Part shown: piece by piece, positions 1-20,000 of the stretch | Numbering within the stretch: position 1 is the first letter of the stretch | Layout of the letters: every line of letters starts with the position of its first letter | Virus record (IMG/VR): IMGVR_UViG_3300037189_026208 | Location: 54,423 to 74,422 of that record | Origin: an uncultured virus (IMG/VR IMGVR_UViG_3300037189_026208) | Taxonomy: Duplodnaviria > Heunggongvirae > Uroviricota > Caudoviricetes | Length of the DNA stretch: 20,000 nt | Strand: one strand, 5' to 3' | Position numbers and translations under genes: made by a program | The notes under the pieces: model-generated | Databases searched by the model: none | What the model saw: the letters and a program-made list of their open reading frames with translations, nothing else | Told to the model about the DNA's origin: nothing

Positions 1-7
1 ACTCATA

Positions 8-262
8 TTAATCTTTATTTACTACGCTGTCAAAACCTGCACTCCAGAGATCAGCAGCTTTTTTATTACCGCCTTTATGAGGATTTTCAGGCATAACACC
101 ATCTCTGAGATATCTTCTTCCAGCTAAAGCGCCATGGGCAAAATGATCAGATGCATCTGAGGCTGCGTGATAATCAGTAGGAGTTCTTGACATAAGTTTT
201 TCGTATTCTTGTCTACTAATAGTATCGTATGCTTCGTTTAAAGCGGTTTCGAATTTCGACAT
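8..262 (-). CDS. small hypothetical protein with T4-like leader (MSKFETALNE); C-terminal half weakly Rmf-like
   Basis: 84-aa ORF with TAAATA 6 nt upstream of ATG; G..AG...ENPH...ADLWSAGF loosely resembles the Rmf pattern. Confidence 0.75.
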   Translation of the reverse strand: MSKFETALNEAYDTISRQEYEKLMSRTPTDYHAASDASDHFAHGALAGRRYLRDGVMPENPHKGGNKKAADLWSAGFDSVVNKD

Positions 263-285
263 ATAATATATTTAAGGTTTAATAT

Positions 286-335
286 AAAAAAAGAGACGGT
301 AGATCAAGAGGCGACCAAGCCCTCAACCTACCGTC
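286..335 (-). terminator. intrinsic terminator
   Basis: Minus strand GACGGTAGGTTGAGGG...CCTCTTGATCTACCGTC stem (with G-U pairs) followed by TCTTTTTTT. Confidence 0.8.
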
Positions 336-406
336 ATTTTGCTCTTGTTTAACGTCGTAGCGCTAGCCAACTCAGACGGGTCTAAGTACGCTCTATGTTT
401 TTGTAA

Positions 407-471
407 CGTACCCCTCTGCGTTTCCTTAGTAAAGGCTCCGGACTTGAGACCGGCTTAGTAGCATTAATACG
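407..471 (-). ncRNA. twister self-cleaving ribozyme (type P1, with P5 hairpin)
   Basis: CGUAU-UAA-UGC-UAC-UAA-GCCGG-UCUC-AAG-U-CCGG-AG-CCUU(UACU)AAGG-AAAC-GCA-GA-GGG-GUACG. P1 CGUAU/GUACG, P2 UGC/GCA, P4 from the two CCGG arms, T1 CUC/GGG, T2 AC/GU; conserved U^AA cleavage site and catalytic G. Confidence 0.88.
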
Positions 472-490
472 ATGTTTTAATCTACACATG

Positions 491-519
491 AATCTATATA
501 CAGTATCCGGATCAGGCAA
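491..519 (-). promoter_or_regulatory. sigma70-type promoter for the ribozyme-containing RNA
   Basis: TTGCCT-17 nt-TAGATT; predicted start ~484. Confidence 0.6.
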
Positions 520-612
520 GCAAAGAAATAAAAATATTATTAATGGAAACCCCATAAAAACCGCTATACCTTCCAGATACTGTAAAATAGCACTCACTAG
601 CAAATAACGATT

Positions 613-1578
613 TTACGTTATAGCATCAATTAATCCACCGAAATTTTCTTCGGTCTCCGGATCAATTATACCTTTTAGTAAATCAGATTCTATTGGATAA
701 AGATCATTATACTCGACTACATATTTTTCACTTTTATCTTTAGCAAAATCAGGCTCAACAAGAGCTTGTCGTACGCGATGTCTTGCCCAAGGACTCATTT
801 CCACAGCTGGTTTAATGTATGTAGCAAGTTCACCTTTCCATAAATTATCTCTATCACTTCTTAAACAAACTCTATCTCCCTCTTTAAGGTTGTTTCTCCA
901 TGTTTCTAAATCAAAATCCTTACTCTCTGTAACACTTAGTAAATCACTAAATGAATCTTTAGTATCTTTTGTTAATGACTTTCTTAATTCCCAATCAATA
1001 GGAAATAATTTACTTAGATTGTATCTAGTATAGCCTTGAGAGCCATCTATATTGTGACCTTCTTTAACAAGTAAAGCAATATCTCTAAAACTATCAACTA
1101 CTTCTAAATATGTAGCTTTAAATCCACGGACAGTAAAAGGTCTAACTTCTACCTTATCGCCTTTCTTTAAGTTACTTCGCCAAGTTCTAAGATATTCGTA
1201 ATCCTCTTGAGTCTCTTCTGATACTATATCGATTAAATCGCTAAATGAATTTTCTGTATCCTTAGATAGAGAGTTCTTTAATTCATATTTTTTTAAAGCT
1301 TTTTGTACTTTATCGGTTACAACCTTTCTAACTGTATAGTAACTATCAGGTACATGTAAGCTTCTATACCATTCATCAAAATCTTTCATATGAACAAACC
1401 AACCATTACCTGATTTAGCATCTCTAGTCCATATAGCAGGTTTTCCGTCTATAATAATATCCCAACAAGGATTCCACATCTGACCTCCCATTAAGGTTTC
1501 AAAAGGACCCTTAACAATCTCTACTTTAAGATCATTAGCTCTTCTTAATTCCTCTAATATAAGATCATTAAATCTCAC
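613..1578 (-). CDS. tag-family protein with three fused units (units 2 and 3 SH3/KOW-like)
   Basis: GTG start with TAAATA 7 nt upstream; leader MRFNDLILEE; tags LSKDTENSFSDLIDIV, LTKDTKDSFSDLLSV, IDPETEENFGGLIDAIT. Confidence 0.9.
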   Translation of the reverse strand: MRFNDLILEELRRANDLKVEIVKGPFETLMGGQMWNPCWDIIIDGKPAIWTRDAKSGNGWFVHMKDFDEWYRSLHVPDSYYTVRKVVTDKVQKALKKYELKNSLSKDTENSFSDLIDIVSEETQEDYEYLRTWRSNLKKGDKVEVRPFTVRGFKATYLEVVDSFRDIALLVKEGHNIDGSQGYTRYNLSKLFPIDWELRKSLTKDTKDSFSDLLSVTESKDFDLETWRNNLKEGDRVCLRSDRDNLWKGELATYIKPAVEMSPWARHRVRQALVEPDFAKDKSEKYVVEYNDLYPIESDLLKGIIDPETEENFGGLIDAIT

Positions 1579-1717
1579 GGTTTATTATTTATCAATATCT
1601 GCTCTAGCGCGGCGAGGTTTCTCCTAATTTCCCCGCTTAGTGCATCCGTCTCGGCCCCAAAGTTTTTGAAAATATTTTATACTCTAAATTGAATTCCGAT
1701 TATTAATTCTAGGGAAA

Positions 1718-2002
1718 TTAAAGAATATCTAATAGATCTCCGAACGTCTCGCCTGTCTCCTTGGACAGATGCCGCTTTATATTATGATCTTCTATAGCTT
1801 TGGCAATAGCGTTCTTTACTCCTTGCTTCTTATAGAGTTCAAGTCCCCAAACAGTGAGGTATTGGTTAGTCTCCAAATATCTAAAACCATCTGGCTCCTC
1901 GCCTATTGTTAACTTCTGGCCATCTACCTCCACGTCATAGCCTATATAGCCTTCGTCCTTAAGGTCGTAAGGACCTCTTAAGAATTTTACTTTATAAGAC
2001 AT
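1718..2002 (-). CDS. tag-family protein, last array member
   Basis: Ends LSKETGETFGDLLDIL; GGAGG 8 nt before ATG. Confidence 0.9.
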   Translation of the reverse strand: MSYKVKFLRGPYDLKDEGYIGYDVEVDGQKLTIGEEPDGFRYLETNQYLTVWGLELYKKQGVKNAIAKAIEDHNIKRHLSKETGETFGDLLDIL

Positions 2003-2345
2003 CTAAGAACCCTCCGAATGAATCTCTTGTTTCTGGAGACATAGCTTGAAGTGTCTCCCAATTCTTAATAGCTTTAGCTACCGGACCGTTTTCAGTATCT
2101 TTTCCATCCCAAAGGTAAATCTCTGGCATATAAAGAACATAAGGGTATTCACCACGTTCTGGAGTATAAATGACAAAACTATTTCGATCTTCCGTATCCT
2201 CTTTAATATGCATTAACCAGGCACCTTCTATATCTTCGGGAAGTGTATAGCCTCGCTTTAGATACTCATTGATCTCTTCATCGGTAGCCCTTCTTAGGAC
2301 TTTATAGAAGTTACCAGACTCTAGAAAGAACTTGTTAAAGGACAT
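1992..2345 (-). CDS. tag-family protein
   Basis: MSFNKFFLES...MSPETRDSFGGFLDVL; 11-nt overlaps with both neighbours. Confidence 0.9.
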   Translation of the reverse strand: MSFNKFFLESGNFYKVLRRATDEEINEYLKRGYTLPEDIEGAWLMHIKEDTEDRNSFVIYTPERGEYPYVLYMPEIYLWDGKDTENGPVAKAIKNWETLQAMSPETRDSFGGFLDVL

Positions 2346-2709
2346 CTAATAAACCTCCAAATGAATCTTTAGTTTCTTTGTCTACACTATTTAAAAGATT
2401 ATAATCTTCTATAGCCTTGTCTATTTGTTCTCTAAACGGATCATCATAGACGTCGGTATGATTGGGGATAATCTTAGGATAGGGAGGTAGCCAATGCCCT
2501 CTATAATGACCTGGTGGCCAGCAGTAATAGCATATGCACTCCTTGTCCTTATACTTCATTTGTAGCTTATAGACATTCTCTTCCCAATCTTTTATATCCA
2601 GCTCATTACGAAAGAGATGGGTCATTGGTCCCTCAAGTATCTTTACTTCAATTCCTCTATTATCACCGTAATTGATAAGAGCTTCTTTTATTAATCGATC
2701 AAAGTACAT
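2335..2709 (-). CDS. tag-family protein
   Basis: MYFDRLIKEA...VDKETKDSFGGLLDVL. Confidence 0.9.
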   Translation of the reverse strand: MYFDRLIKEALINYGDNRGIEVKILEGPMTHLFRNELDIKDWEENVYKLQMKYKDKECICYYCWPPGHYRGHWLPPYPKIIPNHTDVYDDPFREQIDKAIEDYNLLNSVDKETKDSFGGLLDVL

Positions 2710-3115
2710 CTAATAATCCTCCAAATGAATCTCTTGTATCTTTACTTAATCCTTGCTTAAAATTCCATTGATCTATAAGAGCTGGAACTGTTTCACGTAA
2801 CATCTTATTAAGGAATTGAGCTCTCGGGGCTGACTTGTGTTGTCTACCGACCATACGTTTAAACCAAGTAGGTGTTTGAATAACAGTATAATAAGCTGTT
2901 GTCTTCTGAAGCTCTCTATCTTTATCCTCTATCTTCTTAACCCACCAAGTACCTCCTTTACTATCCTTTAAACAAAAGACCTCTTTATAGTCTTTATGTG
3001 GAGGTTGTTCAAGATGAAGCTCACCAGTAAGACTATCCATAAAGCCGGTACCTACAACCTTAAATGTTGTATTCATCCAGTCCAGTTCTTCTAATACTAA
3101 TTGATTAAAGTACAT
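2699..3115 (-). CDS. tag-family protein
   Basis: MYFNQLVLEE...LSKDTRDSFGGLLDVL. Confidence 0.9.
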   Translation of the reverse strand: MYFNQLVLEELDWMNTTFKVVGTGFMDSLTGELHLEQPPHKDYKEVFCLKDSKGGTWWVKKIEDKDRELQKTTAYYTVIQTPTWFKRMVGRQHKSAPRAQFLNKMLRETVPALIDQWNFKQGLSKDTRDSFGGLLDVL

Positions 3116-3467
3116 CTAATAATCCTCCGAATGTTTTCTTTGTATCATTACTTAATAGCTTTCTAAACTCCCAATCATTAATAGCATCAGGAACTAACCC
3201 GGAGAACCCCATAAAGGTTACATCTCCGCTATCATGAATGTTGTAGCTAGTATATCCTTCCTTCTCGTTATCTTTAAACCGTACAACAAGACGCGGCCAA
3301 TACCCAGGTCTATTACCATCATCGTCTACCACCCAGGCACCTTTTATATACTCTTCCCTTACCCAGCGATAGCCATAACCGTATATCCTCTGAAGATCTT
3401 CTTCTGTAGCGTCCCGAACGACGTGATACTTCTCTAAAGCTTCTAATACTATTTGATTAAAGTACAT
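3105..3467 (-). CDS. tag-family protein
   Basis: MYFNQIVLEA...LSNDTKKTFGGLLDVL. Confidence 0.9.
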   Translation of the reverse strand: MYFNQIVLEALEKYHVVRDATEEDLQRIYGYGYRWVREEYIKGAWVVDDDGNRPGYWPRLVVRFKDNEKEGYTSYNIHDSGDVTFMGFSGLVPDAINDWEFRKLLSNDTKKTFGGLLDVL

Positions 3468-3798
3468 CTAATAATCCTCCGAAAGTTTCTCTTGTATCCT
3501 TTGATAAGGATTGTTTTAATTCCCAATCTTTCATAGCTTTAATAATAAGGCTATCAAGTGTATCAATATCAATACCGAATAGCTTTTTACATTGATCTCG
3601 TTCATATACAGCATTATCCGGATCAATTCCTGAAGTATTTAAACCATCGAGATAAAGCATACATTGATCATCTTTGACATAACGAAAGAAACACTTCTTA
3701 CCATTTACAGTTATATTATAATGAAGGTCTCCGATAGCCCAATCTGGAAGATCTTTGTCTTCTATAACATTAATAATCTTAATAGAAGGTTGTTTCAT
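3457..3798 (-). CDS. tag-family protein without N-leader
   Basis: Ends LSKDTRETFGGLLDVL; starts 8 nt after the previous stop. Confidence 0.9.
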   Translation of the reverse strand: MKQPSIKIINVIEDKDLPDWAIGDLHYNITVNGKKCFFRYVKDDQCMLYLDGLNTSGIDPDNAVYERDQCKKLFGIDIDTLDSLIIKAMKDWELKQSLSKDTRETFGGLLDVL

Positions 3799-3806
3799 AT
3801 AGGCTA

Positions 3807-4343
3807 TTAGAGGGCGTCTAGGAAGTCCTTAAATGATCCTTGAGTCTTAGTATCGGTTTGTCCTAGAGCTAAGAAGTTCTTTTCTTTATGTTTTATCCAC
3901 CAGTTTACTAGCTTATCTAGCTTCTCGGCAAATGCGTAATGATAACCTTTCTGCCTCCATACTGGATCCTCTGTATTATTATCATAATGAACGAAGTAAC
4001 TTATATATGGATATAAAACATTCGGTACCCAAGAGGCAGCTGCAGCAATATGGGTAGGTCCTGTTTCATCTTCAAGTCTTCTAGTATCATCAATACAAGT
4101 CATATAATATGTCTTTGTATCTGTCCATGTAGCAAGCTCCCTAGTCTTATGTAATATACCATTAGGTTCAGCCTCCTTCGGTAGTCCTTCTTTAATGTCA
4201 TATATCTCAAAGTTATGAAAGGGCATTGAATCAACCTCATCCGTTGACCAGACCGATCGTTCAAAGCCTTGCTTTCTATCGGGGTTTCTTGATCGAGGTA
4301 CATTAGCTACTAGAGCCTCTTTGAAGTAATCTTTAAATGACAT
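3807..4343 (-). CDS. tag-family protein, longer core, divergent tag
   Basis: MSFKDYFKEA...TDTKTQGSFKDFLDAL. Confidence 0.88.
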   Translation of the reverse strand: MSFKDYFKEALVANVPRSRNPDRKQGFERSVWSTDEVDSMPFHNFEIYDIKEGLPKEAEPNGILHKTRELATWTDTKTYYMTCIDDTRRLEDETGPTHIAAAASWVPNVLYPYISYFVHYDNNTEDPVWRQKGYHYAFAEKLDKLVNWWIKHKEKNFLALGQTDTKTQGSFKDFLDAL

Positions 4344-4680
4344 CGATTAAACCTCCAAATGATTGTTCAGTATCCTTTGATAGATTGTTTTTTAATTCCC
4401 AAGATATAAGCTGTTTGTATATAGGAAAGTCCGGATAGATATACCCTTCAAAGCCATAATTAGGTAAGCTATACACCATTAAGTTTTCATTGTTAAGATC
4501 TTCAAATAAGTCCTTACAACGTATGACTAGAACATCAGATACATCGGTATAGTTTCTAATTACCCATCCTCTAGTTAATTTTAAATCCTCATCATATTGA
4601 GAAGATAAACCATCGAGTATTTTCTGAGGAGCTAATTCTATCTTCTCCTTCTTTGATTCGTAGAATAACTTAAATGACAT
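4333..4680 (-). CDS. tag-family protein
   Basis: MSFKLFYES...LSKDTEQSFGGLIDVI. Confidence 0.9.
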   Translation of the reverse strand: MSFKLFYESKKEKIELAPQKILDGLSSQYDEDLKLTRGWVIRNYTDVSDVLVIRCKDLFEDLNNENLMVYSLPNYGFEGYIYPDFPIYKQLISWELKNNLSKDTEQSFGGLIDVI

Positions 4681-5068
4681 CTAGTAGCCCTCCGAAAGTA
4701 TCTCTTGTCTTATCTGGTAGATGCCTCCTTTGTTCAAAGTCATCTATAGCCTTAACTACTCTCCTACCTTCTTCTCTATAGGCTGGTATATCCCGCTCGG
4801 TAAAGGCACCACATCTATCCATACCTTCTAAAGTATAAACATCATAACCTTTTACATACGTAATAGATCTTATAGCAATATATCTAGCAATATATCTATC
4901 AGTTCCTGATTCCTTCTTTATAGTAAGAAGATAGAGAGGGTCATCTTTTCTCCAAGGATACTTCCTACGAAAGACCCCCTCATACCCCTCAGGCACTGCT
5001 TCTACAGTTATATTATCTCTTTGAAGCTTATAAGGCTCTTTAGATTCGTAGAATAACTTAAATGACAT
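4670..5068 (-). CDS. tag-family protein
   Basis: MSFKLFYES...LPDKTRDTFGGLLDVI. Confidence 0.9.
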   Translation of the reverse strand: MSFKLFYESKEPYKLQRDNITVEAVPEGYEGVFRRKYPWRKDDPLYLLTIKKESGTDRYIARYIAIRSITYVKGYDVYTLEGMDRCGAFTERDIPAYREEGRRVVKAIDDFEQRRHLPDKTRDTFGGLLDVI

Positions 5069-5411
5069 CTAATAGACCTCCAAATGAATCTTTAGTATCG
5101 TCTGATAGATTATTTTTAAACTCCCATTTCTTAATAGCTTTAGCAAGAGGTGAGTTTATATCCTCATGACTAATAAGGTCAATAGTGTTAGGGTCTAATG
5201 TGTAAATTGAATATGTCTTCCAGTCAGGAATATATGCTACAATAACCTGTCCTTCATCATAGTCATCGTTCATATAAACGATCCATGCCTGTTCAATATC
5301 TCCCTTCTCCGTATCAAGATCTCTTGTAAGATCTTTAAGTTCTTTCTTTGTAAATCTTCTAAGAACTTTGTATGAGTCGTTTGACTCTGTAAAAAATTGT
5401 TTAAATGACAT
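5058..5411 (-). CDS. tag-family protein, first array member
   Basis: MSFKQFFTES...LSDDTKDSFGGLLDVI; AAGGAG SD; TAAATA at 5433-5438. Confidence 0.9.
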   Translation of the reverse strand: MSFKQFFTESNDSYKVLRRFTKKELKDLTRDLDTEKGDIEQAWIVYMNDDYDEGQVIVAYIPDWKTYSIYTLDPNTIDLISHEDINSPLAKAIKKWEFKNNLSDDTKDSFGGLLDVI

Positions 5412-5431
5412 CTATCTATCTCCTTGATAGA

Positions 5432-5626
5432 TTATTTAAGAGTCTTTATTTCATTCCCTATCTCTACTATATACTCACCTATCTTAGACATGCCGAGCTC
5501 CTTGGTTAGGCTCTGCTTCTCCCTTAGTATTCTAACGATAGTCTCTAGCTTACCTAGATAGTCTTCTAATGTAAGCCCGGATAGATCTTCCTTTAGATAG
5601 CCTGATACAATTTCATTAAACTTCAT
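5432..5626 (-). CDS. small helical protein with T4-like leader (MKFNEIVSGYLKE)
   Basis: 64 aa; TAAATA 7 nt upstream; first gene of the array operon; no C-tag. Confidence 0.8.
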   Translation of the reverse strand: MKFNEIVSGYLKEDLSGLTLEDYLGKLETIVRILREKQSLTKELGMSKIGEYIVEIGNEIKTLK

Positions 5627-5662
5627 AGTCTATTATTTAGTCTATGAACAGGTTTAATAGTA

Positions 5663-6214
5663 TTAGGATTCCCTCTTTATAATAGTTAATCCGTTGTTGT
5701 TAGTGTAGGTACAAACCTCTTTCCATTCCTTATGATTAGAAAGGAAGAGCTTAATAGCTGGTACCAAACCAATCCTTCCCTCTACAGTTGATCCATCCTC
5801 ATTAACCGTTCCGAAAGTAATAGTATCATGGAACAGTATATACTTCTTAACCTTACTATGATGTCTCTCAAGTTCTCCTAATACCTGATCGTATGTATGC
5901 AGAGTATCTATAAAGAGCATATCTACTTCCTCTAGATCATACTCCAAGGTACTAGCTTGATCAAAGCGCATATTAACATTCTCTCTCTTACATTCTTCCT
6001 TAAAGATATCGATATTGTAATTCGTATTAATATCTACGCATATAAGCTTCTTAGGATTAGCCTTAGCTAGGGCATAAGAGCTAACTACATTACGTACACC
6101 AAACTCAGCTATTGTTTCACACTCCCTAGCGTATGTGTAAAGGGTCTCCAGATGTTCATTAATATCTGAAGGTGTATATCTTCTTTCGTTGTACCTTGAA
6201 TCTATAATACTCAT
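5663..6214 (-). CDS. class I SAM-dependent methyltransferase (Methyltransf_24-like)
   Basis: IAEFGVRNVVSS motif I; DMLFIDTLHTY; YILFHDT; NNNGLTII. Confidence 0.85.
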   Translation of the reverse strand: MSIIDSRYNERRYTPSDINEHLETLYTYARECETIAEFGVRNVVSSYALAKANPKKLICVDINTNYNIDIFKEECKRENVNMRFDQASTLEYDLEEVDMLFIDTLHTYDQVLGELERHHSKVKKYILFHDTITFGTVNEDGSTVEGRIGLVPAIKLFLSNHKEWKEVCTYTNNNGLTIIKRES

Positions 6215-6270
6215 TTAATAGAATTTATACTAGTCTTTTATATAGTGCTAGTATCTATTAAATGTTTATA

Positions 6271-6459
6271 TTACTTTTCTTTATCTTGCTTTACAGTTAC
6301 TACTAAGTTAACCGGCTGGCTATTCTCTTTATCAAATACTATACCACCATGGGTATGATTAAGTCCTGCTACAATTGCTCCTGTTATATCAAAGAATGTA
6401 TAAGCTATACAGAAGTAAATTAGGAAGTTCTTTAGCGTTAATTCTCTTAGAAAGTTCAT
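6271..6459 (-). CDS. small membrane protein
   Basis: One hydrophobic segment; TAAATA 7 nt upstream. Confidence 0.7.
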   Translation of the reverse strand: MNFLRELTLKNFLIYFCIAYTFFDITGAIVAGLNHTHGGIVFDKENSQPVNLVVTVKQDKEK

Positions 6460-6846
6460 ATAGAACTATTTAAGGTATTTGAAAGGATTTTATTCCGGAT
6501 TTTGTTCCTTCCTCATCGATAGTCAGGCATGGAGCCTCTTCTACCGACCAGCTCGTGCTTAATCAATACATCAGGATCAAAGCTTACCATAGGTCTTTGG
6601 CTCCCCTGAACTAGATAGAGTCTATAAGCATCACCAACGAGCAATTCGACTCTACCTCCCTCTAGGATTATACCTACAACTAGAGGGTATTAATTTGTTT
6701 GACCGGGGTGGTTAATCCATCCTGATGCACCGGTTGATAAAGGCCTTTTAGAGCAACCTAGTCACGCGCACGTACGGTAGCTCTTTCGATCGAGCCTGCG
6801 AACGGTCAAAATGTTTTAAAGGCCTAAGCCATCATAGTCCTCCATA

Positions 6847-7050
6847 TTAATATCGTCCATGTCTCTTATCATAGGTAGCAAAAGGATCAGAGTCTACAAT
6901 GGTTACCAGGACCCAGGCCGCTATACAATTCCAAAAGGTATAATGAATATTGGTATGGAATAGATAATTGATTGCCCAGATACCGAGCCAGATGTCTAGA
7001 ACTCGATAGATGATATAGTAGATGCCTCGTACTAGTTCGTTCCGTTCCAT
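6847..7050 (-). CDS. small two-TM membrane protein (start revised to MERNEL)
   Basis: Two hydrophobic segments; ATG 1 nt after the upstream stop. Confidence 0.7.
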   Translation of the reverse strand: MERNELVRGIYYIIYRVLDIWLGIWAINYLFHTNIHYTFWNCIAAWVLVTIVDSDPFATYDKRHGRY

Positions 7051-7051
7051 A

Positions 7052-7210
7052 TTACTTCCTCTTCTTACCTGCGTCCGATCGTTGGGCACGATAGGCTCCT
7101 ACCTTAGATCCCTTTGGTACTCCGGCCGATAGTTGAGTACGAAGATACTTGGCCGTATTATAACGAACCAATGATCCACCTTTACAGATTTTGTTCTTTG
7201 TTGTTGCCAT
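7052..7210 (-). CDS. basic 52-aa microprotein (not in ORF track)
   Basis: MATTKNKICKGGSLVRYNTAKYLRTQLSAGVPKGSKVGAYRAQRSDAGKKRK; fills the gap between neighbours. Confidence 0.7.
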   Translation of the reverse strand: MATTKNKICKGGSLVRYNTAKYLRTQLSAGVPKGSKVGAYRAQRSDAGKKRK

Positions 7211-7215
7211 ACAGA

Positions 7216-7413
7216 TTAGATATTATAGGCGTTATCGATAACGGCAAGGTAATAACCATCTAGATCTACCTCCCACCTATCTACCTTTGTATTCTTTACT
7301 AGGTTATGAACCTTATACCTATCATCATTAGAGTAGATATTGACAATGACCTCCTTGTCTAGCTCCTCCTCTGGTACCTCTGAGAGCTTATTCTTTAGAT
7401 CCCTATAGGTCAT
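7216..7413 (-). CDS. small phage protein, MT..EL...L family
   Basis: MTYRDLKNKLSEVPEEELDKEV; similar N-terminus to 8815, 17969, 18781. Confidence 0.75.
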   Translation of the reverse strand: MTYRDLKNKLSEVPEEELDKEVIVNIYSNDDRYKVHNLVKNTKVDRWEVDLDGYYLAVIDNAYNI

Positions 7414-7617
7414 TTAATTAGTAAAGTAGGTAGGGTTGGCTCGGAAGGCTGGAGTAGGTTTAGTAAGCTGGGAATGCTTTACTGAATCCTTTCCGAGATA
7501 ATAGACACCAATGATGGCGTAGAGGACAATGTTACAGGTAACATAAGTTATACAGAATAGCTTATAGGTATCCCAGATAGCTTCCTTGAGACGATTAGAG
7601 GTTATAGTAGAGCTCAT
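7414..7617 (-). CDS. small membrane protein
   Basis: 67 aa, hydrophobic core, abuts next gene. Confidence 0.65.
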   Translation of the reverse strand: MSSTITSNRLKEAIWDTYKLFCITYVTCNIVLYAIIGVYYLGKDSVKHSQLTKPTPAFRANPTYFTN

Positions 7618-7789
7618 ACTTGTAGTTATTAATGTTGTTGTTGTTTGACATACGCCTCAGCCATCCATCCTGGGTAGTTGATTGTATGTGGTTTAGAAGA
7701 AGAGAAGGCTTCCTCTCTACGGAGTACCCGAAGATATTAAAGAAAGCTTCTAGAGGGTTCTTAATGAATGTCTTGATCTTATTCTTCAT
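7595..7789 (-). CDS. hypothetical protein (start revised to MKNKIK)
   Basis: TTGCCG-17-CATAAT-6-ATG. Confidence 0.65.
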   Translation of the reverse strand: MKNKIKTFIKNPLEAFFNIFGYSVERKPSLLLNHIQSTTQDGWLRRMSNNNNINNYKYELYYNL

Positions 7790-7829
7790 ACGAGTATTAT
7801 GAATGCTTTGGTTGGAACCGGCAACTACT

Positions 7830-7958
7830 TTATCGATCAAACGATTTAAATGATTGGCGGTTATAGTTCTTCTTATTCTTAAAGGCCTTCTGACCCGGGG
7901 CCCAATGCCGCCGGGTCTTAATCTCCTTTAGAGAGATGGTAAATGCTTTCGTCTTCAT
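7830..7958 (-). CDS. basic 42-aa microprotein (not in ORF track)
   Basis: MKTKAFTISLKEIKTRRHWAPGQKAFKNKKNYNRQSFKSFDR; TTGCAG-17-TACTAT-7-ATG. Confidence 0.7.
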   Translation of the reverse strand: MKTKAFTISLKEIKTRRHWAPGQKAFKNKKNYNRQSFKSFDR

Positions 7959-7999
7959 ACTACTAATAGTAGAAGCTTATAGAGGCACCTGCAAGTATC

Positions 8000-8164
8000 T
8001 TATAGAGCCTCTACCGCTCTCTTCATACTATCTATCTCCATGACGACGTCGGAGTAGGCTACTACTAGCTCTTGGATCTGCATATCCTTCTGATAGATTT
8101 GATCCTTGAGGACGGCTATGAGCTTCTCCATCTCTTCGATCTTGTTTTGTAGGTCTGTTGTCAT
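8000..8164 (-). CDS. 54-aa coiled-coil protein (not in ORF track)
   Basis: MTTDLQNKIEEMEKLIAVLKDQIYQKDMQIQELV...; ATGA overlap with 8161..8451. Confidence 0.75.
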   Translation of the reverse strand: MTTDLQNKIEEMEKLIAVLKDQIYQKDMQIQELVVAYSDVVMEIDSMKRAVEAL

Positions 8165-8451
8165 TTTGTTGTAGGTGGTTCTTGGCCGGGATTACCATCC
8201 GTCCTCCAGGTACTATAGATGCCTTCATTGAGGGCGTCGATATTGGCGTAGTTGTGGATCAGATCGTAGTCATGCTTGAACTGTAGCGTACCCCAAACCA
8301 GAACCAGAGCTACCCAGAGGGCTAGGATCAATGGCCAGATACGAAGGTAGAGCCTATCTACAAACCTTCTTAGACGCCTCAGTTGTACTTCGATCTCAAC
8401 TGAGATAGGATACCAATATGTCCATTTGAGCTGTTGGGTCTTGGAGAACAT
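8161..8451 (-). CDS. membrane protein
   Basis: TM segment IWPLILALWVALVLVWG. Confidence 0.7.
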   Translation of the reverse strand: MFSKTQQLKWTYWYPISVEIEVQLRRLRRFVDRLYLRIWPLILALWVALVLVWGTLQFKHDYDLIHNYANIDALNEGIYSTWRTDGNPGQEPPTTK

Positions 8452-8458
8452 AATCCTT

Positions 8459-8608
8459 TTAATTCATCATTGTGTTCTGGGTAATGCATACCCTATAAAG
8501 CTTCTCCATGGCGGCCAGGTACTCCTCATCGACTCCCATGAGCCTGGCCGCCATTTGTCGCATGCTATTCATCTCTTCTTCAGAGATGGAGTCTAAAGCG
8601 TTCTCCAT
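8459..8608 (-). CDS. 49-aa microprotein (not in ORF track)
   Basis: MENALDSISEEEMNSMRQMAARLMGVDEEYLAAMEKLYRVCITQNTMMN; fills the gap between neighbours. Confidence 0.6.
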   Translation of the reverse strand: MENALDSISEEEMNSMRQMAARLMGVDEEYLAAMEKLYRVCITQNTMMN

Positions 8609-8612
8609 TATC

Positions 8613-8810
8613 TTATTCGGTTACAATCTCGTAGGTAAGGGACTGGATAGCAAACCCATAGGCGTCGGCGATGGCGTCGGCCAGATCCTCTTCGAGGTTG
8701 CAGCTATCAGGGAACTCAAACTCCAGATCGACTGGAAGGTCACAAAGGTCCTCTTCATTATCGACGACCCAATAGATGTCGGTTACTTTGATCTTGTTCA
8801 GTAGTTCCAT
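8613..8810 (-). CDS. acidic small phage protein
   Basis: IKVTDIYW...DLP...LADAIADAYGF, a pattern typical of small phage proteins. Confidence 0.75.
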   Translation of the reverse strand: MELLNKIKVTDIYWVVDNEEDLCDLPVDLEFEFPDSCNLEEDLADAIADAYGFAIQSLTYEIVTE

Positions 8811-8814
8811 AGTC

Positions 8815-9006
8815 TTAGATTCCGTAGGAGGTTAATACGAGGTAGAAATGATCGGGGTCGAGAACGTCATTGGCGTCATCGGTAGATACTTCGGCGTGAT
8901 TGATTGAGCAGAAGTCATCACGATCAGGATCATAGACGGTGACTGTGTCTTCAAGACGCTCTTTAGGAAGCTTCTTAAGCTCGTTGAGGAGTTGTTTGTA
9001 GGTCAT
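8815..9006 (-). CDS. small phage protein, MTY.QLL..L family
   Basis: MTYKQLLNELKKLPKERLEDTVTVYD. Confidence 0.8.
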   Translation of the reverse strand: MTYKQLLNELKKLPKERLEDTVTVYDPDRDDFCSINHAEVSTDDANDVLDPDHFYLVLTSYGI

Positions 9007-9011
9007 AAGGG

Positions 9012-9260
9012 TTAGGCGGTTACTTGTTTGTTCTTTAGTTGTTCGATCTCGGCTTTAGAGCTGCTATACCCATCATTGATAGCCTCCTGAAGGGTACGTC
9101 CGTAGTTGAAGTATCCGCTGCGATCCATCTCCAGGTATGTTTGAATGGATCCGAGGGTGAAGGCGTATCTGTATTCCTTATTACCTCTGAGTGTCTCAAG
9201 CTCCAGAATCAGATCTACGAGCTCCTTGACGGTTCTATCTACTGTGTTCTTATTTTTCAT
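9012..9260 (-). CDS. hypothetical early protein
   Basis: TTGTAG-17-TATACT-6-ATG. Confidence 0.8.
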   Translation of the reverse strand: MKNKNTVDRTVKELVDLILELETLRGNKEYRYAFTLGSIQTYLEMDRSGYFNYGRTLQEAINDGYSSSKAEIEQLKNKQVTA

Positions 9261-9276
9261 ACGATCAGTATAAGGG

Positions 9277-9477
9277 CTAGAGGTCGGAACTACAAGCTTC
9301 TTCTGCTGGCAACCCTAGAACAATCTCGTTATACTTGCTATGGAATACCTCCTGGATCTGATCTACTAGATTGAACATAATATAGGCCTTATCATTAGCC
9401 CCGCTACTATATTCATTCTCAAGATCTTTGAGGTAGTCGGAGATGAATGCGATGAATTCTTCGTTCTTATCTTTCAT
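9277..9477 (-). CDS. hypothetical early protein
   Basis: TTGAGG-17-CATAAT-6-ATG. Confidence 0.8.
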   Translation of the reverse strand: MKDKNEEFIAFISDYLKDLENEYSSGANDKAYIMFNLVDQIQEVFHSKYNEIVLGLPAEEACSSDL

Positions 9478-9508
9478 ATAATGATTATGATCGGGTTGGA
9501 AGGAAACC

Positions 9509-9706
9509 TCAAGCCAAGAATTTGCCGAATGTCTCCATGCTCAGGTAGTATCGCCTCTGAACGGCCTCAGGCACCCTCCAGAAGTCAGAATCAGGTCCAT
9601 CGCACTTATCATACTCTTTCATCGCTTTCTTGGCTTCATTCATAGCTTCGAAGAAGTCTCGAGCCTTTAAGACGGCTTCCATGTCGTACTTGATCTTATT
9701 TTTCAT
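9509..9706 (-). CDS. hypothetical early protein
   Basis: TTGACC-17-TATACT-6-ATG. Confidence 0.8.
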   Translation of the reverse strand: MKNKIKYDMEAVLKARDFFEAMNEAKKAMKEYDKCDGPDSDFWRVPEAVQRRYYLSMETFGKFLA

Positions 9707-9724
9707 ACGATCAGTATATAGGGT

Positions 9725-9916
9725 TCAGTCCTGAAGGTCAATGATAGAATCTGTAATTCCTTCCATACGTTCCTGTTGGGAATCCTCGACAGCTCCATAG
9801 AAGTACTCCTCATAATGGGCTTCTACTTCGGCTTTGGTAATATCAATGCCTTGATCCTTTAAAGCATCAATAACGTCTTGAATTTCAGAGTCAGCGATTT
9901 CAATCTCAATCTTCAT
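9725..9916 (-). CDS. very acidic small protein
   Basis: 63 aa, D/E-rich. Confidence 0.75.
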   Translation of the reverse strand: MKIEIEIADSEIQDVIDALKDQGIDITKAEVEAHYEEYFYGAVEDSQQERMEGITDSIIDLQD

Positions 9917-9920
9917 ATGT

Positions 9921-10070
9921 TTATTCAGCGGTTAGGAATTTGATGTTGATATAACGGCGTAGACCTCTTGGTTTATTCTTCTCTGACATCATCGCCAGTC
10001 CTCCGACGATTGAACGAATGATCCAGATCTTACCCTGGTCCTCTATGTGCATTCCTTTTCTTATTTTCAT
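9921..10070 (-). CDS. 49-aa early microprotein (not in ORF track)
   Basis: MKIRKGMHIEDQGKIWIIRSIVGGLAMMSEKNKPRGLRRYINIKFLTAE; TTGCAG-17-TATACT-6-ATG. Confidence 0.75.
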   Translation of the reverse strand: MKIRKGMHIEDQGKIWIIRSIVGGLAMMSEKNKPRGLRRYINIKFLTAE

Positions 10071-10170
10071 ACATTCAGTATAAGGGAATTGAAAAGGAAC
10101 TGCAAGCCTGGAAGAGTTGAAAAATAAGAAACGTCTCTATCCAGGCCTGCAGCAACCCTTCCCAAAAGTC

Positions 10171-10548
10171 TCAGTACCTAGGCACCACGATGGTGGGCTG
10201 TGGGGCGGTAAAATACGCTGGGGAATAATAAGCAGGGTTAGCATACGTCGGTACGTATCCTCCACATCCATAGGCTGGTACCGGGACGGGGGCAGCATAT
10301 GCTGGGGCGGCCAGAGCTCCGGCGACGCCTAAACCGAAGAGCGTCCAACCTAGGCCATTAGGGATGCCAGTTCCACACCAGCCACCTCCTCCCCCATAGC
10401 CACATCCCCCGCGGTAGTATCCTCCATTACCGCAACCCCCGCCCCATCCTCCACCACCGCGATAGCATCCCCCATTGCCGTTATAATAGGCTTGGGATGT
10501 ACTAACGAGAGCTGTAATAAGGAGTAGGGATAGAATGATCTTTTTCAT
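10171..10548 (-). CDS. signal-peptide Gly/Cys/Tyr-rich, Pro-rich exported or membrane protein
   Basis: MKKIILSLLLITALVSTSQA signal peptide; GGGGW/GGC repeats; hydrophobic GLGVAGALAA; YxxP tail. Confidence 0.8.
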   Translation of the reverse strand: MKKIILSLLLITALVSTSQAYYNGNGGCYRGGGGWGGGCGNGGYYRGGCGYGGGGGWCGTGIPNGLGWTLFGLGVAGALAAPAYAAPVPVPAYGCGGYVPTYANPAYYSPAYFTAPQPTIVVPRY

Positions 10549-10549
10549 A

Positions 10550-10741
10550 TTATTGATTGTAGTTAGAATTGGCTGATTGTGCAAGCTCCTCATAGTGTTC
10601 AATTACAAAGAGGTATTCATCTTTGGTTAGACCGGCGACGATTCGGGCCTGGGGATCGAGCATATTGTATCGACCGCCAGCTCGGACCTTCTCATAGGCG
10701 AGCCAGTCGTTGATTTGATCTTTGGTAAAGTCCATTGTCAT
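10550..10741 (-). CDS. small protein, DUF5049-like pattern
   Basis: VRAGGRYNMLD...EHYEEL; start revised to MTMDF. Confidence 0.6.
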   Translation of the reverse strand: MTMDFTKDQINDWLAYEKVRAGGRYNMLDPQARIVAGLTKDEYLFVIEHYEELAQSANSNYNQ

Positions 10742-10745
10742 AGTC

Positions 10746-10973
10746 TTAGGCAATGCGTAACATAATGGTACCTTCTTCATCGAGGATCGAGCGCCATTCA
10801 AAGCCCTCGGCCTTCAACTTAGCAATCATCCGGCCGGCTGGTGGGTGGCTATTGTTCAGACGGAAGATCGTTCCGATTGCTGACGAACGCCAGGGATAGG
10901 TGGTCGTATTAAAAGGACGACCTGGCTTACGCTTACCTCGAACATTGATGGACTTGATTTTATTGTGCTTCAT
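10746..10973 (-). CDS. small basic putative DNA-binding protein
   Basis: AT-hook-like KPGRP followed by YPW. Confidence 0.65.
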   Translation of the reverse strand: MKHNKIKSINVRGKRKPGRPFNTTTYPWRSSAIGTIFRLNNSHPPAGRMIAKLKAEGFEWRSILDEEGTIMLRIA

Positions 10974-10996
10974 TGTATTGGATTGTATTTGGGTTT

Positions 10997-11033
10997 AAAA
11001 AGTGGGAGACCCCAGGGCTCGCTGGGATCTCCC
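10997..11033 (-). terminator. intrinsic terminator
   Basis: GGGAGATCCCAG-CGAGCC-CTGGGGTCTCCC-ACTTTTT just after the 11042 stop. Confidence 0.8.
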
Positions 11034-11041
11034 TATGATTC

Positions 11042-11374
11042 TTACTTAGCCTTCCCCTCAACCGGCATAGGAGCCTTAGCCTTAGGAGCGGCCTTCTTCT
11101 TAGCCGTCTGGATCTCCTCCTTCAGAGCCTCGACAACGGTCTCTACCGTCTTCTGAGCAGTCTTCTTAACAGCGCCCTTCCCGGTAAAGGTACGCAGGAG
11201 GTTCTCCAAGGAGCCGTACTTCTCGATCTTCTTCTTGAGGTTGGATCCGAAGCAGGTGAACGCGTTACCGGTTACCGTGCACTCGATGTAGTTCGTCGGA
11301 AGAACTCCGAACTGGTCGAAGTAACCGAGCTGATAGGCGATGACGTCGTCGTTGATGATGTTGTTGTTTTTCAT
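11042..11374 (-). CDS. probable highly expressed early protein with Lys/Ala-rich tail
   Basis: Start revised to MKNNNI; promoter TTGAGG-17-CACAAT (11430-11458); A/C-rich leader; own terminator. Confidence 0.8.
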   Translation of the reverse strand: MKNNNIINDDVIAYQLGYFDQFGVLPTNYIECTVTGNAFTCFGSNLKKKIEKYGSLENLLRTFTGKGAVKKTAQKTVETVVEALKEEIQTAKKKAAPKAKAPMPVEGKAK

Positions 11375-11454
11375 TGTTGGGTTTGTTTTTGGGTTTTGGT
11401 TGTTACTGCTGTACTGATTGTACTTCTTCATTGTGGCTCCGATCCTTCGGAACC

Positions 11455-11664
11455 TCAAGCTTTTTCATCCAGGAATTCCTGAACCTGTTCTTCCAGGATA
11501 GGATCCTGAATAGGATTCCCGTCTGTATCCCGGATCTCAAAATCAATGATCTTTCCCTTGGCGTTGGAATACTCATTGACAACGATGGATCCGTAGCGTG
11601 GGACCTCATCGATAAAATAGGTGTCGAGAATAGTCTCGGTGTGTTCGTGGGTTGTAATTGTCAT
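11455..11664 (-). CDS. acidic early protein
   Basis: TTGAGG-17-CATAAT-6-ATG. Confidence 0.8.
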   Translation of the reverse strand: MTITTHEHTETILDTYFIDEVPRYGSIVVNEYSNAKGKIIDFEIRDTDGNPIQDPILEEQVQEFLDEKA

Positions 11665-11701
11665 ACGAGCATTATGGATGGATTGGAAGGAAACCTCAAG
11701 C

Positions 11702-11977
11702 TTAAACCAATCCTACAAGAGCCTTAAAGGTCTGATCGGATGGACGCTCGGTAGCAAACCAGGTATGGGTAGTATAATTGCCAATATCTACACCGAGATC
11801 TTGAAGGTCTTCACCAATAATAACATCCATAAGCTTCCATCCTTTAACGGCCTGATCTTTAAAAGCCTCTCGGATGATTACTTGCTTGTAAGGATTAATC
11901 TGATACATCTCATAATCATCAATGAAAAGGATGTATTTAGCTGTCGATGAGTTTAGGGCGATGTTCTTATTTTTCAT
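11702..11977 (-). CDS. hypothetical early protein
   Basis: TTGAGT-17-CATACT-6-ATG. Confidence 0.8.
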   Translation of the reverse strand: MKNKNIALNSSTAKYILFIDDYEMYQINPYKQVIIREAFKDQAVKGWKLMDVIIGEDLQDLGVDIGNYTTHTWFATERPSDQTFKALVGLV

Positions 11978-11995
11978 AGATTCAGTATGTAGGGA

Positions 11996-12187
11996 TCAGA
12001 GAAGGAACTCAAGCTGTTTCTTCAGCTCCTGTGCCGTCTCTATATCAATGACGATGATTTGATTGCAGGAAAACCCCTTGAGGGTCAGCTCCAGGACCTC
12101 CTTATGGCCTTCGTATGGGTTCTGGCCATGACGTACGGCTACGCCTTGGTAGATAGATCCGGTGATTGGTTCTTCTGTATTTTTCAT
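11996..12187 (-). CDS. hypothetical early protein (start revised to MKNTEE)
   Basis: TTGCCT-17-CATAAT-7-ATG. Confidence 0.8.
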   Translation of the reverse strand: MKNTEEPITGSIYQGVAVRHGQNPYEGHKEVLELTLKGFSCNQIIVIDIETAQELKKQLEFLL

Positions 12188-12224
12188 AGATTGGATTATG
12201 GATTGGAAGGAAAGAACAGGCAAG

Positions 12225-12494
12225 CTATTCCTTCTCCCAAAGATAAGCCCTTTCAGTCAGATCTTGGATGAAGCAGCTGAATTCGCCATTCATACAAGCA
12301 TTCTCAACGGCCAAAGCAGCCTCTTCCAACGCTGGATCCTCAGTATAAAGGACATCGATGGCTTCTGTATACTCTGGCTTATCCATAAAACCTTTCAGTT
12401 CTTGGAGGGCCTTATAGACGCCAGAGGTAAGCTCTTCGTAGCGTCCGGCGATAGCGATGATGGCTTCAGGGTTCAGGGTGTTTTTATTTTTCAT
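12225..12494 (-). CDS. hypothetical early protein
   Basis: TTGTCT-17-CATAAT-6-ATG. Confidence 0.8.
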   Translation of the reverse strand: MKNKNTLNPEAIIAIAGRYEELTSGVYKALQELKGFMDKPEYTEAIDVLYTEDPALEEAALAVENACMNGEFSCFIQDLTERAYLWEKE

Positions 12495-12552
12495 GCATTC
12501 ATTATGGCAGCAGAGGGAAGGAAAGACAAGGGAATCTTTTTTTATTTCCGGC

Positions 12553-12581
12553 TTGATGGTTCCAATAGGAGCCTATAGAAT
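12553..12581 (+). promoter_or_regulatory. divergent sigma70-type promoter facing a non-coding region
   Basis: TTGATG-GTTCCAATAGGAGCCTA(17)-TAGAAT, same style as the early promoters. Confidence 0.65.
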
Positions 12582-12856
12582 GAAAGGATAATAAAGAAGA
12601 GGTCGTTGAGCAGGGACCTAGGAGAAGAAAACAGCTCGAAGAGGGAGTAACATCCTGCCACGTTTGTTAGCACACCCTGCCCCTATATACTAACATCGTT
12701 GTTAAATCTTCCTAGAATAGGGTAACTAACTTCTCTGTTAGATGTTAGTAGAATTTCCTGCTTGCAACAATCAGTAAGTACCGGATAATGGAAATATAGT
12801 TCAGGAAATCTCGGATAGTTCAGTTGAACATTCCTAGAAGTAAGCACGGAAAGTAC

Positions 12857-12924
12857 TAGAAAAAAACTGTTCTAAAAAAACCGTGAAAAAAACAGGGTAG
12901 AAAAAAACTGTGAAAAAAAACGTG
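12857..12924. repeat. five A7-A8 tracts in short degenerate repeats
   Basis: Tracts start at 12860, 12874, 12886, 12901, 12913; TAGAAAAAAACTGT occurs twice. Confidence 0.7.
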
Positions 12925-12998
12925 TGGCTACCCCTCATGGATTCGAACCATGACAAAGAGAGCCAAAATCTCTTGTGCTACCGTTACACTAAAGGGTA
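12925..12998 (-). tRNA. tRNA-Gln(TTG)
   Basis: Cloverleaf; AGAGA-TT-TTG-GC-TCTCT; GGTTCGAATCC; CCA encoded. Confidence 0.95.
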
Positions 12999-13002
12999 AG
13001 AA

Positions 13003-13077
13003 TGGCTCCCGAGGCTGGATTCGAACCAACAACATGCGAGTTAACAGCTCGCTGCTCTACCGTTGAGCTACTCGGGA
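13003..13077 (-). tRNA. tRNA-Asn(GTT)
   Basis: GCGAG-CT-GTT-AA-CTCGC; CCA encoded. Confidence 0.95.
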
Positions 13078-13083
13078 ACAATT

Positions 13084-13166
13084 TGGGCAGAGAAGGACTC
13101 GAACCTTCGAAGGCGAATGCCAAAGGATTTACAGTCCTCCCCGTTTGACCGCTTCGGTATCTACCC
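13084..13166 (-). tRNA. tRNA-Tyr(GTA)
   Basis: GAGGA-CT-GTA-AA-TCCTT; long variable arm; CCA not encoded. Confidence 0.93.
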
Positions 13167-13217
13167 GTATTGCTTATACAATTTATAATAGACATAGATA
13201 TAGTCAAGAGAATAAAA

Positions 13218-13292
13218 TGGCATCCTCAAGGGGATTTGAACCCCTGCTAGGTCCGTGAAAGGGACCGGTGCTAACCGCTACACTATGAGGAC
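13218..13292 (-). tRNA. tRNA-Glu(TTC)
   Basis: GGTCC-CT-TTC-AC-GGACC; CCA encoded; TTGCCT-16-TATAAT upstream. Confidence 0.95.
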
Positions 13293-13507
13293 ATAGATAG
13301 AGTATTATATAGGCTCTATAAGAATAGGCAAGAGCTATTAAAGGAATCTAAGAGAAATTCCCCTTATTAGGAGGCTATAAGGACTGTTTATATGAGAAAA
13401 AAATTAAAAAAATTCTTGAAAAATTGTAAGGACACACTAAGTGTTTTCTAAGTATTCGCAATTATTCTTCCATTCCCTAATCAATCTTTAATAATCTTTA
13501 ATACTCT

Positions 13508-13747
13508 CTATATAAGCTCTACCTTTGTTCTATGATTAAAAGTGACACATTGTCCTACTACAATTGGCCAGACACCTTCTGGAAGTACCGGAGGAACATC
13601 TACTACGATCCTGGCAGCTTTATAGGCTGGGTTACGAGCTTCTGGCCAATAAGGACTGGCACATCTATAGACACCTCCATCATTGTTATGTTTGAACTGT
13701 TGGCCTTTCTTTAGCTCTCCAATTCTTACAATGTTCTTATTGTTCAT
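13508..13747 (-). CDS. hypothetical early protein
   Basis: TTGAAT-17-TAAAAT-6-ATG. Confidence 0.8.
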   Translation of the reverse strand: MNNKNIVRIGELKKGQQFKHNNDGGVYRCASPYWPEARNPAYKAARIVVDVPPVLPEGVWPIVVGQCVTFNHRTKVELI

Positions 13748-13785
13748 AGATTCATTTTAAAATCTATCGGAGGAACATTCAAGCT

Positions 13786-14091
13786 TTAAATGATACCCAA
13801 GAGACCTTCAAATGAGTCTTTTGTTTCCGGTGATAGATTCTTCATTATATTATATCTCTCTATCGCCTTTAATCCTTCTTCTTCTATATCTTTGAATATA
13901 TTAACCGATGTTGCCAGCCCCAGTAATGGCTTATATTTTGTTGGTACCTTTAAGAACGCTAGATATGATCTCTTTTTACCTTTTTCTAAAACAAATTGCC
14001 AGGTATTACCTTCATTATCTTTCATCTCATACCCTGGTTCCCTTCTCTTTCCTACTATCTTATACTCTACATCTGTAAATGTTAATGACAT
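13786..14091 (-). CDS. tag-family protein (dispersed)
   Basis: Ends KAIERYNIMKNLSPETKDSFEGLLGII. Confidence 0.88.
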   Translation of the reverse strand: MSLTFTDVEYKIVGKRREPGYEMKDNEGNTWQFVLEKGKKRSYLAFLKVPTKYKPLLGLATSVNIFKDIEEEGLKAIERYNIMKNLSPETKDSFEGLLGII

Positions 14092-14094
14092 AAC

Positions 14095-14226
14095 CTATTC
14101 CTTTACGCAATTATTAACTACCCTCCCGGATGGTAGCTTCTTTGTTCCTTTCTTCTTATATCCCTTCCAACAATGCATTTGCTTCTTTTCGGTTAATATA
14201 GCTTTTACAATTTTATCAAAATTCAT
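14095..14226 (-). CDS. 43-aa CWKGY...NCV microprotein with T4-like leader (not in ORF track)
   Basis: MNFDKIVKAILTEKKQMHCWKGYKKKGTKKLPSGRVVNNCVKE; perfect TATAAATA 6 nt upstream. Confidence 0.85.
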   Translation of the reverse strand: MNFDKIVKAILTEKKQMHCWKGYKKKGTKKLPSGRVVNNCVKE

Positions 14227-14232
14227 ATACTC

Positions 14233-14240
14233 TATTTATA
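14233..14240 (-). promoter_or_regulatory. T4-type late promoter TATAAATA (representative of 9 sites)
   Basis: TAA(A/G)TA 6-7 nt before starts at 262, 1578, 5626, 6459, 14226, 14589, 14615(+), 16471(+), 17278. Confidence 0.75.
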
Positions 14241-14589
14241 CAACATCAATAAAGCTACCGAACGTTTCTTTTGTATCATCGGACATATGCTTTTCTAATT
14301 CAAATCTATTATATTCCTTTTTTACTAGATCTCTAATATACTTTTCTAGTTCCTTACGATCTGGAGATAATGTATCTTTTGATATCCCAGGGATCTTACT
14401 ACTCAATGAATAGCCTATATCCTTATCAAATCCATCATTTGTCCCATAGATACCCATCTTCTCACCATTTATATAAACATCGGCTAGTACCGTCCATATC
14501 TTAGAACTAGTACTGGGACGAATCTTTACAGCAATATCCAATCCTGCAAAGCCTTCATTGAGTATACTCTCTACTAGATCCTGGAACAT
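14236..14589 (-). CDS. tag-family protein (dispersed)
   Basis: MFQDLVESILNE...MSDDTKETFGSFIDVV. Confidence 0.88.
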   Translation of the reverse strand: MFQDLVESILNEGFAGLDIAVKIRPSTSSKIWTVLADVYINGEKMGIYGTNDGFDKDIGYSLSSKIPGISKDTLSPDRKELEKYIRDLVKKEYNRFELEKHMSDDTKETFGSFIDVV

Positions 14590-14614
14590 ATATTATACTT
14601 ATTAAATAATACAC

Positions 14615-15025
14615 ATGTCATTTAGTCAATTAGTTCTGGAAACCCTAGATGAATACCGAGTCATCGGGGATGCCTCCCATCATGCTATCAATATGGCTAT
14701 GCGGTACTTTACCGCCGGGATCAAGGATACTGATAAGATCTTCACCCAACCTATTGAACATGGATGGCTTTTGAATGTACGAGGGGATAAGATTTATGTA
14801 TTCCCTAATTACTTTATAGGTATGATGGATCCAGGTGATTCAGATTACGTCGTCTTTAATGATCAATATAACTTCATTAACCGTTCAACCAATCGTGTTA
14901 ATAATCCAAAGGGAGTTATTGATAATAGAAAGATAAAGAAAGCGATTGAGAATTGGGAGATGCTTAAGTCAGTATCCCCAGATACTAAATCCTCATTCGA
15001 AGACTTATTAGGTACTATATCCTAA
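14615..15025 (+). CDS. tag-family protein (dispersed, plus strand)
   Basis: MSFSQLVLET...KAIENWEMLKSVSPDTKSSFEDLLGTIS. Confidence 0.88.
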   Translation: MSFSQLVLETLDEYRVIGDASHHAINMAMRYFTAGIKDTDKIFTQPIEHGWLLNVRGDKIYVFPNYFIGMMDPGDSDYVVFNDQYNFINRSTNRVNNPKGVIDNRKIKKAIENWEMLKSVSPDTKSSFEDLLGTIS

Positions 15026-15369
15026 CCGATCAGCTTCTCCAGTAGCATTCTACTGTTAACCTTAATATCACACTCCAAGGCGTCTCTAGATTCAATAGCC
15101 TTAAAGTACTCTTCGTCATTATCAATCAGTTCCTGACCTAACGTCTTCTTAACATCTGGATTGAGCTTTGATTTGATCAGTTCCAGGATTGGCTCCACAT
15201 CTTTATCTGATAGATGGAGGGTAACTTCGGAGCCATCATATACGGAACCATAATTGAATTCCAGCTTTAGAGTAACCGGAGGACATGGACTATAACCAAA
15301 TGGTTGACCAGTAAAGTCGGAGAAGTAACTTGCCTCCTCTATCTGTTCAGGAACGATTATCTTTTTCAT
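15022..15369 (-). CDS. hypothetical protein coupled to queD
   Basis: 115 aa; 4-nt overlap with queD. Confidence 0.8.
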   Translation of the reverse strand: MKKIIVPEQIEEASYFSDFTGQPFGYSPCPPVTLKLEFNYGSVYDGSEVTLHLSDKDVEPILELIKSKLNPDVKKTLGQELIDNDEEYFKAIESRDALECDIKVNSRMLLEKLIG

Positions 15370-15932
15370 AGTTTTCGATCATCATATTCAACAACACCCT
15401 TTTCGTCTCTATAAAGCTCAATTAGGTATTTGTTTCCAATATAGAAGTTAGAACGTTCATCTTGAGAAATAGAATCTCTATTACAATCGGTATAACAATT
15501 AGGCGTCTCATATAGACGAACATTCTCAATCCAAAGATTAGGATACTTGTTAAAGAGAATATCCATAGCCAGGAATACTTCTTTAGCAATATTCTCTACC
15601 GATGGATTGCAGTAATTACCTGGACCATTCAATGTCATAATCCAGAGCTTGGTACCTAAATCATTAACAGCCTTGATGAGTGTCCTATCATGACAATTGA
15701 GAATAGCTCCATGATCGAGCTTATCATCAATCCATTGACATCCTACTCTCTTAATCTCCTTGAAGTCTACAGCATATCCGATCTCTTCAATTGTATCAAA
15801 GCCAAAGGTTAGTTCATAAAGATATGTATGCCCATGAACATGAAAGCATTTCATCCGCTCATTCATTACCCGATGCATTACATCGAACGATCCCTTTCTA
15901 GTAATAGTCTGTTTAGTACTCATACTCTTCAT
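15366..15932 (-). CDS. queD: 6-carboxy-5,6,7,8-tetrahydropterin synthase (QueD/PTPS family)
   Basis: FDVMH, CFHVHGH metal motif, VDFKEIK, LDH, PSVENIA, VRLYETP; true start may be 15923. Confidence 0.9.
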   Translation of the reverse strand: MKSMSTKQTITRKGSFDVMHRVMNERMKCFHVHGHTYLYELTFGFDTIEEIGYAVDFKEIKRVGCQWIDDKLDHGAILNCHDRTLIKAVNDLGTKLWIMTLNGPGNYCNPSVENIAKEVFLAMDILFNKYPNLWIENVRLYETPNCYTDCNRDSISQDERSNFYIGNKYLIELYRDEKGVVEYDDRKL

Positions 15933-16139
15933 CTATTATAGATTCAACCCTTTTGAAATCAATAATAATAGGTATTTGCAGGGAGATCCTACTATTCCTT
16001 CAAATAAACCCTGAATTCCCCATTATTCAACACTTATTTCGACGTTGAATATCAACGACTTACGACAGCAAAAGCACGTATATTATTTATTGAAAAATCC
16101 TTTGTTTTTTACAGATTTCCCCTAAAAATCACTACTTTT

Positions 16140-16415
16140 TCACAGAATTCCCACAAAATCCTGGAAATTCTCCTGTGTTTTCTCTGATAATTCCTTAATA
16201 ATACTATAGTTTTTCGGGAACATTTTACAGATTTCCGCTACTTGATCCCTGTCTGTTGAACCATCCTGGTAACGAACATCTATCTTACACATTAAACTAC
16301 TAGGGAATATAGTTTGCATTTCCGTTACTTGTACGGTCATAATTCTTCCGTCATAGTAATAATCAAACCAGTCCCCAGGCTTGAGATTACTAACAAATGA
16401 TAGGTTATCGAACAT
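16140..16415 (-). CDS. tag-family protein, SH3-like core
   Basis: SNLKPGD...LSEKTQENFQDFVGIL; TTGAAC-17-TAGTAT-6-ATG. Confidence 0.82.
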   Translation of the reverse strand: MFDNLSFVSNLKPGDWFDYYYDGRIMTVQVTEMQTIFPSSLMCKIDVRYQDGSTDRDQVAEICKMFPKNYSIIKELSEKTQENFQDFVGIL

Positions 16416-16470
16416 GAATATATACTAGAGGAATTTGATTTATAGTTCAACTATAAAATAAATATAACCG

Positions 16471-16794
16471 ATGAACTTCGAGGATCTTGTTGTAGAGGCT
16501 ATACATAACAAATATGTTAAGTTTGATATAGAGATTCTTAGTGGTCCTTACCCTGGTGAACATTACGGGTGGTTGGAAGAGTGTCAAGTATACAAAGCAA
16601 GAATTTTTGATAATACAAACGTTCAATTAATCTATCAACCGAGTAGGGATTATGTTGGTGCGAAGAATTTTGACGTCTGGTGGTTTGGTCGGGAGGCTGG
16701 ATTTGACGAACAGGCCAAAGCAGCTATAATAAAATACAATATGTCAAAGGAAGCTAAGGGATCATTTGGTGACTTCTTAGACGCCATATCATGA
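16471..16794 (+). CDS. tag-family protein (plus strand)
   Basis: MNFEDLVVEA...MSKEAKGSFGDFLDAIS. Confidence 0.88.
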   Translation: MNFEDLVVEAIHNKYVKFDIEILSGPYPGEHYGWLEECQVYKARIFDNTNVQLIYQPSRDYVGAKNFDVWWFGREAGFDEQAKAAIIKYNMSKEAKGSFGDFLDAIS

Positions 16795-17117
16795 GCTTAA
16801 ACGTAGAAATAATTCCCAGAAGAACGTACGATACAAGTTACGGATTCAAGCGTTACAGTTGTAAGATATCCGGATCTGTAGACGGAATTGATATCAATAA
16901 TGCACTACCTTGGCAGAAAGGTGTCTTCCAAGTAGAAATATGGCATAATGGCTCCTGTCGACTACCTGCTTTAGATCAAGTTCCAGAGATTCCCTACCCT
17001 AAAACCTATCACAAGTTTTGTGCTGAAGTTAAGAAAGCTATTGAAGACCAGGAGCTAATATCCTCACTATCGCCGGAAACAGGCGATGCTTTCAAAGACC
17101 TTATTAGTATAACTTAG
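16791..17117 (+). CDS. tag-family protein (plus strand)
   Basis: Ends KAIEDQELISSLSPETGDAFKDLISIT; ATGA overlap. Confidence 0.85.
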   Translation: MSLNVEIIPRRTYDTSYGFKRYSCKISGSVDGIDINNALPWQKGVFQVEIWHNGSCRLPALDQVPEIPYPKTYHKFCAEVKKAIEDQELISSLSPETGDAFKDLISIT

Positions 17118-17278
17118 AAACCGGCCTGATCTAGAAAAGCAACAGCACCTTGAATAAGACCGATAGCAATATCAGGTTTATTGTTTTGATTGAGGCTTCT
17201 AACATCATTAAGGAGATTCTTAAGTCTCTCAATTAGAGCAATAAGCTGCTCTTTAGAATATTCGTTTGATTTAGGCAT
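17114..17278 (-). CDS. 54-aa helical microprotein (not in ORF track)
   Basis: MPKSNEYSKEQLIALIERLKNLLNDV...; TAAATA 6 nt upstream. Confidence 0.75.
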   Translation of the reverse strand: MPKSNEYSKEQLIALIERLKNLLNDVRSLNQNNKPDIAIGLIQGAVAFLDQAGF

Positions 17279-17406
17279 ATAAGTTATTTAACTATAGGTT
17301 TTTCCTTTTCAACCTTTTTATTGTGTTCTCTATCAATAGTTAGGAACAGTCTTTTAATTTTCTCCCTCTTAAGTTTCTTCTTTTTAGAGGGAGAACTCAT
17401 TCAATA

Positions 17407-17631
17407 TTATTTAGGCAAATATGTCTTAGTTATCATTGATATAATCATATCATGGTCATGATGATAACTAGAATCGTCTTCATAATCAAAACGATCAAAC
17501 GAACCATTACTAAACGTAATATAAATTGCCTTTACATCTTCACCTTCAGGACTATCAATAAACATAATCCTTTGAGCAAAAGCTAAATTAACGTATTGAT
17601 TTTGAAGTTTTACAAAGTTTGGAGATTGCAT
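17407..17631 (-). CDS. hypothetical protein
   Basis: 74 aa; FVKL...YVNL..I pattern. Confidence 0.75.
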   Translation of the reverse strand: MQSPNFVKLQNQYVNLAFAQRIMFIDSPEGEDVKAIYITFSNGSFDRFDYEDDSSYHHDHDMIISMITKTYLPK

Positions 17632-17767
17632 AATACAAAAATATAATAGCTCTTTTTATTTCTTTAGCAAGTGATATAATGAAATAAGGTATAACTGTTA
17701 CATAGATAGCCCATATGATTATTAGCATTAGGTTCCTTACAGCGTTTTCAGACCAATCAGGGTACAT
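17588..17767 (-). CDS. 59-aa membrane microprotein (not in ORF track)
   Basis: MYPDWSENAVRNLMLIIIWAIYVTVIPYFIISL...; overlaps both neighbours. Confidence 0.45.
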   Translation of the reverse strand: MYPDWSENAVRNLMLIIIWAIYVTVIPYFIISLAKEIKRAIIFLYYAISKLCKTSKSIR

Positions 17768-17972
17768 AATCTACCTCCTCGACACGTCTTACCTCAAGTC
17801 CAAAATCAACTCTAATAGGCTTCCCTACTACATGATTGCTTTCATCTATTGCTCTTACAATAATACAACAAGGATCCTTTAGGTCCATCTGAACCATTCC
17901 AGCATCCATAATATAAACAGATTCGTTTTCTAAACCACAATCAGGAGCATGATCTACTCTTACTGCTTTCAT
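17757..17972 (-). CDS. hypothetical protein
   Basis: 71 aa; ATGA coupling. Confidence 0.75.
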   Translation of the reverse strand: MKAVRVDHAPDCGLENESVYIMDAGMVQMDLKDPCCIIVRAIDESNHVVGKPIRVDFGLEVRRVEEVDYVP

Positions 17973-18202
17973 GATGATCTAGGAAGGTATACTGCACTAA
18001 TGTTATCAGACTCTATACCAAGAGATCTTACTTCCTGGTACTCTCCATCGTACCAATGTTTGTCTTGTTTTGGATAAAAGCTAAGGCCAGTAACAATTTC
18101 AATTTTCTTTACTTCGTCATATCCAGTTTCATATCCATCCACGAGAACAATTTGCTCAGGATCATACTTTTGTAGTTGCTCTAATAGTTCTTTAACTTTC
18201 AT
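17969..18202 (-). CDS. small phage protein, MKVKEL...L family
   Basis: MKVKELLEQLQKYDPEQIVLVDGYETGY. Confidence 0.8.
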   Translation of the reverse strand: MKVKELLEQLQKYDPEQIVLVDGYETGYDEVKKIEIVTGLSFYPKQDKHWYDGEYQEVRSLGIESDNISAVYLPRSS

Positions 18203-18477
18203 ATTTTCCAGGTTGTTTTGCCTCCAAAGTGACCACAGGTTTCACAAGAGCCTTTATCAGACTCGTAATCATCATATTGAAGACAATAGAGAAGATCATC
18301 TACAGATGTTTGGTTCTTCTTAATAGCTTCCTTTAGTTGACCAAGTAAATAATCTATCAGTTCTTCGTTCTGTTCAAGATACTCTCCTTCTTTTAGCCAC
18401 TCTCCATTTACACACCATGCTGGACCAAAGCAGGACTTTTCATCTTTAATGATTATATATTTGTGTTCGTCAGACAT
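18199..18477 (-). CDS. hypothetical protein with C-terminal CxxC
   Basis: SCETCGH. Confidence 0.8.
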   Translation of the reverse strand: MSDEHKYIIIKDEKSCFGPAWCVNGEWLKEGEYLEQNEELIDYLLGQLKEAIKKNQTSVDDLLYCLQYDDYESDKGSCETCGHFGGKTTWKI

Positions 18478-18779
18478 TAGAGTGATGGCTTATTTGTTCC
18501 AATATCTTCAGCTACATAAGGACATTGCATCTTAATCCATTTGCTAGAAGGATATTCTTTAAAAGATACATAACCATCTGTACCCCAGGGATAACCTTTT
18601 GAATAGTAGGTCTGCTGAACCTCTCCATTAATGTTTAGTCTTTGAATCTTATAGTAATGTACCTGAGGTCGATCGAAATAAGCACATCCTGTAAAAAACA
18701 AAATAGGTACAAGTGGTATAGCTATTATAAAAGCTATTACTTTTACCTCAAACCAGAATGTTTTAGATTTGTTAGTCAT
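18477..18779 (-). CDS. membrane-anchored or lipoprotein-like protein (start revised to MTNKSK)
   Basis: Hydrophobic stretch ending FTGC. Confidence 0.75.
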   Translation of the reverse strand: MTNKSKTFWFEVKVIAFIIAIPLVPILFFTGCAYFDRPQVHYYKIQRLNINGEVQQTYYSKGYPWGTDGYVSFKEYPSSKWIKMQCPYVAEDIGTNKPSL

Positions 18780-18780
18780 A

Positions 18781-18963
18781 CTACTCAACCTTCTCACCAG
18801 GAATCTTTCCAATGTCTAAGAAGACAGAATGAGGATGAGTATCTTTGTAGGTGACTAGATCAATACCAAACACATTAAAGACATTATTGGACTTACTAGC
18901 ACAATAAACATCTGCATCAGGATCTTGAAGCTCGAGAGCATGAATGAGTTCTTTTACTGTCAT
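18781..18963 (-). CDS. small phage protein, MTVKELI..L family
   Basis: MTVKELIHALELQDPDADV; TTGACT-16-TAGAAT-6-ATG. Confidence 0.75.
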   Translation of the reverse strand: MTVKELIHALELQDPDADVYCASKSNNVFNVFGIDLVTYKDTHPHSVFLDIGKIPGEKVE

Positions 18964-19000
18964 ATGATAATTCTATATGATTATCTTTTTGAGTCAAGCA

Positions 19001-19423
19001 CTAAATCTTATTCAGTAAAGAAGCTGATGAGTTTAGGTCCTGTTGACCCCAATCAACTAAAAGAGCATTGACACCAGCTTGTTCAGCACAGATGCACACC
19101 TCAACACTATCATCAATATGAAGGGTACTCTTAAGGTTCAAAAGAGTCTGAGTCTTTGATCTGCCTTCTGTACTAATAACAGACTTGATAGGGAGGTTGT
19201 AGAGCTTAATCAGATCATGACACTCTGGAATATGTTCAGGCATTCTAAATGTTACAACATGAATCTCAAAACCCTCTTCATGCTTTTCTCTAACAAAGTC
19301 ATGGACTCTCTTTACAGGTTCTGGATCGAAGCCAGATGATATCCAAAGAGCTCCAGAACCATATTGATATGCTGGATCCTCAAACAGAGTGTCGTCAAAG
19401 TCGACTGTGATTACTGGCTTCAT
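19001..19423 (-). CDS. HAD-superfamily hydrolase/phosphatase
   Basis: VDFDDTL (DxD), VVT, conserved K, HIDDS motifs. Confidence 0.85.
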   Translation of the reverse strand: MKPVITVDFDDTLFEDPAYQYGSGALWISSGFDPEPVKRVHDFVREKHEEGFEIHVVTFRMPEHIPECHDLIKLYNLPIKSVISTEGRSKTQTLLNLKSTLHIDDSVEVCICAEQAGVNALLVDWGQQDLNSSASLLNKI

Positions 19424-19518
19424 TTTGTAAAAAGGTTTCTAATCAATTTATAGCTCACATAGGATGTAATTACAATAAAAAAGATAAACAGAAATATATC
19501 TGGTTCAGTTATATACAT
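19420..19518 (-). CDS. 32-aa single-TM microprotein (not in ORF track)
   Basis: MYITEPDIFLFIFFIVITSYVSYKLIRNLFTK; ATGA overlap with the HAD gene. Confidence 0.55.
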   Translation of the reverse strand: MYITEPDIFLFIFFIVITSYVSYKLIRNLFTK

Positions 19519-19539
19519 ATCCTATATGCTCTAGAAGGA

Positions 19540-19764
19540 CTAGTCAAGAGAATCTTCAGCAACTTCTGGTTTAAAGTCTTTAGGAATGTTATCATCTAAC
19601 CACTCTTTTGGTCTCTCTGTAAACTTTCCTTCTTCTCCTAACAGACTAAAATAAGCACATTCCAATCCAATAAGCATACCATACATATACTCATTGCAGT
19701 TGTAGTTGCCATTCTGCTTTTGGATGTCAATAAGACCTTTAATCTTTTCAGCTGCTTCTTTCAT
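19540..19764 (-). CDS. hypothetical phage protein
   Basis: GNYNCNEYMYGMLIGLE. Confidence 0.8.
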   Translation of the reverse strand: MKEAAEKIKGLIDIQKQNGNYNCNEYMYGMLIGLECAYFSLLGEEGKFTERPKEWLDDNIPKDFKPEVAEDSLD

Positions 19765-20000
19765 AATGTTATAGGTAAAGTAGTCTTTGTACCATCATAA
19801 GCTACATGGTATACTGGAGTTGCTTCTCTAATAACTCTAACACCACCACAGACATTATCTTCATCTCTAATTGGAACAACTTCACAGTCTGGTCCTTTAT
19901 ATGGAACATAAGCAATGTCTTTTCCAAAATGAGGATCAATGTTTGGAGGTACTGGAACAGTTGGAAGAGTTCTCCAAATGTTTTGATTCTTTATGATCTC
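19761..20000 (-). CDS. partial CDS, 5' end outside window
   Basis: Open frame EIIKNQNIWRTLPTVPVPP...TLPITL*; ATGA overlap. Confidence 0.7.
   Translation of the reverse strand, partial: EIIKNQNIWRTLPTVPVPPNIDPHFGKDIAYVPYKGPDCEVVPIRDEDNVCGGVRVIREATPVYHVAYDGTKTTLPITL

Follow-up and report, generated by a model that had tools for sequence, protein, structure and literature searches.

The window analysed here is a stretch of 20,000 nucleotides from an uncultured virus, positions 54,423 to 74,422 of the 74,422-base IMG/VR record IMGVR_UViG_3300037189_026208. Matches to PHROG families identify the source as a T4-like myovirus with 35.6% G+C; they include a gp43-type polymerase, UvsX, a gp32-like protein, a helicase, a primase, an SbcCD-like nuclease, tail sheath, tail tube and large terminase. 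The polymerase is 31-34% identical to those of cultured Pelagibacter and Synechococcus T4-like phages. The genes and elements that concern us are given below in 5' to 3' order along the minus strand.

6696..6469, minus strand: conserved structured RNA of no Rfam family, found by DNA search
6457..6272, minus strand: small ORF of ~61 codons, directly after the conserved RNA, read by eye
6214..5663, minus strand: methyltransferase-domain gene (PF13578, E 1.3e-7)
5411..1718, minus strand: ten tandem overlapping paralogous genes of the tag family, from alignment, with the C-terminal consensus LSKDTxDSFGGLLDVL
1578..613, minus strand: gene for a 321-aa protein with three modules of the tag family, from translation
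519..491, minus strand: weak promoter-like match TTGCCT-17-TAGATT, 8/12 by hand, below the threshold of the tool
471..407, minus strand: predicted type-P1 twister ribozyme without P3 and with a P5 hairpin, from alignment to RF03160
386..369, minus strand: spacer hairpin ACUUAGA-CCCG-UCUGAGU, which forms with the twister helices enforced
335..286, minus strand: intrinsic-terminator-like element, with a 41-nt hairpin at 335-295 (-25.4 kcal/mol) and a U-run at 294-286
262..8, minus strand: downstream gene of 84 aa from the ORF list, of no family, starting 23 nt after the U-run

The 321-aa gene is separated from the twister by a spacer of 141 nt. Its protein matches no Pfam family and gives a marginal PHROG match (phrog_9662, E 0.0021), and comparison with 5.8 billion proteins returned only the protein itself. 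The locus likewise found no match among 50,697 phage records by blastn in near and distant settings or by tblastn with the proteins on either side. Scanning viral contigs with proteins as guide recovered the same phage only, and two metagenome scans gave 0 matches and 463 pattern matches, none of them confirmed.

An earlier note on this DNA had placed all elements of a twister ribozyme at 471-407, and alignment with the Rfam twister-P1 model (RF03160, clan CL00120) finds them exactly there. The elements are as follows.

471..467, minus strand: 5' strand of P1, CGUAU, pairing with GUACG at 411..407 (5 bp)
466..465, minus strand: predicted cleavage site U466/A465, matching U5-A6 within the UAA conserved in the Rfam model
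U463 G462 C461 with G419 C418 A417, minus strand: P2, 3 bp, from sequence and model alignment
A459 C458 with G443 U442, minus strand: T2 pseudoknot of L4 with L2 (A459-U442, C458-G443)
453..438, minus strand: P4 hairpin CCGG-UCUCAAGU-CCGG, 4 bp, strands 453-450 and 441-438, from model alignment
449..442, minus strand: loop L4, UCUCAAGU, which supplies T1 (C448 U447 C446) and T2 (G443 U442)
435..424, minus strand: P5 hairpin CCUU-UACU-AAGG, 12 nt that the Rfam model lacks, folded in the MFE structure
423..421, minus strand: AAA before P2', from model alignment
416..412, minus strand: 3' strand of L1, GAGGG, with G416 at the base of P2 and G414-G412 as the 3' strand of T1
C448-G412, U447.G413 and C446-G414, minus strand: T1 pseudoknot of L4 with L1, the middle pair being a U.G wobble

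P1 joins C471 G470 U469 A468 U467 with G411 U410 A409 C408 G407, and the fourth P2 position in the RF03160 alignment, U460.C420, is a mismatch and unpaired. The helix order P1, P2, P4 with the ends in P1, together with both pseudoknots, is that of the type-P1 class. Every uppercase consensus position of RF03160 is either kept or altered with compensation. The conserved nucleotides seen in the alignment are the UAA at the cut site, U-N-N-C-A-A-G in L4, AAA before P2' and GAG in L1. T2 had been read earlier as AC/GU replacing GC/GC, and this is indeed a compensated change with respect to the model. In twisters, as described in PMC6154101, the scissile bond lies at a U-A step, and the scissile phosphate is contacted by a guanine at the lower end of P2 that is highly conserved. 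The cleavage site predicted beforehand between 466 and 465 aligns to the UAA of the model, and the candidate catalytic G at 416 aligns with that conserved guanine.

Comparison with twister-P1 by Infernal, which had been suggested as a check of the motif, gave an answer in two parts. The match is full-length (model positions 1-68 of 68, aligned at 408-470 on the minus strand), yet its score of 35.8 bits falls under the gathering cut-off of 67.2 bits, which is the curators' threshold and not a property of the RNA. The low score is due to deletion of the P3 hairpin, 6 bp in the model, and to the 12-nt P5 inserted after P4. The E-value is 3.5e-6 in a search of 501 bases. It is 1.2e-7 in the 74,422-base record and 3.6e-7 in a second copy of this phage, 218,400 bases long and judged 100% complete, of which the remaining 144 kb were searched for twister-P1 alone; the match is the sole one in each. 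At Rfam gathering cut-offs the whole window yields nothing except four tRNAs, and the 74-kb record yields only 11 tRNAs and no other ribozymes.

The minimum free energy fold of the 65-nt core at 471-407 consists of P1, P2, P4 and P5. The stability of these nested helices is ordinary (z -0.07, with 86 of 200 shuffles equally good), so that the evidence for a twister comes from the covariance-model match and from covariation, not from energy. An ORF at 382-603 overlaps the ribozyme and was considered as coding; it matches no family and is treated as spurious, since it crosses the conserved ribozyme core. Judged on alignment and comparison of sequences, 471-407 on the minus strand is very probably a real type-P1 twister ribozyme, an additional member of an established ribozyme class.

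Pattern scans of viral contigs with the L4/P4 core gave 41, 28 and 30 loci, many of which read as twisters. Comparison of 20 viral loci with Rfam gave nine type-P5 matches above the cut-off in eight loci (42.8-61.6 versus 37.6 bits), one type-P5 match under it (32.8 bits), and six type-P1 matches of 31.4-54.1 bits, none of which reached 67.2. Among these 20 loci all six were thus missed by the type-P1 cut-off. This cut-off misses twisters that lack P3, which are apparently common in viral contigs.

Covariation was scored on the known structure, both pseudoknots included, in 23 distinct viral type-P1 twisters including that of the window; these were chosen by a pattern taken from the window and are hence not a random sample. 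Paired cells amount to 85.6% versus 72.5% in shuffled alignments, and the covariation score is 0.326 versus 0.102, with none of 500 shuffles as high in either measure. When the partners are slid by 1-3 columns, the score reaches at most 0.107. Changes on both sides occur at 7/7 pairs of P1 and at 2/3 pairs of T1, which is 98.6% paired; the middle T1 pair is CG in 8 sequences, UA in 8, AU in 4, and GC, GU and UG in 1 each. P4 and T2 are invariant in this set because they were fixed by the search patterns. In the lineage of the phage itself (9 sequences), two pairs of P4 have changed on both sides, and the variants among relatives include CUGG/CCAG, CACG/CGUG and AGG/CCU. T1 is fully paired across these 9 sequences, and the fourth P2 pair is unpaired in all of them. 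Relatives bear other hairpins at the P5 site.

The five contigs whose viral twisters are closest in core sequence (G002-G006) have several proteins in common with this phage, at 49-91% identity, and are on this ground true relatives. A 130-kb contig rated 60% complete and a 76-kb one rated 35% complete put the genomes at ~215 kb. The twister in these relatives lies within a region of tRNAs, tmRNA and group I introns, directly 3' of a conserved stretch of ~230 nt. This RNA matched no Rfam family, and 15 of its 43 predicted pairs show compensatory changes. Its counterpart in this phage, at 6696-6469, is 81.6% identical to that of G003 and 57-59% identical to the others; this phage apart, the RNA of G003 is only 60-67% identical to those of the other relatives. 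The stretch 6697-6760 is additionally common to this phage and two relatives.

Eleven loci were obtained when viral contigs were scanned with an invariant motif from the RNA; 10 of them do not belong to this phage and represent 8 distinct sequences. The twister starts ~100-114 nt after the RNA motif in all 10, and a terminator-like hairpin stands 3' of the twister in every related locus inspected. The motif, its covariation and this conserved architecture are direct results of computation. Because there are few relatives, some of them nearly identical to one another (8 distinct sequences), the architecture could be one inherited arrangement rather than the outcome of repeated selection. The parts are also mosaic: G003 and G002 are 62% identical in the RNA, 98.7% in the twister and 88.7% in spacer plus terminator, while the corresponding values for G005 and G002 are 96%, 93% and 52%. 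In one relative a tRNA directly precedes the conserved RNA, so that processing, rather than a promoter and a terminator, could set both ends of the RNA.

The arrangement in this phage is different. The conserved RNA at 6696-6469 has no adjoining twister and is followed by the small ORF, the methyltransferase gene, the ten tag-family genes, the 321-aa gene, the spacer, the twister and the terminator; 13 genes (~6 kb) lie in between, and the locus is the only such one among the 11. RNA and twister are neighbours in the sister G003 and in every other relative, which makes an insertion in this phage the simplest history, the direction being given by parsimony on a similarity matrix and not by a rooted tree. 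The tag family was not found in G002-G006, which is weak evidence because these records are 5-60% complete.

The element at 335-286 consists of a stable, G+C-containing hairpin followed directly by a U-run, as expected of an intrinsic terminator; the tail after the hairpin at 335-295 is UCUUUUUUUA (U7). By this hairpin-plus-U-run rule, which is our own, the terminator postulated earlier downstream of the twister is present, and it is the only such site on the minus strand in window positions 1-9000. A simple terminator scan of the window did not list it. There is no other terminator-like site between the conserved RNA and the twister in this phage. The terminator begins 71 nt downstream of the twister; in relatives a spacer of 26-66 nt follows the twister before a hairpin with a U-run, and two further relatives have the same hairpin with an interrupted U-run. 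A strict terminator rule is passed by 5 of 35 distinct viral twister-like sites, and all 5 belong to this phage or its relatives. Because a terminator replaces an ORF start only in this phage and its relatives, the pair of twister and terminator is read as the end of a transcription unit.

The 3' part at 406-286 has a different standing. Covariation of this part in relatives had been proposed as a check, and no conservation was seen: blastn of window positions 1-1700 against five related loci (57 kb) matched the core 469-414 only, with no similarity at 406-286. The hairpin ACUUAGA/UCUGAGU described earlier is present at 386-369 and is not conserved in relatives. Homology of the whole twister-terminator module with that of the relatives is suggested by the architecture, the flanks being unaligned outside 469-414.

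We favour, by a modest margin over doubt, the interpretation that twister and terminator form a 3'-end module for the upstream transcription unit. The RNA-twister-terminator order of the related loci makes a 3'-end-cutting module preferable to a small RNA gene standing by itself. That polymerase reads across the site, that the RNA cuts itself there and that its stability may change as a result are inferences. Polymerase arriving from the upstream genes would transcribe the ribozyme, and the upstream unit would comprise the conserved RNA (6696-6469), the small ORF, the methyltransferase gene, the ten tag-family genes and the 321-aa gene. The ribozyme would fold into P1, P2, P4 and P5 with the pseudoknots T1 and T2, and would cut U466/A465 in the nascent RNA, ~5-8 nt past the end of the upstream sequence. 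Polymerase would then stop at the hairpin and U-run of 335-286, ~180 nt after the cut. The upstream product would be an RNA with a 2',3'-cyclic phosphate end and without the terminator hairpin, and the by-product would be an RNA of ~179 nt with a 5'-OH end, containing ribozyme, spacer and terminator. In related phages the module would give the conserved ~230-nt RNA its 3' end. Here, with ~6 kb of genes now interposed between that RNA and the ribozyme, the substrate would be the tag-family mRNA. The possibility that the ribozyme trims the 3' end of this message had been raised as a secondary remark in the earlier note, and the comparative evidence favours it.

The principal proposal of that note was another one, namely an independent non-coding gene of ~200 nt whose 3' part switches conformation. 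A promoter near 519-491 would give a ~200-nt transcript from which the twister trims a leader of ~18 nt, which we regard as unlikely; equally unlikely is that the ~179-nt 5'-OH product acts as an RNA itself, perhaps by switching its fold. The strong terminator would close such a unit, an AT-rich tract precedes the promoter-like match, and T4-type phages are described as carrying cassettes of promoter and stem-loop between small genes (PMC2839356). The -35 hexamer TTGCCT at 519-491 also equals that of TTGCCT-16-TATAAT, which stands just before the tRNA cluster and is one of the better promoter-like sites found in other gaps of the window. The sigma70-type promoter claimed upstream did not hold up, however. 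The best match by hand is 8/12, 17-18 nt upstream of the predicted cut site, with TTGCTT-19-TATAGA as an alternative weak pattern; no -35 and -10 hexamers with a spacer of 16-18 nt and at least 9/12 matches are found upstream of the ribozyme, and a sigma-70 scan of 612-470 on the minus strand listed no promoter. As to the switch, the complementarity of AGCGUACUU with GGGUACGUU is real, but its competition with the ribozyme fold is at chance level. In fold energies that leave the pseudoknots out, a competing fold with the downstream sequence gains 4.9 kcal/mol (ddG) over the fold compatible with the twister, versus 3.7 +/- 2.8 in shuffled sequences, and 155 of 500 shuffles reach or exceed this value. 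For an upstream competitor the gain is 4.0 versus 2.8 +/- 2.5 kcal/mol, reached or exceeded in 82 of 300 mononucleotide shuffles. With neither competitor above chance, the conformational switch is rejected. The lack of similarity at 406-286 in the nearest relatives argues against the independent gene, as does the position of the twister directly after the conserved RNA in 10/10 related loci, which leaves no room for a promoter of its own.

The downstream side offers a different role, in which the terminator is leaky and the twister splits a read-through message for the 84-aa gene at 262-8; we hold such 5' leader processing to be quite improbable, and the same applies to its consequence, an 84-aa message left with a structured 5'-OH leader. 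An ORF starts within 40 nt 3' of the twister-like site in 24 of 35 distinct viral sites, a count made by a crude rule on sites of which the model check covers part, and processing of polycistronic RNA is among the roles suggested for twisters in PMC6765202. The 23 nt between the U-run and the ATG at 262 mean that, for leader processing, the gene needs either read-through or a promoter overlapping the hairpin. The ORF start here is 144 nt past the ribozyme, though, beyond the -25.4 kcal/mol hairpin and its U7, and an extended -10-like TGCTATAAT seen by eye after the terminator in two relatives suggests a separate promoter. We give about the same low weight to the view that twister and terminator are a relic, inactive or irrelevant now that the 6-kb insertion has parted them from the RNA to which they first belonged. 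The locus is the only one of 11 with conserved RNA and twister apart, its T1 has a U.G wobble and its P2 just 3 pairs. Against decay, the conserved positions are all intact, P1 differs from that of the relatives yet pairs (5 bp), and the P5 hairpin is intact. The same T1 wobble is also seen in a relative whose twister stands next to the RNA (L119, with L121 as its duplicate), and the 3-bp P2 is common to 9/9 lineage members. A chance resemblance to the twister consensus would accord with the score below the gathering cut-off and the ordinary thermodynamic stability; it is rendered extremely improbable by an E of 1e-7 per genome over a full-length alignment, by the complementarity of both pseudoknots and by the recurrence of the same sub-type, with covariation, in related phages.

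Returning to the 3'-end module, we suggest tentatively, and with somewhat less than even confidence, that the twister-terminator pair may be a portable maker of 3' ends in an uncultured lineage of ~215-kb T4-like phages, retargeted here to a message by the insertion of 13 genes. The RNA-twister-terminator order suggests that twisters of this sub-type serve to form 3' ends. If true, this would be a natural case in which comparative genomics reveals what a twister cuts and hence what it is for.

Twister ribozymes are chemically well understood. Their natural role is called unresolved in PMC6765202, which cites reporter constructs, and their function in bacteria and phages is called largely elusive there. 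The same account suggests that twisters in 3' UTRs or between genes alter transcript stability or separate cistrons; the twisters as described in it are not paired with a terminator or a conserved upstream RNA, unlike the one here. Neither twisters of T4-like phages nor a pairing of twister and terminator turned up in the literature searched. With the type-P1 twisters presented in PMC6154101 (RF03160; O. sativa Osa-1-4 and env22), the window twister shares the order P1-(UAA)-P2-T2-P4/L4-P2'-L1-P1' and both pseudoknots. It differs from them in being without P3 and with P5, and in its AC/GU T2, its T1 wobble and its P2 of 3 pairs. According to PMC6154101, P0 is present in 21% of annotated twisters, P3 in 78% and P5 in 1%.

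The promoter-early stem-loop (PeSL) cassettes of T4-type phages are described in PMC2839356 as terminator-like stem-loops, often with a sigma-70-like promoter, which border modules of small genes in hyperplastic regions and are linked to modular shuffling. The present stem-loop resembles them in closing a block of 13 genes not found in the relatives and in being part of a locus whose parts are mosaic among relatives. PeSLs as described there hold no ribozyme, in contrast to this locus. Theta ribozymes, which are minimal HDV-like ribozymes, are reported beside phage tRNA genes and proposed to cut off 3' trailers (PMC10879173). Both are small self-cleaving classes found in tailed phages 3' of an RNA gene, as seen in the relatives here. 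The theta ribozymes belong to a different class with a different fold, and their partner is a tRNA, whereas the upstream partner here is an RNA of no Rfam family, or an mRNA in this phage. The twister would further leave 6-8 nt of P1 on the upstream RNA, and a terminator follows it. By analogy, theta ribozymes may be regarded as the closest functional precedent for the twister-terminator module.

A conserved structured RNA of ~230 nt, present at 11 viral loci, is encoded in the window and matches no Rfam family. Compensatory changes are seen at 15 of its 43 predicted pairs. Its positions in the window and in related phages are as follows:

Window 6469-6696, extension to 6760, - strand: conserved structured RNA, ~230 nt
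L109:5990-6220, L110:6071-6298, L111:5810-6036, L112:4302-4530 and L113:9343-9576: copies in relatives

At L113, a tRNA lies directly 5' of this RNA and a twister 3' of it. When the same two phages are compared, identities are discordant among three parts: conserved RNA, twister, and spacer plus terminator (L109-L113, aligned across the relatives' RNA-twister region); for two related contigs, G003 and G002, the values are 62%, 98.7% and 88.7%, respectively. Read from these alignments, the RNA-twister-terminator region of the relatives is a mosaic. Other small-RNA genes are found in the window, elsewhere in the phage contigs and in relatives:

Window 12925-13292, - strand: cluster of four tRNAs (Gln, Asn, Tyr, Glu)
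Window 13304-13331: good promoter-like site, TTGCCT-16-TATAAT, ahead of the four-tRNA cluster
L076:10633-11539: second tRNA cluster, seven tRNAs, ~3 kb beyond the window start
L110:6806-7426 and L112:5756-6377, - strand: tmRNA gene in related phages, overlapping a group I intron match

Both tmRNA genes adjoin tRNA genes.

The tag family, the paralogous genes upstream of the window's twister, comprises ten tandem genes with overlaps of ~11 nt and one 321-aa protein of three modules:

Window 613-5411, - strand: small-protein (tag) family genes, common C-terminal motif with consensus LSKDTxDSFGGLLDVL

A second cluster is located at L108. No Pfam family was found for the tag proteins, their PHROG matches are only marginal (E 0.002 and 0.008), and no homologs were found outside the source phage.

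Elsewhere in viral contigs, 24 of the 35 examined twister sites end 2-40 nt 5' of a ribosome-binding site and start codon. These pre-gene sites include both type-P5 and type-P1 twisters, on unrelated contigs. A type-P1 twister whose P3 is AT-rich occurs at L097, on a contig that bears a giant-virus bin label. The same 16-nt P4/L4 core recurs in different flanks at two more groups of loci, which may represent alternative permutations or variants of the twister:

L006, L018, L049, L052, L059-L061, L064, L071, L073: examples of a twister ahead of a ribosome-binding site and start codon
L007, L008, L009, L015, L040: first divergent-flank group, flanks UAAACCAC...GGGGAG
L016, L022, L038: second divergent-flank group, flank CCCCUGAGUUGUAAGGCC...

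In the window, TTGATC and TATATT, separated by a 15-nt spacer, occur at 281-307 (- strand) and overlap the 3' arm of the terminator. This match, a possible promoter, was read by eye, its spacer falling outside the range of the promoter scan. If the promoter is real, the terminator-overlapping layout upstream of the 84-aa gene would resemble PeSL, the promoter-early stem-loop cassette of T4-type phages.

Follow-up and report, generated by a model that had tools for sequence, protein, structure and literature searches.

T4-type phages carry PeSL regulatory cassettes, short repeats that lie between small non-essential genes and hold expression signals (Arbiol et al. 2010, PMC2839356). The repeats act without an integrase and delimit insertions, deletions and replacements between related phages; each is a non-coding, intergenic unit of an early promoter and a terminator stem-loop, and mini-circles have been shown for them. 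In T4, the internal proteins IPI, IPII, IPIII and Alt carry capsid targeting sequences (CTS) (PMC3012670, PMC9026906, PMC5694885). They are diverse small proteins with only a short terminal address peptide in common, and Alt has a C-terminal propeptide. Two more general precedents are ordinary stop/start coupling (ATGA, TAATG), in which the start codon and Shine-Dalgarno (SD) sequence lie within the upstream coding sequence and expression is coupled, and integrons, whose promoter-less, repeat-bounded cassettes share one upstream promoter and vary in content and order among relatives.

Here we describe a gene array that shares features with each of these systems. It lies in a 20,000-nucleotide window, the whole stretch of DNA that was analysed (positions 193598-213597 of the 218,400-bp record G1). 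This record belongs to a T4-like phage with homologues of the gp23-type capsid protein, gp21-type prohead protease, portal, sheath, gp32, UvsX, gp41, gp44 and gp55. We consider it likely that the region is a late-transcribed, translationally coupled cassette array whose proteins form an undescribed family limited to a small clade of uncultured T4-like phages. As with PeSLs, a repeat delimits changes between relatives, here two indels and one swap. In contrast to PeSLs, the repeat sits within coding sequence, its signal is one for translation and not a promoter or terminator, and the genes stay in one operon; the junctions contain no intergenic DNA in which an early promoter and terminator stem-loop could lie. 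In the assembled contigs that represent this array no circles or deletion reads were seen, whereas mini-circles have been shown for PeSLs. As in an integron, promoter-less cassettes bounded by a repeat would be read from one upstream promoter, and they differ in content and order between relatives. Unlike an integron, the array has no integrase among the 22 window ORFs and 215 further genome ORFs scanned, its boundaries fall inside coding sequence, and all its cassettes belong to one tagged family. It also departs from ordinary coupling, since the overlap is fixed at 11 nt throughout the family in several genomes and the SD codons are chosen inside a conserved protein motif. The array illustrates how a phage can assemble exchangeable genes with neither integrase nor intergenic signals: a single coding stretch of about 45 nt would tag the protein, pass on the ribosome and bound the cassette.

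Layout of the array and its junctions

The array consists of 11 tandem genes on the minus strand (613-5411) whose products share the ending LS.DTKDSFGGLLDV[LI] before the stop. Upstream of gene 1 (5058..5411, 117 aa, tail ...DTKDSFGGLLDVI), a TAAATA late-type motif occupies 5433-5438, and 8 nt ahead of the ATG there is a non-coding AGGAG (5420-5424), at the same -13 position as the junction motif. The start of gene 2 (4670..5068, 132 aa, tail FGGLLDVI) overlaps gene 1 by 11 nt. Gene 3 (4333..4680, 115 aa) is followed by gene 4 (3807..4343, 178 aa, tail FKDFLDAL), whose stop is not overlapped by any gene; the next gene begins 8 nt further on without an SD sequence. The array continues with genes 5 (3457..3798, 113 aa, tail FGGLLDVL), 6 (3105..3467, 120 aa), 7 (2699..3115, 138 aa), 8 (2335..2709, 124 aa), 9 (1992..2345, 117 aa) and 10 (1718..2002, 94 aa, tail FGDLLDIL), the last of these without a downstream overlap. 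The final gene (613..1578, 321 aa) is a fusion of three modules; FSDLIDIV and FSDLLSVT are its internal tags, and in the terminal tag, FGGLIDAIT, Gly-Gly is encoded GGT GGA.

Further members are scattered beyond the array. Beyond the tRNA cluster lies 13786..14091 (minus strand, tail FEGLLGII), whose body type (cluster B) also occurs in the genome G2 and in arrays L032, L034, L040 and L041. Others are at 14236..14589 (minus, FGSFIDVV), 14615..15025 (plus, FEDLLGTIS, with an upstream TAAATA motif) and 16140..16415 (minus, FQDFVGIL), and two plus-strand members (16471-16794 and 16791-17117) are linked by a 4-nt ATGA overlap.

The initial annotation had described eight junctions at which GGAGG stands 8 nt before an ATG inside GAT-GTN, with an invariant 11-nt overlap, and both pattern matching and ORF coordinates bear this out. 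Searching with up to two mismatches allowed, we found the reverse-complement pattern TYAWADKACATCKADNARNCCTCC without any mismatch at 1992-2015, 2335-2358, 2699-2722, 3105-3128, 3457-3480, 4333-4356, 4670-4693 and 5058-5081 (minus strand); no match was expected, and none of 200 dinucleotide-preserving shuffles gave one. The overlap is exactly 11 nt at all eight sites. Each 24-nt junction reads TTY GGA GGN YTN NTN GAT GTN NTN TRA, that is, Gly-Gly codons (GGAGG), an 8-nt spacer, and an ATG within Asp-Val, with 11 nt in common with the upstream stop. The two codons after the invariant Phe form the SD-like GGAGG, the Asp codon GAT and the following G make up the ATG of the next gene, and codons 2-4 of that gene (Ser/Tyr, Phe/Tyr, Lys/Asn) double as the final residues and stop of the upstream one. 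Starts of this kind, inside an upstream same-strand ORF with an 11-nt overlap, number eight in the window and ten in the genome; GGAGG precedes the ATG by 8 nt at all ten. The same overlap occurs in five other phage arrays.

Also as first described, members without the overlap mostly lose the Gly-Gly pair (FGD, FKD, FEG, FGS, FED, FQD, FGD, FKD and, inside 613-1578, FSD twice); FGG is retained without overlap at the end of 613-1578. Junctions share exact strings of 29 nt (4670/5058) and 31 nt (3105/3457), as had been noted, and self-matches centred on junctions span 74-100 nt at 83-84% identity. The wider claim that adjacent junctions are often most alike was only weakly borne out: over 70-nt junction windows, identity here was 0.59 for adjacent and 0.52 for non-adjacent pairs, and in four other arrays the two differed by at most 0.03.

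Proposed ribosome hand-over at the junction

The annotation had further proposed that Gly-Gly is kept as a ribosome-binding site and the remainder of the tag at the protein level, and both halves find comparative support, in codon choice at coupled and uncoupled junctions and in tail conservation respectively. Across 98 junctions from nine sources, an SD-like hexamer (GGAG/GAGG/AGGA) was present at 43 of the 55 junctions with the 11-nt overlap and at 14 of the 43 others (Fisher p = 1e-5, a test that overstates independence because the junctions are related by descent). The contrast persists without G1 (33/45 coupled versus 9/29 others). At coupled junctions Glu is encoded by GAG in 12 of 13 cases, as against 4 of 15 in uncoupled copies, where Glu codons approximate background usage (0.29 for GAG); for Gly, GGA accounts for 28/30 coupled and 8/12 uncoupled codons against a background of 0.20. 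In other genomes the coupled junctions encode Gly-Glu, Glu-Glu, Glu-Asp or Lys-Glu, and codon choice there again favours GGAG, GAGG or AGGA. Orthologous copies of cassette B show the same pattern, with GGA GAA ... GAT in L033, which is 11-nt-coupled, versus AAC GAC ... GAC in L034, which is uncoupled.

The rest of the G1 genome shows no SD signal above the chance level. An SD-like motif precedes 31 of 312 genes, compared with 8.7% by chance; by gene class, it precedes all ten of the family's 11-nt overlaps and about 8% of each other class. Elsewhere the genome has 45 overlaps of 1 or 4 nt. Given the codon choice at coupled junctions and this lack of SD elsewhere, the ribosome-binding-site reading holds. 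However, the hexamer is absent from 12 of the 55 coupled junctions, and GGAGG is still present in two of the four uncoupled Gly-Gly tails of G1, which indicates that the motif helps but is not required. A ribosome ending one cistron would restart 11 nt back, on the next cistron. This hand-over matters because the other genes lack SD sequences, most of them beginning only a few bases after a late-type TAAATA promoter of their own. We infer that GGAGG pairs with 16S rRNA. The SD-free genome also suggests a host whose ribosomes may seldom rely on SD pairing, and in such a host GGAGG might act in some other way. The array therefore provides test material for internal-cistron translation in genomes, and probably hosts, without SD initiation.

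If the tail were no more than a translation of the following gene's ribosome-binding site and start, it would have no protein-level role, and the overlap does constrain the last four codons as well as the two SD codons. This explanation is highly improbable and already contradicted. The tail is conserved in uncoupled copies that have no downstream gene, on both strands, inside fused proteins, and on unrelated larger proteins, namely an NT5C-type deoxyribonucleotidase and a 662-aa repeat protein. Conservation reaches about 25 residues upstream of the overlap, and the Phe is invariant. Moreover, residues are kept while synonymous sites are near random: at same-residue positions the frequency of identical codons is 0.46-0.58 versus 0.38-0.45 expected, an outcome of the synonymous-conservation comparison called for at the outset that favours the protein-level half of the proposal.

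The C-terminal tail and its possible partner

Family proteins open with a short flexible N-terminus, followed by an alpha/beta body of some 90 residues that diverges between members, then a conserved helix (AI..WE.K) and finally the tail, a flexible, acidic, amphipathic segment with the consensus LS..TK.[ST]F..L[LI]D.[LI]. The AlphaFold2 model of gene 9 (1992..2345) places the alpha/beta body at residues 11-101, with the N-terminus and the tail helix both flexible; pLDDT, above 90 in the body, drops to 72 and then to 45 along the tail. Two proteins of one genome whose bodies show no detectable similarity share 0.52-0.78 identity over their 16-residue tails. Between genomes, 24 pairs of G1 proteins and their body homologues average 46.5% identity in the body, whereas their tails reach only 0.39. 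By these comparisons, tail type is genome-specific and the tail is maintained by selection on the protein. Its flexibility in the model indicates that the tail is probably a docking or address peptide, which would most likely bring all family members, along with a few larger proteins that carry the tag, to a single shared partner.

The family is rare, with 64 matches at E<=1e-3 among 1.84 billion representatives and none in 50,697 phage records; the 19 members searched gave no Pfam and no credible PHROG match. The late-type motif TAAATA lies 10-20 nt upstream of 84 of 312 genes (0.029 expected per search window), including 12/21 structural versus 2/24 DNA/replication genes. It precedes the family clusters here and five of six array starts examined in other genomes, and within a cluster it is confined to the leading gene.

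One candidate partner is the sliding clamp or replisome, which would make the family clamp- or replication-associated adaptors. T4 polymerase and late-transcription proteins carry clamp-docking C-terminal tails. In our phage, the DNA polymerase fragment (phrog_262) and the RNase H-like exonuclease (phrog_107) have acidic, Leu-rich tails, and one tagged protein is the deoxyribonucleotidase. However, the tail profile matches neither the polymerase nor the exonuclease tail (none at E<10), the hydrophobic spacing differs, the late-type promoters of the family set it apart from replication genes, and searches with PF09116 and PF02916 yielded no clamp homologue. We regard clamp docking as decidedly unlikely.

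A second possibility is that the tail links family members, so that neighbouring products form a hetero-oligomer or chain and coupling serves co-assembly. Natural polyproteins of two to six modules use the tag as a linker (P0052, P0059 and P0069), and P0052 joins, in unchanged order, homologues of two adjacent 11-nt-overlapped G2 genes. One of its modules is the counterpart of G2 gene L016:9601-10011, a homologue of array gene 7, fused to the next module. The AlphaFold2 model of P0052 nevertheless shows two confident domains but an overall pTM of 0.49, a low-confidence linker and no fixed interface, a weak result since the alignment is poor at the internal tag, and the shuffling of gene order between genomes speaks against specific neighbour pairs. 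Co-assembly is therefore unlikely.

Late-type promoters and the T4 precedent suggest that the proteins may be packaged in the capsid. Our best guess is that the partner of the tail is a prohead component and that the proteins are packaged and injected like T4 internal proteins. In its full form, this is a tentative reading that could well be wrong: the tail would address proteins to the prohead core, doing at the C-terminus what the CTS does in T4, and would load a changeable set of about two dozen small late proteins, the nucleotidase and the repeat protein into the head for injection, probably as counter-defence factors, and the junction would be a plug-and-play connector in a phage/host pair otherwise without SD initiation. 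If so, any cassette that entered the array would end in an address tag and begin with a ribosome hand-over.

The phage resembles T4 in several respects. Like the T4 internal proteins, the family members are diverse small proteins of a T4-type phage with only a short terminal peptide in common. The gene sets of both flank a tRNA cluster, and both phages have a gp21-type protease; the G1 head genes include a gp21-family prohead protease (phrog_207, 1.1e-58), a capsid protein (phrog_138) and a portal (phrog_213). In sister lineages the same modules are joined into polyproteins, and the I-L-E sequence at their junctions agrees with the cleavage motif of the prohead protease. The T4 CTS is an N-terminal propeptide of about 10 residues that has aromatic or hydrophobic residues at the targeting positions and closes with L/I-x-E. 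The N-terminus of a subset of the family may resemble it; of 84 genes that follow a tag, only 15 carry the full pattern M.[FY]..hh.E, and the overlap forces the first four residues. Other features differ. The shared peptide is C-terminal here and unrelated in sequence; by PHROG and Pfam search no member shows homology to IPI, IPII, IPIII or Alt, and the termini of T4 Alt look unrelated. Nor do the G1 tails contain the Glu that the L/I-x-E cleavage motif needs. The family offers test material for how T4-like phages diversify and deliver accessory proteins, and if the tail is a packaging address, it would also offer a new way to load phage heads with foreign proteins.

Cassette turnover among relatives

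The initial annotation had suggested that recombination in the repeat adds, deletes or swaps whole cassettes. Comparison of assembled contigs agrees, with two single-cassette indels, one order swap and shuffled maps between conserved flanks; the 18 body clusters are arranged in a different order in every array. L033 and L034 (85.6% nucleotide identity) differ by one 342-nt cassette flanked by a duplicated 41-nt junction, and L040 and G2 by one cassette flanked by a duplicated 54-nt junction. With each cassette starting and ending in the same junction, whole cassettes have been gained, dropped and rearranged among related phages, with frames and coupling left intact. We infer that exchange proceeds by homologous recombination within the junction.

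A stronger version of this idea, an integrase-free integron, would have the junction repeat serve above all for recombination, with tag and coupling as by-products. Both indels finish in the junction, orders are shuffled, and T4-type phages do shuffle genes via short repeated regulatory cassettes (PMC2839356). On the other hand, over 70 nt the junctions agree at only 52-63% of positions, and just two pairs here share an exact repeat of at least 29 nt, which in either version leaves homologous recombination little to work with. There is no homogenisation of synonymous sites, conservation is at the level of residues, tail type tracks the genome at the protein level, and no cassette has changed between arrays that match at 97.5% over 5.85 kb. 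A junction kept chiefly for recombination is quite unlikely.

Turnover is visible in other comparisons as well. L039 and L034 have two cassettes in swapped order, and L032 and L034 hold differing cassette sets inside conserved flanks. The body of array gene 3 is 83% identical to that of a cassette in L032, where it has other neighbours and another tail.

Genome context and junction layout

The window forms the end of a 74-kb record that is contained, whole and identical, in a 218,400-bp record rated complete (G1, also G001). Judged by its PHROG matches, the G1 phage is a T4-like myovirus: these matches include a gp23-type capsid protein, gp21-type prohead protease, portal, sheath, tube and terminase on the structural side, together with gp32, UvsX, gp41, gp44, gp46/47, the gp55 late sigma factor and DNA polymerase. 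The window as a whole had no megablast match in a set of 50,697 phage records, and its genome's capsid protein shares no more than 35% identity with those of cultured phages (cyanophage gp23). A gene for a QueD-like 6-pyruvoyl-tetrahydropterin synthase lies at 15366-15932 (minus strand), and G1 also carries QueC-like, QueE-like, GTP cyclohydrolase and second QueD-like genes (G001 30259-30954, 156541-157470, 177614-178132 and 178324-179154), a set that suggests a 7-deazaguanine DNA modification pathway.

Eleven tandem ORFs fill the minus strand from 613 to 5411, and all share a C-terminal tail of the form ...LS.DTKDSFGGLLDV[LI]. The last array gene (613-1578, minus strand) consists of three fused modules, in which two tags are now internal linkers. 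Six further family members are found on both strands at 13786-17117, and four tRNA genes (Gln-TTG, Asn-GTT, Tyr-GTA and Glu-TTC; 12925-13292, minus strand) separate the main array from these scattered members. The initial annotation had proposed that the tag-coding DNA doubles as a Shine-Dalgarno (SD) sequence and as the start of the next gene. We recovered its eight pattern matches at 1992, 2335, 2699, 3105, 3457, 4333, 4670 and 5058, whereas 200 dinucleotide-preserving shuffles yielded none. In codons, these junctions read TTY GGA GGN YTN NTN GAT GTN NTN TRA; the downstream ATG lies within GAT-GTN, 8 nt separate GGAGG from it, and the two genes overlap by 11 nt. The non-GG tag variants and two long shared strings that the annotation listed were also correct.

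GC-rich non-coding islands (GC up to 0.49, against 39% for the window) occur at 263-612, 1579-1717 and 6480-6850, the second of which splits the array between its last two genes. A search of these islands against Rfam at E<=1 gave no match apart from a twister-like one: a sub-threshold type-P1 twister ribozyme match at 408-470 (minus strand; 35.8 bits, where the gathering score is 67.2, and E 2.4e-6 for a 350-nt stretch). It spans the model from end to end, the variable hairpin being deleted, keeps the conserved UAA, CCGGUC.CAAG.CCGG and GAGGG blocks, and lies within its island on the same strand as the array, about 140 nt downstream of the last gene.

A putative ribosome-binding site within a protein motif

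Three lines of evidence support GGAGG as a putative ribosome-binding site, as the initial annotation had read it: an overlap found family-wide, a codon bias at coupled junctions, and a non-coding AGGAG before the first gene. We read 98 junctions from nine sources, namely G1, a 37.5-kb viral fragment with a related array (G2, L016) and metagenome loci. The ATG lies within the Asp codon, giving the 11-nt overlap, in 55 of the 98, so that the overlap is a trait of the family. The two residues after Phe vary across junctions (GG, GE, GD, EE, ED, KE and others), and coupled junctions prefer codons that spell GGAG, GAGG or AGGA. An SD-like hexamer is present in 43/55 coupled and 14/43 other junctions (p=1e-5, a generous value because junctions share descent), and in 33/45 and 9/29, respectively, when G1 is left out. 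Glu is encoded by GAG in 12 of 13 coupled cases versus 4 of 15 others (genome background 0.29), and Gly by GGA in 28 of 30 versus 8 of 12 (background 0.20). The first array gene has no upstream coding sequence, and its non-coding AGGAG occupies the same -13 position.

Orthologous copies of one cassette in two metagenome loci constitute a natural experiment that agrees with a ribosome-binding role: cassette B reads GGA GAA ... GAT in L033, where the 11-nt overlap with the next gene is present, and AAC GAC ... GAC in L034, where the next gene begins at ATGA. Similarly, among 17 tails of G2, all nine that use GAC are without the overlap; GAT makes up 78% of Asp codons in G1. Unexpectedly, SD usage is otherwise absent from G1: SD-like motifs precede 31 of its 312 genes, in line with the chance level of 8.7%, and G is depleted upstream of starts. 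By class, the motif is found at 10/10 family overlaps versus about 8% in every other class of G1 gene. A PHROG scan of 215 G1 ORFs revealed no RegB-type nuclease that would act on GGAG.

TAAATA lies 10-20 nt before 84 of the 312 G1 starts, where 0.029 is expected per such upstream window, and it precedes 12/21 structural genes versus only 2/24 replication or DNA genes. We read this motif as the putative late promoter of the phage, one that would give very short leaders. It also stands before the family clusters in G1 and before five of six array starts examined in other genomes. Taken with the absent SD usage, its spacing points to late mRNAs that are nearly leaderless and to a host in which initiation is SD-independent. 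The internal cistrons of the array would need coupling because a promoter-proximal start is closed to them. Translational coupling through overlapping genes is textbook knowledge; what is new here is a fixed 11-nt overlap conserved across one family, a putative SD placed inside a conserved protein motif in a genome without other SDs, and the use of the same element as a cassette boundary.

Cassette turnover among related arrays

The initial annotation had predicted that whole cassettes are added, deleted or swapped, and its prediction matches the indels, order swap and shuffled sets that we found among relatives. No cassette change separates G2 and the metagenome locus L043, which are collinear across 5,852 nt at 97.5% identity; changes appear at 80-90% identity between arrays. 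L033 has one cassette of 342 nt more than L034, with a 41-nt junction on both its sides, and L040 has one that G2 lacks, with a duplicated 54-nt junction at its ends. At the site of the latter indel, the metagenome polyproteins P0059 and P0069 hold yet another cassette type. Two cassettes stand in opposite order in L039 and L034, and L032 (11 cassettes) and L034 (15 cassettes) have both flanks in common and different cassette sets. Clustering of the bodies, the divergent parts of these proteins, gave 18 shared types, differently ordered in every array, and the window gene at 4333-4680 recurs in L032 between different neighbours.

Exchange could proceed through recombination at the junction repeat. 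Compared over 70 nt, junctions agree at only 52-63% of DNA positions, and of the suggestion that adjacent junctions are most alike, the two long shared strings held, but adjacency adds little to junction identity. A single run, which may be the source and is stored as contigs, contains the locus. The 31-nt repeats (3102-3130 and 3453-3483) are break points of its contigs, and two junctions are touched by one other contig; these contigs, which cannot show rare forms, contained no deletions or circles. The array works similarly to an integron array, yet belongs neither to that class nor to the PeSL regulatory cassettes of T4-type phages: no integrase was found among the ORFs scanned, the junctions have no intergenic element, and the repeat of the G1 array is coding and carries a translation signal.

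A shared tail on divergent proteins

Family members gave no Pfam match and no credible PHROG match, and tblastn of one member against the 50,697 phage records found nothing. From 1.84 billion representatives, a 16-member profile retrieved 64 proteins (E<=1e-3), and from the phage records none. Across the full G1 genome 24 ORFs end in the tag; among them are those of a second cluster (7.4-9.6 kb), one for an NT5C-type deoxyribonucleotidase and one for a 662-aa leucine-rich-repeat-like protein. A word search for the tag on longer proteins added one further polyprotein only. The AlphaFold2 model of the 1992-2345 product (mean pLDDT 85.8, pTM 0.75) has a confident alpha/beta body at residues 11-101, closing with a conserved AI..WE helix, whereas pLDDT is about 50 over the first 10 residues and drops from 72 to 45 along the tail helix (104-116). 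The body fold had no PDB match at E<=0.001 (Foldseek), a best Z of 5.5 among 48,161 chains, within noise (VIA-align), and no usable match in the ESM Atlas. In sister lineages, P0052, P0059 and P0069 are polyproteins of two to six family modules joined in frame by a tag variant, GLKG.AK.TW.DILE(S/F)K, which represents the overlapped junction in fused form.

On sequence evidence, the tail is maintained by selection on the protein. Its conservation extends to copies without a following gene and to unrelated proteins, which bears out the claim that the rest of the tag is kept at protein level. Synonymous sites, which the annotation had proposed to compare, give same-codon frequencies of 0.46-0.58 at same-residue positions against 0.38-0.45 from codon usage; gene conversion was rejected as the cause of within-genome tail uniformity, since synonymous identity is barely above expectation. 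Tail type tracks the genome and not the body: LLDV[LI] in G1, LIDEL in three arrays, IIDEL in L041 (16/19) and GLKG.AKDTW.DIL in a third lineage. Within genomes, 52-78% of 16 tail residues agree in pairs whose bodies show no detectable similarity, whereas the figure is 39% for 24 pairs of body homologues between G1 and other genomes (mean body identity 46.5%); in one cross-genome pair the bodies are 83% and the tails 38% identical.

As a flexible, genome-specific, amphipathic and acidic segment that sits on many different bodies, the tail is most plausibly a docking peptide with a single common partner. In one rival reading, less likely than the proposal that follows, this partner may be the replisome or a clamp; the 218-kb genome has no match to PF09116 or PF02916, and a candidate clamp is the 196-aa product of L018 12296-12886, next to the small clamp-loader homologue. 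In another such rival, the tail may drive self-assembly of family modules; AlphaFold2 modelled the natural fusion P0052 with pTM 0.49 and a low-confidence linker.

The proposal that we prefer, with low confidence, is that the docking tail would target proteins to the prohead core, the family being a pool of packaged, injected proteins. The T4 literature describes diverse internal proteins that share only a capsid targeting sequence (CTS), in which residues 4 and 7 direct targeting and 8 and 10 processing, cleavage by gp21 after L/I-x-E, and loss from Alt of a C-terminal as well as an N-terminal propeptide (PMC3012670, PMC9026906, PMC5694885). The proposal draws on this precedent, on the late-type promoter motif of the family clusters and on the T4-type phage with its gp21-family protease. 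It draws also on position, since T4 ip genes flank the T4 tRNA cluster as the G1 family flanks four tRNAs, and on the polyprotein joints ...DILE|SK and ...DILE|FK, which fit L/I-x-E. Moreover, an M.FK[QE]hh.E-like N-terminus is common to some of the members, the 662-aa tagged protein and the scaffold-position ORF, much as the T4 scaffold N-terminus resembles the T4 CTS. That ORF lies at L022 8462-9436; the capsid protein and the protease are encoded at 6935-8404 and 9623-10297 of L022. Against prohead targeting, a CTS-like pattern occurs in only 15 of 84 N-termini, G1 tails have no Glu, and the family has no homology to T4 internal proteins. Two T4 candidates for a tail counterpart were rejected: the top profile match in 34 kb of T4 fell near the gp22 N-terminus (E 0.04-0.08 in that small set, not significant), and the tail box of e.2-e.5 is unrelated to the tag in sequence.

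The 143-aa product of an ORF at 10171-10602 (minus strand) combines a hydrophobic N-terminal segment with a repeat core rich in Gly and Tyr (GGGW and GGY runs) and may be a glycine-rich protein, either secreted or structural. In G2 (L016 4459-13096), at least seven ORFs whose products otherwise differ open with a second shared motif, M.(N)KDA.(L/F)LAEAY.(K/S)I, and the window ORF at 8-262 (minus strand) has a related start, ...ALNEAYDTI; the phage clade may thereby have a further terminal address motif. Finally, a 43-aa ORF at 14095-14226 (minus strand) ends in ...KQMHCWKGYKKKGTKKLPSGRVVNNCVKE, nearly the same basic, Cys-containing peptide as the C-terminus of a 162-aa G2 protein (L016 7999-8487), and both start with an M.F(D)..V..IL motif.
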